From: Escherichia phage SM_S22 | Strand: one strand, 5' to 3' | DNA length: 44,820 bases | Sequence record: PP627283.1 | Shown here: positions 1 through 44,820 of the stretch, in pieces | How positions within the stretch are numbered: position 1 is the first letter of the stretch | Layout: each line of letters starts with the position of its first letter | The notes under the pieces: model-generated | The model's input: the letters and a program-made list of their open reading frames with translations, nothing else | Told to the model about the DNA's origin: nothing | Databases searched by the model: none | Program-made: the position numbers and the translations under genes

Positions 1-552
1 ATGGCAGAAATCAAAGTTAAGGGCCGACGCGCCAAACTGGACGGACGAGTAGCAGTAACCCCGCGCCGTAAACCAGGCGAGCAAACCGAGCATACCAATC
101 TCGGACCTGAAATCGAGTACGGAAAGCGCCGTAAAGGCGGCAAATGTGGACGCCCTACTGACTACCGATCCGTTTACTGCGACCAGCTTCGCCGCTATTT
201 TGCCGATGCCGACGCCTGGCAGGTCAACTACTCCGATAAAGGCGCTGCGCAAGTAATCCCCCGCAACAAAATGCCGACCTTCGGTCGTTTTGCCGCAGAA
301 ATTGGTGTTGGTGTCGCTTGTTTGTACCGCTGGGCGAGAGCACATGAGGAGTTCGCCGAGGCGATGGCTGACGCTATGGAGCTGCAGAAAACCTTCCTGA
401 TGGAAGCTGGCGGCGTGACCATCGCGGCGGGCTTCGCTACGTTCCTGCTTAAAGCAAACCACGGCGTCCGCGACGATGTGCCGCTGGATGACGACGAAGA
501 TGATAACGGCGACGTCGTAGTGGAACCTACCGGCAAAGGCCAGGGTGAATAA
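1..552 (+). CDS. terminase small subunit (putative)
   Basis: 183 aa, basic N-terminus, HTH-like segment (FGRFAAEIGVGVACLYRWAR), acidic C-terminus; stop overlaps ATG of large terminase (TAATG). Confidence 0.55.
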   Translation: MAEIKVKGRRAKLDGRVAVTPRRKPGEQTEHTNLGPEIEYGKRRKGGKCGRPTDYRSVYCDQLRRYFADADAWQVNYSDKGAAQVIPRNKMPTFGRFAAEIGVGVACLYRWARAHEEFAEAMADAMELQKTFLMEAGGVTIAAGFATFLLKANHGVRDDVPLDDDEDDNGDVVVEPTGKGQGE

Positions 553-1937
553 TGCGTAACTATGCGGCAGAACACCGCGCACTGGAACGCGCGATCGCAA
601 AGCGCAACCGACCGCCACGCCCAACACGCGTTGCGCAGGCCGTCCGCCTTTACCAGCCTGATTGCTTGCCGCACCAGGTTGAACTACTGCGCGACACAAA
701 GACTAAAATCCTCGGCCTGTGTTCCGGCTTCGGCGGTGGAAAGTCGTGGGTCGCTGCGCGTAAGGTCATCCAGCTTTTAACCCTGAACCCCGGTCATGAC
801 GGCATCGTTACCGAACCGACTATTCCACTCCTGGTTAAAATCATGTATCCGGAATTGGAAAAGGCTTTCGACGAGGCTGGCTTCCGGTGGAAGTTCAACA
901 AGCAGGACAAGATCTATAGCGTTCTGGTGAAAGGCAAATGGACCCGCGTGATCTGTGAATCAATGGAGAACTATACCCGCCTGATCGGGGTCAACGCCGC
1001 GTGGATTGTTGCCGACGAGTTCGACACCACGAAACAAGACGTCGCGCTGGCGGCATATCACAAATTGCTCGGTCGTCTGCGTGCTGGCTTCGTCCGCCAG
1101 TTTGTCATCGTGTCAACGCCTGAAGGCTACCGGGCGATGTACCAGATTTTCGAGGTGGAGAAAGACAACCAGAAACGCTTGATCCGGGCGAAGACCACGG
1201 ACAACCACCATTTACCGGCGGACTTTATCGACACGCTGCGCAGTCAGTACCCGGCTAACCTGATCGACGCGTACCTGAAAGGCCTGTTTGTCAACCTTAC
1301 ATCGGGCGCGGTATACAAGATGTTTAACCGCGAGGAGAACGCCAGCACCGAAGAAGTGCAACCGGAAGACACGCTGATTATCGGTATGGACTTTAACGTC
1401 ACGAAAATGGCGGCGGTCGTGTACGTCAGACGGCAGCGCATCACCGAAAACAAGGAGTTCCGCGACGAGATTCACGCAGTGGATGAGTTTGTGGACCTGT
1501 TTGATACCCCGGCTATGATTGAGGCGATCGAGGAGCGCTACCCGGAACATTGTGCCGCCGGTAAGGTCGTAGTTTACCCGGATAGCAGTGGTAAGTCTCG
1601 TAAGACTGTTAACGCATCGTCGTCCGATATCGCGCAACTGGAAGACGCGGGCTTCGAGGTGGAATACGACAGCGTTAACCCGCCTGTGAAAGACCGATTA
1701 ATCGCGATGAATACGATGATGTGCAACTCGAAGGGTGTGCGCCAGTATTTTGTCAACCTAGATAAATGCCCTACACTAGCGAAATGTCTGGAACAGCAGG
1801 TTTACGACCTGAAGAAAGGCGAGCCGGATAAAACCGCCGGTGTGGACCACATGAACGATGCCGCGGGCTATCCAATTGCGCACCTGTTCCCAGTGATTCG
1901 CCCAATCGCCGTTGTTCCAACTGTAGACTTCTACTAA
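552..1937 (+). CDS. terminase large subunit
   Basis: 461 aa; P-loop-like GFGGGKS near N-terminus, acidic ADEFD Walker-B-like, C-terminal nuclease-like region; position between small terminase and portal. Confidence 0.8.
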   Translation: MRNYAAEHRALERAIAKRNRPPRPTRVAQAVRLYQPDCLPHQVELLRDTKTKILGLCSGFGGGKSWVAARKVIQLLTLNPGHDGIVTEPTIPLLVKIMYPELEKAFDEAGFRWKFNKQDKIYSVLVKGKWTRVICESMENYTRLIGVNAAWIVADEFDTTKQDVALAAYHKLLGRLRAGFVRQFVIVSTPEGYRAMYQIFEVEKDNQKRLIRAKTTDNHHLPADFIDTLRSQYPANLIDAYLKGLFVNLTSGAVYKMFNREENASTEEVQPEDTLIIGMDFNVTKMAAVVYVRRQRITENKEFRDEIHAVDEFVDLFDTPAMIEAIEERYPEHCAAGKVVVYPDSSGKSRKTVNASSSDIAQLEDAGFEVEYDSVNPPVKDRLIAMNTMMCNSKGVRQYFVNLDKCPTLAKCLEQQVYDLKKGEPDKTAGVDHMNDAAGYPIAHLFPVIRPIAVVPTVDFY

Positions 1938-1948
1938 GGAAAACGACC

Positions 1949-3469
1949 ATGACCGTTAACGTTGACAACCAGCACCCACTATATGCGCGCATCGCGCCAG
2001 AGTGGAAGATGATCCGCGATTGTGTGGCAGGGGAGCGCGCAGTGAAGGCGTGCGGCCCCTTGTACCTGCCTCACCCCGCCAGTGGCGACAATACTGACCC
2101 GAAAGCACGGGCGCGGTATAAGGCGTACAAGCAACGCGCTGTATTCCTGAACGCCACCGCCCGCACACTTAACGCGCTGTTAGGCGTTGCCTTTGCTAAA
2201 CCAGTAAGTCTGGACCTTTCCGGGGCGATGGCTGACCTGATTGACGACGTAGACGGCAGTGGTATGCCGCTGCCGCAACTCCTGCGCGGTGCTATGTCGG
2301 AAGTGCTGCAATCAGGCCGTGCGGGCTTTATGGTGGACTACGATCGCCAGGCGCATTTTGATGAACTGGGTAACGTAGTGCCGCAGACAGCCGCCGAGAT
2401 GGCGTCACACCGCCCGCTCATCCGCCTGTATACGGCAGAACAGATCATCAACTGGCGGCAGACCCACGGCGTAGATACGCTAATTGTGCTGAAGGAAACG
2501 GACGAAATCAGCACCGAAGACCCGGACGACTTCGCAAACCACGAAGTAACAATCTGGACCGAGCTTCGCATGATTGACGGCAAGGCACACGCCCGCCGCT
2601 GGTTTTACAACGCGGACACGTCCGAAGTGCAAATGGACTTACCGCGTGGCTTCACCCGCACCGATCTCGTACCGCTGGTGGATGCGGGCGGTAATGCGCT
2701 TACGCAACTGCCATTTTGCTGGTGTGGTGCGGTGGACAACAACGCGACACCGGACGCCGCACCGCTGGCGGATATTGCGTCCATCAACATTAAGCACTAC
2801 AACGCCGAAGCGGACGTCGCCGAGATTGCGCACATCGTGGGCCAACCTACACTCATTGCGACTGGTCTGACCCAATCATGGGCGGACAAGAACCTGAAAG
2901 GAGGCATCGCGCTCGGGGCAACTAAGGGCGTTATCCTGGGCCAGAACATGGACGCCAAACTGCTTCAGGCGGAGGAGCGCAACTTGTCTGTTGCCCTATG
3001 TGAGCGCCGAGAATTGCAAATGGCTAAACTGGGCGCGGCCCTGGTCGAGAAGGGGACCGCACCTAAGACGGCAACTGAAGCGGCCTACGATGCGCAGACT
3101 GATAACAGTATCCTGTCACTGATTGCCGGTAACGTTGAGAAGGCTTTCAACCGTGCGCTGCAGATCGTCAAGCTGTTCACGGGAGACACCGCAGATCAAC
3201 GTGTAACGCTGAATAAGTTCTACACCGAAATCACGGTTGACGCACAGCTTATGACCGCAATGATGGCGGGTGTGCAGACAGGTACGGTCCGTCTGGCGGA
3301 CTTTATCAAGTGGATGATGGCCCAGGGTGTCATCGACGACTCGCAAACCGTCGAGCAGGTGGAAGACGAATTGCGAAATCAGAATCCATTGCCTCAAATG
3401 TCCCCTGATGCGGTAGAATCAACCGAAGAAGACCCGGACAAGGTAGCGGACAATGGCGAAGACAATTAA
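1949..3469 (+). CDS. portal protein
   Basis: 506 aa directly after terminase; RBS AAGGAAA upstream; acidic C-terminal tail. Confidence 0.75.
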   Translation: MTVNVDNQHPLYARIAPEWKMIRDCVAGERAVKACGPLYLPHPASGDNTDPKARARYKAYKQRAVFLNATARTLNALLGVAFAKPVSLDLSGAMADLIDDVDGSGMPLPQLLRGAMSEVLQSGRAGFMVDYDRQAHFDELGNVVPQTAAEMASHRPLIRLYTAEQIINWRQTHGVDTLIVLKETDEISTEDPDDFANHEVTIWTELRMIDGKAHARRWFYNADTSEVQMDLPRGFTRTDLVPLVDAGGNALTQLPFCWCGAVDNNATPDAAPLADIASINIKHYNAEADVAEIAHIVGQPTLIATGLTQSWADKNLKGGIALGATKGVILGQNMDAKLLQAEERNLSVALCERRELQMAKLGAALVEKGTAPKTATEAAYDAQTDNSILSLIAGNVEKAFNRALQIVKLFTGDTADQRVTLNKFYTEITVDAQLMTAMMAGVQTGTVRLADFIKWMMAQGVIDDSQTVEQVEDELRNQNPLPQMSPDAVESTEEDPDKVADNGEDN

Positions 3470-4556
3470 TCAATATTTGGCGGATCGAATGATTCGCCGT
3501 CACATCTTCACCCAGCGCCTGAGCAATGACCAGGCGCGAAGGGTGCTGGCTATGTGGGAGAAGTTCCGGCCCGCTTTGCTGGGCAAGTTGACCGAGTTAC
3601 TTGATGGCAAAAAGTCCATGAGCAACAAGGCACTTACCACACTATTAACGCAACTCGACAAGACCGTCAAAACGGAACTGCGCGCCGAGTTTAAAGTGCT
3701 GGCGGAGAGTCTTCAGGAGTTCGCCGACACGGAGGCTGATTATCTTTCCGACACATTAACGGCAGCGATCCAGCCAGCGGTCGCCGTACCAGCGGTTGAG
3801 GTGGTTGGTGTGGTGACTGGCGCGCAGATTGCAGCGACGGCGATGAAAAACCCGTTCCTGGGTAATACGATGATGCAGTGGCCTGATTCACTTTCCGAGT
3901 GGACCCGGACGCAGATCGGGAATCAGGTGCGCGCCGGATTCATCCAGGGCAAGCCGACGATGGAAATTATTGCGGACGTGAGGCGCGCGCTAGGCGGTCG
4001 TAGTGCGCAAGCGATCTCAAGCGTTGTTAAGTCCGCGGTCAACCACTATGCGGCGACCGCCCGCGAATTAATGGTAAAAGCTAATGACGATATTCTCGAA
4101 GGACGCCAATGGTTGGCTACATTGGACACGCATACTTCTCCCATGTGCCAGCTACGCGATCGCCTGTTTTATCCAGTTGATGTTACTCCCGACACAAAAG
4201 GGAAGCGCGGCGGGAAAATGGTGGCGGGATCACAATATGGCGCTGGTCCGGGCAAGTTGCATTATTGTTGCCGGTCGACGGAGACGTGGAAGGTTAAAGG
4301 CATGGAAGATTGGCCCAGTGGTAAGCGTCCGGCACTGAAGGCTGACGCGGGTCGATTGCTGAGTGAGCAGGTCGACGCGCAGACCGATTTTTTCTCATGG
4401 GTGCAGCGCCAGCCGCGCCATATCCTGGAAGAATTATACGGAGTGCAACGCGCCGACCAGATTATGCGCGGCGTGAAAGTGCCGAAAATGTTCACCGATT
4501 CAGGCGAACTGATGACTATTGCACAGCTTAAAAACCGGGGGTTATGGCGTGATTAA
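3453..4556 (+). CDS. head morphogenesis / minor head protein (Mu F / SPP1 gp7-like, putative)
   Basis: 367 aa immediately after portal, overlapping its stop; assignment by synteny. Confidence 0.5.
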   Translation: MAKTINQYLADRMIRRHIFTQRLSNDQARRVLAMWEKFRPALLGKLTELLDGKKSMSNKALTTLLTQLDKTVKTELRAEFKVLAESLQEFADTEADYLSDTLTAAIQPAVAVPAVEVVGVVTGAQIAATAMKNPFLGNTMMQWPDSLSEWTRTQIGNQVRAGFIQGKPTMEIIADVRRALGGRSAQAISSVVKSAVNHYAATARELMVKANDDILEGRQWLATLDTHTSPMCQLRDRLFYPVDVTPDTKGKRGGKMVAGSQYGAGPGKLHYCCRSTETWKVKGMEDWPSGKRPALKADAGRLLSEQVDAQTDFFSWVQRQPRHILEELYGVQRADQIMRGVKVPKMFTDSGELMTIAQLKNRGLWRD

Positions 4557-4878
4557 ATACGCAGCGATTGGACTGGTTAGCGGTCTGGCGGTAGGATTCT
4601 GGCTAGGTGACTCCTATCGCGCTGGCGTAGTGGCGGAGGCGGCGCAAGAAGCGCAAGCCCAAGCCCAACGGCAGCAAACTAAAGTTGTTGAGCGCTCCGT
4701 GCAGGCCGAACAGGCCCGCGACGTAGAATACCGGACTATCACAAAAGAGGTTGTTAAATATGTTACGCGCCCTAACCGCCCTGATTGTAGTTTTGACGCT
4801 GAGCGCGTGCGGATCAAGCAGCGTGCCGTTGATGCCGCTAACGGAGTCGGCACTGCGACCGCCGTGCAAGTTCGATAA
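4549..4878 (+). CDS. i-spanin (Rz-like), probable GTG start
   Basis: N-terminal TM segment IKYAAIGLVSGLAVGFWLG followed by A/Q/E-rich coiled-coil region; GGGGG RBS before GTG at 4549. Confidence 0.5.
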   Translation: MIKYAAIGLVSGLAVGFWLGDSYRAGVVAEAAQEAQAQAQRQQTKVVERSVQAEQARDVEYRTITKEVVKYVTRPNRPDCSFDAERVRIKQRAVDAANGVGTATAVQVR

Positions 4879-4990
4879 CCCGTCTGCGGACCCCGACGAA
4901 GATTTGATGATTGACGTGAAAAATATGGAATGCGGGGCGAAGCTGAGGGCGCAGGTGTTGGAGTTGCAGCAAATAATTAAGGGGCCGTAA
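4760..4990 (+). CDS. o-spanin lipoprotein (Rz1-like), embedded in +1 frame of i-spanin
   Basis: Signal peptide with lipobox LTLSAC, proline-rich mature part; RBS AAAGAGG; overlapped-gene architecture typical of Rz/Rz1. Confidence 0.55.
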   Translation: MLRALTALIVVLTLSACGSSSVPLMPLTESALRPPCKFDNPSADPDEDLMIDVKNMECGAKLRAQVLELQQIIKGP

Positions 4991-5003
4991 TGGCCCCTTT
5001 TCC
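4981..5003. terminator. hairpin GGGGCC-n-GGCCCC plus T-run between convergent genes
   Basis: Read from sequence; lies between o-spanin stop and the stop of reverse gene 5005-5769. Confidence 0.5.
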
Positions 5004-5004
5004 G

Positions 5005-5769
5005 TTAGCGAGGAATGCCGCAAATCTCGTTGAGTGTTTTCACATCCAGCGCCACCGCCGTGGATTTTGGCTTGTCCGGGTATGGGATGAATTGCTCAAC
5101 TTCAGGCCATGCCTTAATCAGCTTCTTGTCAGTATTGTGCAGGTCCAGCACACCGGTAACGGTGAGTTTGAACGCATCATACTTCGCGCGCAACTCGCGA
5201 CGGGCCTTGTCGTTACGGTCCAGGCGCTTACAGAAATCATGGTCCGCCGGGTAGTCTATACGACCGCGTGGCTTATATATCGGCAGCGATTTCCCGTCGT
5301 CGTCGACTTCGCACACTGACGCTAACAAAATTTCCTCATACCCAGGCACAATATCGCCGAGATCGGGAGACAGTTTATTCATGTATTTATACTCCCAGTA
5401 TCCGCGATGTACTCGGAATCGGTGTCCGTCTCCGCTCAATGACACGGTACGGACGTTTCCGCCTGCGTTGATCTCGAAAGTGGCGTCGTAAACGCTGCCT
5501 ATACCATATGGGTTGTCGGCGACATGTCTATACGTCGCCTTATTGGTGTACACACAGACGCCGTACATCTGCGACGGGTCATCGCCGATCGCTTCAATGC
5601 GCTCACGTAGCTCGGCGAACGTATGAATTCCTTCCGGCATACAGTCCAGCGTAATGGCGTACGCCAGATTTCGAGAGTCCATCATGATTGATTTGGCTTC
5701 GGTCGCGATTTCGTGGTCGCGCAGGATGTTAGCCAGAATCTGGTTTTTAATGTCTTTCGTCAGTCTCAT
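5005..5769 (-). CDS. hypothetical protein, reverse-oriented moron in head module
   Basis: About 254 aa from ATG at 5769 (RBS GAGGA); the longer ORF to 6216 is rejected because it overlaps the scaffold gene; own promoter TTGCAA-17-TATATT. Confidence 0.5.
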   Translation of the reverse strand: MRLTKDIKNQILANILRDHEIATEAKSIMMDSRNLAYAITLDCMPEGIHTFAELRERIEAIGDDPSQMYGVCVYTNKATYRHVADNPYGIGSVYDATFEINAGGNVRTVSLSGDGHRFRVHRGYWEYKYMNKLSPDLGDIVPGYEEILLASVCEVDDDGKSLPIYKPRGRIDYPADHDFCKRLDRNDKARRELRAKYDAFKLTVTGVLDLHNTDKKLIKAWPEVEQFIPYPDKPKSTAVALDVKTLNEICGIPR

Positions 5770-5798
5770 TAGTGTGTCCTCGTTGTTGGTGTGCAACC

Positions 5799-5862
5799 AA
5801 TATATGCAACCAATACGAGGATTGCAAGCGAATTTTGCGATTATTTTTATCGCTGATAATAT
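5799..5862. promoter_or_regulatory. divergent sigma70-like promoter pair
   Basis: Minus: TTGCAA(5822-5827)-17-TATATT(rc of 5799-5804). Plus: TTGCGA(5835-5840)-16-TGaTAATAT(5854-5862). Two TGCAACCAAT motif copies. Confidence 0.5.
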
Positions 5863-5917
5863 TAGAAGCGTGAAGTCGAGCGGGTGGCCTGCTCTGCCAC
5901 AATCCCAGGGGGATAGC

Positions 5918-6622
5918 ATGAAACTTACTAAAGCAGAATATGACGCGTTGCCGGAAGGTATGAAGGCGCTTTTTGTTGCCGATGGCGACGGGTATAAATC
6001 AACGTTCATGACCGCGGAAGAAGTACAAGCGGAAATCAAGGGTCTGAAAGACAACAACGCGAAGCTGGTGAGCGAGAAGAAAGCAGAAGCCGAACGCCGC
6101 GCCGAAGCGGAGCGCCTTGCGAAAGAGAAAGAGGAAGCCGCCGCGCGCAAAAATGGCGACCTCGAAGCGATCGACAAGTCCTGGAAAGATAAGTTTGCGA
6201 AATACGAAGCAGACACATCGGGAAAAATCGAAGCCTACCGCAAGCAGATCCACGATCTAACCATCGGCAGTGCTGCCAAAGACCTGGCGTCGAAACTGTT
6301 CGGTAAGAATGCGGGAATCATGCAACGTCACGTTATGGACCGCCTCACTCTGGAAGACGGCGAAGACGGCAGCTTGAAAGTGCGTGTCTTGCAGGATGGA
6401 AAACCGTCCGCGCTGACTATGGAAGAGCTTGAAAAAGAGTTCCGTAATAACGCCGATTTTGCATCCGTCCTGGCTGGCACGCCAGCAGGTGGCGCGCCTA
6501 GCAAACCGACGCAGGTTGTCGAAGATGTGAAGTCGAAAATCACTATGGGCCACAGCTTCGGTATCACTGACCTTACGAAACAGGCCGGTGAAATCATCGC
6601 TAAGATGGGCGACGACGAGTAA
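5918..6622 (+). CDS. scaffolding protein (putative)
   Basis: 234 aa from ATG 5918 with RBS AGGGGGA; helical, charged, EAERRAEAERLAKEKEEAAAR region; directly upstream of major capsid gene. Confidence 0.55.
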   Translation: MKLTKAEYDALPEGMKALFVADGDGYKSTFMTAEEVQAEIKGLKDNNAKLVSEKKAEAERRAEAERLAKEKEEAAARKNGDLEAIDKSWKDKFAKYEADTSGKIEAYRKQIHDLTIGSAAKDLASKLFGKNAGIMQRHVMDRLTLEDGEDGSLKVRVLQDGKPSALTMEELEKEFRNNADFASVLAGTPAGGAPSKPTQVVEDVKSKITMGHSFGITDLTKQAGEIIAKMGDDE

Positions 6623-6627
6623 GCAGA

Positions 6628-6652
6628 TTGCCCGCGAAAGCGGGCAATTTTG
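6628..6652 (+). terminator. intrinsic terminator
   Basis: TTGCCCGC-GAAA-GCGGGCAA followed by TTTTG. Confidence 0.5.
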
Positions 6653-6719
6653 CGAGCGCGTAAATCTAAGGTAACATTAACGTCACTGGGCGAATGCTCA
6701 CAACTCAAAGGATTTCGAT

Positions 6720-7820
6720 ATGTCTTTAACAGTGTTCCAGCGTAAACTCGTTACCGCGGTTACGCAAATGATCCCCGACAACCTGAACGTATTCAACGCT
6801 GCCGCCAATGGCGCTGTTGTTCTCGGTACTGGTGAAGTGCTGAAGGATGTTGTAGAAAAAATGTCCGTAGGCTTGATCGCCAACCTTGTTACCGACCGTA
6901 ACGCCTACGCCCCTGTCGGTACTCCGGCAACCGCTAAAGTGCTGGCGCGTATGCTGACCAACTCGGTTAACCTGTCCGCGAAAGTGGGTCCGGTGGCAAT
7001 CACTAAGGCTATGATGGCTAAGATCGAAACCAACGTTAACAGCGTTGCGGCTGAGATTGCGGCACAGGCCACGCAAGCGATTATGCTGCATTACCTAAAA
7101 GCGGGTATCGGTGCGGGTAAAGCGGCGATCGAGAGCAACAACAACGCGGTATACACCCAACCGGCGCGCGTTGATGGCGTTGGCGGTCGTACCTTCCCGA
7201 CCCTGGCTGACTTCCCGCTGGCGGCTTCTAAGTTCGGCGATCAGGCGTCTTTGATTAAGTCCTGGTTTATGGACGGCGTTACCTGGGCAAACTTCATTGC
7301 ATACCAGGCGCTCCCTTCCGCTGAACAGGTATTCGCGATTGGCGATCTTCAGGTAATGGGCGATGGCCTGGGCCGTCGTTTCATTATCTCCGATGCCGCT
7401 GCCGATGCTATGGGCGCGGGTACAATGCTGGGCCTGGTCCCTGGCGCGGTTGCAGTTACCACCAACGGCCTCGATATGCTGGCGCAGGAAAAAGGCGGTA
7501 ACGAGAACATCGAACGCTGGTGGCAGGGCGAGTTCGACTTCAACGTGGCTGTTAAAGGCTACCGTCTGAAGGCGTCCGCTCGCACACCGATCGAAGGTGT
7601 GCGCTCGTTCAAACTGGACGACATCACCACTAAGGACAACTGGGAGCTGGACCAGGGCCAGGTAGACAACGCACCGGCAACCGTTCAGGATGTTGGCGCG
7701 GTGGGTGATGGCGATACTAAAGGCCGTCGTAAGACCCAGGCCGCGCAGGCAGTGCCTACCCGTCACATCAAGGAAACCGCTGGCGTACTGGTTAAGCTGA
7801 CGGCGACCACAGCGTCTTAA
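6720..7820 (+). CDS. major capsid protein (putative)
   Basis: 366 aa after scaffold gene, followed by strong terminator; assignment by synteny and size. Confidence 0.6.
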   Translation: MSLTVFQRKLVTAVTQMIPDNLNVFNAAANGAVVLGTGEVLKDVVEKMSVGLIANLVTDRNAYAPVGTPATAKVLARMLTNSVNLSAKVGPVAITKAMMAKIETNVNSVAAEIAAQATQAIMLHYLKAGIGAGKAAIESNNNAVYTQPARVDGVGGRTFPTLADFPLAASKFGDQASLIKSWFMDGVTWANFIAYQALPSAEQVFAIGDLQVMGDGLGRRFIISDAAADAMGAGTMLGLVPGAVAVTTNGLDMLAQEKGGNENIERWWQGEFDFNVAVKGYRLKASARTPIEGVRSFKLDDITTKDNWELDQGQVDNAPATVQDVGAVGDGDTKGRRKTQAAQAVPTRHIKETAGVLVKLTATTAS

Positions 7821-7838
7821 TCGACGCACATCCCAAAT

Positions 7839-7864
7839 GGGCGGGCTTATGCCCGCCTTTTTTA
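7839..7864 (+). terminator. intrinsic terminator after capsid gene
   Basis: GGGCGGGC-TTAT-GCCCGCC followed by TTTTTT. Confidence 0.6.
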
Positions 7865-7878
7865 TAGGAGTGAATCTA

Positions 7879-8379
7879 ATGTATGGCGACCCGCAAACCT
7901 TTGTCGATTATGCCGCTGCGCGAGGCGTTGAAATTACGCTGGGAGATGCAACGCGACACCTTACCATCGTTAATGACTTCCTTAACGGCATCAACTGGAT
8001 CGGCGAACAAGCGGACCTGACCGGAATCGACGCATGGCCCCGCATCAATTACCCATCGGACGGTAAGCCGGTGCGCGACACGCTAACCGAAGTTGTGGCG
8101 GTAGTACCTGTCGGGCAAATCGTAGACTTTGCATCAATCCCCGTTGCCGTTGAGCAAGCTGTTTACCGGCTGGCGCTGTTGGTGGCAGACGAGATCGATA
8201 TTTCTCCGGTCGGCGATGGTAAAGAGACTATTCGCGAAACGGTCGGCCCGATCACGATGGAATATGACCCGGCGTCGATTGGTAGCGGGGTGTCATTCCC
8301 GTGGTGGGATGGCTTGTTAGGGCACTGGGTTGATTCTGGCGGCAACGCCGCAGGCAATTTCGACGTATTCAGGGGGTAA
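7879..8379 (+). CDS. head completion / head-tail connector protein (putative)
   Basis: 166 aa from ATG 7879 with AGGAG RBS; synteny only. Confidence 0.35.
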   Translation: MYGDPQTFVDYAAARGVEITLGDATRHLTIVNDFLNGINWIGEQADLTGIDAWPRINYPSDGKPVRDTLTEVVAVVPVGQIVDFASIPVAVEQAVYRLALLVADEIDISPVGDGKETIRETVGPITMEYDPASIGSGVSFPWWDGLLGHWVDSGGNAAGNFDVFRG

Positions 8380-8380
8380 T

Positions 8381-8497
8381 ATGAATCCAGCATTACTTGC
8401 AGCGTTGCTTGCAGCGCTGGCGACGAAAGAGAAAGAGGAAGAACCAGTATCGCCAGTACCACCGGCACAGGAGAGCGAAGAAGATGGCGGGCTTTAA
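8381..8497 (+). CDS. small hypothetical protein (38 aa)
   Basis: ATG with AGGGGG RBS; below the 60-aa ORF-track cutoff; Ala/Leu-rich then acidic. Confidence 0.3.
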   Translation: MNPALLAALLAALATKEKEEEPVSPVPPAQESEEDGGL

Positions 8498-8837
8498 TTA
8501 CGCAGGATTAAAGCGGAAAGTGAATCCGCTGATTAAAAAATTCGGCATGACCGTTACGGTTACGCGTCCGGGATCTGTTGACCGTGTAGACGGCGACGAA
8601 GTGGTGATCCCGCCAACGTCGTTTGACGTCATCGGTCTTCGCGAGGAGTACAAGCCGAGCGAGATCGACGGAACGCGTATCGTTGCCGGTGATGTGAAGT
8701 TTTTATGTCGGGCGGTTGAGCAATTGCGGGTGGGCGACCTGGTTAACCTGAACGGCACCGACTACCGGGTCGTCAACCCGAACCCTCTGCAACCAGCAGG
8801 CGCGACCATGCTGTTTCAACTACAGCTAAGGGGCTAA
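8484..8837 (+). CDS. hypothetical structural protein (head-tail joining region)
   Basis: 117 aa from ATG 8484 (RBS GGAGAG); synteny. Confidence 0.35.
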   Translation: MAGFNYAGLKRKVNPLIKKFGMTVTVTRPGSVDRVDGDEVVIPPTSFDVIGLREEYKPSEIDGTRIVAGDVKFLCRAVEQLRVGDLVNLNGTDYRVVNPNPLQPAGATMLFQLQLRG

Positions 8838-8838
8838 C

Positions 8839-9432
8839 GTGGCTGAAGTCTACTCATTCGCCGCCACTATTGCTACGTGGGTGGATAAGACGAAGGAGAA
8901 CAACGATAAGGCGGTGCGGGCGTACGGGATGCAAATACTCGGACGCCTGATCGAGATCTCCCCGGTGGGCGACCCTCGCCGGTGGAAGATTAACAAGGCT
9001 TACGCGCTGGCACGCCAGCACGCGAACAAGGTGAACGCCGCACAGCGTCGCAAGAATGGTGGCAAACTGAAGCGCGGGCAGAAGAAGCACGCCAGCGTGC
9101 TGGTATCATTCAAGACTAAAAACGGCAACGTCACGTTCCGCCAGCGTGGCTGGGCTGCGAAGAATTACACCGGCGGACGCTTCCGGGGAAACTGGCAGGT
9201 TACGTTCGACCGACCGGCGGTTGGCGCTATAGACCGCGTGGACAAGGCCGGAACGGCAACATTAGCCGCGGGGCGTGAAGTGCTGGCGCATTACGATTCC
9301 AGTGAATACGGGTCGATCTGGTTTACTAACAACGTGCCATACGCGCAGCGACTTGAGTATGGCTGGAGTAAACAAGCGCCCGCGGGGATTGTTCGCGTCG
9401 TAGCGGCAGAAATTAATTCGAAGGTGAAATAA
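8839..9432 (+). CDS. hypothetical structural protein, GTG start
   Basis: 197 aa; AAGGGG RBS 6 nt before GTG; synteny. Confidence 0.35.
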   Translation: MAEVYSFAATIATWVDKTKENNDKAVRAYGMQILGRLIEISPVGDPRRWKINKAYALARQHANKVNAAQRRKNGGKLKRGQKKHASVLVSFKTKNGNVTFRQRGWAAKNYTGGRFRGNWQVTFDRPAVGAIDRVDKAGTATLAAGREVLAHYDSSEYGSIWFTNNVPYAQRLEYGWSKQAPAGIVRVVAAEINSKVK

Positions 9433-9854
9433 TGAGCAATACCGCAATCCGCAAAGCGCTTAACAGCGTGGTTGAAGAGTTATCGGCAAGCCTGAGCACA
9501 AGCCAGCGTCCGATTAGGGTTAACTGGGAGAACGTGAGCGGCGACCACGCAAACGGCAGCGGTGTCTACCTGGAGCCGTACCTGCTACCGGCCCCGACCC
9601 AGTTTGTGGGCTTACAGCAGAAGGGTCGGATCTATGCTGGCGTATATCAGGTTGCCGTGGTGTTTCCCGCAGGAACTGGAACACAGTACGCGAGCGAACT
9701 GGCGGACGCCATCGCTACGTCTGATAAGTGGCTGGCGGTGAAGATTTCCGGTGCGTCATTTCAGCTTCAGGACGCTCCATACACCAGTTCAGTGATTGAA
9801 GACGTTGATCGCGCCCGCATCGCGGTTACAGTACCCTACACCTGTTGCGCCTGA
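9432..9854 (+). CDS. hypothetical structural protein (tail completion candidate)
   Basis: 140 aa; start overlaps previous stop (TAATG). Confidence 0.35.
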   Translation: MSNTAIRKALNSVVEELSASLSTSQRPIRVNWENVSGDHANGSGVYLEPYLLPAPTQFVGLQQKGRIYAGVYQVAVVFPAGTGTQYASELADAIATSDKWLAVKISGASFQLQDAPYTSSVIEDVDRARIAVTVPYTCCA

Positions 9855-9915
9855 TTTGGCGCTATTCTGCGCGTGCTGTATCATTAAACCGTATATCTAA
9901 ACAGGAGCGTTCATT

Positions 9916-10641
9916 ATGGGTTATCAACTTCCTAACGGGTCTAGCGTCCAGATTGGGTCCGTACTGGGCAACGGCATCGCTGTTACGGCAGCTACCAACG
10001 CCGCCGCGTCTATCTCTGATCTTACGCAAGGTTGCGTTATCACCTGTGCGGCTTCGCATGGCCTGGTTGTTGGCGACGTTGTTATGTTCACTAAAACCCC
10101 GTGGGTCCGAGCGCTTAACCGCGCATTCATCGTGGGTAAAGTGGACACCAACGACGTTACGCTGGCGCGCTTCGACACCGAAGACGTCACAAAATACCCG
10201 ACCGGCGCTTTCAGCGTAGGCACTCCGGGCGAAGTGGTGAAGGTGTCGGGCTTTATCGACTTCCCTTTTATTACTAACGTTGCCGTGTCTGGTGGCGACC
10301 AGCAGACGACTACCTTCCAGCCGTTGCAGGTGAACACCGCAATCAGTCTGAACACCACGAAAAACCCGTTGGTACAGACTTACACTTTCACCCACGACGA
10401 AGAAGACCCGATCCGCCCAATCCTGGAAGACCAGGACGACACACAGAAAACCACTGTGATTAAGTTCACTAACCCAGCGGCAGCAAGCGGCAAAGGTGAG
10501 ATCCGTATTTACCCGGCTAAGGTATCTTTCCAGAAGATTCCTTCCGCTGAAGTAAACAACGTGGAAACGGTGCAGTCCACTCTGACCATGCAGTCTGATA
10601 TGGTTATCTACCGTAAGGATCTGGTCGAGGCATTGTCTTGA
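9916..10641 (+). CDS. major tail protein (putative)
   Basis: 241 aa; RBS AGGAG; immediately upstream of G/GT chaperone pair and followed by a terminator. Confidence 0.5.
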   Translation: MGYQLPNGSSVQIGSVLGNGIAVTAATNAAASISDLTQGCVITCAASHGLVVGDVVMFTKTPWVRALNRAFIVGKVDTNDVTLARFDTEDVTKYPTGAFSVGTPGEVVKVSGFIDFPFITNVAVSGGDQQTTTFQPLQVNTAISLNTTKNPLVQTYTFTHDEEDPIRPILEDQDDTQKTTVIKFTNPAAASGKGEIRIYPAKVSFQKIPSAEVNNVETVQSTLTMQSDMVIYRKDLVEALS

Positions 10642-10671
10642 TTTGGTCGCTTAAATAGCGAGTGATAATAT

Positions 10672-10695
10672 GGGGCCAGCACGGCCCCTTTTTTA
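10672..10695 (+). terminator. intrinsic terminator after major tail gene
   Basis: GGGGCC-AGCAC-GGCCCC followed by TTTTTT. Confidence 0.55.
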
Positions 10696-10710
10696 TTGGA
10701 GAATACTACA

Positions 10711-11073
10711 ATGGCAAAAGCACCACTCTTCACACTTGACCCTAAGCCGACCTTTAAGCTGCCGATTGAGATCCCGCGCCCCGGCGAAAACGAACCGGGA
10801 AAAATGACGTTTACCGTCCGCCACCGCCCGATCGACGAATTTTCGCAAACCATGCAGGACACCGAACGGAAGCTGTCGGAATATGACGACAATGACCCGG
10901 ACGGCTTTAACGTTATGGTCGAGGCCATCATGCACGTCGCTGAAGGCTGGAATCTTCCGGACGAATTTAACGCGGAGAACGTCCGCCGCCTGGTGGTCAA
11001 CTACCCGCGCGCGTTCGGTGTGTTCCACACGTCGTACTATCTCGAACTGATGGGATTGCGTGAAAAAAACTAA
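10711..11073 (+). CDS. tail assembly chaperone (gpG-like)
   Basis: 120 aa from ATG 10711; ends with slippery A AAA AAC just before the stop; precedes tape measure. Confidence 0.6.
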   Translation: MAKAPLFTLDPKPTFKLPIEIPRPGENEPGKMTFTVRHRPIDEFSQTMQDTERKLSEYDDNDPDGFNVMVEAIMHVAEGWNLPDEFNAENVRRLVVNYPRAFGVFHTSYYLELMGLREKN

Positions 11074-11387
11074 TTGAGGCGGCGCGACGCTTTTATGGCC
11101 CGCCGCCACCCTCCGAAGATTTAGCCGCAAGTTTATGGGGTGCGGCCCCCGAAGATGTTTGTCCGCCTGTTGCGCTATGGCCTGACAACGCGAAGATAGT
11201 CGCCGTCTTCACAGATTGCGCCACGCAATGGCGCACCGGATTTGGTGGCGCATACGGCATCGACTACGGCGTGCTGGAGTGGTTATTTAAGATGCACGGT
11301 ATCGAAAACGAGCAGCGCGCGTTTAAAGATATCAAGCTAATGGAACGCATCGCGCTTGATGAAATGGCGCAGCAGAACCCCGCATAG
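10711..11387 (+). CDS. tail assembly chaperone GT-like fusion via programmed -1 frameshift
   Basis: Heptamer A AAA AAC at 11064-11070 in X XXY YYZ register; the -1 frame stays open for 105 codons to TAG at 11385-11387. Confidence 0.5.
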
Positions 11388-11708
11388 TGAAGCGGGACAG
11401 GCGGGACGTCCCGTTTTGTCCCACCTCTGTAAAACCGCATATCTAATCACTTTTATTGCATAAACTCAAAGCGGGACAGGCGGGACGTCCCGCTTTGTCA
11501 CACCCTGTAAATGTGCATACCTATGCAGATTTCGTGCATAAAACAAACGGGACAAAAAGCGGGACAAACACGAGGCGGGACAAAGCGGGACAGCACCCCG
11601 TCCCCGCCAGTGCTGCCGCGGTTTTCAGCCGATCGGGACAGCGGGACAGCACCCCAGTCTTTCAGACTAGACGGGGGTCAGCGGCCCCCCTCGTCTGAGA
11701 CTGAATAA
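11388..11708 (+). repeat. CGGGACA-repeat element, copy 1
   Basis: Two ~75-bp units each holding palindrome GCGGGACGTCCCGC, then a 112-bp unit (11548-11659) with six CGGGACA copies and a 49-bp hairpin tail (11660-11708) that are identical to 39478-39749. Confidence 0.85.
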
Positions 11709-11771
11709 GGTTTGTTTTGAAATCGCTGATACAATATCCATCGGCAACTGCATAAAAAAGGGGACTGCATA

Positions 11772-14414
11772 ATGGCAGATCAGGCAGCAGGCATCACGCT
11801 AAAGGCTGATGTTGCACAAATCAGAACGGCAAATACTGTGCTGGACTCCTTCGCACAGAAATCCGAGAACACAGAAAACAAGGTTAAGAAATTAAACGAC
11901 ACCCTCGGCAAATCCAAAAAGGTGACGAGTGACGCCGCTGGCGGAATGGAAAAGCTGGCAAACGAATCGCAGCGCGCCGCCGATGGCATGACGAAACAGG
12001 AGCGACTCGCCAACAGGTTAGGCATGTCGACTAAAAACCTGGGCTTTGCCTCGCGTAACGCCGCATTCCAGTTACAGGATATCGCAGTTACGCTTGAGAT
12101 GGGGATGCCGGTACACCGCGTTATGCTTCAGCAGTTACCGCAGCTAACTGGGGCGTTCGGTGGATTGGGTAACACTCTGCGTTATGTTGCTGGCTTCCTC
12201 GGTCCAGTTGGGATCGGCCTTGCTGCGGTAACGGCAACGTTAGGCGTGGGCGTAGCAATTACGTCCCGCGCAGAGAACCAGGTCGCAGCGCTTAACAAGA
12301 CGCTGGCGCTGTCAGGTAACATTTCCGGCCTAACGGCAAACCAGATCCTGGTGCTATCCGAGAACGCCGAGCGCATGGGCGGATCATTCCGCAAGACGCG
12401 TGACACAATCCAGGCGCTGGCGGCGGCGGGTGTGAAAGCGGGTGGTGACTTCGGCGCATTGGCTAAGGTAGTTAATGACTTTGCGAAGGTGTCCAGCCAG
12501 CCGATCGAGGATGTGGTAGCGGCGGTGGCGAAGCTGTCAACCGACCCCGTTGGCGGACTGCGTGCGCTGGCGGATAAGTATCACGTCGTAAACGAAGCGC
12601 AGATCCAGCAGGTACAGTCGCTCGTTGATGCGGGTCGTGAGACAGACGCAGTTGCGCTGGCTAACAAAACAGCCGCCGCGTCGTTTACCACTATGACCAA
12701 TGAGATCAAGTCCAACATGGGTACGCTTGAGCGGTCGATGAACGTCGTTACATCGGCAGCTAAATCTATGTGGGATGCCATCCTGGATGTCGGGCGCGCG
12801 CAGTCCTCGAATGAGTCAGAGATGAAAGCGCGTGAATCATTGCAGCGACTGACCACGGCTTACTATGCCGAGATGAAAGCGGTAAACGCTGCCGGTGGGG
12901 TGATGACCGAAGCGCAGAAAGCGCGTATTAACATGCTTTACAGCGAACTGGTAGCCCAGGAAAAAGTAGTGGCGTCGCTCACCCTGCGCAACCGTGCAGA
13001 GCGAGACAACGCAAGTGCCGCTGACGAAGCAGCAAAGGCGAACGAAGAGGCAAACCGCACCGCCCGCGATCGCGCCGCGTTCGAGAAGGAGTACGCAACC
13101 AACGCGAAGAGGCGCGCCGACGAGATCGCCCGCCTCAATTTGCTTAATAAGCGCGGCGTGATTGACGAGAAAGAGCTTGCCGAGGCGGTGAAGCAGGTAA
13201 ACGAGCGTTACAAAGACCCCGCCCCGAAGAAGGCCGCCGCTGTTCGAGTCGATGCCGGGCTGAAAATGCTGGAAGTCGCGCGAAGCGAATTAGCCCAGCT
13301 TCGTGAGTCTGGAAAGCAGATCGAAGCCAACGCATCGACGCAGACCCGCACGCAACGCGCGCAGGCGGCCCTAAACAAGCTGATCGCGGATAATGAGCAG
13401 TTAATCGCAGCAAGCAAAGAAAGAGCACTAACGGCAGCAGAAAAGCAGCAGATGGTCGAATTCGGACGCGTGAAGGAAGTACGCGAGCAGATCGTCGAAG
13501 AAGCCAAATTGCTGGACGCGAAAGAGAAGCAGGTCAAGGCGCACGCGCAGATCGACGCCTTCGTTAAGAACCAGAACGCCGAGCTAAAAGCCACCGCGGC
13601 GGGATATGCGCTTTCCACTCGCGAAGCGGCTAACCTGCGAGAAGAATTGCAGCTAATTGATCGCCTGAAGCGGGTGGGCGCTAGCGATACCGATATTGAT
13701 CTGGCGGTGTCTAAGCTGCGCGAAGTGCAGGAAGCACAGACCGGTGCTAACGCCTCGCTATGGGATGGCTTCAGCCGCGGGCTTAAGGATAGCGTTGATG
13801 AAATGGGTAACGGCTATACGCAGATGACGTCACTCACAAAATTCACGTTCGGCGCTATGCAGGACACGATGAACGAGTTTTTCGAGACTGGCAAGCTGAA
13901 CGCAAAGGATATGGTTAAGTCCATTCTGAGCGAATTAATCAAGCTGGCTACATCGCAGGCGTTCAAGTCCATCGTTAGCGCTTTCGGTGGCGACGGAGGC
14001 AAAAACGGATTGTTCGGCGCTATCTTCTCCGGCCTCACTAAGAATGCGGACGGCGGAGCGTACGCAGGGGGCAATCTCGCGGCCTATTCGGGGCAGGTGG
14101 TAAGCCAGCCAACCTTTTTCAGTTATGGCGTCCAGGCGTTCGCTAAGGGCGCAGGATTGATGGGCGAGGCTGGTCCCGAGGCCATCATGCCGCTGAAGCG
14201 CGGGCCGGACGGGAAACTGGGCGTTGCCGCGTCTGGCGCAGGCGGAGGGATGATTGTAACGACCAACGTTAACATGGGGACCGGTAAGACGGATACCAGT
14301 GTTAGCGGTCCAGACCCGCGCACCGCGCAGGCGTTCGGAAAGCAAATCACCGAGTCGGTCAAGGCCGAGATCGTGAAGGCGACGAAACCGGGTGGTGTAC
14401 TTTACAAACGATGA
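11772..14414 (+). CDS. tail tape measure protein
   Basis: 880 aa, long helical/Ala-rich region, Gly-rich C-terminus; follows chaperone pair. Confidence 0.8.
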   Translation: MADQAAGITLKADVAQIRTANTVLDSFAQKSENTENKVKKLNDTLGKSKKVTSDAAGGMEKLANESQRAADGMTKQERLANRLGMSTKNLGFASRNAAFQLQDIAVTLEMGMPVHRVMLQQLPQLTGAFGGLGNTLRYVAGFLGPVGIGLAAVTATLGVGVAITSRAENQVAALNKTLALSGNISGLTANQILVLSENAERMGGSFRKTRDTIQALAAAGVKAGGDFGALAKVVNDFAKVSSQPIEDVVAAVAKLSTDPVGGLRALADKYHVVNEAQIQQVQSLVDAGRETDAVALANKTAAASFTTMTNEIKSNMGTLERSMNVVTSAAKSMWDAILDVGRAQSSNESEMKARESLQRLTTAYYAEMKAVNAAGGVMTEAQKARINMLYSELVAQEKVVASLTLRNRAERDNASAADEAAKANEEANRTARDRAAFEKEYATNAKRRADEIARLNLLNKRGVIDEKELAEAVKQVNERYKDPAPKKAAAVRVDAGLKMLEVARSELAQLRESGKQIEANASTQTRTQRAQAALNKLIADNEQLIAASKERALTAAEKQQMVEFGRVKEVREQIVEEAKLLDAKEKQVKAHAQIDAFVKNQNAELKATAAGYALSTREAANLREELQLIDRLKRVGASDTDIDLAVSKLREVQEAQTGANASLWDGFSRGLKDSVDEMGNGYTQMTSLTKFTFGAMQDTMNEFFETGKLNAKDMVKSILSELIKLATSQAFKSIVSAFGGDGGKNGLFGAIFSGLTKNADGGAYAGGNLAAYSGQVVSQPTFFSYGVQAFAKGAGLMGEAGPEAIMPLKRGPDGKLGVAASGAGGGMIVTTNVNMGTGKTDTSVSGPDPRTAQAFGKQITESVKAEIVKATKPGGVLYKR

Positions 14415-14421
14415 TAAAATG

Positions 14422-14449
14422 GCCCTCACTACAACGTGGGGGCTTTTTT
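14422..14449 (+). terminator. weak intrinsic terminator
   Basis: 8-bp stem with one G-U pair followed by TTTTTT. Confidence 0.35.
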
Positions 14450-15049
14450 ATGGCGCAAGGTACAATCACACTAACTAAGGGAAGTAAGACCATCACAGGC
14501 GTGGGAACCGCGTTCCTGAGCGAGATCGGGAAGGTCCGCGTATTTACCCGCATCGACGGCAACGACTACACCGGAAAAATTGCGGCATTCAACTCTAACA
14601 CCGTCATCACCCTGGCGGATAACTGGGCCGGACCGACAAAAGCCGGTGCAGCTTATGAGCTAATCGAAGCGCACGACCCGCGATCAAACGAATGGCCCTA
14701 TTACTGGCACATGCAATTGCAAGGCGGCGGAGACGTGCAGTTGGCTTTCCGGTCCGAGGAATTGCAGTTTGGTAACGGTTACGGTCAGAACATCGCGGAC
14801 GGCCCGAACGCCGAAACGAAACAGTTCCCCGTGCAATTCATCGGACTGACTACTGACAAGTGGTGCAACCCTAAACTGGTTTACAACTTCCTTCGCGGGC
14901 ACTTCGTCAAACCGTTTGTCGTCACCGCGCCGGATGGCGAAACAGGTTTATTCGTGGTCGAGCGTTCGAGCTTGTCGTACACTGACAACGGGCACTACAC
15001 GGCAACGGTATCCGCCACCCTTAAGACTGCTATTGGATTCGTAAGATGA
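14450..15049 (+). CDS. minor tail protein (gpM-like position)
   Basis: About 199 aa from ATG 14450; first gene after tape measure. Confidence 0.45.
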   Translation: MAQGTITLTKGSKTITGVGTAFLSEIGKVRVFTRIDGNDYTGKIAAFNSNTVITLADNWAGPTKAGAAYELIEAHDPRSNEWPYYWHMQLQGGGDVQLAFRSEELQFGNGYGQNIADGPNAETKQFPVQFIGLTTDKWCNPKLVYNFLRGHFVKPFVVTAPDGETGLFVVERSSLSYTDNGHYTATVSATLKTAIGFVR

Positions 15050-15834
15050 ATAAACTATATCGCGAGGCGACGCGCTTTGACCCATCGGGACGCGTTCGCC
15101 TGATTCACATTGACGCGCAGGACGTGGAACCCGGCGACGGCGCGATCGGCGCGGGTCATCACTATTTTCACTATTGCTTTATCCCGCACACTGCCGAGGA
15201 TATTGCCGCCGCAGGCGGTGACGAGGACAAGCTAAAACCTAAATCCATCTTCTTCGGAGGGCAGGAGTTCGAATTTTGGCCCTTCGATTTGTCCGGCCTC
15301 AACTTCTCCACATCAACGGCCGCAGAACCGCAACTAACAATCGTCGATATTGGCGGCATAATAACCCGGCTGTCGCTGAATCACGACCAGCTACTGGGCG
15401 CGAAGGTTGAGATCATTGATACGTTCGCGAAGTTCCTGGACAACGGGACAGATCCAGACCCGACGCAGAAACGAGTTCAGGAGTATTACATTGACTCGCA
15501 GGTCGGGCGCAATCCTGGCAAGCAAATCACCTTCGCACTATCCTCTCCTGCGGATATGGAGGGGCAAGTAGTCCCCCGCCGCCAAATCATGAATATGTGC
15601 GAATGGGCGTTAAATGGGAAGTACGCCAGCGGGGACGGGTGCACTTGGAACCTTGCGAAGCCAGGTATCAAGTATTACGACGAGCGGGGTAATGAAGTCA
15701 TCGCGATGAATATGGACCGATGCGGCGGCTGTTTGTCCGACTGCTATCTTCGTTTTGGTCAAGGTCTTGCGGACCCAAAAGCGGCTGTGCTGGACTTCGG
15801 CGGTTTTCCTGGGTCCAAATTAATTAAGGGGTAG
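15046..15834 (+). CDS. minor tail protein L-like
   Basis: 262 aa; C-terminal Cys cluster (CGGCLSDC) as in gpL-type Fe-S tail tip proteins; synteny. Confidence 0.6.
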   Translation: MNKLYREATRFDPSGRVRLIHIDAQDVEPGDGAIGAGHHYFHYCFIPHTAEDIAAAGGDEDKLKPKSIFFGGQEFEFWPFDLSGLNFSTSTAAEPQLTIVDIGGIITRLSLNHDQLLGAKVEIIDTFAKFLDNGTDPDPTQKRVQEYYIDSQVGRNPGKQITFALSSPADMEGQVVPRRQIMNMCEWALNGKYASGDGCTWNLAKPGIKYYDERGNEVIAMNMDRCGGCLSDCYLRFGQGLADPKAAVLDFGGFPGSKLIKG

Positions 15835-15836
15835 CC

Positions 15837-16577
15837 ATGCTGACGAAAAAGGTTAAAAGCGATATCGCCGCACATGTCGCGGCATGTCTGCCGGAAGAAG
15901 CATGCGGCCTTGTCGTCATGGTGGGCCGTAAGCAAGTATTCGTCCCGTGCCTTAACGTGTTTGAAGACCCGACCGGCGTGCGCTCACGCAAAGACGCTTT
16001 CACGATTAGCGATATGGCCTGGATGGATGCCGAGGATATGGGCGACGTAGTGCGCGTAGTCCACTCGCACCCAGGTCAGCGCGAGTTAACCCCGTCGTTG
16101 GGCGACGTTAACGGATGCAACGGCAGCGGCGTCGTCTGGACCATCACTAACGAATATGGCGACTTTATCGAGATCGACCCGGAAGACCCGCCGCTGGTGG
16201 GTCGCCGATTTGTTCTCGGAATTACGGATTGTTATGGCCTCGTTATGGACTGGCACAAAAAGCAGGGAGTAAATTTGCCAGACTTCCGCGTGCCGTACAA
16301 CTGGTGGGAGACCGGGGAGAACCTGTACATGGATAACTGGTACGGTGCAGGCTTCAGAGAATGCGAGGAGAATACGCCTGGGGCGATGGTCATCATGCAG
16401 ATTAGCGCGCCAGTGCCTAACCATGCCGGAATCTACCTTCCGGGCAACCAACTACTACACCATATCTACGGCAGCCTGTCGAGCGTGATACCCTTCCGGG
16501 CAGGATTTTTCCGCGACAATGTGGTTAAATGGGTACGTCATAAAGACCTACCGGGGAATATCACAGAATGGCAATGA
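15837..16577 (+). CDS. tail tip assembly protein K-like (MPN/JAMM plus NlpC/P60)
   Basis: JAMM motif HSHPG...SLGD; Cys (DCYGL) and His (NHAGIY) typical of NlpC/P60. Confidence 0.65.
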   Translation: MLTKKVKSDIAAHVAACLPEEACGLVVMVGRKQVFVPCLNVFEDPTGVRSRKDAFTISDMAWMDAEDMGDVVRVVHSHPGQRELTPSLGDVNGCNGSGVVWTITNEYGDFIEIDPEDPPLVGRRFVLGITDCYGLVMDWHKKQGVNLPDFRVPYNWWETGENLYMDNWYGAGFRECEENTPGAMVIMQISAPVPNHAGIYLPGNQLLHHIYGSLSSVIPFRAGFFRDNVVKWVRHKDLPGNITEWQ

Positions 16578-17185
16578 CCACATTTAAATTGTACGGCGTC
16601 TTAGGACGTCGTTTTGGTAAAGTGCATAAGCTGGACTGCTTCACTCCGGGCGAGGGTATTACCGGCCTGTGCGTGAAGTTACCCGGCTTACAGGACTTTC
16701 TAATGTCAGCCCACCTGGACAATATGATGTTCAAGGTGCGCAAAGGCGACCACACTATGACCGGCTATGATGAGCTGGGTGAGTTCCACGGCGACCGCGT
16801 AGTGACCATCGCGCCGGTTATGACGGGCGCAAAAAGCGGACTGGGCCAATTGCTGGCGGGTGTAGCAATCGTGGTGGCGTCGTTCTATACCGGCGGGCTT
16901 GCGACTGCCGCTTTCGGAGCTTCAGCGGCGACCGCGGCCTCTATCGGTGCAGCGACGTTTTCGTTCGGGATGTCGATGGCGCTGGGTGGCGTTATGCAAT
17001 TGCTGTCCCCACAGCCGAAAGGATTGCAGACCCGGCAGGACGTGGATAACAAAGCGTCGTATGCGTTCGGCGGCCCTGTAAACACGACCGCGCAAGGTAC
17101 GGCGCTTGGTGTATTATGGGGCGAGCGTGAGATCGGCGGCGCTATTATTTCAGCCGGAATCGTAACCGAGGATTTGAACGAATGA
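16568..17185 (+). CDS. tail assembly protein I-like
   Basis: 205 aa; N-terminal soluble part then Gly/Ala-rich hydrophobic region; between K-like and J-like genes. Confidence 0.5.
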   Translation: MAMTTFKLYGVLGRRFGKVHKLDCFTPGEGITGLCVKLPGLQDFLMSAHLDNMMFKVRKGDHTMTGYDELGEFHGDRVVTIAPVMTGAKSGLGQLLAGVAIVVASFYTGGLATAAFGASAATAASIGAATFSFGMSMALGGVMQLLSPQPKGLQTRQDVDNKASYAFGGPVNTTAQGTALGVLWGEREIGGAIISAGIVTEDLNE

Positions 17186-20100
17186 CGATTGTCTATGATG
17201 TCACAGGCCATAAAGGCGGCGGTGGCAAACAGCACACCCCACAGGAGACACCCGATAGCCTGCATTCGCTGGCTAAAATCCGCATCTTGCTTGCGCTGGG
17301 AGAAGGTGAGTTCGAAGGTATTCCAGACCCTAACGAATTACGGCGGCGCGTATATCTGGACGGAACACCGATCCAGAATGCAGACCTGTCTGAAAACTTC
17401 CCAGGCGCGCGTGTGGAGTTCCGCCCAGGAACACAGCACCAGGATGTGATCCACGGATTTTCAGCGGTGGAAAGTGAGCAATCTGTCGGCGTAAAACTGG
17501 AAAACGGCACGCCGTGGGTGCGCCAGATTAACGACACCAGTTTGGACGCCGTGCGCATTCGCATCGGCATTCCGGCCCTGTACACTAACGAAGATAATGG
17601 CGACCTGGTGGGCGGGCGCATCGACTATAAGATCGTTGTGTATACGGATAACGCCGACCCGCGTGAGTTCAGATTCGCCGCCGTTGGTAAAACAATGTCG
17701 CTATATGAGCGCGACCACCGCATCGAATTACCGCCGAACGTGAATACAGGCTGGCGAGTGGAGGTGCACCGCATAACGGCAGACTCCACATCGGCGAAAG
17801 TGGTTAATGATATCCAGGTGCAATCCATCACTGAGATTATCGACGCCCGCCTGCGTTACCCGCTAACCGCGCTGTTGTTTGTGGAGTTCGACGCCAAAGC
17901 GTTCCAGAACATCCCGCGCGTGTCCATCAAGTGCAAAGGCCGCAAAGTTCTAATACCGAACAACTACGACCCGATTAATCATACCTATTCTGGTGACTGG
18001 GATGGCACGTTTAAACGCGCATGGACGGATAACCCTGCGTGGCACTGGTATGATATTTGTATTACTGAGCGCTTTGGCCTCGGTCGTCGTATCAAACCGC
18101 AAATGCTAAACCGATACGCGCTTTACCAGATTGCGCAGCGCTGCGATCAGCTGGTCAGTGACGGCAACGGCGGGCGGGAAATCCGATTTAAGAATGATAT
18201 GTACATTCAGTCGCAGACCGACGCCTGGACCGTGCTTAAGGATTTAGCCGCTATCTTTGCCGGTATGACCTGGTGGGGCAATCAGATGTTAAATATCGTC
18301 AGTGACCAGCCGGTCGCCGCGGTGTCGCACACTATCACCAACGCCTCGGTCATTGATGGGCGATTCGACTACGCATCCGGTAGCCAGAAAACACGGTATT
18401 CCACATTCGCGGTAGCATACGGCAACCCGAAGAACCACTACGAAGACGCCATCGCAACGGGCCAGCGCGTCGAACTGGTGCGCCGCCATAAGATTAACCG
18501 CCTTGATATTACGGCGATCGGCTGTACGCGTGAATCAGAAGCGCAACGCCGCGGGCACTGGGCGCTAATCTCCAACCAGCTTGACCAGCAAGTTAGCTTT
18601 AAGGTTGGCATGGAAGGACTATTCTTTATTCCGGGTAGCGTAGTAGCGATCGCCGATACAAACATTTCTGGCGGCTTTGAGACACGCGGCGGTCGTCTGT
18701 TGTCAGATCCAGGCACGCGGACGGTGCTGAACACAGACAGCGAAATCACGTTCCGCCCTGGCGATAAATTCCTGGTACGCACCGATAGCGGTAATGTGGA
18801 GACTCGCGAGATCGCCAGCGTCAATGGCAACAAGGTTACGCTAAAAACCGCACTGGACGCCGACCCGATTCCTGATCAGCCGTTTTGCGTCGATGGCAAT
18901 GATATCCAGTTGCAGAAGTTCCGCATCACCGACCTGGAATATGACGACTCTACCAGCACTTTTTCAGTGCGCGGGATCGAGTACAACGATAGTAAATATG
19001 ATGCCGTCGATAATGGCGCTCGCCTTGACCCAGGCATCTTTACGCAAGTTCCTGACGGCGTAATGAAGGGGCCGGAGTCCGTGACCATCACCCCGTCGCA
19101 GATTTCATCGCAAGGCCAGCTAATCACCAACGTGGATATTGTCTTCCCTCCGGTGAAGGATGCCGTGGTGTATGAAATCCAGTGGCGACGTACCAGCTTA
19201 CAGAATATGGAAATCCAGTGGGGTAACGACTGGGTGAATATCCCGCGCACGGCGTCGAATGGGGCGCACATACCTAACGTGTTTTCCGGCAACTACCAGG
19301 CACGCGTCCGCGCGATCGGCATGGGTGAGATTTCATCCCCGTGGGTGTCGTCTGCCATCACGCCGATCGAAGGTCGTCTCGGGGGGCTTAACGCGCCTAT
19401 AATCACCAACGCGATTTCAGGCCTTCACCAAATTTTGTGGAAGTGGAATCACAACAACGCCGCGACCGATATTTCATACACGGAATTGCAGGTACGCAAG
19501 CCAGGTACGGAGGAATGGCACTTCCTCACTAACGTTCCGTATCCAGGTGCGGAATACGCGCAAACGTCGCTGGAGTTCGGCATTTACCAGCAGTTGCGCG
19601 CCCGTGTAGCGGATAAAATCGGCAACCTGTCGGACTGGTCCGCCCCGTTTGAAGGCCAGGTGAGTGACAAAGTTGACGAGTACATGAAGGGGCTTGATGA
19701 CGAGTTCTTGACTTCCGAGGATGGTAAACGCTTCCAGGAAGCGATCGACACCATGCCGCAAGGCATTTATGAAGCCATGCTCACGGACGCGCAGCAATTG
19801 TTCAACGCCCGCACCGAGTACAAGGGTATTTATGCGGAAATCTCGGTCGCGTATAACGTGGCGGCGGACGCGCATAAAGCCGTAGCGCAACTGGAAACGC
19901 TGATCGGCACTCGTCTTGACGATGCTGAAGCGGCGATCCATACGTTGCAGACCGCGCAAAGCACTCATGAACAAGCGTTCGCCCAGTACCAACAAACTGT
20001 TGCCGCTAAGTTCGGGGAACAGGAAGCCGCCATCCAGCAGGTACAAACGGCAACGGCAGACGTAGCGGGCGCACTGGCGGAGTATAAGACCCAGGTCGCG

Positions 20101-20601
20101 GCGCAGTTCGGTCAGCAGTCCGCAGCTATCGAGCAGAAGATGACGTCTTCGTTTAACCACGCGGGCGGTAGTGCCACATACAGCCTTAAGGCTGGCGTGA
20201 CGTATAACGGGACTTACTACGATGCCGGTATGCAGCTTTCGGTCGTGGCGGAAGGTGGCGCGGTTAAATCGCGTATTGCGTTCAAGGCGGACCAGTTCTA
20301 CATCATGCATCCGTCCAATGGGACGCTGTCGTCTGCGTTTATTGTGGACGGTGGCGCGGTGTATATCGACACGGCACGCATCAAGAACGCGTCCATCAAC
20401 TTCGCGCAGATAACAGACACGCTGCAATCGAATAACTACGCCGGCAGCACGCGCGGCTGGCGCTTAGGGAAAGATGGAACGTTTATCAACCTGGGCACCG
20501 GTAGCGGCGGCGGGATGAAACAGACGAACACAAGAATCAGCGTGAAGGACGGAAACGGCGTTCTCCGCGTGCAGATTGGTGAGCTTACTGGTAGCTGGTA
20601 G
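17182..20601 (+). CDS. central tail fibre / host specificity protein J-like
   Basis: 1139 aa, largest ORF, follows M/L/K/I-like genes; terminator after stop. Confidence 0.75.
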   Translation: MTIVYDVTGHKGGGGKQHTPQETPDSLHSLAKIRILLALGEGEFEGIPDPNELRRRVYLDGTPIQNADLSENFPGARVEFRPGTQHQDVIHGFSAVESEQSVGVKLENGTPWVRQINDTSLDAVRIRIGIPALYTNEDNGDLVGGRIDYKIVVYTDNADPREFRFAAVGKTMSLYERDHRIELPPNVNTGWRVEVHRITADSTSAKVVNDIQVQSITEIIDARLRYPLTALLFVEFDAKAFQNIPRVSIKCKGRKVLIPNNYDPINHTYSGDWDGTFKRAWTDNPAWHWYDICITERFGLGRRIKPQMLNRYALYQIAQRCDQLVSDGNGGREIRFKNDMYIQSQTDAWTVLKDLAAIFAGMTWWGNQMLNIVSDQPVAAVSHTITNASVIDGRFDYASGSQKTRYSTFAVAYGNPKNHYEDAIATGQRVELVRRHKINRLDITAIGCTRESEAQRRGHWALISNQLDQQVSFKVGMEGLFFIPGSVVAIADTNISGGFETRGGRLLSDPGTRTVLNTDSEITFRPGDKFLVRTDSGNVETREIASVNGNKVTLKTALDADPIPDQPFCVDGNDIQLQKFRITDLEYDDSTSTFSVRGIEYNDSKYDAVDNGARLDPGIFTQVPDGVMKGPESVTITPSQISSQGQLITNVDIVFPPVKDAVVYEIQWRRTSLQNMEIQWGNDWVNIPRTASNGAHIPNVFSGNYQARVRAIGMGEISSPWVSSAITPIEGRLGGLNAPIITNAISGLHQILWKWNHNNAATDISYTELQVRKPGTEEWHFLTNVPYPGAEYAQTSLEFGIYQQLRARVADKIGNLSDWSAPFEGQVSDKVDEYMKGLDDEFLTSEDGKRFQEAIDTMPQGIYEAMLTDAQQLFNARTEYKGIYAEISVAYNVAADAHKAVAQLETLIGTRLDDAEAAIHTLQTAQSTHEQAFAQYQQTVAAKFGEQEAAIQQVQTATADVAGALAEYKTQVAAQFGQQSAAIEQKMTSSFNHAGGSATYSLKAGVTYNGTYYDAGMQLSVVAEGGAVKSRIAFKADQFYIMHPSNGTLSSAFIVDGGAVYIDTARIKNASINFAQITDTLQSNNYAGSTRGWRLGKDGTFINLGTGSGGGMKQTNTRISVKDGNGVLRVQIGELTGSW

Positions 20602-20605
20602 TATA

Positions 20606-20624
20606 GGGGCTTCGGCCCCTTTTT
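20606..20624 (+). terminator. intrinsic terminator
   Basis: GGGGC-TTCG-GCCCC followed by TTTTT. Confidence 0.55.
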
Positions 20625-20637
20625 AACGAGGTTATTT

Positions 20638-20940
20638 ATGGCATTCGGTATCGCAACGTGGGACGCTCAAGGACGCCCAAACAACTACGGCATTAAACCG
20701 GTAAGCGTGATCGGAAGGATTCATCTTGCGGAAGGACAAAAATCAGGCGCATGGTCGTTTCCTGTACCGGCGGGGATGAAGGTCGGATACGTGGTCGCAC
20801 TGGATAAAGGCGCGGTAGGACCAGGGCGCAGAATATCCGCTAGCGGGAACACTATCACGGTTTCCGCGGCAAGTGCGGTAGGTGGCGGGGTTTACTCCGC
20901 ATCTGAATGTGACGTTATTGTTTTTGTGGAGCGAGCATAA
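20638..20940 (+). CDS. hypothetical protein
   Basis: 100 aa; RBS GAGG; downstream of J-like gene. Confidence 0.4.
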   Translation: MAFGIATWDAQGRPNNYGIKPVSVIGRIHLAEGQKSGAWSFPVPAGMKVGYVVALDKGAVGPGRRISASGNTITVSAASAVGGGVYSASECDVIVFVERA

Positions 20941-21614
20941 TGGCTAATTACGGCGCGTTGATTGACTTACCAAACGGCAACCCGTTTATCACACCAGAAT
21001 CGACGCCGTTTTGTCTATTCCGCCGTGTGGTTGTTGGGTCTTCGGCTAACGGCACTGCGCAGTCGGCGGCTGCCGATATTAATTTGGGTGGTGACTACCC
21101 TGCAATAGCGTTTGTGAAAACTACGCACACCGCCCAGCCGACCGTCGTAGGGTCTTCTCGCGTTGGTAATGTGGTGAAGGTGAGCGCCAGCAATCCATTC
21201 GGGCAAGGCTTCACGATGACGGCTTACATCTTTGCCATATTCCCACAGACCCTTCCGCGGTGGGGCTTCGCTATTTGGGATAAGACGGGGAAGCTAGTGC
21301 TTACTAATGAGAGTCGCGTACTAAGCGATTTAGTTACCGTCGGATCGCCAGGCGCTAACGGGGGGATTAACATTGACCAAACGCTAAACGGCAGCTACGC
21401 CGTCGCTCCGGGCATATTGGGGTCTACGCTGATCCGGTTTTTTGTGCAGGGCCAGCCGCAGGTAATATCGGTAACGGCGTACACGGGGGCCAGATTCGAT
21501 GGGTCGCGAACGCGTATATCGGCAGCGTCGTCGGGGAACGCCACGGGGGATGTGGTGGGGTATACTAACAACGGCAACGCGATTATGGCGATTAACACTG
21601 CAAATTATGATTGA
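20940..21614 (+). CDS. hypothetical tail-associated protein
   Basis: 224 aa, Gly/Ser/Thr/Asn-rich, translationally coupled to previous gene (TAATG). Confidence 0.4.
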   Translation: MANYGALIDLPNGNPFITPESTPFCLFRRVVVGSSANGTAQSAAADINLGGDYPAIAFVKTTHTAQPTVVGSSRVGNVVKVSASNPFGQGFTMTAYIFAIFPQTLPRWGFAIWDKTGKLVLTNESRVLSDLVTVGSPGANGGINIDQTLNGSYAVAPGILGSTLIRFFVQGQPQVISVTAYTGARFDGSRTRISAASSGNATGDVVGYTNNGNAIMAINTANYD

Positions 21615-21617
21615 AGA

Positions 21618-21640
21618 AAGCCCCGAAAGGGGCTTATTTG
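21618..21640. terminator. hairpin between convergent genes
   Basis: AAGCCCC-GAAA-GGGGCTT. Confidence 0.45.
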
Positions 21641-21852
21641 CAGGTTGTGCTTTTGAAATGGTCTACAGACACGTACTGGAAGCTAAACGGATATCCCGCC
21701 CTTAGCATTTTATGCCCGGAGAAGTCTGCAACACCATACACAGGGACCGCATAATCCATACCGCCAGTGTGGTATGTCGCGTCGCAGATCTTGCCAGGAA
21801 TAGTGGAGCAACCAGACAAAAGAACCGCACAAATCATAATTAAGGTTTTCAT
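21634..21852 (-). CDS. small lipoprotein (superinfection-exclusion candidate)
   Basis: 72 aa from ATG 21852 (RBS AGGGGA); signal peptide MKTLIMICAVLLSGC with lipobox; promoter TTGCAA-16-TAATAC upstream; divergent from tail fibre gene. Confidence 0.55.
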   Translation of the reverse strand: MKTLIMICAVLLSGCSTIPGKICDATYHTGGMDYAVPVYGVADFSGHKMLRAGYPFSFQYVSVDHFKSTTCK

Positions 21853-21932
21853 GGTATCATCCCCTATATTTGGTTGAGTTTTAGTATTACACCGCTCAGC
21901 CAGGATTGCAACCAATTTAAGAGGATTCAGCT

Positions 21933-23549
21933 ATGGCAGCGGGTACGCTATCCGTAACGAACAATAGCAAGGCGGTAGTAGGGGTCGGCACAACGTTTAC
22001 CGCGTTTAAAGCTGGCGACTTCCTAACGCTGGTGGTAGGGCAAGTCCCCTACACCGTGGCAATCGCATCAATCGAAAGTAACACGGCGCTTACGCTGGTG
22101 TTGCCGTTCGACGGCCCAACGGCAACCGGCCTCGCGTGGGATGGCGTTAAGCGCGATACCATGTCGCTGGCAACGATGGGCGTTACCGTACAGGCGCAAA
22201 AAGCATTGCGCTTGATGATCGCAGATGAAAACAACTGGCGTGCAATCTTCGGCGACGCTGAAGAAATCACAGTGACGTTACCTAACGGGCAGGTTATGCA
22301 GGGCATGTCATGGGGCTATCTGTCGCAGCTAATGAAGCAGATCGACCCTGTGGAGATGCGCAACCTGCAACAACAAGCCGCCGCATCGGAAGCAGCCGCG
22401 CAAGGATTTCGCAATGAGGCCGAAGGCTTCAAGACCGAGACGGCGGGTATTCGCGACGCCACCAATGCCATCAAGACGCAGACCAACCAGATTAAGGCTG
22501 ATACGCAGGCCATCAAGGACCAGACGAACCAGATCAAGACGGATACGCAGGCCATCAAGGACCAGACGAACCAGATCAAGACTGATACTGGCGTTATTCG
22601 AGATCAGGCCAATACCGCGAAGACGGACGCGCAAGCCGCCCGCGATGCCGCGCAGGGGTATCGGGATGAAGCCGAAGACTTCAAAAACGCGATCGACCCT
22701 ACGCAATTCATGAAGAAGTCGCAGAACCTGGCAGACGTCGCCGATAAATCGGCGGCACGCGCTAATCTTGGTTTGGGGTCGGCAGCTACGGAGAACACCG
22801 TTCCGATCGAGAAAGGAGGAACCGCCGCGACGACTGTAGCCGCTGCGCGCACTAATTTCGGGTTGGGCGATAACAATAACGTAAAACTTGGCACGTTGCG
22901 CCTAAACGGGGGTGAATCGCTAGTCTTCAATGATGTCGAAAGAAACGGCTTAGCACTATCCAACGTGTCGTACGGCATTGACAGTTGGGTAGGCTTCACC
23001 ATGCATAAATGGTACGCCGACTGGACACGCGCAGGAATTGTGCGTGCGGGTGACACCCACGTGTCAGACTACCGCATCCACGTGTGGAGAGATGGTATTA
23101 CTGAAGCGCTGTTCCGCTTCCTGCCGGACGGCAGGCTTATTCAGGGTAACAGCAACAACCTTTCCGTAAATGAGTTTCAGAAAGCAGCGCTGTCGGACCG
23201 CGACCTTAAAAAAGAAATCCAATACACTGACGGCGAGGAAAGCTACAACCGCGTTCGTCAATGGCTTCCGGCAATGTTCAAGTATAAGGAGTCTGACGTA
23301 CAGCGATACGGCCTTATCGCGCAGGACCTGGCAAGGATTGACCCGGAATACGTGCATTTGCTGCCGGGTTATGCCATTTATGAGGATATCAAGGGGGTTG
23401 ACGAGGAAGGGAACGAGGTTGTAGTCGACCGCAAGGAGATCGGGTATACCGACGATGTGCTGTGTCTGGACAGTAACGTGCTGTTGATGGACCTGTGTGC
23501 CGCCTTCGTCCACCTGTTGCATAAAGTTGAGAAGCTAGAAGGTAAATAA
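21933..23549 (+). CDS. tail fibre with C-terminal self-cleaving intramolecular chaperone domain
   Basis: 538 aa; tandem repeats IKxQTNQIKxDTQA; C-terminal SDRDLKKEI...YGLIAQDLARIDPEYV resembles Peptidase_S74 chaperone domains of T5 L-shaped fibre and endosialidases. Confidence 0.7.
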   Translation: MAAGTLSVTNNSKAVVGVGTTFTAFKAGDFLTLVVGQVPYTVAIASIESNTALTLVLPFDGPTATGLAWDGVKRDTMSLATMGVTVQAQKALRLMIADENNWRAIFGDAEEITVTLPNGQVMQGMSWGYLSQLMKQIDPVEMRNLQQQAAASEAAAQGFRNEAEGFKTETAGIRDATNAIKTQTNQIKADTQAIKDQTNQIKTDTQAIKDQTNQIKTDTGVIRDQANTAKTDAQAARDAAQGYRDEAEDFKNAIDPTQFMKKSQNLADVADKSAARANLGLGSAATENTVPIEKGGTAATTVAAARTNFGLGDNNNVKLGTLRLNGGESLVFNDVERNGLALSNVSYGIDSWVGFTMHKWYADWTRAGIVRAGDTHVSDYRIHVWRDGITEALFRFLPDGRLIQGNSNNLSVNEFQKAALSDRDLKKEIQYTDGEESYNRVRQWLPAMFKYKESDVQRYGLIAQDLARIDPEYVHLLPGYAIYEDIKGVDEEGNEVVVDRKEIGYTDDVLCLDSNVLLMDLCAAFVHLLHKVEKLEGK

Positions 23550-23556
23550 GGAGAAG

Positions 23557-23580
23557 GGGCCGTGCGGCCCTTTTTTTTTT
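23557..23580 (+). terminator. intrinsic terminator
   Basis: GC hairpin followed by ten T residues. Confidence 0.6.
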
Positions 23581-24154
23581 AGTTTGAGTTCTCCCAGTCC
23601 ATTTTGCGCCGCACCAGCGGGCTTTCGTAGTATTCCTTACCATCCACTTCCACCAGGGGCCAGTCGTTCACTATCACGTATGGCTCCGCAATATCCTCAA
23701 TCACGCCATGCGCGCTATGTTGTCCGAAATCTACGCCCACCAGGATAACCCCGGCAACGCGACGAGTGAGGTACTCGCGAGCGCAACGTGCCTCGACCAG
23801 TCCTCGACGTATGCCGCTGGTGGCCTTAACCTCGTAGGTCCAGACGGCATCGATCACATGCTCGCGGAAGTCGGGACCGGATTTTACCTTGCGCTTGCCG
23901 ACCATGATAATATCGCCTCGGTCGATAGTGTTAGCGCTAAACAGGCCGGTACGCATGAGTAATCCTTGCGGGATACAGCTACGCCCGCCCGCCTGCCCTT
24001 CGAGGTACATACCCGCAAACATCTCACCAAGTACCCCGACAAGACGGCTTTGCTTGCAAGCGTCGGACTTATACCGCCACTGGTCAAACTCGATGCTTGC
24101 TATCATTGCCGCCAGGTGGAATTGTTTACCAGATATTTCATATTCGCCGTACAT
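23579..24154 (-). CDS. hypothetical protein, possible PD-(D/E)XK-type nuclease
   Basis: 191 aa; weak GDIIMVGK...PDF...YEVK pattern; last gene of minus-strand block. Confidence 0.3.
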   Translation of the reverse strand: MYGEYEISGKQFHLAAMIASIEFDQWRYKSDACKQSRLVGVLGEMFAGMYLEGQAGGRSCIPQGLLMRTGLFSANTIDRGDIIMVGKRKVKSGPDFREHVIDAVWTYEVKATSGIRRGLVEARCAREYLTRRVAGVILVGVDFGQHSAHGVIEDIAEPYVIVNDWPLVEVDGKEYYESPLVRRKMDWENSN

Positions 24155-24196
24155 CGTGTGGTCCTCATTGATGCGGGCCGAAGCCCGCGATTAGAA

Positions 24197-24718
24197 TTAT
24201 TTAAGTGCGCCAGTCACCAGTGTTTTTTCCATGTTACGGAAGTCTTCCGGCGTCATAAGGATTTTGGATCCGTCTTCGCCAGTGAGCACGACCATAGGCT
24301 GAACGTCCTGGTCTACGACGCCGAAATTGGCGGCATTAACAGTCTTGCCTGCCGATGACGAAGGATGCCACGTCCCCGCGGTGGCGATGGGCCAACCTTT
24401 AAGGCTGTCGAATTGTGCTGCCGTTGTATCGACCTGAATCTCGTCGTGCACGGTCATGTACGACTCGCCCAGCAGGGCGGAATACGCTACCATGTCGACG
24501 ATATTGTCCTCCTGGTGCTTACGGTGCTGACGAACCAGCTTGAGGCAGATCAGGAAGGTCCAGGCTTCCTGCTCGGTAAGGTCGCGACCGGTAAGCGCGT
24601 TAAACACGGCCGCGATCTGTTTAGCGCTGCGTTCTTCTTTCGCGTTGTCATAGCCGTTTTCTTTTCCGCGCTGTTCCATAGTGGTGGCGGCGTTTTTGCA
24701 GTATTCGTATGCTTTCAC
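24197..24718 (-). CDS. hypothetical protein, possibly MazG-like all-alpha NTP pyrophosphohydrolase; GTG start
   Basis: 173 aa; acidic helix pattern EQEAW...EDNIVDMVAYSALLGE; weak. Confidence 0.3.
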   Translation of the reverse strand: MKAYEYCKNAATTMEQRGKENGYDNAKEERSAKQIAAVFNALTGRDLTEQEAWTFLICLKLVRQHRKHQEDNIVDMVAYSALLGESYMTVHDEIQVDTTAAQFDSLKGWPIATAGTWHPSSSAGKTVNAANFGVVDQDVQPMVVLTGEDGSKILMTPEDFRNMEKTLVTGALK

Positions 24719-24779
24719 GATGTTTTCCTTTTTAGTGGGAGGCGTATTGCCCCGACGCGTTAACTATAGTGCAACCAAC

Positions 24780-25250
24780 CTATTGGTTGCAAGTGAATTT
24801 TGCAACGTTTATCGCGTAAATTTTCGGGACCAAATCACCACACGCCCGACGAATTGCCGCGATGTTCTTCTCGCAATCTTCAATGATGACCAGTTCCGAC
24901 ACGTCCGCATAGCAGACCATTTTGAACACGGCGCACGCCTTAAACTCAGGCGGCGGGGTGTCGTCCTGCATGTGGCGCATAAACAACCGGCCTACCGGGA
25001 AGACCTCCAATTGCCTGGCGGTGGTGTCCCAGCATTCTCGCTGCCGGTTGGTCAGATACGCGATCTCGAAGCCTTGCTCTTTATACATGCTCAACAGCGG
25101 CAGCATATCCATGTTAAGGTCTTCGCGTACGTGCGCTTTGTGCCACTTCGCCCAAAATGTTGATTTGGTTTTTATCCCCGGCACCAGGTCGGCACGCGCA
25201 TCACTTGACCCGTTAATAACGCCATCCAAATCGCAAATCAGTAATTTCAT
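24780..25250 (-). CDS. HAD-superfamily phosphatase (nucleotidase / PNK-phosphatase-like)
   Basis: 156 aa; HAD motif I LICDLDGVI at N-terminus. Confidence 0.5.
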   Translation of the reverse strand: MKLLICDLDGVINGSSDARADLVPGIKTKSTFWAKWHKAHVREDLNMDMLPLLSMYKEQGFEIAYLTNRQRECWDTTARQLEVFPVGRLFMRHMQDDTPPPEFKACAVFKMVCYADVSELVIIEDCEKNIAAIRRACGDLVPKIYAINVAKFTCNQ

Positions 25251-25471
25251 TTCAATTCCTCAATCAGATTTTCACGAACAATACGGGCGGAAAACGTGCC
25301 ACACACAAGATGGCAGCGGGCAGTCATTACAAGCCAGCCGGTAAGGTCCAGGCCGAGCAATTGCTCCGGGCGGCTGACCCGCCGCACTTTGTTCTCCCTC
25401 GGGTTAATTTGGTAGCGTTTAACAATTTCGTCCACGACGCGCGGACTGCGATCAACGACTAAGATATTCAA
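25247..25471 (-). CDS. hypothetical protein
   Basis: 74 aa, overlaps neighbours. Confidence 0.3.
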   Translation of the reverse strand: MNILVVDRSPRVVDEIVKRYQINPRENKVRRVSRPEQLLGLDLTGWLVMTARCHLVCGTFSARIVRENLIEELK

Positions 25472-25937
25472 GGAGTTCTCCTTCGCTCATTATTTCAATT
25501 CGTGCGCTGCCGCTGGGCGGCGCTTCGTCAAAGATTATCAATTGCTGGCATTTGTTATTGCTCGGCCCGACTTCACCGGTGACAGCGTGAATGAATCTAA
25601 TCCGCCAGTCCAGAAGAATTATCAGGTTTGCAGTCTTCCGGGCCAGCTTCGCCCACTTCGTCGACGTGTCCTGATTCAGTAGCATGACCGTCCGGCGTCC
25701 GTGCGCTGCGCACTCCACCCACGGCAGCGGATCGGAATACGGCGGATTGCACCACTTCCACCCTTTCAACTCCGCCCAGTCCGCATCAAGCGCGCTATGT
25801 TCTGCCGTGAAGTAACGCGGTAGCAGATGGTTGGCGTCGCTTGCCGCCATATCGTAACGGAATCGGAACTTACGGCGCAGCGGTTTAAATAAAGCTGGCG
25901 GCGTGCGCCAGCTATCTTTTTGCTCACTCTTCTGCAT
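25452..25937 (-). CDS. DNA N6-adenine methyltransferase (phage Dam family)
   Basis: 161 aa; WRTPP near N-terminus and NPPY motif (WCNPPYS). Confidence 0.65.
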   Translation of the reverse strand: MQKSEQKDSWRTPPALFKPLRRKFRFRYDMAASDANHLLPRYFTAEHSALDADWAELKGWKWCNPPYSDPLPWVECAAHGRRTVMLLNQDTSTKWAKLARKTANLIILLDWRIRFIHAVTGEVGPSNNKCQQLIIFDEAPPSGSARIEIMSEGELLEYLSR

Positions 25938-26388
25938 GGTCGGTGTCTATCGCATAAAGTGGAGTCTTACCACCTTTATTGATGACGCGTGCAACGCGCT
26001 TTGATTCCTCAGCACTAAGCGGGCGCTCGTCTGGGTAGAAGCTGCCGTTTGTAGGGTTGCGCCACGCCATAAGCACAAGGTCTTTCCGGGCGATCGAAGA
26101 CTGGCGGCCCTTCGGACGCACGTACTCCTCGGCCCGTTTGCAATGCTCACGCAGCCCGTCGGCAGTGATGCGGTTTAGCGCGACGGTGGTTGTGTACCCG
26201 GTGCGCTGCATAATACCCATCAACTCATACAGCAGATCGAAGCGCTCCTCTAATTCCTTGCGCGCCTTCTCCTCGCCTTCATAGCTCGCCAGGTAGGTGT
26301 CTGCCAGCGCGCTAACACGTTCGGCATGTTCGCGGGCTTCGAGGCATTGTGCGGCCCAGTAATCTTTTTCTTCTTGTAAAATTTTCAT
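25924..26388 (-). CDS. hypothetical protein
   Basis: 154 aa, helical/charged. Confidence 0.35.
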   Translation of the reverse strand: MKILQEEKDYWAAQCLEAREHAERVSALADTYLASYEGEEKARKELEERFDLLYELMGIMQRTGYTTTVALNRITADGLREHCKRAEEYVRPKGRQSSIARKDLVLMAWRNPTNGSFYPDERPLSAEESKRVARVINKGGKTPLYAIDTDHAEE

Positions 26389-26443
26389 CGTGTTGTCTCC
26401 GGGGTATTAAAAAGGGCGTCCAAACCGGACACCCTCAATATAA

Positions 26444-26470
26444 TGCAACCAATATGATTGTGCAACCAAT
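26444..26470 (-). promoter_or_regulatory. internal sigma70-like promoter with TGCAACCAAT pair
   Basis: Minus-strand read TTGCAC-17-TATATT; two TGCAACCAAT copies (26444-26453, 26461-26470). Confidence 0.4.
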
Positions 26471-26794
26471 TTACGCATAAAAGTTAGGGTTGCGTGCAAC
26501 GTCTACCAGGTAAAGGTTGCTCATGCGGTTGCCGTAGTGCCCTGGAGTGCGCTGGCGGCACACAACGGCGAAGCCTGGTGGAATTGTATTGCCCGTCTCA
26601 ATAATCCACGCCACGCGTGCTCCTGACAGCGTTTTGCCGTTGTATTCGATGCGTGTTCCGCCATCGGCAGTGTTAAGGTTACCAATCTTGCAGCCTGTGG
26701 ACTTCAGGCGGATGACGCCGGTCTTACTGTCGTAGGAAAAAAGCTGATTGGTCATTGCCACTGAAAAGTCGATGGCGTCGAATGTAGTATTCAT
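26471..26794 (-). CDS. HNH_3/AP2-like domain protein (possibly degenerate HNH)
   Basis: 107 aa; YDSKTGVIR...GGTRIEYNGKTLSGARVAWIIETG...SNL pattern. Confidence 0.35.
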   Translation of the reverse strand: MNTTFDAIDFSVAMTNQLFSYDSKTGVIRLKSTGCKIGNLNTADGGTRIEYNGKTLSGARVAWIIETGNTIPPGFAVVCRQRTPGHYGNRMSNLYLVDVARNPNFYA

Positions 26795-27486
26795 TTTAAA
26801 TTTTCCTCGTTAACCGCTATCGCGAAGCCGCGCGGGGTGAGTGAGCGGATTAATTTTGTACGAGCGGATTTACCACCGAGGCGACTATACTGTTTCGAGT
26901 ACCCTTTTTCAACGAAAACAGGTTTCTTCCCGGGCATACGGAAGCCGTTGCCGGTCCATAAGCAGGTCAGCTTCGGGTATGAATCGCGGGCGTTGATGTA
27001 TTCCGGGAAGAGTGGGTGTACGTCATCCTCCGGCAGATATCCCCCATACTCCCACGGGTCAAACGAGTGGTCCGGCTTACGCCATTGAGTGGCGAGCACG
27101 CTGCGCGGATTCTCAATCATATATGGCACTTCGAAGAAGTCACCCAGGTAAGCTGCGATCTTCGCGGTGCGCACCGCCTTAAGCTGGAAGGCCGGGTCGC
27201 GGGCGCGTTTGCGCGGGAAAGCTGGCGCACCGCTCACCGCCAGATCAGTACACGGCGGGAATGCGTAGATTATGTCCGGCGTACCGAAATCGCCATTCAT
27301 CGCGCGGTCTACAAAGTCCAGATCAATAAACTCATTGCGATATCGGATCCCGCGCCCATAAATCCGGTAATCAAGGTATGACCCGTGATCGGCTTCGGAG
27401 TAGTTGAAGCAATAACACTTATGCCCCATCTCGGCAGCACGCTCAATCATCAAGCCGCTGCCGTCAAATAATGACCAGATAATCAT
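26791..27486 (-). CDS. short C5-cytosine methyltransferase-like protein (catalytic core only)
   Basis: 231 aa; motif I FDGSG, motif IV FPPCTDLAVSG, motif VI ENP, motif VIII-like QWRK; no room for a target-recognition domain. Confidence 0.5.
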   Translation of the reverse strand: MIIWSLFDGSGLMIERAAEMGHKCYCFNYSEADHGSYLDYRIYGRGIRYRNEFIDLDFVDRAMNGDFGTPDIIYAFPPCTDLAVSGAPAFPRKRARDPAFQLKAVRTAKIAAYLGDFFEVPYMIENPRSVLATQWRKPDHSFDPWEYGGYLPEDDVHPLFPEYINARDSYPKLTCLWTGNGFRMPGKKPVFVEKGYSKQYSRLGGKSARTKLIRSLTPRGFAIAVNEENLK

Positions 27487-28907
27487 TTGCGCGCCTTTTT
27501 AGCTTTCATGTATTCCATCAAGTCGTCCTGAATATCCCGCTTGCTGTCGCGACGTTCGGCGACCAGTTCATCCAGTGTGCCGCGCGCCTGGATAATGTAG
27601 ACGAATACTGGACGAGGGTGCCCAGCTTGCATCTGGCGGACAGGCCCGATACGCTCCACGATCTGCGCAAAGTGCTCATAGTTCCAGGTATCGGAGAAGA
27701 TTGCCAGGTGATGTCCGCCGTCCTGCAAGTTAAGGCCGTGACCCGCCGATGCCGGGTGCGCAAACATGATGGGTATCTCGCCTCTGTTCCACGCCTCCAT
27801 ATCCTTATTCCCTTGCTTACCTTTACCCAACGCAACGCCGTGCGGAAATTTCTTCTTAAGACGTGCCAGGTCATGCTTATACTGATACGCAACGAGCAAC
27901 GGCGCGCCGTTCAACTCCTCCACGATACTTTCCAGCGCGTCCAGCTTCGCGTCGTGAATCTTCACCCACTCGTCGGTCCGTTCGCCGTCTTCGTCCACCT
28001 TATACACGGCCCCGGACGCAAGCTGAAGGCACTTAATTGTCTTCGATGCCGCGTTCGCCGCCTCCACTGTTCCGCTTTCCAGTTCGGCAAATAGCTCACT
28101 TTCAAACTGGTCGTAAATCTTGCGGGCTTTTTTCGGCAGGTCCACAACAACCGGCGTATAGATTGGCTTGTCACACCCGAAGTATTCAGCCGCATCAACG
28201 GTGAGCGACACGTCGGACAGGCGTTGTTGTATTTCTTTCTCGGAGTTCTTAAGCGGGGCGTGCTGCATCGTGAAGCTGCCAGGCTTAACAGGCTTGCTAA
28301 TAAACCAGCGGTCCGTGAACGCCTTATAGCTACTGCCGAGACGTTCGCCGCCGTCGACAAACCACGTCTGTCCCCACAGGTCTTTCAGCCCGTTTGGTGC
28401 GGGTGTGCCGGTAAGGTTAATCCAGCGCTTGACGTGCTTATGTGCAATCGCTGCCAGTGCGCGGGCGCGCTTGCTCCCCTGCTTGCTACGATATCCTTTC
28501 AGCTTAGTCGATTCATCGGCAACAACGACCGTAAAGGGCCACGCATCGCCGTAATAGTCGACCAGCCACTCAACAACATCGTAGTTAACACAAACCACGT
28601 TAGCGTCGCTCTCCAGCGCCGCAATACGGTCCTTCTCCGGCCCGGTGCCGTCTACGACCAGCAGGGATGAGAACCGCCATTTCTCCTGTTCCGGGGGCCA
28701 GGTGCCGGATGCAACGCGCAGCGGGGCCAGCACCAGTACGCGGTCCTCCTGGTTCGACAGGATGCCAGTCTGGAACATTTTATTCAGCGCCCACATTGTC
28801 GCGCCGGTTTTACCGGATCCCATTGTCGCCCATATATTACATCGCTTATGCTTGAGGATGAACGCGGTTATCAACTTCTGATATTCGCGGCGTCGGAATC
28901 TTTCCAT
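27483..28907 (-). CDS. SNF2/DEAD-like superfamily II helicase
   Basis: About 474 aa from ATG 28907; motif I GSGKTG, motif II VVADESTKL, C-terminal helicase motifs. Confidence 0.7.
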   Translation of the reverse strand: MERFRRREYQKLITAFILKHKRCNIWATMGSGKTGATMWALNKMFQTGILSNQEDRVLVLAPLRVASGTWPPEQEKWRFSSLLVVDGTGPEKDRIAALESDANVVCVNYDVVEWLVDYYGDAWPFTVVVADESTKLKGYRSKQGSKRARALAAIAHKHVKRWINLTGTPAPNGLKDLWGQTWFVDGGERLGSSYKAFTDRWFISKPVKPGSFTMQHAPLKNSEKEIQQRLSDVSLTVDAAEYFGCDKPIYTPVVVDLPKKARKIYDQFESELFAELESGTVEAANAASKTIKCLQLASGAVYKVDEDGERTDEWVKIHDAKLDALESIVEELNGAPLLVAYQYKHDLARLKKKFPHGVALGKGKQGNKDMEAWNRGEIPIMFAHPASAGHGLNLQDGGHHLAIFSDTWNYEHFAQIVERIGPVRQMQAGHPRPVFVYIIQARGTLDELVAERRDSKRDIQDDLMEYMKAKKARK

Positions 28908-28911
28908 GTCT

Positions 28912-29130
28912 TTATTCCGCCTTTTTCCAGACTTCGGTTTCACTGTTCCAGTTCCTTTTTGTAGCGTCGTAGTTGGTGGCGTGTCCGATGTGCACACCGG
29001 TAGCCCGGAAGCTCTTAAATTTTTGCCAGCACACCGTCAACGGCAGCGGATCATTCATGCCCGCGATAAACCATACGCGATCTCCCGGTTTACATTCGCC
29101 CAGCTTGGTGAGTCGGTAATGTTCTTTCAT
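28912..29130 (-). CDS. hypothetical protein
   Basis: About 72 aa; GGGAGA RBS; preceded by terminator-like hairpin 29150-29166. Confidence 0.3.
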   Translation of the reverse strand: MKEHYRLTKLGECKPGDRVWFIAGMNDPLPLTVCWQKFKSFRATGVHIGHATNYDATKRNWNSETEVWKKAE

Positions 29131-29173
29131 CGTCATGTCTCCCAAAAATGGCGGGACAAGCCCGCCGTATTAA

Positions 29174-29347
29174 TTATTTTTGTTCTGCACGGTAGCGGCG
29201 CTGCCGTTCGCGCTCTTTCTTATTGCGGCACGATTTGCACTCTGCCCGATACCCGTCTGGACTGCGCGCAGTCTTACCGGTGTATTTGTGGAACTGGGAT
29301 AGCGGCTTTACACAGCCGCAATTACTACAACGTTTTTCTTCAATCAT
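29174..29347 (-). CDS. small zinc-ribbon protein
   Basis: About 58 aa from internal ATG (RBS GAGGA); CSNCGC...CKSC. Confidence 0.3.
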   Translation of the reverse strand: MIEEKRCSNCGCVKPLSQFHKYTGKTARSPDGYRAECKSCRNKKERERQRRYRAEQK

Positions 29348-29387
29348 CTCTAAAATCCTCGATATGGCTAACCGGCACACTATACCG

Positions 29388-29666
29388 CTATGCGACCAAT
29401 TCAGCAACCAATAAATCGCAGTCGGATATGTTGTCGATAACGCGAACGTCAGCACCGCGGCGGGCCATTCGCTCATGTTCACGTACCTGGTGCGGCTTCG
29501 GTTTTCCTCCGGGGCGCTTCACTTCGACGAACACTATTTTGCCGTTGATGATAATAATCAGGTCGGGCGCACCCGCGCGCCCCTCCCATGCCAGTTTTCG
29601 GCAGAATCCTCCGACCTCTTTCACCCGTTTCATCAGGTGACGCTGCACCTTGCCTTCTGGTGTCAT
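29388..29666 (-). CDS. VRR-NUC domain nuclease
   Basis: About 92 aa; APDLIIIINGKIVFVEVKRPGGKPKPHQ. Confidence 0.55.
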   Translation of the reverse strand: MTPEGKVQRHLMKRVKEVGGFCRKLAWEGRAGAPDLIIIINGKIVFVEVKRPGGKPKPHQVREHERMARRGADVRVIDNISDCDLLVAELVA

Positions 29667-30265
29667 TGTCGGCTTTTCCTTACGGCAGCGATGGCCGGTC
29701 CGATAAACTTCTTCATTTCGTCCGGGGTAAACCGGTCCCCGCGGGCTATGTTGCACTCTACGCAGCACGGCACGCAGTTATCTTTCGTATGACCTACCGT
29801 GTTGTCGAGTCGGTCCGCGCCATTGTCCCCGGAGAACCCGCAGTATGCGCACGGCTGAGAAGTAAGGCGCAGCACGTCCTCTGTAGTAAGGTCGGTGTTT
29901 ATCCCCTTCCTTTCGTCTGCCTTACGGTACTGAAAGAGTTTATAGTAAGCGCGGATCTCTGGTGTCCGGTGGTTGTACTCACGGCGTGACTTATTAGCGC
30001 ACGATCGGCATTCTTTACGGATATGTGACCCGTTTGCCTGGCTTCCGGGCCGGAAGTTTTCCGGCGTGAGCGGCTTGCGCTCTCCGCACGTACGACATGT
30101 TACGATCTCCCCGGTGTACTCTCGCCATACTTCTCTCGGCGGCGCGCCTCTTTCCTTATCACGTCTCTCTTTCTTATATGCCGCCATGCATTTGGCGCAC
30201 CACGACTGGCCCTTGTTGAAAGCGGACTCATCTTTACCCGTATTACAACGCCCACAATGTTTCAT
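29663..30265 (-). CDS. HNH endonuclease with N-terminal zinc fingers
   Basis: Several CxxC pairs; C-terminal HNH core CAYCGF...DNTVGHTKDNCVPCCVECN. Confidence 0.6.
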   Translation of the reverse strand: MKHCGRCNTGKDESAFNKGQSWCAKCMAAYKKERRDKERGAPPREVWREYTGEIVTCRTCGERKPLTPENFRPGSQANGSHIRKECRSCANKSRREYNHRTPEIRAYYKLFQYRKADERKGINTDLTTEDVLRLTSQPCAYCGFSGDNGADRLDNTVGHTKDNCVPCCVECNIARGDRFTPDEMKKFIGPAIAAVRKSRQ

Positions 30266-30331
30266 ATACACCTCGAAAAAGAAAACGCCAGACAATAATG
30301 CCCAGCGTTTCCGCTAAAAGCAACATTTCCG

Positions 30332-32623
30332 CTACTTGCGGTAGCGATACATGCAATCGCCCTCTGCGGCAAGTGGGAAGCCTTTCGCCCAAACAGGCAG
30401 GTCGCACATCAGCGCGCAAAGCTCCTCGGTCGTGTAGTCGTCGGTGTCCGGCACTTCTGTGATCAATTCGTCGTGTACGGACAGGACGATTTCATACCCA
30501 GCGGCTTCAACGCCGGGCATGGACCATGCGAGAATATCGCGGCACAACGCCTGTACGATGTTCTCCGTCAGTTTGCCGCCGTAGGTATACTGGAATCCCC
30601 ACTGGCGCGTCGTCTGATTCTCGCCCTGATATTTAATGCGTGTGCTGGTGCGCTTCTTGCCGGTGTCTTCGTCAATCTCGGTAGTGACAGACAGCGCGAT
30701 GCCGGGGTAGCTCATGATGCGCCCCGACGGCAACTCAATTTTCAACCACCACCCAGCGGCGTTCGGGTCGTCGCGCTCCTCGTCAAAGGTTGGGTCGTGC
30801 TTCGCCTTCGTACGGACAATCTTGAGCGCTTTTCTACCGTCCGGGCGAACGTTCGCACCAGCCCAGTATGCTTTGCCCGGATTGCGGATTGCACACAACA
30901 CCGCGTCCTCAAGCTCGGCCCAAAAGGCTACCGTCTTCGGGTGAGCCTCACGCCACATACGTTTGATCGCGTCGCACGTCAGCCATACGTTTTTCGGCAG
31001 TATGTAAGTCGGGCGCTCGTCCTTCTTGCCCGGCTTCGGTGGGCGTTTCGCTTCGTTAATGCGGGCGTACTCATAACCGCGTTTCGCCGCGGCCCAAATG
31101 TGGTCCGGGAACGTGCCTTTCATCACGTCCGCCATAGTGTAAAGGTCGAGGCCCAGGTTTTTAGCGAACTGCAAGAACGCCGCGACGCCGCCTCCATAGC
31201 CCAGTCCCAATTCGCACGCCTTACCGATCTGGCGCAAGTCTTTGCGGTTGGCTTTAATGTAGTCCGGGTCCAGGCCGAACATCTTACCGGCAGTCTCGCA
31301 ATAAATATCGCGACCAGCCCTAAATACCATTAGCGCGGTTTTCTCGCCCGCGATCCAGGCGAGGCCGCGCCCTTCCACGTTGGAGTAGTCAGCGACGACA
31401 AACTTCTTACCCTTCGCCGGAATAATGCACCCGCGAACAGTCGAGGCGGTCAGCTTCGATATGTCATACGCCCAGTGTGCGGTCCCGCGTAACAGGGAGT
31501 TGATGCCGTTGGTGAGCATGTGCGACCGGACCCAAAACGCGACGTCGCTCTCGCCTTCGCGGCGCTTAATCTTCCCTTCGTGGTCGTCGCTATACTCGCC
31601 GCGTGCCAGGTTTTGCGGCTGGAAGCCCTTACCGGCCCAGCGTAGCGTGCGCTTTGCCCCACCATACTGAAGACAACCACGGCGGCGACCATCGGCAGAC
31701 AGCCCATTTACGAGCGGATTGTATTTAGTCGATGCCGTTGATGACGCGCCGAGGCGCATTTCGATAAGCGCTTTGCCTTCGTCGGGGAAGTCCGGGTCTT
31801 CAAGCAGGTCGTTAAGTGTGGATTTCTGCGCGTTGTGGATCGTGAACGCTGGGGCGATATCACGCAGGATTGGCAGGAAGTCATTGCCGGTCAGCTTACC
31901 GCCAAATCGCTCCCAGGCTTCTTCCTTCAATTCCTCTTTATGCGCCTGCACCGCTTTGATCGCGGCGTTCGCCAGGTCAACGTCCACATAGAAGCCGCGG
32001 TCGTTAATCAACTGGTCGATAAGCAGGATTTCATCTTCCTTCGGAGTATTACCCCAGTCCGGTATGCGCCAGTAGACTTCACGCATTGCGATAATATCCA
32101 GCGCGGCATAGCGCAAAAATTTGGCCCATTCTTCAGGGTGAGTCTCGCGAGTGTAGCGGCGTATTTTGTAGGTCTTAGGGGTAGGCTTACAGAATCGTTT
32201 GATCAGCGCCTTGCCTGCCTTATCCTTCGCGTGCTCTGCGTCAACGCCCAGCACCTGGCACTGCATATCGAGGCTACCGGGCAGCGCGTGGCGAAAGGCC
32301 ATAATCATGGTGTCTTCGATCTGGCTTACCGGCAGGTCAATATCCCACTTCTCACGGATAACCAGGCGGTCAAACAGGAGGCCGTTAGCCATCACTATTT
32401 TTGCTTTCTTGCGGGATACCCGGCGGAGCGCCTTGCGCAGTTCACGCGGCATTGTGGGGGATTCAGTGCAATCCCATGTCTGCACGCGGCCCTCGTCGAT
32501 GGCGTATGTGCAAATCATAATCTCGGTGGTTGGGTGCTCTGCGTAGGCGTACGCCCCAACTTTCTTCAGGTCCACCCCGCTAAATGTCTCGGTGTCGAGA
32601 AACAGGCGTTCGAAGTCTTTCAT
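30332..32623 (-). CDS. DNA polymerase, family A, with 3'-5' exonuclease domain
   Basis: 763 aa; exo motifs LFLDTETF and YAALDI; pol motif A VVADYSNVEGR, motif B RQIGKACELGLGYGGG, motif C SVHDEL. Confidence 0.85.
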   Translation of the reverse strand: MKDFERLFLDTETFSGVDLKKVGAYAYAEHPTTEIMICTYAIDEGRVQTWDCTESPTMPRELRKALRRVSRKKAKIVMANGLLFDRLVIREKWDIDLPVSQIEDTMIMAFRHALPGSLDMQCQVLGVDAEHAKDKAGKALIKRFCKPTPKTYKIRRYTRETHPEEWAKFLRYAALDIIAMREVYWRIPDWGNTPKEDEILLIDQLINDRGFYVDVDLANAAIKAVQAHKEELKEEAWERFGGKLTGNDFLPILRDIAPAFTIHNAQKSTLNDLLEDPDFPDEGKALIEMRLGASSTASTKYNPLVNGLSADGRRRGCLQYGGAKRTLRWAGKGFQPQNLARGEYSDDHEGKIKRREGESDVAFWVRSHMLTNGINSLLRGTAHWAYDISKLTASTVRGCIIPAKGKKFVVADYSNVEGRGLAWIAGEKTALMVFRAGRDIYCETAGKMFGLDPDYIKANRKDLRQIGKACELGLGYGGGVAAFLQFAKNLGLDLYTMADVMKGTFPDHIWAAAKRGYEYARINEAKRPPKPGKKDERPTYILPKNVWLTCDAIKRMWREAHPKTVAFWAELEDAVLCAIRNPGKAYWAGANVRPDGRKALKIVRTKAKHDPTFDEERDDPNAAGWWLKIELPSGRIMSYPGIALSVTTEIDEDTGKKRTSTRIKYQGENQTTRQWGFQYTYGGKLTENIVQALCRDILAWSMPGVEAAGYEIVLSVHDELITEVPDTDDYTTEELCALMCDLPVWAKGFPLAAEGDCMYRYRK

Positions 32624-32790
32624 TGCTTTATCCTCACTACGGCGTCAGCGCTGCCGATCATGGAGAAGATACCGTCGGAAAGGGCGATTTCTTCGCCGTT
32701 GTTGCGAATCTCGGCAACTGTGAAATATTCTCCCAGTAGCTTGGACCATACTTGCATTCCGACTTTTACTTCGCTGGCTTTAATACGCAT
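32620..32790 (-). CDS. small hypothetical protein (56 aa)
   Basis: Stop overlaps polymerase ATG (ATGA); below ORF-track cutoff. Confidence 0.25.
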   Translation of the reverse strand: MRIKASEVKVGMQVWSKLLGEYFTVAEIRNNGEEIALSDGIFSMIGSADAVVRIKQ

Positions 32791-32805
32791 TTTTCATTGT
32801 CCTAT

Positions 32806-32829
32806 TAAAAAGCCCGCATTAAGCGGGCT
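32806..32829 (-). terminator. intrinsic terminator (minus strand)
   Basis: AAGCCCGC-loop-GCGGGCTT with T-run on the minus strand. Confidence 0.45.
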
Positions 32830-32848
32830 TGAATAATGGGCTTTGCCC

Positions 32849-33628
32849 TTAACGGCGGCGACGTTTGCGCGGTGCTTCGTCTTCGTCGTCTTCGTCCTCA
32901 TCTTCGTCATCGCGGGACTTGCGACGTTTGCGAGGTTTTTCATCTTCCTCATCGTCGTCGTCATCGCGGCGCTTGGATTTCTTGGACTTGCGCGGCTTGT
33001 CATCCTCGTCATCATCACGACGTTTTGACTTCTTAGCCTTACGCGGGCTTTCGTCTTCGTCGTCGTTGTCCAGGTCTTCGTCGGAACAAGAAGACCCGCC
33101 ACCTCCGAAGGCTTCGCCGTCTTCACGGAAGCGTAAACCCAGCAAGCCAGCACCGAGTCCCTTGCCGTTGGTGTTGTTCCACGCCCAAATATCCAGTGAC
33201 ACGTTGCAATAACAACCGGAATAGATTTCCTGGCCTTCGATCTCGTCGCCGTCGATAGTCAGACCCTGCTCGGTCTGCTTCTCGCCCAGTGACGTTTGAA
33301 TGTTTGGCTGCTTGAACGATTTGGCGTTGATGTACAACATGCCTTCGAATTCTTCGGTTACTTCGTCGCGCTCGTCACCGTCGCGAACTGCGCATTCCTT
33401 AGAATCCTGGGCGTAGTGGCGGTCCATCCACTTATCGGCATTCTTCTCGGATTTCAGCTTATCGGTGAGCACTGCGCGCGCTGCCGCTTCCACTTTGTCC
33501 ACCTGCGGATCTTCTTTATCCAGAAGAATCACGGCACGGTATGCCGGTTTTTGTCCATCCTGTTTAGGGGTATCACGTTCCCAAATTTTCAGGAAACATA
33601 CGCGCACATTTTTCAGGTTGACTTTAGC
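32849..33628 (-). CDS. ssDNA-binding protein (DUF2815-like) with charged repetitive C-terminal tail
   Basis: About 259 aa from MAKVNLKNVRV (RBS GAGGAA); C-terminus has three tandem ~17-aa D/E-block plus K/R-block repeats. Confidence 0.45.
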   Translation of the reverse strand, partial: AKVNLKNVRVCFLKIWERDTPKQDGQKPAYRAVILLDKEDPQVDKVEAAARAVLTDKLKSEKNADKWMDRHYAQDSKECAVRDGDERDEVTEEFEGMLYINAKSFKQPNIQTSLGEKQTEQGLTIDGDEIEGQEIYSGCYCNVSLDIWAWNNTNGKGLGAGLLGLRFREDGEAFGGGGSSCSDEDLDNDDEDESPRKAKKSKRRDDDEDDKPRKSKKSKRRDDDDDEEDEKPRKRRKSRDDEDEDEDDEDEAPRKRRRR

Positions 33629-33721
33629 CATTTTCCAATTCCTCATTTTCACATGTATCGGGGTTATTGGAAGCCACCCCGTTCGGCTTGGTTGCTAATC
33701 TACTTGGTTGCGCTTAAGCGG

Positions 33722-33964
33722 TCAAGCATTTTCATTAAAAAGATTTCTGGTCACGTAGTTGGTGGCGTTCTCGATCCAGCTTAGCGGCGGTCGGTCGATG
33801 TTCTTCTCCACCCACCCGACGGCAGCGTCACTATACCCGTCATCCAGCCAGCGAGTCGGGTGGCGAAACATCCACGCCACCATTAACACGCCTTGCACGC
33901 AATGCAGGATAAAGCCCAGCGCGCCGAGCAAAAACATCAATAAGATTGCAAATACTTTATTCAT
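33722..33964 (-). CDS. small membrane protein
   Basis: 80 aa; hydrophobic N-terminal segments. Confidence 0.35.
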   Translation of the reverse strand: MNKVFAILLMFLLGALGFILHCVQGVLMVAWMFRHPTRWLDDGYSDAAVGWVEKNIDRPPLSWIENATNYVTRNLFNENA

Positions 33965-35387
33965 TGCTTAAGTCCTCGTCAGTGGCCTCTGACCACGCAG
34001 GGCGCGGGTCGTCGATTGGTGCTAATACCGGCTTTGCCGGTGCGCGCGTGATTTTATCACACAGCTTCGCCCATACTTTCGGTTTTTCGTCCTTCAGTAC
34101 CTTCTCGGCATCCGTAGGGCTGAGCAATGTTTCTTTGTACATCACATCGCGCTTGATCCGGGCCTTCGTGAAGATTTCAATAACTTCGCTCTCGTCCGCC
34201 CACTTACGGATCCCTTCCTTACCGGCAACCATCTTGAGGCCCAGCGATTCGCCATCGCCCGCCATTACCGCTTTGAATACCGCGGACTCGATAGCCTTGA
34301 TGTGCTGGCGCATTGCGTCAAGACCTTCATATGCCTTGCGCAGTTCCGCGGCGGTCATAGCGCCTGGGGCCGCTTCTTTCTTGCCACGCTTCGCACGTCG
34401 TGCCGCTTTGCGGGCTTCGCGGGCCATATTGCGGTCGTGATTGGCGCATTCTTCCTCTGTCGCAATACTTACGTCGTCGCCCAGGTCTTCGTCTGTTGCC
34501 GTTGGTGGGGTCATCGTGTCGATTGCAGCCTTAGCGCGGGCGCTACACTGATCCGCAAATCTGCACCACTGACACGCATCAACGCTCGGTCGGAAGTCGG
34601 CACGGGTGAGTCCCTTTTTGCCGCGGTCGTACGCTTCCAGGGCGGCGATAGCACGCTTGGACGCAAACTTCGCGAATATCTCCAGGGCTTCTACCGAAAT
34701 ATCCCACTCCGACGCCCCGCCGCAATACGGCTGGAAGATAACCAGGCGCACGGTCGTGATGTCGTACATGGATTGCAGCTTGCGCAGCAGGCCGAGCGCA
34801 TACAGCATAAGCTGTTTGTTTTCTTTCGCTTCTACCTTATGCCGCCCCGTCTTCAGGTCGCCAACAATCAGCATGTACGTGCCGTCGGTCTTCTTCATGA
34901 CCATGACCATATCCGCAGTGCCGAACGTCTTAACCCGGTTGCCGTCGATCTCGAAGCCAGAGTGTAGGACGCGGGTGAGATCGGCGCGCATCTCAAGCTG
35001 AACAAACTCCGCCACTTCGAGGAGCGGTCGCCAGTGGTCTATGTATGCGTCGCACTGTTTCACCATGTCGTCGTTTACCAGTACGCCGCCTTTCGGCGCT
35101 TTCGGGTGTGCCTTTACCGGTCCCTTGCCTTCGTTCTCGACGTAACACCCTTTATACGTCTTTGCGGTTATCAGCTTTTCACCGGCGATAATGCGGTTTA
35201 GCACGACTTCAGATACGGTGTGCATACTCGTACCGTTAATCGCGGCTTGCCCGGATTCGTTTGGGATGTCTTTTTCCACCACCAGGGCGGCAGGGCAACC
35301 CATCCATTTTTTAGCACCGGATGGCCCGAGTAATGAGTGTTCCGTATTGCTACCGGATTGCGTTTTACGTTTTGGTTTAATCGCCAT
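33957..35387 (-). CDS. PD-(D/E)XK nuclease, Cas4-like (DUF2800-like)
   Basis: 476 aa; Cys cluster CQWCRFADQC near C-terminal third; adjacent to DUF2815-like and PolA genes. Confidence 0.5.
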   Translation of the reverse strand: MAIKPKRKTQSGSNTEHSLLGPSGAKKWMGCPAALVVEKDIPNESGQAAINGTSMHTVSEVVLNRIIAGEKLITAKTYKGCYVENEGKGPVKAHPKAPKGGVLVNDDMVKQCDAYIDHWRPLLEVAEFVQLEMRADLTRVLHSGFEIDGNRVKTFGTADMVMVMKKTDGTYMLIVGDLKTGRHKVEAKENKQLMLYALGLLRKLQSMYDITTVRLVIFQPYCGGASEWDISVEALEIFAKFASKRAIAALEAYDRGKKGLTRADFRPSVDACQWCRFADQCSARAKAAIDTMTPPTATDEDLGDDVSIATEEECANHDRNMAREARKAARRAKRGKKEAAPGAMTAAELRKAYEGLDAMRQHIKAIESAVFKAVMAGDGESLGLKMVAGKEGIRKWADESEVIEIFTKARIKRDVMYKETLLSPTDAEKVLKDEKPKVWAKLCDKITRAPAKPVLAPIDDPRPAWSEATDEDLSNE

Positions 35388-35566
35388 TATTCCACCCGTG
35401 TAAACTGGACAATTACATATTTCACATTTGCCAGGCCCGCTTTTTCGACTCGGCGCTTAACTTCATTTTGCGCGTCCACAAAGCAATTGCTTGCGTTGGT
35501 GTTTTCAACAATAAAAGAAGTGTGATCGTTTAATTCGTGGCATGTTGCCAGCACGAAGAATTTCAT
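35387..35566 (-). CDS. small hypothetical protein (59 aa)
   Basis: TAATG coupling at both ends; below ORF-track cutoff. Confidence 0.3.
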   Translation of the reverse strand: MKFFVLATCHELNDHTSFIVENTNASNCFVDAQNEVKRRVEKAGLANVKYVIVQFTRVE

Positions 35567-35817
35567 TATTTTGTCTCCCAGCGGTCAATCGTTCTTGCTT
35601 CGGATGCAACTGCAAAGCGAACATATTCCAGATTGGAATCCGCCCAAATATAAAAGTCGGGGTTAGTAAAGGTGGTGCGCTTAATTTGCGCGGGGGTATT
35701 GCGGCGTTTGTCTATTACGGCAACGCGTGACTGAAAATTGCCGATGCGTTCGAATAGCCAATAATAAGGGCGCTGGTCGCGGGAGTCCACCGCCTCGATT
35801 AGCGTGAAGCGTGCCAT
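35566..35817 (-). CDS. hypothetical protein
   Basis: 83 aa. Confidence 0.35.
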   Translation of the reverse strand: MARFTLIEAVDSRDQRPYYWLFERIGNFQSRVAVIDKRRNTPAQIKRTTFTNPDFYIWADSNLEYVRFAVASEARTIDRWETK

Positions 35818-35865
35818 TGTCTCGTCCTCTAAAAAGAGGCCCGCAGATTAGCGGGCCGGAATATA

Positions 35866-36309
35866 TTAATCTTCCAGTTCGAAATAGGTTTCGACGATTT
35901 CTTTTAAATCTTTGTGGAAGTCTTCGACGTCGTCATCTTCCAGCTTGGCGATTGATTTGATCTCGAACGCTTCCAGCAGGTCGTCGAATTCGTCGTTGGC
36001 GTCGTCGTCATCACCACCGGCGATAATCGCGGCATACTGTTTGATTTCGTCGCGCATCTCTGCCAGCGGATCGGCATCTTTCTTACCTTTGCCTTTCGCC
36101 GTGGCTTTTTTGCCTTTCGCCGGTGCTTTTTTGGTTTTCGCCGGTGCTTCGTCTTCAGCGTCGTCATCTTCTACGACTTCTTTTTTCGCCTTAGATGGCT
36201 TTTTATCTTCCTGCTTACCAACGGCAGCGCCAACGGTTTCATAATGCTTAGCGATGGTTTCCAGTGCTACTACGCCGCGAGTAATCAGGTTTACGATTTG
36301 TTCAAACAT
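35866..36309 (-). CDS. highly charged early protein (Lys-rich block between acidic blocks)
   Basis: 147 aa; RBS GGAGAT; first gene of minus-strand early operon. Confidence 0.5.
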   Translation of the reverse strand: MFEQIVNLITRGVVALETIAKHYETVGAAVGKQEDKKPSKAKKEVVEDDDAEDEAPAKTKKAPAKGKKATAKGKGKKDADPLAEMRDEIKQYAAIIAGGDDDDANDEFDDLLEAFEIKSIAKLEDDDVEDFHKDLKEIVETYFELED

Positions 36310-36509
36310 GTTTTATATCTCCGATTGGTTAAGTTTAGGTGTCGACCATTAACTTCGTCGGTGGCCTTAACATATTGCCAGGTTACGCGTTCTCCCGTTC
36401 GGGTAGTGGACCTGGTTATATAATCACGGTTGGGAATCCTGACACTTCGATCCGGCCCCTGCGTTGCCCCTCTCCAGTTTGCGTCCTGCATCCTGTCGAC
36501 GAGGTGAAT

Positions 36510-36545
36510 ATTAGATTGGTTGCATGAGGGAGTCAACAACTAATT
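36510..36545 (-). promoter_or_regulatory. early sigma70-like promoter
   Basis: Minus-strand read TTGACT-17-TAATAT with TGCAACCAAT in the spacer. Confidence 0.5.
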
Positions 36546-36547
36546 TC

Positions 36548-36640
36548 AAAAAAAAAGCGCCGAAGCAAAATGCGACGGCGCTAACCAATAAGAGACAATG
36601 AGACGGGAGTATTATTACACGCGTGCGCGCCCGTTTCAAT
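36548..36640 (-). ncRNA. promoter-proximal terminated transcript (candidate sRNA or attenuator leader, ~55 nt)
   Basis: Minus-strand TTGAAA(rc of 36634-36639)-16-TAATAA(rc of 36612-36617), then hairpin 36556-36582 with nine-T run. Confidence 0.3.
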
Positions 36641-36711
36641 ATCCAAAGGATTTGACACCTTGTGGTTTTAGGTGTAGTTTCGTTGGTCATTAACCAACTG
36701 AGGGCAGAGCA

Positions 36712-37041
36712 ATGAATGTAAACGACGCAATCGAAATGTTAACGACGACTGTTAGCAGTGAAACAAGCCGGTCATGGGCTTATACCGATGCCGTTGGGGC
36801 GGTGCTATTTGAGGTCGAGCGCCTGCGCAGTGTAGAAAAAGAATTACGCGCCAGGCTGGAATTGCTCAACGGTACGGCGGCGAGCAAGCTACAAAAACAC
36901 AATGAAGAAATGGAAGAATACAAAAAGCAGGTTATCCGTTTGCGCGCCGAGGGCAAATCCTGGGCGATGATTGCCGAGTTGACCGGAATTAATCAGAGCA
37001 CAGTGCGCTCTTGGGTACGCAATAACAAAACTTCTAAGTAA
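36712..37041 (+). CDS. HTH DNA-binding protein (putative regulator)
   Basis: 109 aa; C-terminal HTH-like SWAMIAELTGINQSTVRSWV. Confidence 0.5.
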   Translation: MNVNDAIEMLTTTVSSETSRSWAYTDAVGAVLFEVERLRSVEKELRARLELLNGTAASKLQKHNEEMEEYKKQVIRLRAEGKSWAMIAELTGINQSTVRSWVRNNKTSK

Positions 37042-37051
37042 GGCCACGGCA

Positions 37052-39316
37052 ATGAGCTTAATTAAATTCGCTGTAACAAGACCCGCTAAAAAAGGCGAAA
37101 AAGCCAGGGCGGAAAACTTCCAGATGACGACCGATGAGTTTTTCGAATTTATCAAAGATGCGAAAGAAATCTCCTCGGTGCATATCAACAAGACGGAAGA
37201 TAAAGCCGAGTATGCGCGCCGCAAGCGTAAGGCCGACGGCATCGTGGCGTATACCAGTGACGGATTGCGTCGTAAGACCAGTGCGGTGGACCGCTCGATC
37301 CTGTTCTTTGATATCGACCGCACCGACACTCGCACCTTGCGCCGCTGCCGTAAGGCTTTCATCGATGCGGGTCTGGAACACGTATTCCACACCACAACCG
37401 GCGACCGCCACCCGCTGAAAGGAGGCACGCGTTGCGCTCGTTTCCTGGTGCTCACCGATAAGCCTGTACCTGCTGAAGACCTGGGCCGCGTCCAGTATGC
37501 ACTATTACACCAACTGGGTCTGTCAGATGTGGACTTCGACGATTGCACGAAAGACACAAACCGCCTGATGTACCTGCCACACCAGCAGTCTGTTATTAAG
37601 TGCCACTACGGAAAACGTGCCCGAGTCCGTCGTCTGCTTCGCCTGGCGGATAAGTTGGGCGTGGAGAAGGAGGAAGTACGCCGCGAACTAACCCAGGGCG
37701 ATGACGCAGTGGCAGACGGCATTCTGGACTGGTGCTTCCAGGCAGGATTCGAGGAGTTATCTTCCGGTCGCGGTTATGAAGTGCCGTGCCCGAACGAACA
37801 TCTGCACAGCGGCGAAGGGTCGACGGCTATCATGGTCAAGGATGGCGAGATCCGTTTCAAGTGTATGCACACCGGCAACGAGTGTTGCTCGGAACTGAAT
37901 AGACACCAGCACCTGGCGCTGCGTCTTATCGGGATCCCTGACCACCTGAACGTCGAGCCACACAACATGTCCCGTAAGCAAATCGCCGCCATCCTTCCGG
38001 GGCTGGACGACGAGGAAGTCGAATCCTTATATGAACATATTGTTGATGCGGTTGGCGACGGCGAAGAATACGGCGTGTGCACCGATGCGGATCTGGATAA
38101 CGAGCCGGTTGCGCTGTTCAGCAAGCACGACCCGATCATCGAGGGGTTGATTAACTTCAAATCGACCTGGTACATGGCGGGTGAGTCGAATATTGGTAAG
38201 TCTTTCTACGTGCTGGGTCAAATGGGCGCTGTTGCCGCCGGTATTCCGTTCGGCGGTGCGAAGGTCGTCCAGTCTCATTGCTTCTATTTCGATGCGGAAG
38301 GTGGTGAAGCCTCCAACCAGCGTAAAGAAGCATTGCAGATTAAATACGAGCACGACCTGGACAAGCTGCACATTATCGATCTGCAGTCACGCGGCTGGGA
38401 TATCACCAGCAAATCCGGCTTGCGCGAAGTTATCAGCTTTATCAACCGCACCGCTAACGGCGAACCGGTTGGCCTGGTGGCGTTCGACTCACTCAACCAG
38501 ACTGTTGCGCTGCGGTCCGCCGATGCTAAACCGTTCGACGAGAACAACGCCAGCGATATGGGTGAAGTGGTCAAAGCGCTGAAAGCCATTGCGGAAAATA
38601 CAGGTGGCAGTGCGGGCGTCATCCACCACCCGGCGAAGGGTGCCAACGGCAGCAGAACCCCACGCGGATCCGGCGCGCTGCATGGTGCTGTCGATTCTGC
38701 GTTCTTCCTGGAGCAACCAGACGACAACCAGCCCGGACAATTGAACCTGTATCATGAGAAGGCACGTAACGGCATCAAGCAAGCGCCGCGCGGATTCGTC
38801 CTGCTCAAGTGCAAGGTGAAGGTGGATCTCCGCAAGTCAGAAGCGTTCGAGGCGCACCAGTCCACCAGCACCGGGCCAGACTTCGGTGACGTGGTTGCCG
38901 GTTGGGACGTCAAGCCGATTGCATCCACGCCTCGCGACGAGACTCTGTACCTCGTACCGGTCGCCCTGGCACCGTTCGCCATCGAACAGGCGAAGGCAGC
39001 GGGCAAGGCCGCAGTTAAGGAGGAGAACGCCGCAGGCCCGCGCAATGAAAAAGAGAAAGTGCTTTATGCAGCGCTGGAAAAACTGATGGAAGATAACCCG
39101 GACCATACCGGATTCAGCAAATCGGCAATTGTCCGCCAGGCTGGACTTGCGAAAGGTGGCACGTCGACAAAGGCAATCGACGATATGGTCGAGCGCGGCG
39201 TACTAGGTTTTTACACAGATCCACACACCGGGGCCATCTATGGGTCGTCGAATATCGTCATTAAAACGAATATACCCATCACGCTTTCGGCGACCGATGA
39301 GGATTTAAAAGATTAA
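37052..39316 (+). CDS. bifunctional primase-helicase (AEP/PrimPol-like N-terminus, P-loop helicase C-terminus)
   Basis: 754 aa; AEP-like LFFDIDRTD; Cys/His zinc module; Walker A GESNIGKS and Walker-B-like LVAFDSLNQ. Confidence 0.6.
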   Translation: MSLIKFAVTRPAKKGEKARAENFQMTTDEFFEFIKDAKEISSVHINKTEDKAEYARRKRKADGIVAYTSDGLRRKTSAVDRSILFFDIDRTDTRTLRRCRKAFIDAGLEHVFHTTTGDRHPLKGGTRCARFLVLTDKPVPAEDLGRVQYALLHQLGLSDVDFDDCTKDTNRLMYLPHQQSVIKCHYGKRARVRRLLRLADKLGVEKEEVRRELTQGDDAVADGILDWCFQAGFEELSSGRGYEVPCPNEHLHSGEGSTAIMVKDGEIRFKCMHTGNECCSELNRHQHLALRLIGIPDHLNVEPHNMSRKQIAAILPGLDDEEVESLYEHIVDAVGDGEEYGVCTDADLDNEPVALFSKHDPIIEGLINFKSTWYMAGESNIGKSFYVLGQMGAVAAGIPFGGAKVVQSHCFYFDAEGGEASNQRKEALQIKYEHDLDKLHIIDLQSRGWDITSKSGLREVISFINRTANGEPVGLVAFDSLNQTVALRSADAKPFDENNASDMGEVVKALKAIAENTGGSAGVIHHPAKGANGSRTPRGSGALHGAVDSAFFLEQPDDNQPGQLNLYHEKARNGIKQAPRGFVLLKCKVKVDLRKSEAFEAHQSTSTGPDFGDVVAGWDVKPIASTPRDETLYLVPVALAPFAIEQAKAAGKAAVKEENAAGPRNEKEKVLYAALEKLMEDNPDHTGFSKSAIVRQAGLAKGGTSTKAIDDMVERGVLGFYTDPHTGAIYGSSNIVIKTNIPITLSATDEDLKD

Positions 39317-39326
39317 ATTTTGCGCG

Positions 39327-39427
39327 CATTGGTTGCCGATATGGGAATTCACATATCGCTAAACGATTAATTTGTGCGCGTATTGGTTGCCATTCTACGT
39401 GTTTTTATCTGGTCGCATTGGTTGCCG
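39327..39427 (+). repeat. three direct copies of 13-bp GCGCATTGGTTGCC-like box
   Basis: Copies near 39329, 39376, 39412; variant of the ATTGGTTGCA motif. Confidence 0.7.
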
Positions 39428-39477
39428 TGTAGTGTAAATATAATGAATAGTTATGCAATAAAACTGCATAAAGTAAG

Positions 39478-39749
39478 CGGGACAAAAAGCGGGACAAACA
39501 CGAGGCGGGACAAAGCGGGACAGCACCCCGTCCCCGCCAGTGCTGCCGCGGTTTTCAGCCGATCGGGACAGCGGGACAGCACCCCAGTCGGGACAAAAAG
39601 CGGGACAAACACGAGGCGGGACAAAGCGGGACAGCACCCCGTCCCCGCCAGTGCTGCCGCGGTTTTCAGCCGATCGGGACAGCGGGACAGCACCCCAGTC
39701 TTTCAGACTAGACGGGGGTCAGCGGCCCCCCTCGTCTGAGACTGAATAA
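39478..39749 (+). repeat. CGGGACA-repeat element, copy 2 (tandemly duplicated 111-bp unit plus hairpin tail)
   Basis: Units 39478-39589 and 39589-39700, each with six CGGGACA copies and inverted GTCCC; tail 39701-39749 identical to 11660-11708. Confidence 0.85.
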
Positions 39750-39917
39750 AATCCGGGGATTGCAAAATACACGGCAGCATGACGCGAAGTGCGGTCATCG
39801 ATGAACTAGGCAACCAATGCGAGTTGCATTATGCGGAGTGAAAAACGCAGTTTGCAGTTGCAGCAGATAGCGATCAACTTTTTCATGCGCGTGATTAATA
39901 TTGGTTGCATCCGCCCT

Positions 39918-39946
39918 GGCACCCTGCTATATTGGTTGCACACCAA
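39918..39946 (+). promoter_or_regulatory. sigma70-like promoter with conserved leader
   Basis: TTGCAT-17-TATATT then GGTTGCACACCAACA-GGAGGG-ATG; the same leader occurs (rc) before gene 5005-5769. Confidence 0.45.
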
Positions 39947-39960
39947 CAGGAGGGCGGAAC

Positions 39961-40140
39961 ATGAAAACCGAAATGGTTAATAAGCGCGAAATCAAGATCG
40001 GCGATACGGTAGTCCACAACGGGGAGCTTCGCACTGTGTGCAAGCGAGCGTTTAGCGTCGATGCATTTATGGGCCTGCTACTTTGGGGCGACAGCTATCG
40101 TTTAGGGCATAAACTGGTTGAGAGGGTTACGGAACTATGA
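39961..40140 (+). CDS. small hypothetical protein
   Basis: 59 aa from ATG 39961 with RBS AGGAGGG. Confidence 0.35.
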   Translation: MKTEMVNKREIKIGDTVVHNGELRTVCKRAFSVDAFMGLLLWGDSYRLGHKLVERVTEL

Positions 40141-40463
40141 AAGCGATTATCTGGAATTACGCAATGGCGATGGCGAAGGCACAAGAGGCGGCGGAGTTCG
40201 CCGGTGAAGGAGCGGAAGCGGTCGAAAGACTATCGGCAGCGTGGTCCGTTGTTCGCGTCACGCAGCAGGCCATCGCCTGTATGCTGGAACGCCGCTTCAG
40301 CACGATGGCAGAGATCCAGCCACTGGCTAACGCAATCCAGGACTACGCGCTTGCATTTGCCCGTGAGCGCCTGGCGTATCGCTTCGGGATCGGCGAGACG
40401 GCTGTGACAAACGTCGCCCGGATTAAAGCCCAGCGTGAACTATTCGCCCAGCTTGCAATATAA
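40137..40463 (+). CDS. hypothetical protein
   Basis: 108 aa; ATGA coupling. Confidence 0.4.
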   Translation: MKAIIWNYAMAMAKAQEAAEFAGEGAEAVERLSAAWSVVRVTQQAIACMLERRFSTMAEIQPLANAIQDYALAFARERLAYRFGIGETAVTNVARIKAQRELFAQLAI

Positions 40464-40472
40464 GGGGCCAAA

Positions 40473-40742
40473 ATGGGCCGTAGGCGAGCAAAACAGCTTT
40501 CGTGGCATATCCCCCTGCATTGCATACGAATATGGGCTAAGAATGCGACTGAGGGCGATTCTGTGTACTGGAGCTATCGCGATGACGTGAAGCCGTTGAC
40601 GCAGACTCGTTACTTGCACCAGTTCGCAGCACAACACGATTTCAGGGTGCGGACTTCCTTGCAACCAATGGGGATCCGTATTATATTACGCCGGAAGCCC
40701 GCCGTTGAGCGGGTAGGCAAACACTGGAGACTGAGCAAATGA
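40473..40742 (+). CDS. hypothetical protein
   Basis: 89 aa, basic. Confidence 0.3.
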   Translation: MGRRRAKQLSWHIPLHCIRIWAKNATEGDSVYWSYRDDVKPLTQTRYLHQFAAQHDFRVRTSLQPMGIRIILRRKPAVERVGKHWRLSK

Positions 40743-40891
40743 CACCAATGCAAAGGGCACTAATGGCGGGATTCTCGCAGAAGTTTATTTCAGTAGACGC
40801 CTGCATAGCTGATTATGAGATGGACGGCATCGCTACGGTATGCGATGGCGACTATAAGACTGTTGACGAGATTGAGGAGACTGAGCAATGA
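40739..40891 (+). CDS. small hypothetical protein (50 aa)
   Basis: ATGA coupling at both ends. Confidence 0.25.
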   Translation: MTPMQRALMAGFSQKFISVDACIADYEMDGIATVCDGDYKTVDEIEETEQ

Positions 40892-41442
40892 GATTACTAT
40901 TCCGCCGCAAATCAGACGGGCGCATACTGAAGCCGATCCAGACCCTGGATTCCTACGTCCGCCTGCACCACGCGGCAAGCGATCGGGTATTCCGCGCATC
41001 GAAGGGCACATTGCCGCAGTTCTTCGAAGTCCTCACACACGATATTGAGCGCGGCGATGTGCTGCGTGATATTCGCGACGGGCAATTGTGGGTCGTGGAG
41101 CACACCTCCCAGCACGGCTTGCGGTTTAAGTCCGGCATCTTGTTGAAGGGTATGACGTACTTCGGGCTAATCCACTACGAGCGCGTGGGGCGCAATTACA
41201 GACTCCGCAACCGCCAGCCGCATGAGCGCGTGGAGTTCCGCAAGTCACAGCCAGCCTATGCGACCTACGACGCGAGCAAAGCGCAGGATTTGGTCCGCGA
41301 TGCGACGCATGAGATTATTAATCGTTTCGATGCCGTGACGAACGCACAGCGCCAGGCTAAGGAGTACGGTGTGGGATTTATCCGTGTCGAACCCGACGGC
41401 GGCATGACCACTATAGACCCGCGCTCGGTGATTCTGAAATGA
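40888..41442 (+). CDS. hypothetical protein
   Basis: 184 aa. Confidence 0.4.
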   Translation: MRLLFRRKSDGRILKPIQTLDSYVRLHHAASDRVFRASKGTLPQFFEVLTHDIERGDVLRDIRDGQLWVVEHTSQHGLRFKSGILLKGMTYFGLIHYERVGRNYRLRNRQPHERVEFRKSQPAYATYDASKAQDLVRDATHEIINRFDAVTNAQRQAKEYGVGFIRVEPDGGMTTIDPRSVILK

Positions 41443-41585
41443 GTGCGACGATCCGTGATATGCTGATGCACAACCGCTTTGAGGTCGGCGGTCGGGTATT
41501 TCGCAATTACTTCGTGGCGCGTGCCTGGGCGCGCCATATTGGCAAACCGGAAGGGGCAATTCGATGCTATACGTCTTCGCGGTAG
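41439..41585 (+). CDS. small hypothetical protein (48 aa)
   Basis: ATGA coupling. Confidence 0.25.
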   Translation: MSATIRDMLMHNRFEVGGRVFRNYFVARAWARHIGKPEGAIRCYTSSR

Positions 41586-41661
41586 TATGTGGCGGTAGTC
41601 TGGCGGCCCTGGTGCTGTTGGCGTCGGTTATTAGTCTGGTTAAATACCTATGGGGCCGATT

Positions 41662-41949
41662 ATGATTCATGATGTGATTTATTGGTTTGGTTTGATCTGC
41701 GGGCTGTGCCTACTTACCGCGGTGCTGTTGGGCGTCCTGATGTTCGTAGTATGGCCCGCCGTGGAAGCCGCCAGCATTACCCGCATGACGTTCGAGATAT
41801 ACAAGCGCCGTGGAATCACGGAGCACCCGACCAGGTTGCGCATGTGGTGGCTGTGGTATCGGGATATGATAGGCGGGCGAACATTCGAAGCCGTCCGCTC
41901 ATCCGGGTGGGAGTGGAAAGGCGTCGGCAAGTGGTCCGTTTTCGATTAA
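41662..41949 (+). CDS. membrane protein
   Basis: About 95 aa; N-terminal TM helices. Confidence 0.35.
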   Translation: MIHDVIYWFGLICGLCLLTAVLLGVLMFVVWPAVEAASITRMTFEIYKRRGITEHPTRLRMWWLWYRDMIGGRTFEAVRSSGWEWKGVGKWSVFD

Positions 41950-41966
41950 TTATGCAAGCGTGATAT

Positions 41967-42001
41967 AGTCCCAGTGAGATAAAACTTACTGGGACTTTTT
42001 T
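41967..42001 (+). terminator. intrinsic terminator immediately upstream of lysis cassette
   Basis: 12-bp stem (one G-U) AGTCCCAGTGAG / CTTACTGGGACT, then TTTTTT; holin ATG follows at 42002. Confidence 0.5.
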
Positions 42002-42292
42002 ATGGATAAGCTAAACGAGTGGTTATTCGCCCTTGCGTGTCTTGCTGGTGGCTTCGTAGGCGCACGCATTCATGGCGAGGCAACGAAAGGGCCGTTGAAC
42101 TTCGTTTTATATGTCGTAGTTGGCTTCCTGTGTGCCATATTTGGTGCGCCAGCTATCGCCGAGTGGGCGGGCTTATCGGGCGAGCGCACTGTCGCCGGTT
42201 TGGGCTTCGTAACTGCCATCTTCTGGATGCCAATAGCTGACCGGATCCGGGAGACAATTGCGACGCTACACCTTCCGGGGGGCGCAAAATGA
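42002..42292 (+). CDS. holin (putative)
   Basis: 96 aa with three predicted TM segments; precedes lysozyme. Confidence 0.5.
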   Translation: MDKLNEWLFALACLAGGFVGARIHGEATKGPLNFVLYVVVGFLCAIFGAPAIAEWAGLSGERTVAGLGFVTAIFWMPIADRIRETIATLHLPGGAK

Positions 42293-42534
42293 TTATCTCC
42301 GTCCTGTTGTTTGTTATCATTGGGGCTTCGTCCCTGTTTAACGTGTATGCGCCGTCCGTCAAGGATGGCATTTTAGGCCGGGTGTTATATCTGCTAACGG
42401 CGATGGTCTGCATTATCGGACTGTTGCAAACAGGAGACGTATCTGACACCACCTGGGCCGCGTTAATCTGGCTGTTTGCATTGCGCACGCTGCGTAATGC
42501 TGTTTTAAATGGGGTAAAACATGCGATTCAGTGA
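42289..42534 (+). CDS. membrane protein (second holin or antiholin candidate)
   Basis: 81 aa with hydrophobic segments; coupled to neighbours. Confidence 0.4.
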   Translation: MIISVLLFVIIGASSLFNVYAPSVKDGILGRVLYLLTAMVCIIGLLQTGDVSDTTWAALIWLFALRTLRNAVLNGVKHAIQ

Positions 42535-43012
42535 CAACGGTCTACGATTTACGGCAGCATGGGAGCAATTCAGCCCAGTGCCGTATTTTGCGACTAAGAA
42601 AGAGCAGGCACGCGGCCTGTACACCTGGGGTTATGGGCATACTGGCACGAACCCGCCGCGGAGCATTACCCGTGCGGAAGCACTGGAGCTACTCAAGCGA
42701 GATGTGGCATATGCCGAGAACTGGGTGAACAAGTACGCACACCCGAGCATTAATCAGGCGCAATTCGACGCGCTGGTGGACCTGGTTATCAATGCTGGCC
42801 CGGGTCCGATCATGCCGGACGACGTCGCCGGTGACTTCGACGATGCTGTCCGCCTGGGTGACTGGGCAAAGGTGCGGGCTATACTGCCACAATTCCGCAA
42901 GCAAGGCGGGGAAGTGCTGAAGGGGTTAGTCCGTCGAGCAATCGGCAGGCAGGCGCTATTCGATGGTAAGCAGTGGGACGTTGCCGAGAAAATCGGTCGT
43001 AACGCAGCATAA
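42521..43012 (+). CDS. endolysin, phage lysozyme (GH24-like)
   Basis: 163 aa; WEQF...GLYTWGYGHTG and later QAQFDALVDLVINAG match phage lysozyme pattern. Confidence 0.7.
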   Translation: MRFSDNGLRFTAAWEQFSPVPYFATKKEQARGLYTWGYGHTGTNPPRSITRAEALELLKRDVAYAENWVNKYAHPSINQAQFDALVDLVINAGPGPIMPDDVAGDFDDAVRLGDWAKVRAILPQFRKQGGEVLKGLVRRAIGRQALFDGKQWDVAEKIGRNAA

Positions 43013-43021
43013 GGGGATGAT

Positions 43022-43429
43022 ATGTTAAAAAGTATTCTTGATCATAATGCGGACGCGCTCGACGCGTTGGCTAAAACGGACGACGCGGAAGCGCGTCGTA
43101 TCATTGCGGACACCATCAGCCATGCTGGGGTGTTTGGCGCAAGCCTTCCGGGTCCGAAACCAGAGGTAAAAGTGACAAGCGCCACGGTAACTGTAGCTCC
43201 CGAGGCGGTTACAATCGGCACCCCGGCGAAGGCTACTGCGGCGGTACAACCGGCAGGGGCGACCAATAAATCCGGCGTGTGGATTAGCGGGTCGCCGTCA
43301 ATCGCAACCGTGGATGCCTCCGGCAATATCGAAGGTAAAGCCGCCGGATCTGTCGATATTATTTGGGTGGCTAAGGATGGAAGCGGGGTATCGGGCCGCA
43401 AAACGGTAACTGTGGCAAACGTAGAGTAA
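43022..43429 (+). CDS. Ig-like (Big_2-type) domain protein
   Basis: 135 aa; C-terminal beta-rich segment typical of Ig-like domains. Confidence 0.45.
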   Translation: MLKSILDHNADALDALAKTDDAEARRIIADTISHAGVFGASLPGPKPEVKVTSATVTVAPEAVTIGTPAKATAAVQPAGATNKSGVWISGSPSIATVDASGNIEGKAAGSVDIIWVAKDGSGVSGRKTVTVANVE

Positions 43430-43444
43430 TGAGCAAGCCCGCCG

Positions 43445-43472
43445 TATTGGCGGGCTTTTTATTGTTTGACCT
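43445..43472 (+). terminator. intrinsic terminator
   Basis: AGCCCGCC-GTATT-GGCGGGCT followed by T-run. Confidence 0.55.
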
Positions 43473-43547
43473 GCAACCAATTAATAGCCCATACTGCGGT
43501 CGCCGTGGTATATTGACCGCGGACAATCTGAATCAGGAAGATATACA

Positions 43548-44690
43548 ATGCACCCGCAAACTAAAATCACCGACGAGCAATTGATCGCCGAGTTGCAATC
43601 CGGCACTACCGCGAAAGAGATTGCGAAGAAGTACGGCCTTTCCCTACGAAACGTCTACATGCGCAAAGCCCGCCTGTCGAAGAAAGGTATTGGTCACGGT
43701 AATGATGCCGTAATCCGTAAGCGCGTTGCCGATGGCTTCGGCGTGAAGCGTGTCTCCGCCCTGGTGCGTGGCAATGGCGAAGAGGTCATGTCGTGGGTTA
43801 TCACAGAGCAGGACAAGGAGCGCCAGCTTGAAGCAATGCGAGCCGTTGTCGAGGGTATGAACAGCGAAATCACACCGGCAGCACCAGTAAGCGCCCCGCC
43901 TGTCCCGGTCCAGGCACTTGACCTACTCAACCTGTACACCGTGTCCGACTTCCACCTGGGCATGTTGGCATGGGGTGAGGAGACTGGCGAGGACTGGGAT
44001 ATGGCAATCGCTGAAGACCTGTTTTACCGCTGGTTTGTCGAAGCCTTCGCCCGCGCACCAGACGCAGGAACTGCCGTAATCAATATCCTCGGTGATATGG
44101 CGCATTTTGATAGCCTCGATGCCGTCACCCCAGCCAGTGGTCACATCCTGGACGCAGATACCCGATACCAGAAACTGGTCCGCTACATGATTCGCATGGT
44201 GCGTAACGTGGTAGACCTGGCGCTGCAAAAACACCACAAAGTCAAACTTCTAATCGTCCAGGGGAATCATGACGAGTCGGGTATGATTTGGCTTGCGGAG
44301 ATGTTCAATACCCTGTATGAGAGCGAGCCGCGCGTCGATGTGGACACGTCCCCGGACGTATACAAGATGGTGCAGCACGGCAAGACCACGCTGTTTTTCC
44401 ACCACGGGCACAAAGCACGCTTTGACGCAATCGAGACGGTTATGATTGCTAAGTTCAGGAAAGCATTTGGCGAAAGCGAGTACAGCTACGCGCATGTCGG
44501 TCACTTGCACCACCAGAAGATTGTAGAATCCCGCAACATGATAGTTGAACAGCACCGGACACTCGCAGCGAAAGACGCCTACGCCAGTCGTGGCGGTTGG
44601 ATGTCCGGTCGCAGCGCCAACGTCATTACCTACAGCGCCAACTACGGCGAAGTAGCGCGCTTAACCATTAGCCCGGAAATGTTGAAGTAA
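43548..44690 (+). CDS. HTH domain fused to calcineurin-like metallophosphoesterase
   Basis: 380 aa; N-terminal HTH-like TAKEIAKKYGLSLRNVY; phosphoesterase motifs DFH, GDMAHFD, GNHDE, HHGH, GHLHH in canonical order. Confidence 0.55.
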   Translation: MHPQTKITDEQLIAELQSGTTAKEIAKKYGLSLRNVYMRKARLSKKGIGHGNDAVIRKRVADGFGVKRVSALVRGNGEEVMSWVITEQDKERQLEAMRAVVEGMNSEITPAAPVSAPPVPVQALDLLNLYTVSDFHLGMLAWGEETGEDWDMAIAEDLFYRWFVEAFARAPDAGTAVINILGDMAHFDSLDAVTPASGHILDADTRYQKLVRYMIRMVRNVVDLALQKHHKVKLLIVQGNHDESGMIWLAEMFNTLYESEPRVDVDTSPDVYKMVQHGKTTLFFHHGHKARFDAIETVMIAKFRKAFGESEYSYAHVGHLHHQKIVESRNMIVEQHRTLAAKDAYASRGGWMSGRSANVITYSANYGEVARLTISPEMLK

Positions 44691-44710
44691 CGGCAACCCA
44701 TAAGCCTCCC

Positions 44711-44736
44711 AGCCCGCCGATTTGGTGGGCTTTTTT
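44711..44736 (+). terminator. intrinsic terminator
   Basis: AGCCCGCC-GATTT-GGTGGGCT followed by TTTTTT. Confidence 0.55.
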
Positions 44737-44741
44737 GTGCC

Positions 44742-44750
44742 TGTTATAAT
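44742..44750 (+). promoter_or_regulatory. extended -10 promoter element (TGtTATAAT) reading toward window end
   Basis: Would drive the terminase small subunit at position 1 if the molecule is circular or permuted. Confidence 0.4.
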
Positions 44751-44820
44751 CCACCTTAGATGGCAGGGCCGTCTCCTATGTTGCCGATGGTCGGCGCATA
44801 TGAACAAAAGGGCTTATATC

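Follow-up and report, generated by a model that had tools for sequence, protein, structure and literature searches.

The C-terminal tails of SSBs are known from textbooks as short acidic 'landing pads'. T7 gp2.5 has an acidic tail whose C-terminal Phe is essential, and both gp2.5 and E. coli SSB dock their partners via an acidic, hydrophobic tip. In ORF6 of the Enterobacter/Hafnia phage Enc34 (5ODJ/5ODK/5ODL), the type member of PF10991, the tail is about 29 aa long, purely acidic (16 D/E) and ends in WDEDEV, and it gives the protein its ssDNA selectivity (PMC5686142). T4 gp32 uses a basic element: its LAST motif contacts the acidic region of a neighbouring molecule to produce cooperativity, and such basic-acidic contacts control both cooperativity and DNA access (PMC12893549). 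A 'predicted SSB, Gp2.5 family' of phages SECphi4 and SECphi18 triggers Retron-Eco8, as does the T7 gp2.5 family (Stokar-Avihail et al., bioRxiv 10.1101/2022.08.27.505566). The retron is reported to sense SSBs through msDNA. Escape from activation by the SECphi4 SSB maps to T56P in the core, and one SECphi4 escaper is mutated in the intergenic region upstream of SSB (bioRxiv 10.1101/2022.08.27.505566). Since the structural model in that study covered residues 1-186 and omitted the 'flexible C-terminal residues', the tail was left unanalysed there. Our searches on DUF2815, Dhillonvirus SSB, SSB polyampholyte and SECphi4/Eco8 found no literature on the mixed-charge tail described below.

Here we have analysed a window of 44,820 nucleotides from Escherichia phage SM_S22 (PP627283.1), which is a Dhillonvirus, and whose SSB ends not in an acidic segment of the Enc34 kind but in 78 aa that include four basic blocks and finish RRRR. 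Our main reading, to which we give a probability of about 0.5, is that basic blocks, which would add self-association or DNA contacts, have lengthened a regulatory acidic tail of the canonical kind. The gene occupies 32849..33631 on the minus strand (260 aa plus stop). Its likely start is the ATG at 33631, with GAGG 9 nt upstream and a product beginning MAKVNL, the start also used by the SECphi4/18 proteins; the mechanically called ORF begins at GTG 33652, and the initial annotation had placed the gene's end at 33628, 3 nt short of the ATG. Its proposal that the product is a DUF2815-family SSB agrees with the Pfam match, the PDB sequence matches and the predicted fold. Specifically, PF10991 (Enc34_ssDNA-bd, formerly DUF2815) matches at E 5.9e-32 (111.2 bits, cut-off 26), with residues 2-192 aligned to profile positions 2-173 of 176; phrog_112 ('Gp2.5-like ssDNA binding and annealing protein') matches at E 1e-51; phmmer finds PDB entries 4klk, 4jg2 and 5odj at E about 1e-11; and annotated Dhillonvirus SSBs are 95% identical, the orthologues being called SSB in many records. 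The mixed tail leaves PF10991 membership unaffected, as it lies outside the Pfam domain. The SECphi4 and SECphi18 SSBs are direct orthologues that share start, core and tail type and differ by few substitutions, so the gene itself is already known, as the published Retron-Eco8 trigger.

The core (aa 1-176; 33104..33631, minus strand) was modelled by AF2 with pLDDT 90-98 over residues 1-170, and the predicted structure is a single OB-fold domain with gp2.5/Enc34 topology. Foldseek aligns this model with 5odl_A (E 5e-13, target TM 0.72), 4klk (E 6e-13), 4jg2 and T7 gp2.5 (1je5_B, E 5.5e-7). Three of the five ssDNA-contacting residues of Enc34 are conserved or conservatively replaced (W150/R112/Y30, aligned with W149/K104/F13); the others are not, Y156 aligning with N155 (W151 lies two residues off) and Y37 with T21. 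Taken together, profile and model support a T7 gp2.5/Enc34-type OB-fold SSB of the Enc34 family. Enc34 ORF6 belongs to the same family, with the same predicted OB-fold variant and a C-terminal stretch that is unstructured, at only about 21% identity; T7 gp2.5 (1JE5) is 11-16% identical and shares the fold, a replisome SSB/annealing role and a net-acidic disordered tail. Two other SSB types were considered and rejected. Pfam, PDB sequence and fold searches returned no gp32 match, and T4 gp32-type membership lacks core homology, the resemblance to LAST being confined to basic-block composition. For the bacterial, E. coli-type SSB, Foldseek was insignificant (1qvc and 1eqq at E about 1-2.4, probability at most 0.1) and the protein has no acidic or hydrophobic C-terminal tip.

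The gene lies in a phage replication module, ordered as primase-helicase (37052-39316), DUF2800/PDDEXK_1 nuclease (33957-35387), SSB, a 56-aa ORF and the family-A DNA polymerase (DNA_pol_A, 30332-32623), and the same order recurs at four other loci. A promoter-like site, TTGACC-17 nt-TAGATT, is placed upstream of SSB by a consensus scan only (33697..33725, minus strand). Just past the stop, RNA folding predicts an intrinsic terminator, a hairpin of AAGCCCGC-UUAAU-GCGGGCUU with a U run behind it (32805..32830, minus strand), at -21.6 kcal/mol (z -3.8), a stability reached by 0 of 200 shuffles; the consensus scan missed this hairpin, and a 'terminator' is annotated there in related GenBank records.

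Beyond the core, a Gly/Ser linker (GGGGSS, then C; aa 177-182, 33086..33103, minus strand; pLDDT <50 at 178-181) leads into the tail (aa 183-260, window 32852-33085), which reads as four acidic/basic units, all on the minus strand. Unit 1 (aa 183-205) joins a proximal acidic-hydrophobic motif common to canonical acidic tails, SDEDLDNDDEDE (aa 183-194, 33050..33085), to basic block 1, SPRKAKKSKRR (aa 195-205, 33017..33049); the AF2 model places a short helix at 184-187 inside this motif, and D191 is nearly invariant in our alignment A1. Unit 2 is DDDEDD plus KPRKSKKSKRR (aa 206-222, 32966..33016), unit 3 is DDDDDEEDE plus KPRKRRKSR (aa 223-240, 32912..32965), and unit 4 is DDEDEDEDDEDE plus APRKRRRR-COOH (aa 241-260, 32852..32911). 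The initial annotation had described three tandem ~17-aa repeats encoded by tandem DNA repeats: the repeat tail is real but its units number four, and the DNA repeats are likewise real but degenerate. Indeed, TRF reports 2.2 copies of a 51-bp period at 32949-33061 (77% matches), this period being made by units 1 and 2, and a further 9-bp array at 32877-32912. The protein thus terminates in a basic block with neither a hydrophobic tip nor a terminal aromatic residue, and its end is ...EAPRKRRRR or ...KAPRKRRRR in 16 of 16 Dhillonvirus orthologues and EKPRKRRRR in SECphi4. A eukaryote-style NLS reading of PRKRRRR/KPRKSKKSKRR was dismissed as unsupported in a coliphage context.

Charge in this tail is strongly segregated. 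Its 78 residues comprise 36 D/E and 28 K/R (net charge -8), and the sign of the charge switches only 7 times as against 31.4±3.9 in shuffled sequences, none of 5000 shuffles reaching 7; the approximate kappa is 0.6. AF2 assigns it pLDDT 48-59 and no secondary structure, and the model contains no confident docking or contact of the tail on the core. The tail is hence predicted to be an intrinsically disordered, net-acidic 'blocky polyampholyte': it has the disorder, net acidity and proximal motif of an acidic tail, yet also four basic blocks. By analogy, such a tail could drive self-coacervation into a condensate-like replication focus of SSB-ssDNA and replisome, with unit number tuning the saturation concentration. 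In eukaryotic R-rich mixed-charge domains of nuclear speckles, condensation varies with length and with patterning (bioRxiv 10.1101/771592; PMC9324279), and these domains share with the tail a disordered, low-complexity K/R-D/E composition with patterned charge; the charge segregation and predicted disorder, the resemblance of R/D-rich distant homologues to these domains (tails with 22% R and 28% D) and a multivalency that rises as units are added, to as many as 11 basic blocks, all point the same way. However, speckle domains are non-homologous, eukaryotic and nuclear, mostly built of fine RD/RE dipeptides and near neutral, whereas SM_S22 has a net-acidic tail with blocks of about 8-9 residues. 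Furthermore, the Dhillonvirus tail is short and as rich in K as in R (K/(K+R)=0.43), a composition less cohesive in the cited systems, and a net charge of -8 to -10 works against self-coacervation if neither DNA nor cations participate. We consider coacervation quite unlikely as the main role of the tail.

Close relatives show how this tail evolves. The suggestion that copy number may vary between isolates proved right, as close Dhillonviruses carry 4, 3 or 2 units, owing to at least six distinct deletions that each removed units in frame: unit 2 is missing in locus L005, EK99P-1 and Envy, unit 3 in phage JL1, and SECphi18 has four units where SECphi4 has three. Within Dhillonvirus we saw losses from the four-unit state only and no tail with more than four units, and the viability of phages with 2 units implies that no particular unit is essential; the mixed tail itself is fixed across the genus. 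Variation of this kind, together with a tail frameshifted in two sequences, might suggest that the repeats are a neutral low-complexity expansion of GA-rich codons by replication slippage, without a role and appended to a functional core. Against this, across 120 pairs of 16 orthologues dN/dS is 0.068 in the tail (dS 0.48) and 0.042 in the core, values that are rough in a low-complexity region of mostly two-fold-degenerate codons; units 1 and 2 have a near-identical basic-block peptide yet differ synonymously at 6 of 10 codons, so the repeat persists in the peptide while the codons have diverged synonymously; and the reading frame is intact in the 16 orthologues and SECphi4 across six different deletions. 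As judged from the coding sequences, the tail is under purifying selection and functional rather than drifting, and neutral expansion, already disfavoured, is in our view highly improbable.

The repeats are not an assembly artefact, as the region occurs in about 157 independent phage records as well as IMG/VR contigs. Two overlapping ORFs, a poly-Ser frame at 32865-33212 (plus strand) and another at 32794-33153 (minus strand), were rejected as coding and are by-products of the GAN/AAR/CGN codon repeats; among the frames compared, only that of SSB combines a dN/dS of 0.07 with in-frame indels. The two frameshifted sequences are singletons, one from a GenBank isolate (MZ234008.1) and the other a metagenomic contig, in which +2 nt and -1 nt changes put the tail wholly out of frame. 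Should both sequences be right, plaque formation may not need the tail. More practically, the repeat is a place where assemblies and gene calls can break or shift frame (L010, MZ234008.1), and the mixed-charge tail skews word-based homology searches.

Indeed, our first protein search, which was word-indexed, took its seeds from words of the tail and so made nearly all homologues look mixed-charge; it was set aside as biased and corrected by an exhaustive HMMER search with the core only, the family survey covering the best 150 of ~2144 50%-identity clusters. Among the nearest full-length representatives from this core-only search, 124 of 140 (89%) have a tail without any basic block and 9 of 140 (6%) have two or more, so that the initial view of the tail as unusual beside purely acidic ones holds within the family. 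It is, though, not special to SM_S22, being genus-wide and recurring in more than 100 distant protein clusters. Specifically, the mixed-charge pattern is found in at least 112 protein clusters at core identities down to about 25%, and 110 of the 112 have a switch count that falls below shuffles by more than 3 SD. The repeat period has a median of 17 aa (10-90% range 13-22), Pro occupies 83% of acid-to-base junctions, and the net charge is -10.8±5.5 as against -8.3±3.2 in canonical tails, which mixed tails exceed three times in length. Acidic count follows basic count closely (r=0.95, slope 1.2, intercept +6). Across core identities of 25-95%, the tails keep their period, their junction Pro and their net charge, which further speaks against a neutral origin. 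A D-[DE]-[FL]-[DE/G] motif about 5 residues past the core is shared by 82% of mixed and 75% of canonical tails, and one distant mixed-tail homologue (P0095) ends in DEIPF. Canonical-tail proteins with a core identity of 35-41% stand nearer to the SM_S22 SSB than do many mixed-tail proteins, at 21-30%. More tentatively, on an NJ core tree built from 159 columns of divergent sequence, mixed tails fall in several clades with a Fitch minimum of 18 changes, which would suggest several origins.

This wider family also bears on the possibility that the basic blocks are mainly auxiliary nucleic-acid-binding and annealing elements, in an SSB that forms an exonuclease-plus-annealase recombination pair with the DUF2800 PD-(D/E)XK nuclease. 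Here K/R blocks would offset the repulsion between phosphates and link up a second strand once the core is on ssDNA, the acidic blocks only masking the basic blocks off DNA. In keeping with this, the PHROG family carries the label 'ssDNA binding and ssDNA annealing protein', the nuclease lies one small ORF off both here and at distant loci, and every basic block adjoins an acidic block of similar length (8.8 against 8.4 aa); deletion of the Enc34 tail, moreover, unmasks dsDNA binding (PMC5686142), showing that DNA selectivity in the family is under the control of tail charge. However, relatives with purely acidic tails adjoin the same nuclease, canonical- and mixed-tail proteins alike sitting within the primase / DUF2800 / SSB / PolA / SNF2 module, so the module needs no basic blocks, and a net tail charge that stays negative speaks against net DNA attraction. 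An annealing role as the principal function of the blocks appears rather unlikely.

Returning to a canonical acidic tail lengthened by basic blocks, we infer from net charge, proximal motif and module context that canonical tail function is probably retained. The gene would be the phage's replication/recombination SSB, transcribed from its own promoter in the replication module. The proximal motif corresponds to the whole tail of canonical relatives, extended by four xPRK...RR blocks and, alternating with them, three further acidic blocks. Acidic blocks could compete with ssDNA for the basic cleft, giving auto-inhibition and selectivity for ssDNA over dsDNA as in Enc34 ORF6 and T7 gp2.5, and may also dock replisome partners; partner recruitment, if any, must nevertheless differ from that of T7 gp2.5 and E. 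coli SSB, because the tail ends RRRR. The basic blocks, each charge-balanced by its adjoining acidic block, would add multivalent electrostatic contacts, to the acidic blocks of a neighbouring SSB, favouring cooperativity or self-association on ssDNA as gp32 LAST does, and/or to DNA phosphates, helping strand annealing. The LAST motif (KRKST) is similar in composition to the basic blocks PRKSKKSKRR, but gp32 has a non-homologous core and its basic and acidic elements are single-copy at opposite ends, making this a functional analogy only. How long and how multivalent the tail is would depend on the number of units, 2-4 here and as many as about 11 elsewhere, with net charge unchanged, and in-frame recombination between repeats would remove units. 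More tentatively, it is possible that in a sizeable minority of T7-type phage SSBs the 17-aa repeat tail acts as an electrostatic 'zipper', a single tunable disordered element that merges the cooperativity of gp32's basic N-terminus with the docking and auto-inhibition of its acidic C-terminus, maybe nucleating condensate-like replication foci, with unit number as an evolvable dial for cooperativity or condensation.

The system is tractable: the phage infects E. coli K-12, its SSB type has already been expressed and studied as the Retron-Eco8 trigger, and sibling phages (SECphi4 vs SECphi18, and BASEL phages such as GeorgBuechner) offer natural 2-, 3- and 4-unit alleles. By keeping net acidity while interleaving charge-matched basic blocks at a ~17-aa period, these tails may represent a second, unexplored mode of SSB regulation.

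The gene at 32849..33631 on the minus strand encodes a known SSB of 260 aa, with a core spanning approximately residues 1-176 and a C-terminal tail spanning residues 183-260. Its sequence is already known: roughly 160 GenBank phage records match the surrounding 1.2 kb at 90-96% identity. SECphi18 and several BASEL phages are among them, and with few exceptions the records come from Escherichia phages in the genus Dhillonvirus, a group of HK578-like siphoviruses. Annotations of the orthologues vary from 'hypothetical protein' and 'DUF2815 family protein' to 'putative single-stranded DNA binding protein' and 'Gp2.5-like ssDNA binding protein and ssDNA annealing protein'. The mechanical ORF opens at a GTG (32849..33652, minus strand), but the likely start is the ATG at 33631, with GAGG located 9 nt upstream; it yields the N-terminus MAKVNL... 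found in the SECphi4 and SECphi18 proteins and in protein cluster P0001, leaving the gene end of 33628 in the initial annotation one codon short.

Assignment to the DUF2815 family, as proposed initially, is borne out by profile, structure-database and fold comparisons. Residues 2-192 match Pfam PF10991 (Enc34_ssDNA-bd, formerly DUF2815; E 6e-32), the protein matches phrog_112 of PHROGs ('Gp2.5-like ssDNA binding protein and ssDNA annealing protein'; E 1e-51), and its sequence matches the solved DUF2815 structures 4klk and 4jg2 as well as Enc34 ORF6 (5odj/5odk). In an AlphaFold2 model based on 62 aligned sequences, pLDDT is 90-98 for residues 1-170 and 48-59 in the tail, where the sole secondary structure is a four-residue helix (184-187). 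Foldseek aligns this model with the ssDNA-bound Enc34 SSB (5odl_A; E 5e-13, TM 0.72 on target), with 4klk and 4jg2, and with T7 gp2.5 (1je5; E 5.5e-7), and returned no significant match to E. coli-type SSBs. The Enc34 residues that contact ssDNA include W150, R112, Y30, Y156 and Y37 (PMC5686142); the first three align with W149, K104 and F13 of the present protein, whereas Y156 falls on N155 and Y37 on T21, W151 and W17 being close by.

The tail, which was initially described as three repeats, comprises four units of one acidic and one basic block when counted from residue 183, together covering 32852-33085: SDEDLDNDDEDE-SPRKAKKSKRR, DDDEDD-KPRKSKKSKRR, DDDDDEEDE-KPRKRRKSR, and DDEDEDEDDEDE-APRKRRRR followed by the stop. 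Tandem DNA repeats do encode it, as a degenerate 51-bp repeat (32949-33061, 2.2 copies, 77% matches) and a 9-bp array (32877-32912) identified by Tandem Repeats Finder. Its 78 residues include 36 D/E and 28 K/R for a net charge of -8, and the sign of charge switches only 7 times, compared with 31.4±3.9 in shuffled tails (0 of 5000 shuffles reached 7; approximate kappa 0.6). The alternating acidic/basic pattern is thus real and far beyond chance, and an assembly artefact as the source of the repeat is rejected by the presence of the region in ~157 independent phage records.

Four lines of sequence evidence indicate that this tail is under selection. First, across 16 Dhillonvirus orthologues (120 pairs), dN/dS is 0.068 for the tail at dS 0.48, a value that is approximate given the tail's composition, and 0.042 for the core. 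Second, the basic blocks of units 1 and 2 (PRKAKKSKRR and PRKSKKSKRR) are near-identical although 6 of 10 codons differ synonymously, which argues that selection keeps the peptide rather than the DNA repeat. Third, the same design rules recur among homologues at core identities of 25-95%: 110 of 112 mixed (alternating acidic/basic) tails have charge-switch counts over 3 SD below those of shuffled tails, units repeat with a median period of 17 aa (10-90% range 13-22), basic and acidic blocks span ~8.8 and ~8.4 aa, and Pro occupies 83% of acid-to-base junctions, typically as [RKA]-P. Fourth, net charge is held at -10.8±5.5 in mixed tails versus -8.3±3.2 in canonical, purely acidic ones, despite a threefold difference in length (81 versus 25 aa), with the acidic residue count increasing in step with the basic one (slope 1.2, intercept +6, r=0.95). 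These data speak against the tail being a neutral low-complexity expansion, which we consider unlikely. Both tail types also open, ~5 residues past the core, with a D-[DE]-[FL]-[DE/G] motif (82% of mixed and 75% of canonical tails; DEDL here). Given this shared proximal motif and the conserved net charge, the simplest anatomical description of the mixed tail is a canonical short acidic tail carrying an added, charge-balanced [basic-acidic]n array.

The Enc34 study regards a long acidic tail as a trait common to all SSBs of prokaryotes and phages (PMC5686142), and that of Enc34 ORF6 is purely acidic (16 of the last 29 residues are D/E, ending in WDEDEV), whereas the tail studied here is interleaved with basic blocks. 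In a first homologue search nearly all relatives appeared to have alternating tails; this search was seeded on shared 5-residue words, many of which come from the tail itself, and was thus biased toward mixed tails. With only the core (aa 2-181) as query, an exhaustive HMMER search recovered 2144 family clusters at E≤1e-3; the best 150 included 140 full-length proteins, whose tail types were scored. No basic block was present in 124 (89%), one in 7, and at least two in 9 (6%), a mixed-tail frequency of 6-11% that describes these best representatives rather than the whole family. The mixed-charge tail is therefore a minority design, and the initial view of it as unusual beside purely acidic SSB tails holds within the family. 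In absolute terms it is not rare: 112 clusters were gathered whose tails have at least two basic blocks, with maxima of 11 blocks and 190 aa. By core identity, some canonical-tail proteins (clusters P0128, P0134, P0139 and P0140; 35-41%) are closer to this SSB than many mixed-tail ones (P0073, P0074 and P0105; 21-30%), and in a rough NJ tree mixed tails spread over several clades, a scatter that would mean either several gains or several losses. Tail type is not tied to a different replisome: the layout primase / DUF2800 / SSB / PolA-like / SNF2 occurs at mixed-tail loci L011 (a Labrenzia prophage) and L012 and at canonical-tail loci L021 and L022. In many distant mixed tails the tip is still acidic and the final residue hydrophobic (...DDDDVV, ...DDDDI, ...DEIPF), unlike in the Dhillonvirus tails, which end in PRKRRRR. 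Separately, the tail alone (32852-33085) matches, over aa 184-258, positions 301-392 of phrog_15004 (E 3e-4), a second PHROG SSB family with a profile length of 421, which may have similar mixed-charge tails built in.

Copy number does vary between isolates, as had been anticipated. Four units are found here and in SECphi18, Kente and related loci L001-L004, L006 and L008; three in SECphi4, GeorgBuechner, EK99P-1, JL1, Envy, L005 and L009; and two in L007 and clusters P0003 and P0004. At least 6 different deletion forms occur, every one in frame and bounded by equivalent positions in different units, which points to unit loss by recombination or slippage between repeats. In matching records sampled at even intervals from the total of 157, the 441-bp region measures 381-455 bp and ~6 of ~50 full-length matches are one unit shorter; four-unit P0001 contains 537 sequences against 7 and 1 in two-unit P0003 and P0004. 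Four units are therefore the common state. No Dhillonvirus with more than four was seen among the orthologues and records compared. Two tails are out of frame, in MZ234008.1 (L019, Escherichia phage vB_EcoS-22664B1; ~2085-2310, +2 nt) and in L020 (Logan ERR1097471 contig; ~1715-1976, -1 nt), and their called proteins (P0005, P0008), read in another frame, continue past the normal stop and terminator. Both may reflect errors made in sequencing or assembling the repeat, or may be natural tail-less mutants; if the shifts are real, the tail would be dispensable for plaque formation. Contig L010 (IMGVR_UViG_3300045988_003101) ends within the tail, its last codons reading AVSYTHLRAHET, which resembles peptides translated from Illumina transposase adapter sequence and suggests that the repeat broke the assembly.

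Judged by its neighbours, the SSB gene sits in a replication module, with a helicase-primase (37052-39316, plus strand), a DUF2800 PD-(D/E)XK nuclease (33957-35387, minus), an 80-aa ORF between nuclease and SSB, a family-A DNA polymerase (30332-32623, minus) and, beyond it, an endonuclease VII/HNH-like ORF and a SNF2-like helicase. A promoter-like site lies directly upstream of the gene and a strong terminator hairpin directly after its stop codon. Between SSB and polymerase, a 56-aa ORF (32620-32790, minus; phrog_10102, function unknown) has a stop overlapping the polymerase start; in SECphi18, whose orthologue is identical, the ORF has a frameshift (E21fs) in a mutant that escaped defence, and the adjoining table entry is polymerase mutant R171L, which escapes Borvo (Stokar-Avihail et al.); from this order we infer the defence system that E21fs escaped. 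Downstream of the polymerase, a 210-aa Cys-rich ORF (29663-30295, minus) matches endonuclease VII/HNH families (phrog_1035, E 1e-43) and, less strongly, a Lar-like restriction-alleviation family; the orthologous SECphi18 position is annotated 'restriction endonuclease'. Also in the module, a 147-aa ORF (35866-36309, minus; phrog_3127, function unknown; no Pfam match) has a charged, low-complexity centre (...EDDDAEDEAPAKTKKAPAKGKKATAKGKGKKDAD...) between acidic stretches. This centre is reminiscent of histone H1 with its lysine/alanine repeats, and part of it is encoded by a tandem repeat of 21 bp (36088-36149, 3 copies, 90%). Elsewhere, the octamer GCGGGACA has 16 copies, each on the plus strand (2.3 expected; none of 100 shuffles had as many), in two intergenic clusters, 11392-11648 (79-bp unit repeated 2.1 times, 11390-11555) and 39477-39689 (111-bp unit present twice at 100% identity, 39478-39700), with one further copy at 29151; the clusters look like candidate binding-site arrays for a regulator or replication protein. 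A 42-bp tandem repeat (22467-22588, 2.9 copies, 91% matches) encodes an in-frame 14-aa repeat within a 538-aa ORF of the structural/tail region (21933-23549, plus).

The SECphi4 SSB is toxic when co-expressed with the retron that it triggers, Retron-Eco8, and the escape mutation, listed as T56P in the core, lifted toxicity; the published model covered residues 1-186, leaving aside the 'flexible C-terminal residues' (Stokar-Avihail et al.). We found no comment on the mixed-charge tail in the literature searched, and it is apparently undescribed. In Enc34 and T7, the acidic tail fills the basic ssDNA cleft off DNA, conferring ssDNA selectivity and auto-inhibition, and also offers acidic residues to replisome partners (PMC5686142). 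Because net acidity is conserved and the proximal motif shared, the mixed tail most likely keeps these jobs: its acidic part would occupy the cleft off DNA, with the same selectivity and auto-inhibition, and would present acidic residues to replisome partners. Every added basic block is charge-matched and set off from the preceding acidic block by Pro, and its K/R/S composition is like that of the LAST motif of T4 gp32, which touches the acidic region of a neighbouring molecule to give cooperative binding (PMC12893549). On these grounds we favour, by analogy, a model in which the acid/basic units would supply multivalent contacts between SSB molecules and to DNA. That the tail mainly promotes annealing, beside the DUF2800 nuclease, remains an alternative, as does the formation of condensates like those of eukaryotic mixed-charge domains. 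Under the favoured multivalent-contact model, unit number would set the valency and reach of the tail. As a variant of the SSB C-terminal tail, the mixed-charge repeat is real, under selection and polymorphic in copy number, and, by the homologues compared, a minority of the Enc34/gp2.5-type family shares it.

Follow-up and report, generated by a model that had tools for sequence, protein, structure and literature searches.

What is a small protein of extreme charge doing as the first gene product of a phage replication operon? The question is raised by a locus of Escherichia phage SM_S22, a Dhillonvirus whose complete 44,820-bp genome is the window analysed in this work, the region being 90-94% identical to about 175 Dhillonvirus records. 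The initial annotation gave an ORF of 147 aa at this locus without naming a strand, described its product as a highly charged protein in which two acidic blocks flank a Lys-rich block, and, while leaving the function unknown, suggested an anti-restriction or host-takeover protein, possibly an acidic DNA mimic. The ORF stands as described and lies on the minus strand, preceded by a Shine-Dalgarno sequence:

35866..36309, minus strand: charged-protein gene (PHROG 3127 / VOG1545 family), an ATG-start ORF of 147 aa with its stop codon at 35866-35868
36319..36322, minus strand: Shine-Dalgarno GGAG, 9 nt 5' of the ATG, read from the sequence and conserved in four Dhillonviruses

In the annotation of SM_S22 the identical product (100%) is listed as a hypothetical protein. 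Altogether 254 homologues are found at E<=1e-3, the reading frame is kept in all of their length differences, and the homologue EE09_56 of phage vB_EcoS-EE09 (sequence match verified in this analysis) has been detected by mass spectrometry, and the ORF is therefore a real gene. Many GenBank records carry a longer N-terminus (207-247 aa, at least 60 residues extra), which we reject as an annotation artefact, because a 2-nt indel before the ATG decides from genome to genome whether the upstream ORF is in frame, and because the distant homologues all begin at the M[LF][DE][KQ] helix. The high charge reported before is plain from the composition, with 24 K/R against 40 D/E and a net charge of -16, and all three quoted blocks are present, namely EDDDAEDE at aa 47-54, KTKKAPAKGKKATAKGKGKK at aa 58-77 and DDDDANDEFDD at aa 100-110.

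Control region and expression

The surroundings of the gene contain four signals that bear on its expression:

36611..36639, minus strand: promoter-like P1 (TTGAAA-17-AATAAT, with a TG upstream of the second hexamer), found by consensus scan with 10/12 matches, conserved
36508..36536, minus strand: promoter-like P2 (TTGACT-17-TAATAT), a consensus match only, identical in four aligned Dhillonviruses
36548..36582, minus strand: hairpin AGCGCCG...CGGCGCT followed by T9, between P1 and P2, an inverted repeat that is terminator-like or attenuator-like
35828..35857, minus strand: GC-rich hairpin (7 G-C pairs) with a T-run, terminator-like by terminator scan, 8 nt after the stop codon

The gene is thus promoter-proximal as had been claimed, since in a divergent control region two conserved sigma-70-like promoters point towards it and it is the first ORF that they reach. 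Between P1 and the ATG four Dhillonviruses hardly differ in sequence, although in one of them the adjoining sequence is unrelated, and the hairpin between the promoters is conserved, with changes in its loop alone. From P2 a leader of about 190 nt would be made, for which there is no Rfam match and the folding z-score is 0.27, so that a known or structured RNA in the leader was rejected. As for the hairpin behind the gene, its position is occupied in 6/7 distinct distant loci with a different stem sequence. Judged from these signals, promoters upstream and a hairpin or terminator after the stop codon are consistent with higher expression of this gene than of the genes downstream, and its 'early' expression is plausible.

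The experimental expression data for the family consist of one detection at 25 min and of the historical name 'late protein'. In cells infected with vB_EcoS-EE09 only four phage proteins were detected by mass spectrometry at 25 min, and two of them were CDS56, which is the homologue, and CDS61 (PMC10673088). By position and length CDS61 is putatively the SSB gene. In the cell-free lysates of EE09, on the other hand, 24 proteins were found, among them 16 of the 17 annotated structural proteins, and CDS56 was absent (PMC10673088). Since CDS56 is detected in infected cells and absent from the lysates, the charged protein is regarded as abundant and non-structural.

Three-module anatomy and relatives of the protein

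From an alignment of 120 close and 39 distant relatives, together with structure prediction, the protein is seen to consist of three modules, the second of which contains a tandem repeat:

36232..36309, minus strand: N-terminal amphipathic helix, aa 1-26 (MFEQIVNLITRGVVALETIAKHYETV), where conservation within the family is highest
36070..36231, minus strand: disordered polyampholyte linker, aa 27-80, with pLDDT <50 for aa 26-73 (AF2)
36088..36149, minus strand: 21-bp tandem repeat encoding the PAKxKKA heptads of the Lys-rich block (Tandem Repeats Finder, 3.0 copies, 90% matches)
35869..36069, minus strand: acidic C-terminal domain, aa 81-147, a predicted three-helix bundle with helices 81-98, 102-114 and 125-143

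The N-terminal module (residues 1-26, MFEQIVNLITRGVVALETIAKHY) is predicted as a helix over aa 2-26 with a pLDDT of about 65 (AF2); its mean identity reaches 98.7% among 100 genus-level homologues, and its motif is nearly unchanged in gp4 of Achromobacter phage phiAxp-2. The linker contains, in this order, the basic KKPSKAKK, the acidic EVVEDDDAEDE, an AP dipeptide and the basic Lys/Ala/Pro run AKTKKAPAKGKKATAKGKGKK. Across strains, basic modules (KKPSKAKK and PAKxKKAPAKGK) alternate with acidic ones (EVVEDDDxEDE), and the number of modules varies by modular insertions and deletions, so that the linker ranges from 28 to 92 aa in 100 homologues and the total length in the family from 115 to 179 aa; in the homologue of phage bob a repeat_region is even annotated inside the gene. 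In fact 54% of residues 30-79 are charged, and the segregation of charges in the linker lies 4.1 sd above shuffles of its own residues, none of 500 shuffles being as high.

The C-terminal domain is predicted with a pLDDT of 87-92 across aa 81-140 (AF2, 36-sequence alignment), an earlier model from a 22-sequence alignment having been discarded as too low in confidence (pLDDT 50). Its 68 residues (80-147) bear a net charge of -20, and its mean identity within the genus is 96.6% (100 homologues). Because aa 81-143 are predicted as three confident helices, the second acidic block DDDDANDEFDD belongs to the folded domain, in which it would form a loop and the start of a helix (AF2), whereas the EDDDAEDE block and the Lys block are predicted parts of a hypervariable disordered tether. 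The acidic blocks hence do flank the Lys block, as initially described, but they are not equivalent, the first being variable linker and the second conserved fold. Moreover, three family members carry a duplicated C-domain behind a single N helix, and this is why we consider the C-domain an independent binding module.

As for its family, the protein matches the PHROG 3127 profile over its whole length (E 4.7e-48), and the homologue in phage bob has the tag VOG1545, the same as that of Jerseyvirus 'pink' gp65, which is a true homologue with the same three-part architecture and 37% identity over the C-domain. The catalogue name of PHROG 3127 / VOG1545, '13.88 kDa late protein', was inherited from Salmonella phage MB78, and in the searchable literature no functional study was found for the Dhillonvirus protein, for MB78 or under '13.88 kDa'. 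Scans of the protein and 36 family members against Pfam, NCBIfam and PADLOC gave only low-complexity or sub-threshold matches, for example Pfam DUF6669, which is touched by 2/36 members and stays below the gathering threshold (14.1 bits, cut-off 27), and sequence-profile and fold searches of the PDB returned nothing meaningful for the 147-aa protein. With no characterised family matched by sequence or fold, the description 'function unknown' was well founded.

An exhaustive profile search with the C-domain among 1.84 billion representatives yielded only 39 clusters, most of them small proteins of about 120-210 aa with the three-part plan, besides a few fragments and one weakly matching protein of 2,539 aa; the C-domain is kept in all 39 cluster representatives. 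More remote relatives were reached by comparing profiles. For example, the family aligns by hhalign over 117 columns (probability 92.4%, E 5e-7) with a profile of gp4 of Achromobacter phiAxp-2, an unannotated ORF of Pectobacterium MA12 and bbp35 of Bordetella BPP-1, all three encoded ahead of the DUF2800 nuclease, gp2.5-type SSB and PolA genes as in SM_S22, and this three-protein profile in turn matches gp11 of Xylella Xfas53 at 6e-10 and, as a weak link, Streptococcus phiD12_42 at 1e-3 among nine candidate sequences. The genes of Xfas53 gp11 and phiD12_42 both lie directly upstream of a DUF2800 nuclease. When the MA12 homologue was used as the seed of a search, only 4 relatives came up. Judged by profile similarity and position together, the family is part of a superfamily whose gene position is common to five further phage families. 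The remote relatives are assigned to PHROGs 7721, 408 and 18562, all of them families of unknown function, and their members have the same operon position and likewise an N helix, a disordered linker and a C-terminal helical domain, while their linkers, rich in Thr/Ala/Lys, lack acidic blocks and their C-domains have a net charge close to zero. Among the members of PHROG 3127 / VOG1545, charge is most extreme and the linker varies most in the Dhillonvirus proteins.

The replication operon and the tail of its SSB

The charged-protein gene heads a minus-strand operon in which it is followed by the hairpin or terminator, an 83-aa ORF, a 59-aa ORF, the DUF2800 nuclease, an 80-aa ORF, an SSB of the gp2.5/Enc34 type, a small ORF and PolA, and which is divergent from the genes of an HTH protein and a primase-helicase. 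Two of its features are needed for the argument:

33957..35387, minus strand: DUF2800 PD-(D/E)XK (Cas4-like) nuclease (Pfam DUF2800, E 1.4e-66), the gene syntenic with the charged-protein family across phage families
32852..33100, minus strand: C-terminal tail of the gp2.5/Enc34-type SSB (gene 32849-33652), with four acidic-xP-basic repeat units, the proposed partner

In seven distinct distant loci (L003, of which L025 is a duplicate, and L019-L024), in which primase-helicase, nuclease, SSB and polymerase share only 43-64% identity with their counterparts in the window, the homologue is the first operon gene detected, placed before nuclease, SSB and PolA and divergent from the primase-helicase; conservation of the 83-aa and 59-aa ORFs is not detectable in these seven loci. 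The same operon context is found in Jerseyvirus and in Klebsiella phage VLCpiS11a, and behind the gene of Jerseyvirus 'pink' gp65 comes a homologue of the 83-aa ORF. Owing to this fixed position in the distant loci and to the remote homologues at the same position elsewhere, the charged-protein gene behaves like a core component of the replication module and not like a variable accessory gene.

The SSB encoded in the operon ends in a tail of 83 residues, which reads SDEDLDNDDEDE-SP-RKAKKSKRR-DDDEDD-KP-RKSKKSKRR-DDDDDEEDE-KP-RKRRKSR-DDEDEDEDDEDE-AP-RKRRRR. Its repeat unit, an acidic run, [A/S/K]P and a basic run, is the same unit as in the linker of the charged protein. This tail architecture is present in all relatives of the clade examined, with a length of 47-84 aa within the genus; in the tail of SM_S22 the charge segregation lies 10 sd above shuffles. 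The repeat copy number is variable between strains in both linker and SSB tail, and within the genus the length of the protein is only weakly correlated with that of the tail (rho 0.50, p 0.05, n=16); shared repeat slippage could explain the length variation in both. The tails of SSB, nuclease and primase-helicase of SM_S22 also share an [ST]DEDL motif.

Moreover, the net charge of the C-domain covaries with the K+R count of the SSB tail across nine lineages:

Dhillonvirus (the window): C-domain net -20; SSB-tail K+R 28
Klebsiella VLCpiS11a: C-domain net -20; SSB-tail K+R 21
Metagenomic relative L003: C-domain net -14; SSB-tail K+R 16
Jerseyvirus 'pink': C-domain net -12; SSB-tail K+R 6
Pectobacterium MA12: C-domain net -10; SSB-tail K+R 1
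Achromobacter phiAxp-2: C-domain net -5; SSB-tail K+R 0
Xylella Xfas53: C-domain net -3; SSB-tail K+R 0
Streptococcus phiD12: C-domain net -2; SSB-tail K+R 2
Bordetella BPP-1: C-domain net 0; SSB-tail K+R 0

The Spearman rho is -0.86 with a nominal p of 0.003, uncorrected for phylogeny, and since a single clade accounts for the four lineages of strong charge, no more than one or two evolutionary events may lie behind the covariation. In our reading the extreme charge is an elaboration peculiar to this lineage, acquired jointly with the basic blocks in the tail of the SSB.

To sum up for the family, it is already catalogued and uncharacterised; what is new here is the three-module anatomy, the remote relatives at a fixed position of the replication cassette, the repeat grammar and charge covariation shared with the SSB tail, and the evidence against an anti-restriction reading that is given below.

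Function of the protein and known systems

Taking these observations together, the most economical reading, which we adopt tentatively, is that the 147-aa protein serves the replication module as an accessory, rather than taking over the host or countering restriction. It would be an abundant and non-enzymatic accessory of the replication and recombination module of the phage, which comprises the DUF2800 nuclease, the gp2.5-type SSB, PolA and the primase-helicase. The N helix probably serves for docking to a partner or for self-association, and a disordered tether, free in length, would join it to the very acidic three-helix bundle. The mechanism that we infer for its binding partners and its effect on replication is an electrostatic coupling between proteins inside the replisome or the recombination machinery: the acidic bundle and the acidic blocks may associate with the basic stretches in the SSB's unusual polyampholyte tail, the Lys-rich block may pair with acidic tails or with DNA, and such pairing would tune the engagement of DNA by the SSB and its partners. 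The specific pairing of the charged protein with the SSB tail is, taken by itself, rather unlikely to be the right partner choice. It is still more doubtful, and offered as a long shot, that the protein and the SSB tail are a co-evolved pair of disordered regions with complementary charge patterns which forms an electrostatic condensate or scaffold on phage DNA, that is, a replication or recombination compartment, where the N helix would give multivalency and the repeat copy number would tune the material properties.

The synteny with replication genes is compatible with a host target as well, for lambda gam sits in the red operon, and a stoichiometric DNA mimic, too, should be abundant and have a strongly acidic folded domain. 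The strongest alternative, a serious one though we consider it unlikely, is a decoy directed at the host, in which the acidic bundle, by mimicking DNA, would sequester some DNA-binding protein of the host, type I restriction enzymes excepted; H-NS, HU and RecBCD come into question, the latter being inhibited in the manner of lambda Gam or T7 gp5.9 for the protection of linear or rolling-circle DNA. The net charge of -20 over 68 residues with conserved acidic positions speaks for such a decoy, as do the abundance expected for a stoichiometric binder, the promoter-proximal gene, and an operon with exonuclease and SSB/annealase that parallels lambda gam-bet-exo. However, searches by Pfam, PDB profile and fold do not connect the protein in sequence or fold with Ocr, ArdA, lambda Gam, T7 gp5.9 or other solved DNA mimics, and so the earlier suggestion of an acidic DNA mimic is not supported by structure prediction with fold search. 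Furthermore, the remote homologues that phiAxp-2, BPP-1, Xfas53 and phiD12 encode at this position carry almost no net charge (0 to -5), and for this reason acidity is not the ancestral, defining property. RecBCD in particular is a low-copy protein, so that a high abundance of its inhibitor would be unnecessary. Insensitivity to P2 Old, which would report RecBCD inhibition, is weak evidence against a decoy. Such insensitivity is seen in the BASEL Dhillonviruses, with an EOP of about 0.1-1.2 (PMC8594841), if the three columns filled in those rows stand for Fun/Z, Old and Tin.

It is improbable that the protein is a binder like histone H1, whose Lys/Ala/Pro block would coat or organise the phage DNA or the host nucleoid while the acidic parts autoinhibit it. 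The PAKxKKA heptads do resemble H1/HC2-type tails, one of 36 family members touches Pfam HC2 at E 0.01 (far below threshold), and the basic patch directly before the C-domain is invariant in 22 closer homologues at K76, with K77 kept in at least 90%. Against this the basic block has 20 aa in a protein that is not net basic (net charge -16), and it is the most dispensable part, since natural variants of 115-124 aa keep about 8-13 basic residues and Thr/Ala-rich linkers take its place in remote homologues.

The proposal of an anti-restriction protein, that is, a blocker of type I restriction-modification like Ocr or ArdA, fares much worse, and we consider it very improbable. What favours it is the composition and the promoter-proximal position only, whereas there is no Pfam match to Ocr or ArdA and no PDB match by profile or fold. 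More directly, phage KarlBarth (Bas17), which has two EcoCFT_I sites, shows an EOP of 0.0016 on EcoCFT_I (type IB) in one replicate row (PMC8594841), and yet it encodes a homologue 84% identical to the protein; this Dhillonvirus is thus restricted about 600-fold by a type I system, as read from that one replicate row. In addition, the five BASEL Dhillonviruses have 0-1 EcoKI sites (PMC8594841), and the SM_S22 genome contains none against 5.9 expected, nor any EcoAI site against 6.2 expected, which indicates selection for avoidance of the sites and not inhibition of the enzymes. It is this site avoidance, along with the measured restriction of Bas17, that disfavours an Ocr-like inhibitor. Finally, a virion, scaffold or internal protein is hardly credible: one GenBank record names a homologue 'prohead core protein' and those of MB78 and Jerseyvirus are named 'late protein', but the replication operon, where the gene is situated, is far away from the structural genes, and the EE09 homologue is missing among the 24 proteins of the cell-free lysates (PMC10673088). 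As a lesson for annotation, high charge and a promoter-proximal position are insufficient for calling an anti-restriction DNA mimic.

Dhillonviruses are standard models (BASEL Bas14-18, SECphi4/6/18), and two of their proteins, the SSB and the polymerase, are known to trigger Retron-Eco8 and Borvo, so that an abundant modulator of the SSB could alter how these defences sense infection. The known defence triggers of Dhillonviruses, namely Ksap1, SSB, PolA and portal, are all genes other than that of the charged protein.

Returning to an accessory of the replication module, the DUF2800 nuclease, gp2.5-type SSB and PolA form one of the most widespread replication cassettes of tailed phages, the nuclease alone matching 1,135 records in the phage collection, and should the small upstream protein prove to be a functional partner that is conserved with it, this module would have an unrecognised component. 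Among known systems, T7 Ocr (gp0.3), ArdA, T7 gp5.9, lambda Gam and T4 Arn are small, abundant, very acidic and all-helical proteins, typically encoded near early promoters; unlike such Ocr-type mimics, the 147-aa protein has also a basic block and a conserved hydrophobic N helix. A likeness may be found in replisomes of the T7 type, where the acidic tails of gp2.5 and gp4 bind the polymerase and the SSB's own DNA groove, an electrostatic coupling of SSB, helicase and polymerase as is proposed here. Unlike the T7 system, SM_S22 would carry the acidic module on a separate protein, and the tail of its SSB is a polyampholyte with basic blocks; the SSB is of the gp2.5/Enc34 type, and the tail of Enc34 SSB is purely acidic (PMC5686142).

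The C-terminal domain of lambda Red-beta, also a three-helix bundle, was considered as a relative of the acidic domain and rejected, for it ranks 43 among generic bundles with an hhalign probability of 0.1%, which makes it an analogy and not a homology. Neither for this domain nor for a bundle like lambda Orf was there any sequence-profile or specific fold similarity. The Red-beta bundle binds lambda Exo and SSB. With regard to the linker, the eukaryotic Nopp140 and N-terminus of nucleolin and the acidic tail of Bacillus RNA polymerase delta with its K-tract are blocky polyampholytes in which basic runs stand between acidic runs; their blocky Lys/Ala/Pro grammar is alike, without homology and in other cellular contexts. 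If a condensate were formed by the charged protein and the SSB tail, it would be the counterpart in a bacterial virus of the nucleolar proteins with acidic and basic repeats, and the paired acidic and basic repeats of variable copy number within one operon offer a tractable system for the study of charge-patterned disorder in a bacterial virus.

Control region and neighbours of the charged-protein gene

Directly upstream of the gene for the 147-aa charged protein, the minus strand carries two promoter-like sites (P1 and P2), a predicted hairpin and a leader, arranged as follows:

36310-36640 (~330 nt), minus strand: P1, hairpin with T9, P2 and 190-nt leader
36548-36582, minus strand: terminator-like hairpin plus T9, between P1 and P2

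Among the four Dhillonviruses compared the ~330-nt stretch is almost identical, and in one of them (locus L006) it is kept although the adjoining sequence is unrelated. Since the putative P1 stands directly before the terminator-like hairpin, its predicted transcript would be only ~55 nt. No Rfam family matched the stretch, nor was an unusual fold predicted in the 190-nt leader; the stretch may serve as a regulatory RNA or an attenuator, or else as a DNA element related to an origin.

The two genes adjoining that of the 147-aa protein are:

36712-37041, plus strand: 109-aa divergent neighbour, C-terminal helix-turn-helix by Pfam
35566-35817, minus strand: 83-aa ORF directly downstream, PHROG 4965 / VOG1544

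Relatives of the 109-aa neighbour bear the mixed labels "DNA recombination nuclease inhibitor gamma", "transposase" and "resolvase", while Pfam backs only the C-terminal helix-turn-helix (HTH_23, HTH_28, Sigma70_r4_2), and "Gam" and "transposase" seem to be wrong annotations passed on from record to record. As for the 83-aa ORF, a homologue (31% identical) lies directly downstream of the Jerseyvirus homologue of the 147-aa protein, and this same placement makes the two genes a pair conserved across two phage groups.

A more distant relative is found in Pectobacterium phage MA12 (L030, MN692199.1), upstream of a DUF2800 gene, where the GenBank record leaves ~1.8 kb without annotation:

6476-6877 of MN692199.1: unannotated 133-aa ORF

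It matches PHROG 7721 (E 6e-22) and is a remote homologue of the 147-aa protein.

Restriction sites and the Ksap1 position

In the whole window EcoKI (AACN6GTGC) and EcoAI (GAGN7GTCA) sites are both absent against ~6 expected for each, while EcoR124I sites show no depletion (16 found, 11 expected); on these counts, the lack of the former two shows that the genome selectively avoids type I sites. Ksap1, a Dhillonvirus protein of 74 aa, has been shown to activate the Klebsiella defence protein Avs2. In Dhillonvirus vB_EcoS-EE09 the place of Ksap1, flanked by the genes for the methyltransferase and the phosphatase, is taken by EE09_4, of which the window has a homologue (61% identical, E 2e-28):

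25250-25471, minus strand: EE09_4 homologue

Tails of the replication proteins

A scan of all six-frame ORFs found [ST]DEDL five times genome-wide, and four of these occurrences fall in replication-protein tails:

~39290-39316, plus strand: primase-helicase C-end, ATDEDLKD-stop
~34420-34450, minus strand: nuclease, internal, ATDEDLGDD
33957-33986, minus strand: nuclease C-end, ATDEDLSNE-stop
~33040-33070, minus strand: SSB tail start, CSDEDLDND

Conservation of the motif reaches to distant relatives, both for the SSB tail and for the C-end of the nuclease, and it is probably a docking motif common to these proteins and analogous to the acidic tails at the C-ends of T7 gp2.5 and gp4.

32852-33100, minus strand: 83-aa C-terminal tail of the gp2.5/Enc34-type SSB (gene 32849-33652)

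Four acidic-xP-basic repeat units make up this tail, which ends in RKRRRR; the copy number differs among Dhillonviruses, with tails of 47-84 aa. Whereas the tail of the characterised Enc34 SSB is purely acidic (PMC5686142), that of the window's SSB alternates acidic and basic blocks.

Follow-up and report, generated by a model that had tools for sequence, protein, structure and literature searches.

The gap between two divergent gene blocks of Escherichia phage SM_S22 is probably an early control region, in which three promoters of the host type accompany two non-coding RNA elements, a small-RNA unit and a folded leader that we call element E. The window, the whole 44,820-nt stretch of record PP627283.1 analysed here, comes from a Dhillonvirus, an HK578-like virulent coliphage, and 175 phage records, nearly all Dhillonvirus, are 80–99% identical to it. 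Its minus-strand genes stop at 36309 and its plus-strand genes begin at 36712. The intergenic region between them is 92–96% identical even where the adjoining protein is only 77% identical.

Three sites equivalent to the promoters PR, P1 and P2 carry promoter annotation in the HK578 record, from which they were known before; the small-RNA unit and E are not annotated there. The initial annotation had described a promoter, a hairpin with nine T and a second promoter on the minus strand, and had read the gap as a divergent control region with the order promoter, terminator, second promoter. All of these elements were found where it placed them, and this anatomy is correct. PR, a GCAACCAAT repeat inside promoter P2 and a structured RNA in what it called a probably non-coding ORF did not figure in it.

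Literature searches by taxon, topic and literal sequence returned nothing relevant except a paper on the put RNAs (PMC9378689), and no Dhillonvirus transcriptome was found in them. ARAGORN finds no tRNA, tmRNA or tRNA-like gene in the window. The features computed from the sequence of the gap are collected in Table 1.

Table 1. Sequence features of the divergent gap, in window coordinates. Helices P1 to P6 belong to element E and are distinct from promoters P1 and P2.
Feature	Coordinates	Strand	Details
PR, rightward sigma-70-type promoter	36652..36680	+	TTGACA (36652-57), 17-nt spacer, TAGTTT (36675-80)
Palindrome over the predicted PR start, candidate operator	36682..36698	.	GTTGGT-N5-ACCAAC, two RTTGGTYR half-sites
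Promoter P1	36611..36639	-	TTGAAA (36639-36634), 17-nt spacer, TG-n-AATAAT (extended -10)
Promoter P2	36508..36536	-	TTGACT (36536-36531), 17-nt spacer, TAATAT (36513-36508); 9/12 matches
Predicted ~55-57-nt small RNA	36548..36604	-	5'-GUCUCAUUGUCUCUUAUUGGUUAG, then terminator hairpin, then U9
Candidate seed, unpaired C/U-rich 5' half	36579..36604	-	two GUCUC repeats and AUUGGUUA
Predicted intrinsic terminator	36548..36582	-	stem AGCGCCG/CGGCGCT (36582-36576 with 36562-36556), inner 3-bp stem, T9 36556-36548
Element E, predicted 160-nt structured 5' leader RNA from +2 of the P2 transcript	36341..36500	-	nhmmer 154 bits, covariance model 147 bits
E helix P1, 5' strand	36495..36500	-	GUCGAC; pairs with 36346-36341
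E helix P1, 3' strand	36341..36346	-	GUCGAC; strand complementarity, covariation
E hairpin P2	36480..36490	-	loop with (A)GGA; family alignment, covariation
E P1b 5' strand, purine loop, helix P3	36466..36478	-	2-bp helix P1b, invariant loop (N-GGAGA), P3 (GGRGC)
E 3' partner strand	36352..36365	-	GCY-A-CC (P3), GACGAA (loop), G-N (P1b)
E hairpin P4	36432..36459	-	GGGG-CCGGA, loop UCGAAGUG, UCAGG-AU-UCCC
E arm P5a + P5 + P6	36371..36422	-	P6 (36406-36392) capped by GNRA-type tetraloop
Linker and start of the first leftward gene	36307..36340	-	A/C-rich linker, Shine-Dalgarno GGAGA (36322-36318), ATG (36309)
Mechanical ORF	36291..36539	-	82 aa, TTG start; not a gene

Promoters and operator-like motifs

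PR has a predicted start at about 36687 and would fire rightward into an operon, which it heads, of an HTH regulator and a primase-helicase. By eye it matches 9 of the 12 bases of the sigma-70 consensus, TTGACA and TATAAT at a spacing of 16–18 nt. It falls below the threshold of the promoter scan because its -10 hexamer matches only three of six bases, and it is kept across relatives. The palindrome over its predicted start is invariant among Dhillonvirus relatives, and we regard it as a candidate operator that a protein may bind. RTTGGTYR sites are enriched (31 against 11 ± 3.2 expected), and five of them lie in the divergent gap.

On the other strand, promoter P1 is the top match of the scan in 3 kb, with 10 of the 12 consensus bases plus the TG. 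The TTGAAA-16-TAATAA promoter of the initial annotation is this same site (TTGAAA-17-AATAAT) read one base over. P1 and PR stand back-to-back, with 12 bp between their -35 hexamers, and both hexamers of P1 are unchanged in 18 distinct relatives. The second promoter that had been proposed, TTGACT-17-TAATAT, is recovered by the scan as promoter P2. Seven promoter-like sites occur in the 3 kb against 3.0 ± 1.7 expected, a level at which consensus alone does not go beyond chance. The unit of promoter and terminator stands above chance because the P1 hexamers are invariant, the 6 nt before +1 vary and the terminator stem covaries.

The 9-mer GCAACCAAT is present in 16 copies in the window against 0.47 expected. 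One copy (36523-36515) sits inside the spacer of promoter P2, which is therefore probably controlled by a phage DNA-binding protein; a neighbouring 109-aa protein has a C-terminal HTH domain. The T tract of the terminator described below falls at -40 to -60 of P2, the position of an UP element, and may serve as one.

A predicted small RNA between promoters P1 and P2

From the position of promoter P1 we infer that its transcript starts at about 36604 and stops some 55 nt later at an intrinsic terminator; the stretch from the predicted start through the last T of the run measures 57 nt. The product is probably a free-standing small RNA of about 55 nt, whose existence, stability and Hfq dependence are predictions. 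It would have its own promoter and terminator and no ORF. As in Hfq-type small RNAs, its C/U-rich 5' half would be unstructured and would offer a single-stranded seed, the sequence of which is conserved; an A/U-rich stretch follows, and a G+C hairpin with a U tail would end the RNA. Its terminator would also shield P2 from P1 traffic, and the T tract coincides with the UP-element position of P2.

The hairpin encloses an interior of 13 nt and runs directly into U9, and we therefore read it as a terminator. Its G+C stem comprises 7 + 3 bp, the opposite strand lacks a T run, and the fold reaches -16.2 kcal/mol (z = -2.75 to -3.2 against shuffles). A simple terminator scan missed it only because the loop exceeds 8 nt. 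Since there are no leftward genes upstream of P1, this promoter is the only evident source of transcripts for a terminator that works in one direction.

The conservation computed across relatives follows the limits of the predicted RNA. Positions 36604-36579, unpaired in the predicted fold, are unchanged in 18 distinct relatives, whereas 36610-36605 are variable. Across all Dhillonvirus lineages the seed is invariant or carries one change, and its core CUCAUUGUCU is retained even in the distant L018. The stem AGCGCCG/CGGCGCU becomes AUCCCCG/CGGGGAU in the lineage of L015, Ioannina and LM40P1 through two double compensatory changes. In L018, where the promoter also differs, it reads AUCCCCAG/CUGGGGAU in a new hairpin that precedes T13; among relatives the run consists of 7 to 13 T.

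We find the small RNA in 154 Dhillonvirus records. It contains no ORF and matches no family, and no homologue turned up in 5,426 E. coli genomes or 72,556 plasmids. An Rfam search with its 2-kb surroundings at E ≤ 10 gave only sub-threshold matches at chance level (E 0.7–8). The initial annotation had left a choice between a ~55-nt small RNA and a leader that requires antitermination. Invariance from +1, the invariant single-stranded half, the compensated stem and the architecture kept in L018 speak for the former, and nothing tested supports the latter.

The antitermination idea can be put more broadly: the P1 transcript may be a leader with regulated read-through of the terminator, nut/N-like or factor-dependent, by which P1 would also feed the leftward operon. 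We consider this unlikely. Promoters P1 and P2 do lie in tandem on one strand, 103 nt apart, and the stretch GUCUCUUA in the transcript, followed by the hairpin, resembles boxA by eye. However, its match to boxA (CGCUCUUA) extends to only 6 of 8 positions, and this stretch is all that is found of a lambda-type nut site, in which boxA precedes a boxB hairpin with a GNRA-like pentaloop and an N-like protein acts. The hairpin, with its G+C stem and the U9–U13 directly behind it, is a terminator of textbook form, not a boxB-type loop. A read-through RNA would carry both arms of a 14-nt inverted repeat (36595-36582 / 36331-36318) and could mask the Shine-Dalgarno sequence of the first gene in cis. 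Yet a good promoter, P2, follows directly after the terminator, and expression of the operon therefore needs no read-through.

Through its GUCUC/UCUCU stretches the small RNA would pair with purine-rich ribosome-binding sites, and its target may be an mRNA of the host or, in the phage itself, the Shine-Dalgarno region of the first leftward gene, which encodes a 147-aa protein of PHROG 3127, a family without known function. Elsewhere in the window there is no exact or near-exact complement of the seed. In an energy scan over all sense transcripts of the phage, the best duplex has -24.5 kcal/mol against a shuffled-seed mean of -26.6, and no target beats the shuffles. At the first gene, UAACCAAUCGGAGA (36331-36318) is complementary to the seed, with 12 Watson-Crick pairs and one G-U pair over 14 positions, which is weak evidence of a target; the seed would pair with the ribosome-binding site at -15.9 kcal/mol, a value that ranks 47th among 277 ORF starts. 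This complementarity may simply arise because the DNA motif ATTGGTTA occurs here in two inverted copies, and a DNA site for a protein could therefore account for the conservation of part of the seed.

Extended to the whole unit from P1 to the terminator, this thought gives a second alternative: the conservation may act at the DNA level, through operators, an UP element or an insulator between divergent promoters, and the short RNA would be a by-product without a function of its own. The enrichment of RTTGGTYR, one of whose sites lies within the seed at 36582-36589, is consistent with it, as are the T tract at UP-element distance from P2, the HTH protein encoded next door and the lack of a target in the phage searches. 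However, the motif accounts for no more than 8 of the 26 invariant nucleotides, and the invariance begins at the predicted +1 and not around a symmetric site. Moreover, the compensatory changes preserve the folded strand rather than the sequence, and L018 keeps the architecture although its sequence is replaced. We therefore hold this alternative to be improbable and retain the small RNA as the preferred reading.

Element E at the head of the leftward operon

Promoter P2 would start a leftward operon of 12.7 kb, and the first 160 nt of its transcript are predicted to be non-coding and to fold into E. By its covariation, E is a conserved structured RNA of a new family, with about eight helices and two junctions and a length of 155–164 nt across the family. 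The covariance model gives 37 matches at 145–182 bits. In the computed alignment, 21 of 39 pairs are changed on both sides against 12.5 ± 1.4 expected, and none of 500 shuffles reaches 21, although such counts are inflated by shared ancestry because independent lineages are few. Paired cells amount to 89.8% against 76.8% in shuffled and 27–44% in slid controls, and the covariation score is 0.337 against 0.128 and at most 0.087, respectively. G-U pairs are confined to the sense strand. The minimum free energy of the whole leader is no better than that of shuffles (z = +0.81).

In the predicted fold, an outer helix closes a two-junction structure that holds a hairpin with an (A)GGA loop, a purine-rich loop, a bulged hairpin and an arm tipped by a GNRA-type loop. 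The outer helix P1 occurs as 17 distinct strand pairs in the family, all of them complementary, and cognate duplexes average -13.3 kcal/mol against -8.5 for non-cognate ones. Hairpin P2 reads GCA-GGA-UGC, GCAA-GGA-UUGC or GCUAUA-AGGA-UAUAGC in other phages. Four GGA motifs are invariant in the first 75 nt of E, one of them in the loop of this hairpin (CAGGAUG or CAAGGAU). The R/Y pair of helix P3 is A-U in 18 sequences and G-C in 16, and the P1b pair is GC in 15, AU in 13, GU in 4 and UA in 1.

The block ACCGACGAAG of the 3' partner strand is nearly invariant, and the internal loop consists of the strands CCGACGAAG and GGAGAGG. A kink-turn comprises a C-stem, a 3-nt bulge, tandem sheared G.A/A.G pairs and an NC-stem. 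The invariant loop strands CC-GAC-GA-AG and GGA-GA-GG fit this consensus, with an irregular NC side, and the purine loop may be kink-turn-like.

Hairpin P4 shows compensatory changes in L022, L028 and L073, and the copy of the window has one G.A mismatch. Helix P5 occurs in nine distinct Watson-Crick variants, and within Dhillonvirus one of its pairs changes from A-U to C-G and U-A. P6 has four 3-bp cores (GCC/GGC, CCC/GGG, CCG/CGG and CUC/GAG), and P5a is only 62% paired in a common register.

Several other pairings were set aside. An inner helix GAUC/GGAU for P4, given by RNAalifold on a MAFFT alignment, was rejected because a G-to-A change in L073 would break it; CUUGA/UCAGG explains the paired changes of L022, L028 and L073. 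A GGCC/GGCU pairing was dropped, as GGRGC/GCY-A-CC covaries instead. A pseudoknot between the P4 loop (AGUG) and CACU is unsupported, as L025 and L061 carry a G-to-A change without a compensating partner. An all-against-all search for further covarying columns was swamped by the split between two sequence types. The Rfam 15 covariance models give no match at E ≤ 10 with E alone from two genomes, and a literal-sequence search of the papers covered did not find the E sequence.

We notice that two ORFs are open in this part of the window, 36291-36539 and 36511-36690 (59 aa), so that the segment might be thought to encode a small protein. In related records, TheodorHerzl has a 36-aa CDS annotated over P1, and in Ioannina the first gene is extended across the entire gap. 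Such a protein is highly improbable: neither ORF belongs to a Pfam or PHROG family, both start inside promoters (36291-36539 inside P2), and one-nucleotide indels and changes in T-run length shift the frames between close relatives. Most of ORF 36291-36539 is deleted with the E segment in relatives that lack E, its substitutions follow the RNA helices, and the homologous RNA of phage Motto has stops in all six frames. The earlier view that this ORF is probably non-coding is thus supported.

The computed distribution of E reaches well outside Dhillonvirus. It is present in 171 of 50,697 phage records, from Dhillonvirus, Tempevirinae, Murrayvirus, Sortsnevirus and others, with one copy per genome, including the window; 5,426 E. 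coli genomes and 72,556 plasmids contain none, and some close Dhillonvirus relatives lack it. A gapped-pattern scan of genomes and metagenomes gave at least five genuine matches (L186, L200, L268, L297 and L301), the rest being mostly chance. Two further viral scans and the covariance model added no members; a match in L327 (23 bits) is doubtful.

Every copy lies directly behind its own sigma-70 promoter, begins at +2 to +5 and follows the end of the -10 hexamer by about 8 nt. An ORF begins 17–55 nt after each copy, and these ORFs fall in different PHROGs, families without known function. The core of E is about 90% identical between phages that have no other DNA in common. E probably passes between unrelated phages as a cassette of promoter and leader, and it always lies just before a ribosome-binding site.

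We favour the view that E is a leader acting in cis on the expression of its own operon. It may make elongation or translation robust, in a put-like or anti-Rho manner, or protect the 5' end through a host factor. An action on transcription or Rho is slightly more likely than one on stability or translation through a host protein, and neither has an even chance. In Dhillonviruses that naturally lack E the operon is the same and its first gene is still followed by the terminator-like hairpin, so E is dispensable and not an essential antiterminator, a role for which it had been considered and which these relatives weaken.

The dispensability among close relatives is also what a trans-acting RNA would show. 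Released or trimmed from the early transcript, E might bind or titrate a host factor and thus be an accessory RNA for counter-defence or takeover. Its movement between genera as a self-contained cassette of promoter and RNA, its confinement to virulent phages with none in E. coli genomes and plasmids, and the extreme conservation of unpaired blocks across phages that share nothing else are in line with such a role. The closing helix unites the 5' and 3' ends and would favour a stable trimmed product. CsrA, whose consensus, as in CsrB, comprises several GGA motifs, one or more of them presented as A(N)GGA by the loop of a hairpin, is one candidate partner, given the four invariant GGA motifs in the alignment and the CAGGAUG loop; a component of anti-phage defence is another. 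Against this, the conserved 3' half has no GGA motif, the 3' end carries neither a terminator nor a conserved processing signal, and E always runs into a ribosome-binding site within 17–55 nt, as a leader does. We rate the trans-acting role about as likely as a cis action on stability or translation, well below an even chance.

Alternatively, E may be a ligand-sensing riboswitch or a self-cleaving ribozyme of a new class in the 5' leader. Small ribozymes are common between co-directional phage genes, and E has the leader position ahead of an ORF, a compact multi-junction fold with covarying helices, near-invariant nucleotides in its junctions and internal loop, and, if our motif reading is right, a kink-turn-like loop with a GNRA-type tetraloop, as in aptamers and ribozymes. 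However, no terminator or Shine-Dalgarno-sequestering alternative structure, and thus no expression platform, is seen after helix P1, and E resembles no riboswitch or ribozyme of Rfam. Moreover, its 160 nt exceed the known small self-cleaving classes. Since the downstream genes are unrelated and their functions unassigned, a riboswitch has no metabolic logic here. This reading of E therefore appears unlikely.

Beyond the cis-acting leader that we prefer, a wider reading of the gap can be offered. E could found a new class of phage RNA, a promoter-coupled, horizontally mobile and folded 160-nt leader that would need no phage protein of its own and would target a conserved machine or signal of the host, beside a new small-RNA gene. 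Its target could be RNA polymerase or Rho, as for put, the ribosome, CsrA, a defence component or a small-molecule signal, and virulent enterobacterial siphophages would swap the cassette to boost or protect early gene expression. We attach to this reading an appreciable but less than even chance.

Relation to known regulatory RNAs

Phage therapy and research on defence systems (BASEL and similar collections) rely heavily on virulent T1-like and HK578-like coliphages. To our knowledge, their early gene control is essentially unmapped. If correct, the conserved small-RNA gene in this region would make the phage a rare case of a virulent siphophage with a regulatory RNA. E, with its strong covariation and its absence from Rfam, is the more unusual of the two, and its invariable link to a promoter suggests that phages trade an RNA-based function much as they trade accessory genes. 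It would add a new tool to phage biology if it were a put-like element, a host-factor sponge, a sensor or a ribozyme, and it could serve synthetic biology as a ready-made insulating or boosting leader. A practical gain concerns the spurious CDSs that lie over both RNAs in several GenBank records.

The small-RNA unit resembles lambda OOP and P22 Sar, which also combine a dedicated sigma-70 promoter, an untranslated RNA of about 55–77 nt and a Rho-independent terminator in an early control region. Each of these two is a cis-antisense RNA of a known gene, OOP of cII and Sar of ant. In contrast, nothing is encoded opposite the RNA described here, it has no sequence similarity to them, and its phage is virulent and not temperate. 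As far as the sequence tells, the layout of the Hfq-dependent small RNAs of enterobacteria recurs in it: the unstructured 5' seed is conserved by its sequence and the terminator stem by its structure, an A/U-rich stretch lies ahead of the terminator, and at least seven U follow the G+C hairpin. Unlike them, it has no homologue in E. coli genomes or Rfam.

E resembles the riboswitch aptamers that have kink-turns and GNRA loops, such as those of the SAM-I, lysine and cobalamin classes, in its size, multi-junction fold, invariant junction nucleotides, possibly kink-turn-like CC-GAC-GA / GA-GG loop, closing helix P1 and 5'-leader position. It differs from riboswitch aptamers in having no Rfam match, no expression platform and downstream genes without a common function. 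E also recalls 5'-terminal stabiliser stem-loops and CsrA-protected leaders (ompA 5' UTR, flhDC leader): its helix starts within 2–5 nt of the predicted 5' end, GGA motifs lie near that end, and relatives without E carry a small hairpin at the same 5' place. For protection of a 5' end, however, a simple hairpin suffices, and a 160-nt fold with junctions invariant across genera is not explained by it.

The put RNAs of the temperate phage HK022, present at both of its early promoters, mediate processive antitermination without a protein (PMC9378689). They are about 70 nt long, form two stem-loops in a V shape and suppress termination by binding the zinc-binding domain of the beta-prime subunit of RNA polymerase (PMC9378689). 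E differs from them in its ~160 nt and about eight helices, in its single copy per genome, in its occurrence in virulent phages and in being dispensable in natural relatives that keep the downstream hairpin. In location it agrees with put: it would be a folded RNA just past an early promoter, at the head of a long operon with terminator-like hairpins, one of which follows the first gene, and, like putL, it needs no neighbouring protein gene.

The divergent control region

A similarity search retrieved 175 phage records that match the 1.1 kb around the finding at 80–99% identity, almost all of them Dhillonvirus, including HK578, JL1, SO-1, EP23 and several BASEL phages. The leftward and rightward gene blocks run away from a 402-bp gap, which is thus a divergent control region; the gene layout on both flanks bears out the initial annotation on this point. 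In relatives the gap keeps 92–96% identity, also in cases where the flanking protein is down to 77%. In the HK578 reference record, promoters are annotated at all three equivalent places, so the leftward promoters P1 and P2 and the rightward promoter PR are not new. The terminator, short RNA and leader described below have no annotation in any phage record examined, HK578 included. Meanwhile, the TheodorHerzl CDS bas14_0049 (L003 2068–2178) overlies P1 and the small RNA, and in Ioannina the first leftward gene (WFD55466.1; L317 370–920+) is stretched over the entire control region; both are probably mis-annotations.

Features of the control region and of element E, the structured leader RNA of the P2 transcript (helices P1–P6 of E are distinct from the promoters)
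Feature	Position	Strand	Sequence or remark
Structural genes	1–23549	+	
Leftward gene block	36309 down to 23579	-	
Rightward gene block	from 36712	+	
Divergent gap	36310–36711		
PR	-35, 36652–57; -10, 36675–80	+	TTGACA, 17-nt spacer, TAGTTT
Palindrome	36682–36698		GTTGGT-N5-ACCAAC
109-aa protein gene	36712–37041	+	first rightward gene
P1	36639–36611	-	TTGAAA (36639–36634), 17-nt spacer, AATAAT, TG before -10
Palindromes in P1 spacer	36622–36633		GCGCGC, CACGCGTG
Variable stretch	36610–36605	-	
Seed	36604–36579	-	5' half of predicted small RNA
Seed segment	36595–36582	-	UCUCUUAUUGGUUA
Terminator hairpin	36582–36556	-	AGCGCCG...CGGCGCT, inner 3-bp stem
T run	36556–36548	-	T9
P2	36536–36508	-	TTGACT, 17-nt spacer, TAATAT
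Predicted ORF	36291–36539	-	non-coding
Element E	36500–36341	-	
E, P1			outer helix; 17 different complementary strand pairs
E, P2			hairpin, (A)GGA in loop
E, P1b			2-bp helix
E, internal loop			6x6, purine-rich; invariant strands N-GGAGA and GACGAA
E, P3			GGRGC/GCY-A-CC; A-U in 18 sequences, G-C in 16
E, J3/4			RACGCW
E, P4			GGGG-CUUGA, loop UCGWAGUG, UCAGG-AU-UCCC; paired changes in L022, L028, L073
E, J4/5			AACCGUGA
E, long arm			P5a, P5 (nine Watson-Crick variants), P6 (four cores under GNRA-type loop)
Shine-Dalgarno region	36331–36318	-	UAACCAAUCGGAGA
First leftward gene	35866–36309	-	147-aa protein
Terminator-like hairpin	35838–35857	-	GGCCCGC-N6-GCGGGCC + UCUUUUU
GCAACCAAT	5793, 5806, 21908, 26445, 26462, 29404, 39810, 40661, 43473	+	
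GCAACCAAT	24782, 36515, 39328, 39382, 39417, 39900, 39931	-	
Repeat-rich stretch	39300–39960		
45-nt repeat	11615–11659, 39545–39589, 39656–39700		GCCGCGGTTTTCAGCCGATCGGGACAGCGGGACAGCACCCCAGTC

PR, read from the sequence, stands back-to-back with P1, their -35 hexamers 12 bp apart, and a palindrome spans its predicted start. The first rightward gene, followed by that of a primase-helicase, encodes a protein with a C-terminal helix-turn-helix (HTH) in the domain search (HTH_23, HTH_28, Sigma70_r4_2). Its annotations vary between transposase, resolvase and 'DNA recombination nuclease inhibitor gamma'. The domain matches show no more than a small DNA-binding protein of HTH type, which is therefore probably a transcription regulator.

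P2 is present as initially annotated, and its spacer holds one of the 16 copies of the 9-mer GCAACCAAT in the window, against 0.47 expected. Several other copies lie in promoter-like contexts, and the 9-mer is often found directly upstream of -10-like hexamers, for example at 43466–43500 and in P2. For the looser RTTGGTYR the count is 31 against 11 expected, and five of these copies are in the divergent gap. The 9-mer is probably a site bound by a phage regulator or initiator, and we infer that the 9-mer and RTTGGTYR sites are probably the target of a DNA-binding protein of the phage, perhaps the HTH protein encoded next to P1.

Directly after the primase-helicase gene comes a repeat-rich non-coding stretch in which GCGGGACA(A/G) iterons are numerous, CGCATTGGTTGCC occurs as three repeats and a segment of ~110 nt is duplicated in tandem; it looks like the replication origin. 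An exact 45-nt repeat occurs three times (0 expected by chance), one copy being far off in the structural-gene region.

P1, the terminator and a predicted small RNA

Upstream of P2, the initial annotation had placed a promoter and a hairpin with a T run, yielding either a ~55-nt small RNA or a leader requiring antitermination. Both elements are present. P1 scores 10/12 in a consensus scan and is the top promoter-like site in 3 kb; such matches alone are not significant (7 promoter-like sites against 3.0 ± 1.7 expected), and the comparison of relatives carries the case. The hairpin folds with -16.2 kcal/mol (z about -3), and the terminator scan missed it solely through its loop of more than 8 nt. 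The terminator is one-directional, and P1 is the only evident origin of leftward transcripts reaching it.

Aligning the 18 distinct versions of the gap from relatives revealed that both P1 hexamers are invariant, that the six bases before the predicted start form the most variable stretch, and that GTCTCATTGTCTCTTATTGGTTAG, from 36604 to the beginning of the stem, is invariant. A second lineage (L015, Ioannina and LM40P1) has the stem ATCCCCG/CGGGGAT, which differs by two double pair-preserving changes, and keeps the sequence of the 5' half. The far relative L018 has a different promoter (TTGCGC-17-TATTAT), retains only the CTCATTGTCT core of the 5' part, and carries a new hairpin, ATCCCCAG/CTGGGGAT, followed by T13. 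This matches the pattern expected of a ~55-nt small RNA whose seed is constrained in sequence and whose terminator is constrained in structure, and we favour this reading. An A/U-rich stretch ahead of the hairpin and a long U tail are in keeping with an Hfq-dependent architecture, suggesting that the RNA may depend on Hfq. The conservation pattern thus favours the small-RNA option of the initial annotation, which was also right about the non-coding ORF, whereas the main content of the leader had been missed.

The P1-terminator unit occurs in 154 Dhillonvirus records and in no other phage records; E. coli genomes contain no relative, and no Rfam match rises above chance. The predicted small RNA would be new, of a familiar kind. 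The P1 spacer is full of G+C-rich overlapping palindromes, almost invariant in relatives, which may be an operator inside P1.

The seed complement has no other site in the phage window, and an energy scan of all sense phage transcripts gave no duplex better than shuffled seeds. The repeat finder showed that UCUCUUAUUGGUUA is complementary to UAACCAAUCGGAGA, the Shine-Dalgarno region of the first leftward gene, with 12 Watson-Crick pairs and 1 G-U at 14 positions. For the diverged RNA of L018, pairing with its own Shine-Dalgarno runs via ACUCCU:AGGAGU; this cognate duplex reaches -19.4 kcal/mol, whereas non-cognate ones range from -10.5 to -15.6. The duplex in the window reaches just -15.9 kcal/mol, ranking 47th among 277 ORF starts, and the DNA motif ATTGGTTA is present in both arms of the complementarity. 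We regard this Shine-Dalgarno as a lead to a possible target, not a finding. The gene itself encodes a PHROG 3127 protein of unknown function with alternating acidic/basic low-complexity repeats; 60–75-nt repeat indels separate the relatives, and phage welsh annotates an internal repeat_region.

Structure and distribution of element E

The structure of E was analyzed on 34 distinct sequences, and its covariance model finds 37 copies at 145–182 bits. In the model alignment, paired cells reach 89.8%, against 76.8% shuffled and 27–44% with slid partners; 21 of the 39 pairs change on both sides (12.5 ± 1.4 expected; 0/500 shuffles as high), and the covariation score of 0.337 compares with 0.128 after shuffling and no more than 0.087 with slid partners, all taken on an alignment fitted to the covariance model itself and with few independent lineages behind the counts. 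One P5 pair is A-U, C-G or U-A within Dhillonvirus alone. P5a differs in register between the two sequence types and is just 62% paired, and taken as a whole the leader has an unremarkable minimum free energy (z = +0.81). Because the G-U pairs are on the sense strand, it is the transcript that folds. Two invariant strands, CC-GAC-GA-AG and GGA-GA-GG, fit the kink-turn consensus and may form such a turn. The overlapping ORF belongs to no protein family, and the Motto copy of E has stops in all six frames, in agreement with its non-coding call.

A query with the E segment matches phages that have no other DNA in common with the window phage: Tempevirinae (Motto, PHB17, slyngel, JK16, KMI8, tunus and others), Murrayvirus Lumpael, Sortsnevirus sortkaff, Serratia MQ-4 and Alux-21. 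Two independent queries gave the same set, 171 of 50,697 phage records with one copy per genome; 5,426 complete E. coli genomes and 72,556 plasmids hold 0 copies. Among the matches listed, the sole 'bacterial' assembly is a phage contig (QFQS01000013.1, 42,764 nt), a complete Sortsnevirus-like genome with E binned into a 'Cereibacter sphaeroides' MAG. The host labels of the GenBank phages Campylobacter A144, Acinetobacter NJ01 and Pseudomonas Motto are doubtful, because these are near-identical to coliphage groups. In an unrelated viral contig (15.8 kb, 64% G+C), the model has a weak match (L327 6160–6293; 23 bits, rough E 2e-4) that has GAGG-GCA, CCCAA and CCGACGA blocks in common with E and is probably chance.

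In each genome, E lies in sense orientation in a 200–260-nt gap between co-directional genes, behind its own promoter, whose -10 hexamer ends ~8 nt before E. Several of these promoters are extended -10 or near-consensus (e.g. TTGACA-N17-TATAGT), and in some genomes a terminator lies directly upstream. The first ORF starts 17–55 nt past E; these ORFs are mutually unrelated, all in PHROGs of unknown function. Tempevirinae and Murrayvirus promoters (L020, L022, L026–L028, L059, L073, L301) have in common a block AGCAC(N4-5)TTG(C/T)TAAA ~40–60 nt upstream of E, farther from the -10 than a normal -35; a regulator may bind there, or the promoters may belong to an unusual class.

Possible roles of element E

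We favour E as a cis-acting leader. Its helix starts at +2 to +5 of the transcript; the ribosome-binding site downstream is a few tens of nucleotides away, and neither a terminator nor an anti-Shine-Dalgarno intervenes. Close relatives can do without E: in L004, L010 and L012 a 12-nt filler takes the place of ~146 nt of the P2 leader, and L015 and L018 also have short P2 leaders. Virulent enterobacterial siphophages exchange E horizontally as a cassette. A trans-acting accessory RNA, roughly judged, is a rather unlikely alternative. E-less relatives have the same promoter and then a small 5' hairpin such as CGUCG-AAA-CGAC, so E looks like a module inserted into this hairpin.

The first leftward gene is followed by a terminator-like hairpin, ~15 nt ahead of the start codon of the next gene, which is not preceded by a promoter. 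A cis-acting E might have a put-like or anti-Rho role, an attractive possibility that we rate, roughly, as tentative; E-less phages retain this hairpin, so E is not essential for read-through. The hairpin is kept in all relatives, its loop inverted in some (TAATCT versus AGATTA), as if the palindrome had flipped. Alternatively, with a host protein such as CsrA as mediator, E could shield the 5' end or regulate translation; GGA is invariant at four places, one of them a hairpin loop, which would point to CsrA. By a rough estimate this is rather unlikely. The unpaired nucleotides of E are as strongly conserved as those of aptamers or ribozymes, and a sensor or ribozyme is, again roughly, improbable.

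E had zero Rfam 15 matches at E<=10, and its sequence no match in the literature searched. It represents a new family of structured RNA; folded 5' leaders are familiar as a kind, yet E matches none that has been described. In its position just after an early promoter, E is like HK022 putL, which needs no protein (PMC9378689).

What the first reader, a model, noticed from the sequence alone, without database searches (positions are those of the whole stretch)
39317..39960. 640-bp non-coding hub downstream of primase-helicase packed with nested repeats
This gap holds three 13-bp GCGCATTGGTTGCC boxes, then a tandemly duplicated 111-bp unit (39478-39700) with twelve direct CGGGACA half-sites at 11-16 bp spacing plus inverted GTCCC copies, then an imperfect hairpin (39701-39749), then ATTGGTTGCA promoters. 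Helically phased short half-sites next to a replication initiator gene fit iterons or an origin of replication, or a binding array for a phage DNA-binding protein. The ORFs predicted here (39374-39739 and others) are translations of the repeat.
Basis: partly seen in the sequence, partly recalled or inferred. Interest (0 to 1): 0.75.

Follow-up and report, generated by a model that had tools for sequence, protein, structure and literature searches.

The report
Duplicated iteron-type phage replication origin
The gap after the primase-helicase gene of this HK578-like E. coli phage is most likely its replication origin, an array of CGGGACA sites read by that enzyme's DNA-binding tail; the phage keeps a twin copy among its tail genes, and this isolate has freshly doubled the array.

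Summary
The 111-bp unit is an exact tandem duplicate (39478-39700) with 12 CGGGACA copies, followed by a real hairpin and flanked by ATTGGTTGC boxes.

The window is a complete Dhillonvirus genome. All 158 relatives carry this locus with one unit.

In this isolate the 161 bp of locus B match locus A exactly. Relatives differ in a locus-specific middle segment. So B was converted by A and then doubled, an isolate-specific event.

The iteron/origin reading gains comparative support:
- CGGGACA arrays sit directly 3' of primase-helicase genes, or inside DnaD-like initiator genes, in dozens of unrelated viral contigs.
- In a motif-blind sample of 77 homologous helicase loci, 39 have the array and 33 with none carry other heptamers at the same place.
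- Three residues in the helicase's C-terminal helix track the heptamer sequence.
- The only relatives of the window helicase's C-terminus found outside the genus (Salmonella Cornellvirus) keep the layout but use GGGGAGA.
- The window helicase ends in a predicted winged helix.

Origin firing itself is untested. This is a new member of a known kind (iteron origin beside its initiator gene). The second locus, and the same heptamer shared by unrelated initiators, remain unexplained.

The parts
37052..39316 (+). Primase-helicase gene (754 aa). It has an AAA_25/RepA-type helicase core and a predicted C-terminal winged helix (about aa 665-740). It is the proposed binder of the CGGGACA sites.
   Evidence: Pfam AAA_25 E=2.3e-19. 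PHROG 3228 'replicative helicase-primase'. AF2 H-H-H-beta-beta with pLDDT 70-83; Foldseek top hits are all MarR/ArsR/IclR winged helices but weak, E>=0.0095. It is the only window protein with homologues beside arrays in unrelated contigs.
39328..39426 (+). Three ATTGGTTGCC boxes (39328, 39382, 39417). They are copies of a genome-wide intergenic box, probably an operator/promoter element rather than part of the iteron array.
   Evidence: 17 exact ATTGGTTGC copies in the window, mostly upstream of gene starts on both strands.
39430..39477 (+). AT-rich stretch (GC 27-33% against 54% for the genome). It holds TATAAT at 39439-39444 and the motif GAATAGTTATGCA..TGCATAAA. It is a candidate DNA-unwinding element and/or a promoter firing into the array.
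   Evidence: Composition. Conserved in all B loci, with a related version at locus A. The 13-mer GAATAGTTATGCA is shared with Cornellvirus. No consensus promoter passes the scan.
39478..39588 (+). Iteron unit copy 1: six CGGGACA sites (4 + 2) around a 41-bp middle segment with an inverted GTCCC.
   Evidence: Motif columns are invariant in 66 of 84 columns against 50 of 132 spacer columns across Dhillonvirus loci.
39589..39699 (+). Iteron unit copy 2, an exact tandem duplicate. Together with the hairpin it is 100% identical to 11548-11708.
   Evidence: Relatives have one unit. The unit-unit junction is not found in one piece in the best-matching records.
39696..39744 (.). Conserved imperfect hairpin (G5-6/C6 inner stem, variable loop, no T-run after it). 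Possible roles: a priming or loading structure on unwound DNA, or a terminator-like stop for the upstream transcript.
   Evidence: z = -3.5 on both strands. Stems are invariant and the loop varies among relatives. It fails the intrinsic-terminator scan.
39810..39940 (.). Further ATTGGTTGC boxes (39810-39818 on the minus strand; 39900-39908 and 39931-39939 on the plus strand) in front of the next gene (ATG 39961).
11388..11771 (+). Locus A, the second ori-like region, lying between the tail-chaperone frameshift product (stop 11387) and the tape-measure gene (ATG 11772). It has two 79-bp modules with palindromic GCGGGAC/GTCCCGC plus AT-rich DNA (11390-11555), then the 161-bp element (11548-11708) with six CGGGACA sites and the hairpin (11655-11703).
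   Evidence: Present in 158 phage records. Absent from Cornellvirus Shemara, where chaperone and tape-measure genes overlap.

Best explanation
The CGGGACA array is an iteron-type replication origin, or at least the loading site of the phage's own primase-helicase.

Proposed mechanism:
1. The C-terminal winged helix of the 754-aa helicase-primase binds the heptamers on duplex DNA. There are six per unit, and twelve here after the duplication.
2. The adjacent AT-rich stretch melts, possibly helped by transcription from the TATAAT at 39439.
3. The self-loading RepA-type helicase ring assembles there and its primase part starts synthesis.
4. The invariant hairpin at the 3' edge may serve as a structured start or loading point once the DNA is single-stranded.

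Locus A (11388-11771) is a second site of the same kind and is specific to Dhillonvirus.

The 111-bp tandem duplication, and the replacement of the B-type middle segment by the A-type one, are recent events in this isolate: gene conversion from A followed by doubling.

Shown: the repeat anatomy, its conservation, its linkage to initiator genes across phages, and protein/heptamer co-variation.
Inferred: binding by the helicase, unwinding, and initiation at this site.
For: 1. All 158 Dhillonvirus records keep both loci. Motif columns are far more conserved than spacers: 66/84 against 50/132 invariant.

2. A scan of IMG/VR for three spaced CGGGACA hit more than 120 stretches. Of 105 non-Dhillonvirus loci, 85 have at least 5 motifs in 400 bp.
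- 31 arrays start about 0-60 bp after, or overlap the 3' end of, a primase/helicase gene. The families are Prim-Pol+AAA_25, VapE-like, D5-like and phrog_21086.
- At least 16 lie inside DnaD-like initiator genes, the lambda-O arrangement.
- 4 more lie beside primases or initiators.

3. The window helicase is the only window protein with homologues next to such arrays: 14 loci at 24-29% identity.

4. In other phages the sites occur on both strands (145 sense, 97 antisense) in runs spaced 10-11 bp. That fits duplex-DNA binding rather than an RNA function.

5. In a motif-blind sample of 77 loci, 39 have at least 3 CGGGACA within 500 bp after the gene (8.1/kb against 0.25/kb elsewhere). Thirty-three have none, and nearly all of the loci with few or no CGGGACA that were examined carry another heptamer repeated 5-11 times at the same place.

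6. A residue triplet in the C-terminal helix x[KR]xxAFxRA tracks the heptamer:
- KKK/KKR/RKR with (C/G)GGGACA
- KQK/RQR/KQR with CCGGACA in 5 of 5 loci
- KEK with GGAGACA
- KRQ with CGTGACA, including Rhizobium phage 16-3

7. In the window's own helicase family, Cornellvirus Shemara has a last-108-aa segment 29% identical. It has the same layout right after the gene but uses GGGGAGA, with 7 of 9 genome copies there, and has no CGGGACA at all.

8. The window C-terminus is predicted to be a winged helix and is 92-100% conserved in most of the genus, 79% in LM40P1.

9. An AT-rich stretch adjoins the array. Arrays in general have AT-richer neighbourhoods than random windows of the same size (p = 1e-8).
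Against: - No direct evidence of initiation or binding exists for any of these arrays. Full-text searches found no paper on them.
- GC skew follows gene orientation and turns near 36 kb and 24 kb, not at 39.5 kb.
- In Dhillonvirus all sites point one way, with uneven spacing (8-48 bp). The element sits where early genes give way to the small, lysis and structural genes that follow on the same strand. A transcriptional role is therefore also possible.
- A second 'origin' inside the tail operon is odd. Single arrays are seen in Shemara and 16-3.
- Overall C-terminal identity separates same-iteron from different-iteron pairs only weakly: 0.30-0.35 against 0.27-0.28.
- Initiator families with no detectable homology in their DNA-binding ends share the same heptamer. 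A simple one-domain/one-site picture does not explain this.
- The AF2 model rests on 3 sequences (mean pLDDT 47) and the Foldseek E-values are weak.
Confidence: 0.7

Rival explanations
1. Transcription-control element. A protein, possibly the same helicase, bound to the co-oriented sites, together with the hairpin, acts as a roadblock, terminator or gate. It would act at the early-to-late boundary (locus B) and in front of the tape-measure gene (locus A), tuning read-through. This is compatible with an origin role as a second function.
For: - Both loci lie within + strand transcription units, and all sites are co-oriented with transcription.
- B separates the HTH/helicase genes from the small, lysis and structural genes. 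A precedes a gene needed in low copy.
- Locus A starts with palindromic motif hairpins followed by T-runs. These are annotated as a rho-independent terminator in HK578.
- A TATAAT fires into the array, which is flanked by ATTGGTTGC boxes.
Against: - Elsewhere the arrays use both orientations, lie inside initiator genes, and follow replication genes regardless of operon position.
- The main hairpin has no U-tract and fails the terminator scan.
- Cornellvirus has no element before its tape-measure gene.
Confidence: 0.15
2. Structured non-coding RNA transcribed from the TATAAT at 39439. Candidates are a put-like antiterminator, a protein sponge with GGA-containing repeats, or an antitoxin-like repeat RNA.
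For: - The part shared by loci A and B begins near the predicted transcript start.
- The RNA fold is somewhat more stable than shuffles: z = -2.4, 3 of 200.
- Two copies per genome recalls putL/putR (from memory).
Against: - No Rfam family matches.
- The minus strand folds equally well.
- The stems never vary, so there is no covariation to support a structure.
- In other phages the motif is used on both strands with duplex-type 10-11 bp spacing, and it changes with a protein helix.
Confidence: 0.04
3. Packaging signal (pac/cos-type terminase binding array).
For: Short repeats in two places per genome recall terminase-binding boxes and the T7 SRL/SRR heptamer arrays (from memory).
Against: - The terminase genes are at 1-1937, far from both loci.
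- In other phages the arrays track replication genes, not terminases.
- 16-3 has its cos elsewhere.
Confidence: 0.03
4. Passenger repeat with no function. This rival has real weight only for the tandem duplication itself, which may be a neutral slip or even an assembly artefact.
For: - The two units are 100% identical.
- The duplication is absent from the closest relative examined (BMA1) and from the best-matching records.
Against: - The single unit is kept in 158 genomes, with site-specific conservation.
- The junction CCCAGT|CGGGACA exists in neither parent locus, so a graph mis-join is unlikely.
Confidence: 0.05

Closest known systems
Satellite phage P4: alpha primase-helicase with ori and crr (from memory; Ziegelin, Lanka and colleagues)
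   Same: One polypeptide combines primase, helicase and a C-terminal winged-helix origin-binding domain. Short (8-bp) iterons are repeated about six times. A second cis site (crr) several kb away is made of directly repeated units carrying the same iterons.
   Different: P4 alpha has a different primase type and an SF3 helicase, not an AAA_25/RepA-type core. Its iteron is TGTTCACC. The sites are 4.5 kb apart there and 28 kb apart here. No sequence homology to alpha was detected or tested directly.
SaPI/PICI pri-rep modules with the ori immediately 3' of rep (from memory; Ubeda, Penades and colleagues)
   Same: The origin lies directly downstream of the initiator-helicase gene. It is built of short iterons beside AT-rich DNA, and specificity co-varies with the initiator.
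   Different: SaPI iterons flank the AT-rich core in two sets. Those elements are satellites. The helicase family differs.
Bacillus phage SPP1 oriL/oriR bound by G38P (PMC5737612)
   Same: A siphophage of about 44 kb has two separate initiator-binding regions with the same repeats. One is at the initiator gene and one is far away. The design is iterons plus an AT-rich DUE.
   Different: G38P is a separate replisome organiser with no helicase. oriL lies inside gene 38. The repeats (AB boxes) are unrelated.
Plasmid RSF1010 oriV with RepA helicase, RepB' primase and RepC (PMC8567376 and memory)
   Same: RepA belongs to the AAA_25 family, with a marginal PDB match to 1g8y. The origin combines iterons, AT-rich DNA and conserved hairpins (ssiA/ssiB) where priming starts, a possible model for the invariant hairpin here.
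   Different: There the three functions are on three proteins. The iterons are 20 bp. The hairpins come as an inverted pair.
Phage lambda O protein with ori inside gene O; archaeal plasmid pRN1 origin downstream of orf904 (PMC4234260)
   Same: The DnaD-like proteins with internal CGGGACA arrays mirror the lambda O/ori arrangement. pRN1 places its origin just 3' of a Prim-Pol-helicase gene.
   Different: Lambda iterons are 18-19 bp palindromes. The pRN1 origin is a stem-loop without an iteron array.

Membership tests
Iteron-type replication origin | Several copies of a short site, conserved as sequence while the spacers drift | tested here: met
   There are 6 sites per unit. Motif columns are invariant in 66/84 against 50/132 for spacers across 35 distinct Dhillonvirus loci.
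Iteron-type replication origin | Physical linkage to the initiator gene | tested here: met
   Locus B starts 160 bp after the helicase stop. The same linkage holds in at least 51 of 85 unrelated array loci and in 39 of 77 motif-blind helicase loci.
Iteron-type replication origin | Site sequence co-varies with the initiator's DNA-binding part | tested here: met
   In family 1 a helix triplet tracks the heptamer. In the window family, Dhillonvirus uses CGGGACA and Cornellvirus uses GGGGAGA, with a divergent C-terminus. The whole-domain identity effect is weak.
Iteron-type replication origin | Adjacent AT-rich unwinding element | tested here: met
   GC is 27-33% at 39420-39480. Arrays in general sit next to AT-richer DNA than random windows, although intergenic DNA is AT-rich anyway.
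Iteron-type replication origin | Initiator binds the sites; replication starts there | not testable with these tools
   This needs EMSA or footprinting, marker-frequency sequencing, or a plasmid ori assay.
P4-type ori/crr system | Two iteron loci, both required in cis, bound by a primase-helicase with a C-terminal winged helix | tested here: inconclusive
   Two loci with identical sites are present. A winged helix is predicted at moderate confidence. The cis requirement is untestable here, and homology to alpha was not detected or tested.
Intrinsic (rho-independent) terminator | GC-rich hairpin followed by a T/U run | tested here: not met
   No site passes the scan in 39200-40100 or 11250-11850. 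The hairpin is followed by GAGACTGAATAA.
Known structured RNA families (Rfam 15) | Match to a covariance model at the gathering score | tested here: not met
   There are 0 matches in the whole window and no tRNA or tmRNA.
Sigma-70 promoter (for the 'ATTGGTTGCA promoters') | -35/-10 hexamers with 16-18 bp spacing | tested here: not met
   The scan finds none. A perfect TATAAT at 39439-39444 lacks a good -35. The boxes look more like operator or factor sites.

The most novel reading that the evidence does not exclude
Heptamer arrays of the NNNNACA type, with CGGGACA the commonest, may form a widespread and so far undescribed origin 'code' shared by phage initiators that show no detectable homology in their DNA-binding ends. 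These include RepA-type and SF3-type primase-helicases and DnaD-like organisers. The code has a readable residue-to-base rule in at least one family. This would imply either a minimal recognition module shuffled among replication proteins, or a common unknown factor. Dhillonviruses would additionally run a two-origin genome, with one origin embedded in the tail operon, and gene conversion between the two can remodel and amplify the array.
Probability: 0.3. Interest if true: 0.65.

Novelty: new member of a known kind. Interest (0 to 1): 0.5.

Why it matters
- No origin has been described for Dhillonvirus, which includes the defence-study model SECphi18 and several BASEL-collection phages. Full-text searches found nothing for these phages or for the many phages with Prim-Pol/RepA-type helicases.
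- A sequence-defined origin and its binder would allow minimal replicons, origin-based phage engineering and marker-frequency studies.
- The residue-to-base correlation offers a way to predict origin specificity from a helicase gene alone.
- The second copy in the tail operon, and its exchange with the first, give a testable case of how phages evolve origin number and strength.

Tried and rejected
- **Known RNAs:** Rfam and tRNA scans found nothing.
- **RNA structure:** both strands fold equally well and no covariation is available. My first locus set was picked with the hairpin's 5' half as the search pattern, so that half is invariant by construction. Loci fetched by BLAST show the same invariant stems.
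- **Promoters and terminators:** consensus scans found none.
- **GC skew:** it follows gene orientation and is not informative for the origin.
- **Concerted evolution of loci A and B:** rejected in general. Within-genome identity (0.92/0.91) equals between-genome identity. Only this isolate shows conversion.
- **The small HTH protein (36712-37041) as binder:** no homologue lies near arrays elsewhere.
- **A universal small partner protein near arrays:** none found.
- **Shared homology between the DNA-binding ends of the initiator families:** hhalign probabilities are below 3%.
- **PDB sequence search of the helicase:** only a marginal RepA hit.
- **Protein database search with the C-terminus:** only 2 hits, so the AF2 alignment is shallow.
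- **First attempt at search for related loci:** it failed with an 11-sequence alignment that was too divergent.
- **Literature:** nothing on CGGGACA, TGTCCCG or GGGACA with iteron, origin or primase, and nothing in two Dhillonvirus genome papers.

Full report
**What the window is**

The 644-bp region matches 158 phage records at 80-92% identity. Almost all are E. coli Dhillonvirus, the HK578-like siphophages. A relative's annotation gives the gene order:
- Terminase, head and tail genes lie on the + strand up to about 24 kb.
- Replication genes lie on the - strand from about 36.6 kb back to 24 kb: family A DNA polymerase, Enc34-type SSB, a PD-(D/E)XK nuclease, a second helicase and methylases.
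- From 36.7 kb the + strand carries a small HTH protein, the 754-aa helicase-primase (37052-39316), the gap under study, then small genes, the lysis genes and one last gene.

The window is therefore a whole genome opened at the small terminase gene.

**Checking the observation**

- Tandem Repeats Finder reports period 111, 2.0 copies and 100% identity at 39478-39700.
- CGGGACA occurs 24 times in the window against 6.6 expected. Twelve copies are in the duplicate, all on the + strand.
- Spacings are 12, 16, 10, 48, 8 and 17 bp.
- The hairpin at 39696-39744 is much more stable than shuffled sequence on either strand (z about -3.5, 0 of 200).
- The three upstream boxes share ATTGGTTGCC only.
- ATTGGTTGC is a genome-wide intergenic box (29 copies with at most one mismatch against 12 expected). 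It usually sits just upstream of gene starts on either strand.
- The ORFs over the repeat are not genes. Relatives differ by many single-base indels within the array.

The unit plus hairpin (161 bp) is also at 11548-11708, identical base for base to 39589-39749. This locus A fills an unusual 385-bp gap between the tail-chaperone frameshift product and the tape-measure gene. It also contains two 79-bp modules, each with palindromic GCGGGAC/GTCCCGC and AT-rich DNA. All 158 relatives have both loci, each with one unit.

In relatives the 5' part (four sites) and the 3' part (two sites plus hairpin) are about 91% identical between A and B. A middle segment of about 40 bp is locus-specific:
- A-type: ..GCCAGTGCTGCCGCGG..CAGCCGAT
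- B-type: ..GCCCCGGATGACGCGGCCTGGAGAGGAG

Within-genome A-B identity is no higher than between-genome identity, so there is no general concerted evolution.

In this isolate both B units carry the A-type middle. Its closest relative at locus A (BMA1, 98%) has an ordinary single B-type unit. No best-matching record has the unit-unit junction in one piece. The duplication and the A-to-B conversion are therefore recent and isolate-specific. The junction CCCAGT|CGGGACA exists in neither parent locus, which argues against a simple assembly mis-join, though only reads could settle that.

**What the conserved element is**

Of 105 such loci, 85 have at least 5 copies within 400 bp, and some have up to 25. 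Their positions are telling:
- In 31 loci the array begins about 0-60 bp after, or overlaps the 3' end of, a large replication gene. These are Prim-Pol+AAA_25 helicases (the largest family), VapE-like, D5-type primases, and a 615-750-aa family that PHROGs relates to primases.
- In at least 16 loci the array lies inside a DnaD-like/O-like initiator gene, in its linker. This is the lambda O/ori arrangement.
- Four further loci sit beside primases or initiation proteins.

Other observations point the same way:
- The window helicase is the only window protein with homologues near these arrays: 14 loci at 24-29% identity over the helicase core.
- In these other phages the sites occur on both strands (145 sense, 97 antisense relative to the gene), in runs spaced 10-11 bp. 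This is the signature of a protein binding one face of duplex DNA, not of an RNA signal.
- Arrays also have AT-richer surroundings than random windows of the same size.

**A motif-blind test**

I fetched 80 viral loci by homology to family-1 helicases, without reference to DNA motifs. Of the 77 loci with enough downstream sequence:
- 39 have at least 3 CGGGACA within 500 bp after the gene end (8.1 per kb against 0.25 per kb elsewhere in the loci).
- 33 have none, so the distribution is bimodal.

Nearly all of the loci examined with few or no CGGGACA carry a different heptamer repeated 5-11 times at the same place. Examples are CCGGACA, GGGGACA, GGAGACA, CGTGACA, CGTAACA, CGCAACA, TCCGACA, CCGCACA and TACCGCA.

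After aligning the C-termini, three residues in a conserved helix (x[KR]xxAFxRA) track the heptamer:

| Helix triplet | Heptamer |
|---|---|
| KKK, KKR, RKR, RKK | (C/G)GGGACA |
| KQK, RQR, KQR | CCGGACA (5 of 5) |
| KEK | GGAGACA |
| KRQ | CGTGACA |
| KRV/KRA with TW | CGTAACA/CGCAACA |
| KWT | TACCGCA |

The KRQ group includes the model phage 16-3. There, 15 of the 27 genome copies of CGTGACA lie in the 360 bp after gene p101.

Whole-domain identity separates same-site from different-site pairs only weakly. The signal therefore lies in a few positions, as expected for direct base readout.

**The window's own helicase family**

Its C-terminal 108 aa are 92-100% conserved in most of Dhillonvirus, and 79% in the divergent LM40P1. 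The only relatives found outside the genus are in Salmonella Cornellvirus, at 29% identity over that stretch and 36-39% over a longer one.

In those phages the DNA right after the helicase gene keeps the layout: a box, the 13-mer GAATAGTTATGCA, AT-rich DNA, a run of heptamers, an inverted copy, further copies, and a G/C hairpin. The heptamer, however, is GGGGAGA. Seven of the nine copies in the Shemara genome lie there, and CGGGACA is absent from that genome.

An AlphaFold2 model of the window C-terminus is poor overall, resting on 3 sequences with mean pLDDT 47. Residues corresponding to about aa 665-740 do form a helix-helix-helix-strand-strand unit at pLDDT 70-83. The top Foldseek matches are uniformly MarR/ArsR/IclR-type winged helices, with weak E-values of 0.0095 or more.

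**Most likely mechanism**

The array is the set of binding sites (iterons) for the C-terminal winged helix of the phage primase-helicase. Together with the adjoining AT-rich stretch, it forms the origin where this self-loading RepA-type helicase assembles and primes.

A perfect TATAAT at 39439-39444, conserved as TATAAT or TATAGT in relatives, points into the array. It could provide transcriptional activation, but no consensus -35 is present.

The invariant hairpin with a variable loop has no U-tract. By analogy with the ssi hairpins of RSF1010, it may act on unwound DNA. This is inference only.

Binding and initiation are not shown by anything here. GC skew is uninformative because it follows gene orientation.

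**Rivals**

- **Transcriptional gate.** A gate at the early-to-late boundary and before the tape-measure gene is compatible with the co-oriented sites and the terminator-like palindromes of locus A. It does not explain the behaviour of the arrays in other phages. It may be a second function.
- **Structured RNA.** Disfavoured by the absence of Rfam hits, the equal folding of both strands, the lack of covariation and the duplex-type use of the motif elsewhere.
- **Packaging signal.** Disfavoured by position.
- **Passenger repeat.** Only the tandem duplication itself may be a neutral passenger.

**What remains unexplained**

- The same heptamer CGGGACA is used by initiator families whose presumed DNA-binding ends show no detectable homology, with hhalign probabilities below 3%.
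- Locus A is as conserved as locus B across the genus. It is absent from Cornellvirus, where the chaperone and tape-measure genes overlap, and single arrays are seen in Shemara and 16-3. It could be a second origin as in SPP1 (oriL/oriR, PMC5737612), a crr-like helper as in P4 (from memory), or a regulatory site.

**Comparison and novelty**

The architecture is that of known iteron origins placed beside or inside their initiator gene: P4 alpha/ori/crr, SaPI pri-rep/ori, lambda O/ori, SPP1 G38P/oriL, RSF1010 oriV, and pRN1 (PMC4234260).

I found no description of this origin, of CGGGACA-type arrays, or of the residue-heptamer correlation in the searchable literature. That library omits most subscription journals.

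I therefore class the finding as a new member of a known kind, of moderate interest. There is an open chance that the shared heptamer code and the two-locus design prove more general or more unusual than this analysis can show.

Noticed in passing
window 5793-5814(-), 21908(-), 24771-24790, 26445-26470(-), 29392-29412(-), 36515(+), 39328-39425(+), 39810(-), 39900-39939(+), 40661(-), 43473(-): ATTGGTTGC(A/C) boxes occur as 17 exact copies, nearly all intergenic and often paired just upstream of gene starts on either strand. The leaders 'tatATTGGTTGCAcaccaaca..GGAGG..ATG' at 5801(-) and 39931(+) are nearly identical. Cornellvirus has ATGTTGGCTGC at the matching places. This is probably the operator or promoter element of a phage regulator. 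A candidate is the 109-aa HTH protein at 36712-37041, which has a sigma-70 region-4-like fold.
   Followed up: partly
loci L143-L222 and L227 (family-1 Prim-Pol/AAA_25 helicases): A three-residue position in the C-terminal helix x[KR]xxAFxRA predicts the downstream heptamer: KKK with CGGGACA, KQK with CCGGACA, KEK with GGAGACA, KRQ with CGTGACA, KWT with TACCGCA. This is a readable protein-DNA recognition correlation across metagenomic phages.
   Followed up: partly
L227/L229: Rhizobium phage 16-3, record 56245-56605: The model temperate phage 16-3 has 15 copies of CGTGACA on both strands, AT-rich stretches, and a hairpin flanked by inverted copies, all in the 360 bp after gene p101 (DNA polymerase/primase). 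This is a likely unannotated origin.
   Followed up: partly
L037, L038, L043, L047, L060 and others (DnaD-like initiator genes): CGGGACA arrays lie inside the linker of DnaD-like/O-like initiator genes. There they are translated as SGT.. and GQQRD peptide repeats, so a DNA-level constraint is shaping the protein sequence, as in lambda O.
   Followed up: partly
window 39446-39458 and 11521-11533; L223 about 930-990: The 13-mer GAATAGTTATGCA just upstream of the array is shared by Dhillonvirus locus B and Cornellvirus, where it occurs twice, although their iterons differ. Locus A has a diverged version (GCATACCTATGCA). It may be part of the unwinding element or a host-factor site.
   Followed up: no
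window 11390-11555; L140 (Dhillonvirus LM40P1 locus A): The 79-bp modules at locus A (palindromic motif pair plus AT-rich DNA ending in TGCATAAA) vary in number between strains. LM40P1 has an extra one. HK578 annotates the first palindrome as a rho-independent terminator.
   Followed up: partly
window 22467-22588, 32949-33061, 36088-36149: Other tandem repeats are a 42-bp x 2.9 repeat in the lateral tail-fibre gene, a 51-bp x 2.2 repeat in the SSB-region gene, and a 21-bp x 3 repeat in a small early gene. All appear to be in coding sequence.
   Followed up: no
(protein database): A search with the helicase C-terminus returned only two Salmonella proteins and none of the more than 150 Dhillonvirus orthologues present in GenBank phage records. 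The large protein collection therefore seems to lack, or mask, this phage group.
   Followed up: no

Follow-up and report, generated by a model that had tools for sequence, protein, structure and literature searches.

Between the lysis genes and the terminase of Escherichia phage SM_S22 lies a gene whose product joins an HTH to a metallophosphoesterase (MPE), and the locus raises the question of what such a fusion does for the phage. Its homologs, the T1 gp16 family, are among the most persistent function-unassigned genes of small virulent siphoviruses, many of which are phage-therapy candidates. We analyzed a window of 44,820 nucleotides (sequence record PP627283.1), which holds the entire, circularly permuted genome of a Dhillonvirus. 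The features of the locus are collected in Table 1.

Table 1. Coordinates of the gene, its protein domains and motifs, and the flanking signals
Feature	Position in window	Strand	Evidence
Intrinsic terminator AAGCCCGCCGTATTGGCGGGCTT + T run, ends lysis/Ig-like ORF unit	43435..43457	+	10-pair stem, 7 G-C
Predicted sigma-70-like promoter TTGACC-18-CATACT for the gene	43466..43495	+	9/12 consensus matches only
TGCAACCAAT copy abutting the -35 hexamer of the gene's promoter	43472..43481	+	Motif count
Second, weaker sigma-70-like promoter match	43520-43549	+	Consensus match
Ribosome-binding site AGGAAG, 7 nt 5' of ATG	43535..43540	+	Direct sequence reading
CDS, HTH-metallophosphoesterase (PHROG 704, T1 gp16 family)	43548..44690	+	ORF, profile and homolog matches
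Three-helix HTH, aa 8-48, probable LuxR/GerE/sigma-70 region 4 type	43569..43691	+	Structure model, profile matches
Beta-hairpin + helix module, aa 60-107	43725..43868	+	Conserved; W83 invariant, G77 near-invariant
MPE domain, aa 126-380	43923..44687	+	Alignment, structure model, motif positions
Motif I, D134-F-H136	43947-43955	+	
Motif II, G182-D183-M-A-H186	44091-44105	+	
Family-specific VTPxSGHxLDxDxR loop	44124-44165	+	
Motif III, G239-N-H-D242	44262-44273	+	
Motif IV, H285-H286-G-H288	44400-44411	+	
Motif V, G318-H319-L-H321	44499-44513	+	
Intrinsic terminator AGCCCGCCGATTTGGTGGGCT + T run, directly 3' of stop codon	44711..44731	+	Terminator scan
Extended -10 element TGTTATAAT before terS, no good -35	44742..44750	+	Sequence reading

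A catalogued core gene of the T1 gp16 family

The ATG-initiated ORF of 380 amino acids lies at the coordinates first reported. Its product matched PHROG 704 ("DNA repair exonuclease") with an E value of 1.2e-160, residues 5 to 380 aligning to profile positions 2 to 390 of 390, and also matched phrog_284 ("exonuclease") with an E value of 1e-13. It shares 44 to 46% identity with the T1 and Rtp proteins across 98 to 99% of its length, and T1 gp16 and Rtp gp61 have the same HTH-hairpin-MPE architecture. Judged by its sequence, the product is a member of the coliphage T1 gp16/Rtp gp61 (Rtp61) family, which is already catalogued and not new. More than 2,000 phage records match this family, with carriers in Drexlerviridae, Dhillonvirus, Jerseyvirus, Kagunavirus, and Webervirus, and a genome scan with an eight-sequence alignment identified prophage members in bacterial chromosomes. 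Among the Drexlerviridae the gene is persistent, with a homolog in 508 of 522 genomes (PMC13164509).

Our literature search turned up no work on the function of T1 gp16, of Rtp61, or of their Dhillonvirus counterpart, and the gene is not discussed in the BASEL papers, the SECphi18 escaper study, a pattern-recognition-receptor preprint, a Druantia/Zorya preprint, or a Dhillonvirus genome paper. The name given to PHROG 704 is an annotation label, and the function that it states is not experimentally based. Base composition gave no signal of horizontal acquisition as a moron: the GC content of the gene (0.54 to 0.56) resembles that of the region around it, from 38 to 44.8 kb (0.50 to 0.60). We concluded that the gene is an ordinary, uncharacterized core phage gene.

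Conservation of the phosphoesterase motifs

The original prediction described a fusion of an HTH with a calcineurin-like MPE that carries all canonical MPE motifs in order. The ORF, the N-terminal HTH, and the motif order were all borne out: motifs I to V follow one another in the C-terminal domain, and their key residues were invariant in an alignment of 40 diverse homologs that share 33 to 48% identity with the window protein. Invariant positions were D134, H136, G182, D183, N240, H241, H286, G318, and H321, with H186, D188, D202, R206, H285, H288, and H319 near-invariant. The invariance of the catalytic motifs across such diverse homologs suggests that purifying selection maintains an active enzyme. 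The predicted structure has the four-layer alpha/beta sandwich fold of MPEs, and its structural neighbors are double-strand-break-repair nucleases and polymerase proofreading subunits.

Profile libraries recovered this domain poorly. Pfam Metallophos and Metallophos_2 scored below their gathering thresholds (19.6 bits versus a cut-off of 21.5, and 23.7 versus 27), and 11 of the 40 homologs matched Metallophos at an E value of <0.01; the T1 gp16 family is a divergent MPE clade that is poorly covered by Pfam. NCBIfam gave no usable match for the window protein, TIGR04123 being subthreshold with an E value of 0.087. The sole "significant" PDB matches of the single protein, to designed armadillo-repeat proteins, were discarded as an artifact of many weak repeats aligning against residues 67 to 100.

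Lambda NinI (lambda protein phosphatase) belongs to the same superfamily, and an analogous protein Ser/Thr/Tyr phosphatase could be imagined here. On the lambda map NinI closes the nin region and has Q nearby. This position is comparable to that of the homologs in two lambdoid prophages (L013 and L020), where the gene comes after RusA/NinB-type genes and beside a Q-like gene. The window protein does not match the PPP protein phosphatase signatures GDxHG, GDxVDRG, and GNHE, and we regard a role as a protein phosphatase as scarcely probable.

The N-terminal HTH and hairpin module

The structure model places three helices within residues 9 to 45, and a profile of the family's N terminus matched RhlR, GerE, VraR, and NarL with E values of 3e-4 to 3e-3. 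Pfam Sigma70_r4_2 was reached by 10 of the 40 homologs (best E value, 1.5e-9) and Pfam GerE by 4 of them (best E value, 2.4e-8); the window protein alone gave weak Pfam HTH matches, with E values of about 0.01. The model, the family profile, and the homolog matches back the HTH-like segment that had been proposed and, together with the motifs and the fold, support the description of the product as a predicted DNA-binding phosphoesterase. For the hairpin module that follows the HTH, we found no specific structural match. The N-terminal module matched 1,596 phage records, and among the matches listed all were phosphoesterase, exonuclease, or hypothetical-protein features. In two distant relatives the phosphoesterase domain is kept with no detectable match to the HTH-bearing N-terminal region: the alignment starts no earlier than query residue 80 for the protein of Vibrio phage K137 and query residue 127 for that of Campylobacter phage F370 (317 amino acids by annotated coordinates).

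Since the HTH resembles the sigma-70 region 4/LuxR class, the product might be a transcription factor-enzyme that governs the switch from early to late genes, in which the HTH would activate or repress junction promoters and the phosphoesterase would serve as a sensor or secondary activity. The repeated occurrence of the gene at the early/late junction is in keeping with this, as are the label "transcriptional regulator" that some depositors give to homologs and the downstream terS promoter, with its extended -10 and lack of a good -35. However, the catalytic residues are invariant and enzyme activity is hence a conserved property, and the K137 and F370 relatives keep the phosphoesterase domain even where the N-terminal match is lost. 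Other regulators are also present, namely, a Q-like antiterminator immediately upstream in the Dyella prophage and a separate regulator, gp23, in Rtp and T1.

A further argument against a transcription factor came from TGCAACCAAT, the window's one over-represented operator-like motif, which does not co-occur with the protein family. This was the most over-represented word in the window, with 18 sites versus 3.0 expected. Dhillonvirus StarDew has kept it, with 19 sites, but it occurs once in Jerseyvirus SETP7 and at chance level in Rtp. The SETP7 and Rtp homologs have a predicted recognition helix similar to that of the window protein, and we therefore rejected this Dhillonvirus-specific word as the target of the HTH; it is probably a putative operator for some other phage regulator. 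Overall, we consider a transcription factor-enzyme quite unlikely.

Genome position and transcription signals

Upstream of the gene lie the holins (42002-42534), the endolysin (42521-43012), and an Ig-like ORF (43022-43429), and downstream terS begins at 44800 and runs on at window position 1. The joined terS ORF, of 190 amino acids, agrees with the terS annotated in phage welsh at 189 of 190 positions. These neighbors place the gene between the lysis cassette and the terminase of the circularly permuted genome, as had been proposed. Its placement at the "end of the late region" was loosely worded: the gene forms a unit of its own, with a terminator on either side. This unit comes after a rightward block that opens with a Gam-like gene and a helicase-primase. 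The terminator scan returned 11 terminator-like sites in the region versus 3.5 expected, and the stem of the terminator that follows the gene is similar to that of the one upstream. The extended -10 element before terS was missed by the promoter scan because its -35 is poor; this predicted element stands at the head of the operon for packaging and structural genes.

The position directly upstream of terS, in the window and in other Dhillonviruses, suggested an accessory nuclease of packaging or maturation. Like the HNH endonucleases of HK97-like phages, it would partner the terminase, cutting or cleaning concatemers as packaging begins, and its HTH site would lie near pac/cos. Similar placements recur: zero to three small genes separate the gene from terS/terL in four loci (L022, L028, L033, and L035) whose terminases belong to different PHROG families, and a crude context survey added five further cases (L024, L067, L075, L094, and L097). 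Set against these are the 508 of 522 Drexlerviridae genomes in which the gene sits beside the lysis cassette, far from the terminase (PMC13164509), an arrangement with which the Rtp map agrees. In the Jersey- and Kagunaviruses the gene lies in a reversed cassette within the tail genes, in LIMEzero and F370 it sits among replication and repair genes, and for many phages the junction that precedes terS is no more than the point where the early or middle region ends. We find a dedicated packaging nuclease doubtful. The related idea that the protein replaces TerS was rejected, since separate TerS candidates were present wherever we checked.

Gene neighborhoods in other phages and prophages

Across the family, the position of the gene is variable: it is found before or after the lysis genes, before terS, or in an opposite-strand cassette within the tail genes. 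In Rtp and T1 a helicase and a VRR-NUC gene precede the MPE gene at some distance, and a terminator separates it from the holin. The Luteimonas prophage has the order DnaB, methyltransferase, Ref-like, and RusA, with the MPE gene farther on, and the Dyella prophage has NinB, HNH, a Q-like antiterminator, MPE, and endolysin. In the podovirus LIMEzero, DNA polymerase, 5'-3' exonuclease, and endonuclease VII genes are followed by the MPE gene and, farther on, a polynucleotide kinase, and in Campylobacter phage F370 the order is Holliday-junction resolvase, DNA ligase, MPE. We counted these DNA-processing neighbors in unrelated lineages in favor of a nuclease, and the variable position of the gene against it.

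The same neighborhoods bear on two further explanations. The product could heal 3' ends, acting as a 2',3'-cyclic phosphodiesterase/3'-phosphatase alongside a polynucleotide kinase in the repair of RNA or DNA that defense nucleases of the host have cut, like the MPE domain of Clostridium thermocellum Pnkp. Polynucleotide kinase genes are frequent neighbors in Drexlerviridae and LIMEzero, and in F370 a DNA ligase adjoins the gene. In the Drexlerviridae, polynucleotide kinase and dNMP kinase genes often lie downstream of the MPE gene (PMC13164509), and MPE enzymes of the lambda-phosphatase/CthPnkp type are reported to have 3'-end-healing activity (PMC2190708). We give end healing a low probability, comparable to that of the transcription factor or slightly below it.

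The other explanation, degradation of nucleotide second messengers used by host defense, was one of three roles originally suggested, along with a phosphatase and a nuclease-type enzyme. A hydrolase of small signaling nucleotides (cyclic or linear oligonucleotides, or cAMP-type) would have no obvious use for fusion to a DNA-binding HTH, and the gene's context is one of DNA metabolism and not of early anti-defense clusters. No PADLOC family of defense or anti-defense genes matched at an E value of 1 or lower, and our literature search found no link to anti-defense. To our knowledge, the known anti-CBASS and anti-Pycsar enzymes have other folds (2H and MBL). This suggestion thus found no support and seems to us very improbable; of the three roles, it is the nuclease type that we favor.

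A proposed Rad50-independent DNA nuclease

On balance, it is probable that the product is an HTH-tethered, Rad50-independent, binuclear-metal DNA nuclease acting in phage DNA metabolism. We favor this role because of the GDxxH form of motif II, the matches to PDB entries for Mre11/SbcD and a Pseudomonas putida "Nuclease MPE" (none of them significant), and the recombination and repair neighbors seen elsewhere. When the family profile was compared with PDB sequences, these were the only MPE-type matches, and the best matches to Mre11/SbcD chains were nonsignificant, with E values of 0.59 to 2.9.

In the proposed mechanism, the LuxR/sigma-4-like HTH, which if of LuxR type would suggest a dimer, would hold the enzyme on duplex DNA, probably assisted by the beta-hairpin module, and the C-terminal Mre11/SbcD/DP1-like domain would hydrolyze phosphodiester bonds at DNA ends, hairpins, or single-stranded or branched regions. 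Two metal ions, likely Mn2+, would be bound by D134, H136, D183, N240, H286, H319, and H321, while catalysis would be aided by H241 and H186, and a Rad50/SbcC ATPase would not be needed. During infection, the enzyme would be made from the gene's own sigma-70-type promoter. One or both of two jobs would be expected: trimming or clearing replication and recombination intermediates ahead of packaging, and helping to degrade host DNA for nucleotide reuse.

Also in favor of a nuclease, host DNA is degraded by both T1 and TLS, through an enzyme that has not been identified according to the authors of that work (PMC11447400). A DNA nuclease in this family would be a concrete candidate for the enzyme that degrades the host chromosome in T1-like infections, and would bear on generalized transduction by therapeutic phages, on defense systems such as Metis that sense the breakdown of DNA, and on how an Mre11-type nuclease works without Rad50. 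The bacterial MPE of the Metis preprint is unrelated to this family. The presence of family members in prophages within large bacterial chromosomes argues against wholesale destruction of host DNA as a universal role. The fuller proposal, in which the HTH guides a Rad50-independent Mre11-like nuclease by sequence to the host chromosome or to a phage replication-to-packaging intermediate, and T1 gp16 and its Dhillonvirus ortholog are the enzymes of T1-type chromosome breakdown and nucleotide recycling, is unlikely on present indications.

Comparison with known systems

Motif II of Mre11 is GDxxH. Mre11/SbcD and the window protein both have an MPE nuclease core whose motif II carries this histidine, but where Mre11/SbcD and T4 gp47 have a capping domain, the window protein has the N-terminal HTH and hairpin module; a capping domain is probably absent, since nothing follows the MPE core in the protein. 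The near-identical genome of Dhillonvirus StarDew has no annotated Rad50/SbcC/gp46-type partner, and no Rad50/SbcC-type partner adjoins the homologs in Rtp, SETP7, LIMEzero, F370, or the Luteimonas and Dyella prophages. The apparent lack of both partner and capping domain counts against a nuclease, as do the nonsignificant sequence links to Mre11/SbcD. A second relative by fold is DP1, the small subunit of archaeal PolD and an Mre11-like 3'-5' proofreading exonuclease. It shares only 13% identity with the window protein, and the phage has no DP2 partner; a family A polymerase is annotated separately (StarDew), and the polymerase of Dhillonvirus SECphi18 reportedly carries a proofreading domain itself.

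A precedent for an MPE that acts without Rad50 is PdeM of P. putida, which is reported to be a ligase-associated, Rad50-independent single-stranded DNA endonuclease (PMC7826289). Its adjacency to a ligase recurs at the F370 homolog. PdeM differs in being about 216 amino acids long (PDB chains 6nvo/6nvp), with no HTH, and in belonging to a bacterial Lhr-Lig repair operon. The faint sequence links to it, through NCBIfam TIGR04123 (E value, 0.087) and through the match of 6nvo to the family profile (E value, 2.4), fall far below significance.

Two phage proteins of MPE type are precedents for attack on DNA and count in favor of a nuclease. Phosphodiesterase activity has been measured for Gp48 of mycobacteriophage A10ZJ24, an MPE that is reported to disrupt the integrity of host genomic DNA and to silence defense genes (PMC12287305). 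Like the window protein, it is described as a phage MPE with five motifs; it differs in that it is reported to be expressed early, in a Cluster A temperate-type phage, and no HTH fusion is described for it (PMC12287305). The pre-early predicted metallophosphatase A1 of T5 is reported to be both required and sufficient for the degradation of host DNA (bioRxiv 10.64898/2026.04.02.716235), and it has the same structural neighbors as the window protein. A1 is a 556-amino-acid protein of PHROG 1745 and not 704, made pre-early in a two-step injection system. Homology between the two was rejected, as hhalign gave a probability of 18% over 20 columns around motif III only; this narrow link also weighs against a nuclease. 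A1 and the window protein are at most analogs. Should the fuller proposal hold, small siphoviruses would gain a host-takeover nuclease analogous to T5 A1 and T4 EndoII and unrelated to them in sequence.

Conserved motifs and predicted fold

The original prediction described a metallophosphoesterase (MPE) preceded by an N-terminal helix-turn-helix (HTH)-like segment. All five MPE motifs occur in order (DFH 134-136, GDMAH 182-186, GNHD 239-242, HHGH 285-288, and GHLHH 318-322). When we aligned 40 diverse homologues, which share 33-48% identity with the window protein, nine residues proved invariant (D134, H136, G182, D183, N240, H241, H286, G318, and H321) and eight more were at least 90% conserved (H186, D188, D202, R206, D242, H285, H288, and H319). 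Loss of metal-binding residues had been named as a possible refutation; instead, six of the predicted metal ligands (D134, H136, D183, N240, H286, and H321) are invariant, and H319 is at least 90% conserved. The alignment also revealed a family-specific loop, VTPxSGHxLDxDxR, after motif II. Pfam detects the MPE domain only below gathering thresholds, and Metallophos matches at E < 0.01 were obtained for only 11 of the 40 homologues; the family is a divergent clade of the metallophosphoesterase superfamily.

An AlphaFold2 model built from the same alignment was confident (pLDDT 90, pTM 0.76). It places three helices at residues 9-45, where the HTH had been proposed, followed by a beta-hairpin (64-88), a helix (90-105), and an alpha/beta phosphoesterase sandwich (~126 to 380). 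In all, 1,596 phage records contain a match to the N-terminal module; among the matches listed, it falls within features annotated as phosphoesterase, exonuclease, or hypothetical protein, so the fusion is stable.

Locus and predicted transcription unit

The window covers the whole genome of an Escherichia Dhillonvirus (HK578-like siphovirus) in circularly permuted form; 1.4 kb around the MPE gene are 90-94% identical in DNA to many Dhillonvirus records, and the protein is 97-99% identical to counterparts in phages vB_EcoS_PNS1, Kenya-K19, and SECphi18. The predicted placement between lysis cassette and terminase was borne out, with endolysin and holins upstream and terS across the circular join. 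Joined across the window ends, the terS open reading frame encodes 190 amino acids, 189 of which agree with the terS annotated in phage welsh. Given two bracketing terminators and a promoter match of its own, the MPE gene looks monocistronic. In GC content the gene resembles the 38-44.8 kb region around it.

Features around the MPE gene and sites of the word TGCAACCAAT
Feature	Position	Strand	Details
MPE gene	43548..44690	+	CDS, 380 aa
Ribosome-binding site, MPE gene			AGGAAG, 7 nt upstream of start
Two holins	42002-42534		Upstream of MPE gene
Endolysin	42521-43012		Upstream of MPE gene
Ig-like ORF	43022-43429	+	135 aa, between endolysin and MPE gene
Strong intrinsic terminator (predicted)	43435-43457		Upstream flank of MPE gene
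Sigma-70-like promoter match	43466-43495		TTGACC-18-CATACT
Strong intrinsic terminator (predicted)	44711-44731		Downstream flank of MPE gene
terS	Starts 44800, runs on from window position 1		Downstream of MPE gene
TGCAACCAAT sites	5792, 5805, 21907, 24770/24782, 26444, 26461, 29391, 29403, 36515, 39328, 39382, 39417, 39809, 39900, 39931, 40660, 43472

The stems of the two terminators are nearly the same (AAGCCCGCCG...CGGCGGGCTT versus AGCCCGCCG...GGTGGGCT), and in Jersey- and Kagunaviruses the homologue occupies a different place, within the tail module, as a cassette in reverse orientation; the gene may thus be mobile as a complete transcription cassette. Directly after its terminator, at 44742-44750, an extended -10 element before terS (TGTTATAAT, with no recognisable -35) is a candidate late-operon start. 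The ORF preceding the MPE gene resembles a bacterial Ig-like domain in its C-terminal half, an odd protein for this slot; its relatives are variously labelled "bacterial Ig-like domain containing protein," "putative lysozyme," and "major tail protein."

Family size and genomic neighbourhoods

The protein belongs to a known, catalogued, and very large phage family, and the finding will not surprise a specialist. Its match to PHROG 704 ("DNA repair exonuclease") is full-length (E 1.2e-160). When representatives of clusters at 50% identity were searched exhaustively, 4,646 clusters matched at E <= 1e-3, 1,133 of them also at E <= 1e-30. With tblastn, homologues were found in 2,069 phage records, including Dhillonvirus; Kagunavirus and Jerseyvirus (~76% identity); Drexlerviridae (44-46%, including T1 gp16 and Rtp gp61); Klebsiella phages; and Rhodobacter and Roseobacter phages (35-38%). 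Vibrio phage homologues (32%) align only from query residue 80 and thus do not match the N-terminal region; those of T4-like Campylobacter phages (29%) cover the phosphoesterase domain only. Prophages in large bacterial contigs also carry homologues (e.g., Dyella, Luteimonas, Bordetella, Frateuria, Phenylobacterium, and Ralstonia). Our literature search turned up no experimental study of a T1 gp16/PHROG 704 family member.

Gene order around MPE homologues (L numbers denote homologue-bearing loci)
Genome	Gene order
Rtp / T1	Helicase, VRR-NUC, small ORFs, MPE, small ORF, strong terminator, holin
Luteimonas prophage (L013)	Replication initiator, DnaB, methyltransferase, Ref-like, RusA, unknown, MPE, ..., endolysin, ..., TerL
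Dyella prophage (L020)	NinB, HNH, Q-like antiterminator, MPE, small ORF, endolysin, ..., TerL
Bordetella, Paraburkholderia (two), Ralstonia (L022, L028, L033, L035)	MPE 0-3 small genes upstream of terS/terL; terminases of different PHROG families
Podovirus LIMEzero	DNA polymerase, 5'-3' exonuclease, endonuclease VII, MPE, ..., polynucleotide kinase, RNA polymerase
Campylobacter phage F370	Holliday-junction resolvase, DNA ligase, MPE
Jerseyvirus SETP7	Opposite-strand cassette of three genes within tail genes, terminator at end

Gene order was just as heterogeneous across 105 loci in a crude survey. The common site is the end of the DNA-metabolism (early or middle) block, at the junction with the lysis or packaging genes, where the adjacent genes encode nucleases, resolvases, a ligase, and kinases. 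In the Dyella halodurans prophage (L020 6596-9839), the homologue lies between a Q-like antiterminator and an endolysin, a slot that in lambdoid phages holds late-expressed cargo such as stx; the ~520-nt gap between the Q-like gene and the homologue may hold a late promoter and a terminator.

Repeated sequences in the window

The window's most enriched word, TGCAACCAAT, has 18 sites against 3.0 expected (10-mer, one mismatch allowed), a count reached by none of 100 shuffles. Sites are mostly intergenic or in promoters and often paired: one pair makes a perfect 22-bp palindrome (TGCAACCAACCTATTGGTTGCA, 24770-24791), another site (36515) occupies the spacer of a TTGACT-17-TAATAT promoter, and the copy at 43472 abuts the MPE gene's -35. 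StarDew, a near-identical Dhillonvirus, keeps the word at the same places. We rejected it as the target of the protein's HTH, because it is absent from the genomes of SETP7 (a single site) and Rtp (chance level), yet their homologues have similar predicted recognition helices (LRNVYMRKARL, RRNVQLRSARL, and IRNVELRRSKL across homologues). The word probably serves another Dhillonvirus regulator as operator.

Other repeats were also present. Noncoding regions upstream of the tape-measure gene (11390-11708) and downstream of the helicase-primase gene (39478-39749) share a 161-nt repeat, 100% identical between 11548-11708 and 39589-39749, with a third copy at 39478-39638 (76%). These repeats are dense with GCGGGACA/AGCGGGAC units, both direct and inverted, and resemble iterons or arrays of protein-binding sites. 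Three tandem 42-nt (14-aa) repeats (22467-22592) lie within a 538-aa ORF (21933-23549) corresponding in position to StarDew tail fibre gene gp26. Two early-region proteins, encoded on the minus strand, contain long acidic (Asp/Glu-rich) tracts specified by GTCTTCGTCGTC-type repeats (32858-33082 and 35920-36174), and three tandem 21-nt repeats occur at 36088-36150.

Predicted activity and comparison with known nucleases

Three roles had been proposed: protein phosphatase, nuclease-type enzyme, and degradation of signalling nucleotides. The nuclease is best supported. Motif II has the form GDxxH, a feature of Mre11, and the protein contains no PPP phosphatase signatures. The only PDB phosphoesterases matched by the family profile were Mre11/SbcD and the P. 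putida "Nuclease MPE," all nonsignificantly (E 0.59-2.9). Foldseek matched many ~400-aa phage phosphoesterases among viral models, several auto-labelled "DNA polymerase II small subunit." No Rad50/SbcC-like partner is annotated in the near-identical StarDew genome, and the Mre11 capping domain is apparently missing; the protein thus is nuclease-branch-like in predicted action but not an Mre11/SbcD orthologue.

In the most likely model, the HTH would tether a binuclear-metal DNA nuclease that acts without Rad50 on DNA ends, hairpins, or branched or single-stranded regions. We think it rather likely that the protein is a DNA nuclease of phage DNA metabolism; the rival readings are a terminase accessory nuclease, a junction transcription factor, an end-healing phosphoesterase, a signalling-nucleotide hydrolase, and a protein phosphatase. 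Such a nuclease could trim or clear replication and recombination intermediates ahead of packaging, a role favoured by the gene neighbours and by the family's presence in temperate phages. It could also break down the host chromosome for nucleotide reuse. T1 and TLS break down host DNA by an enzyme that has not been identified (PMC11447400), and in Drexlerviridae, family members often lie next to genes for dNMP kinase and polynucleotide kinase (PMC13164509). These observations favour the host-chromosome role, as do the precedents of T5 A1, whose homology to the family does not extend beyond motif III, and mycobacteriophage Gp48. The MPE gene is a reasonable candidate for the T1-type host-DNA nuclease.
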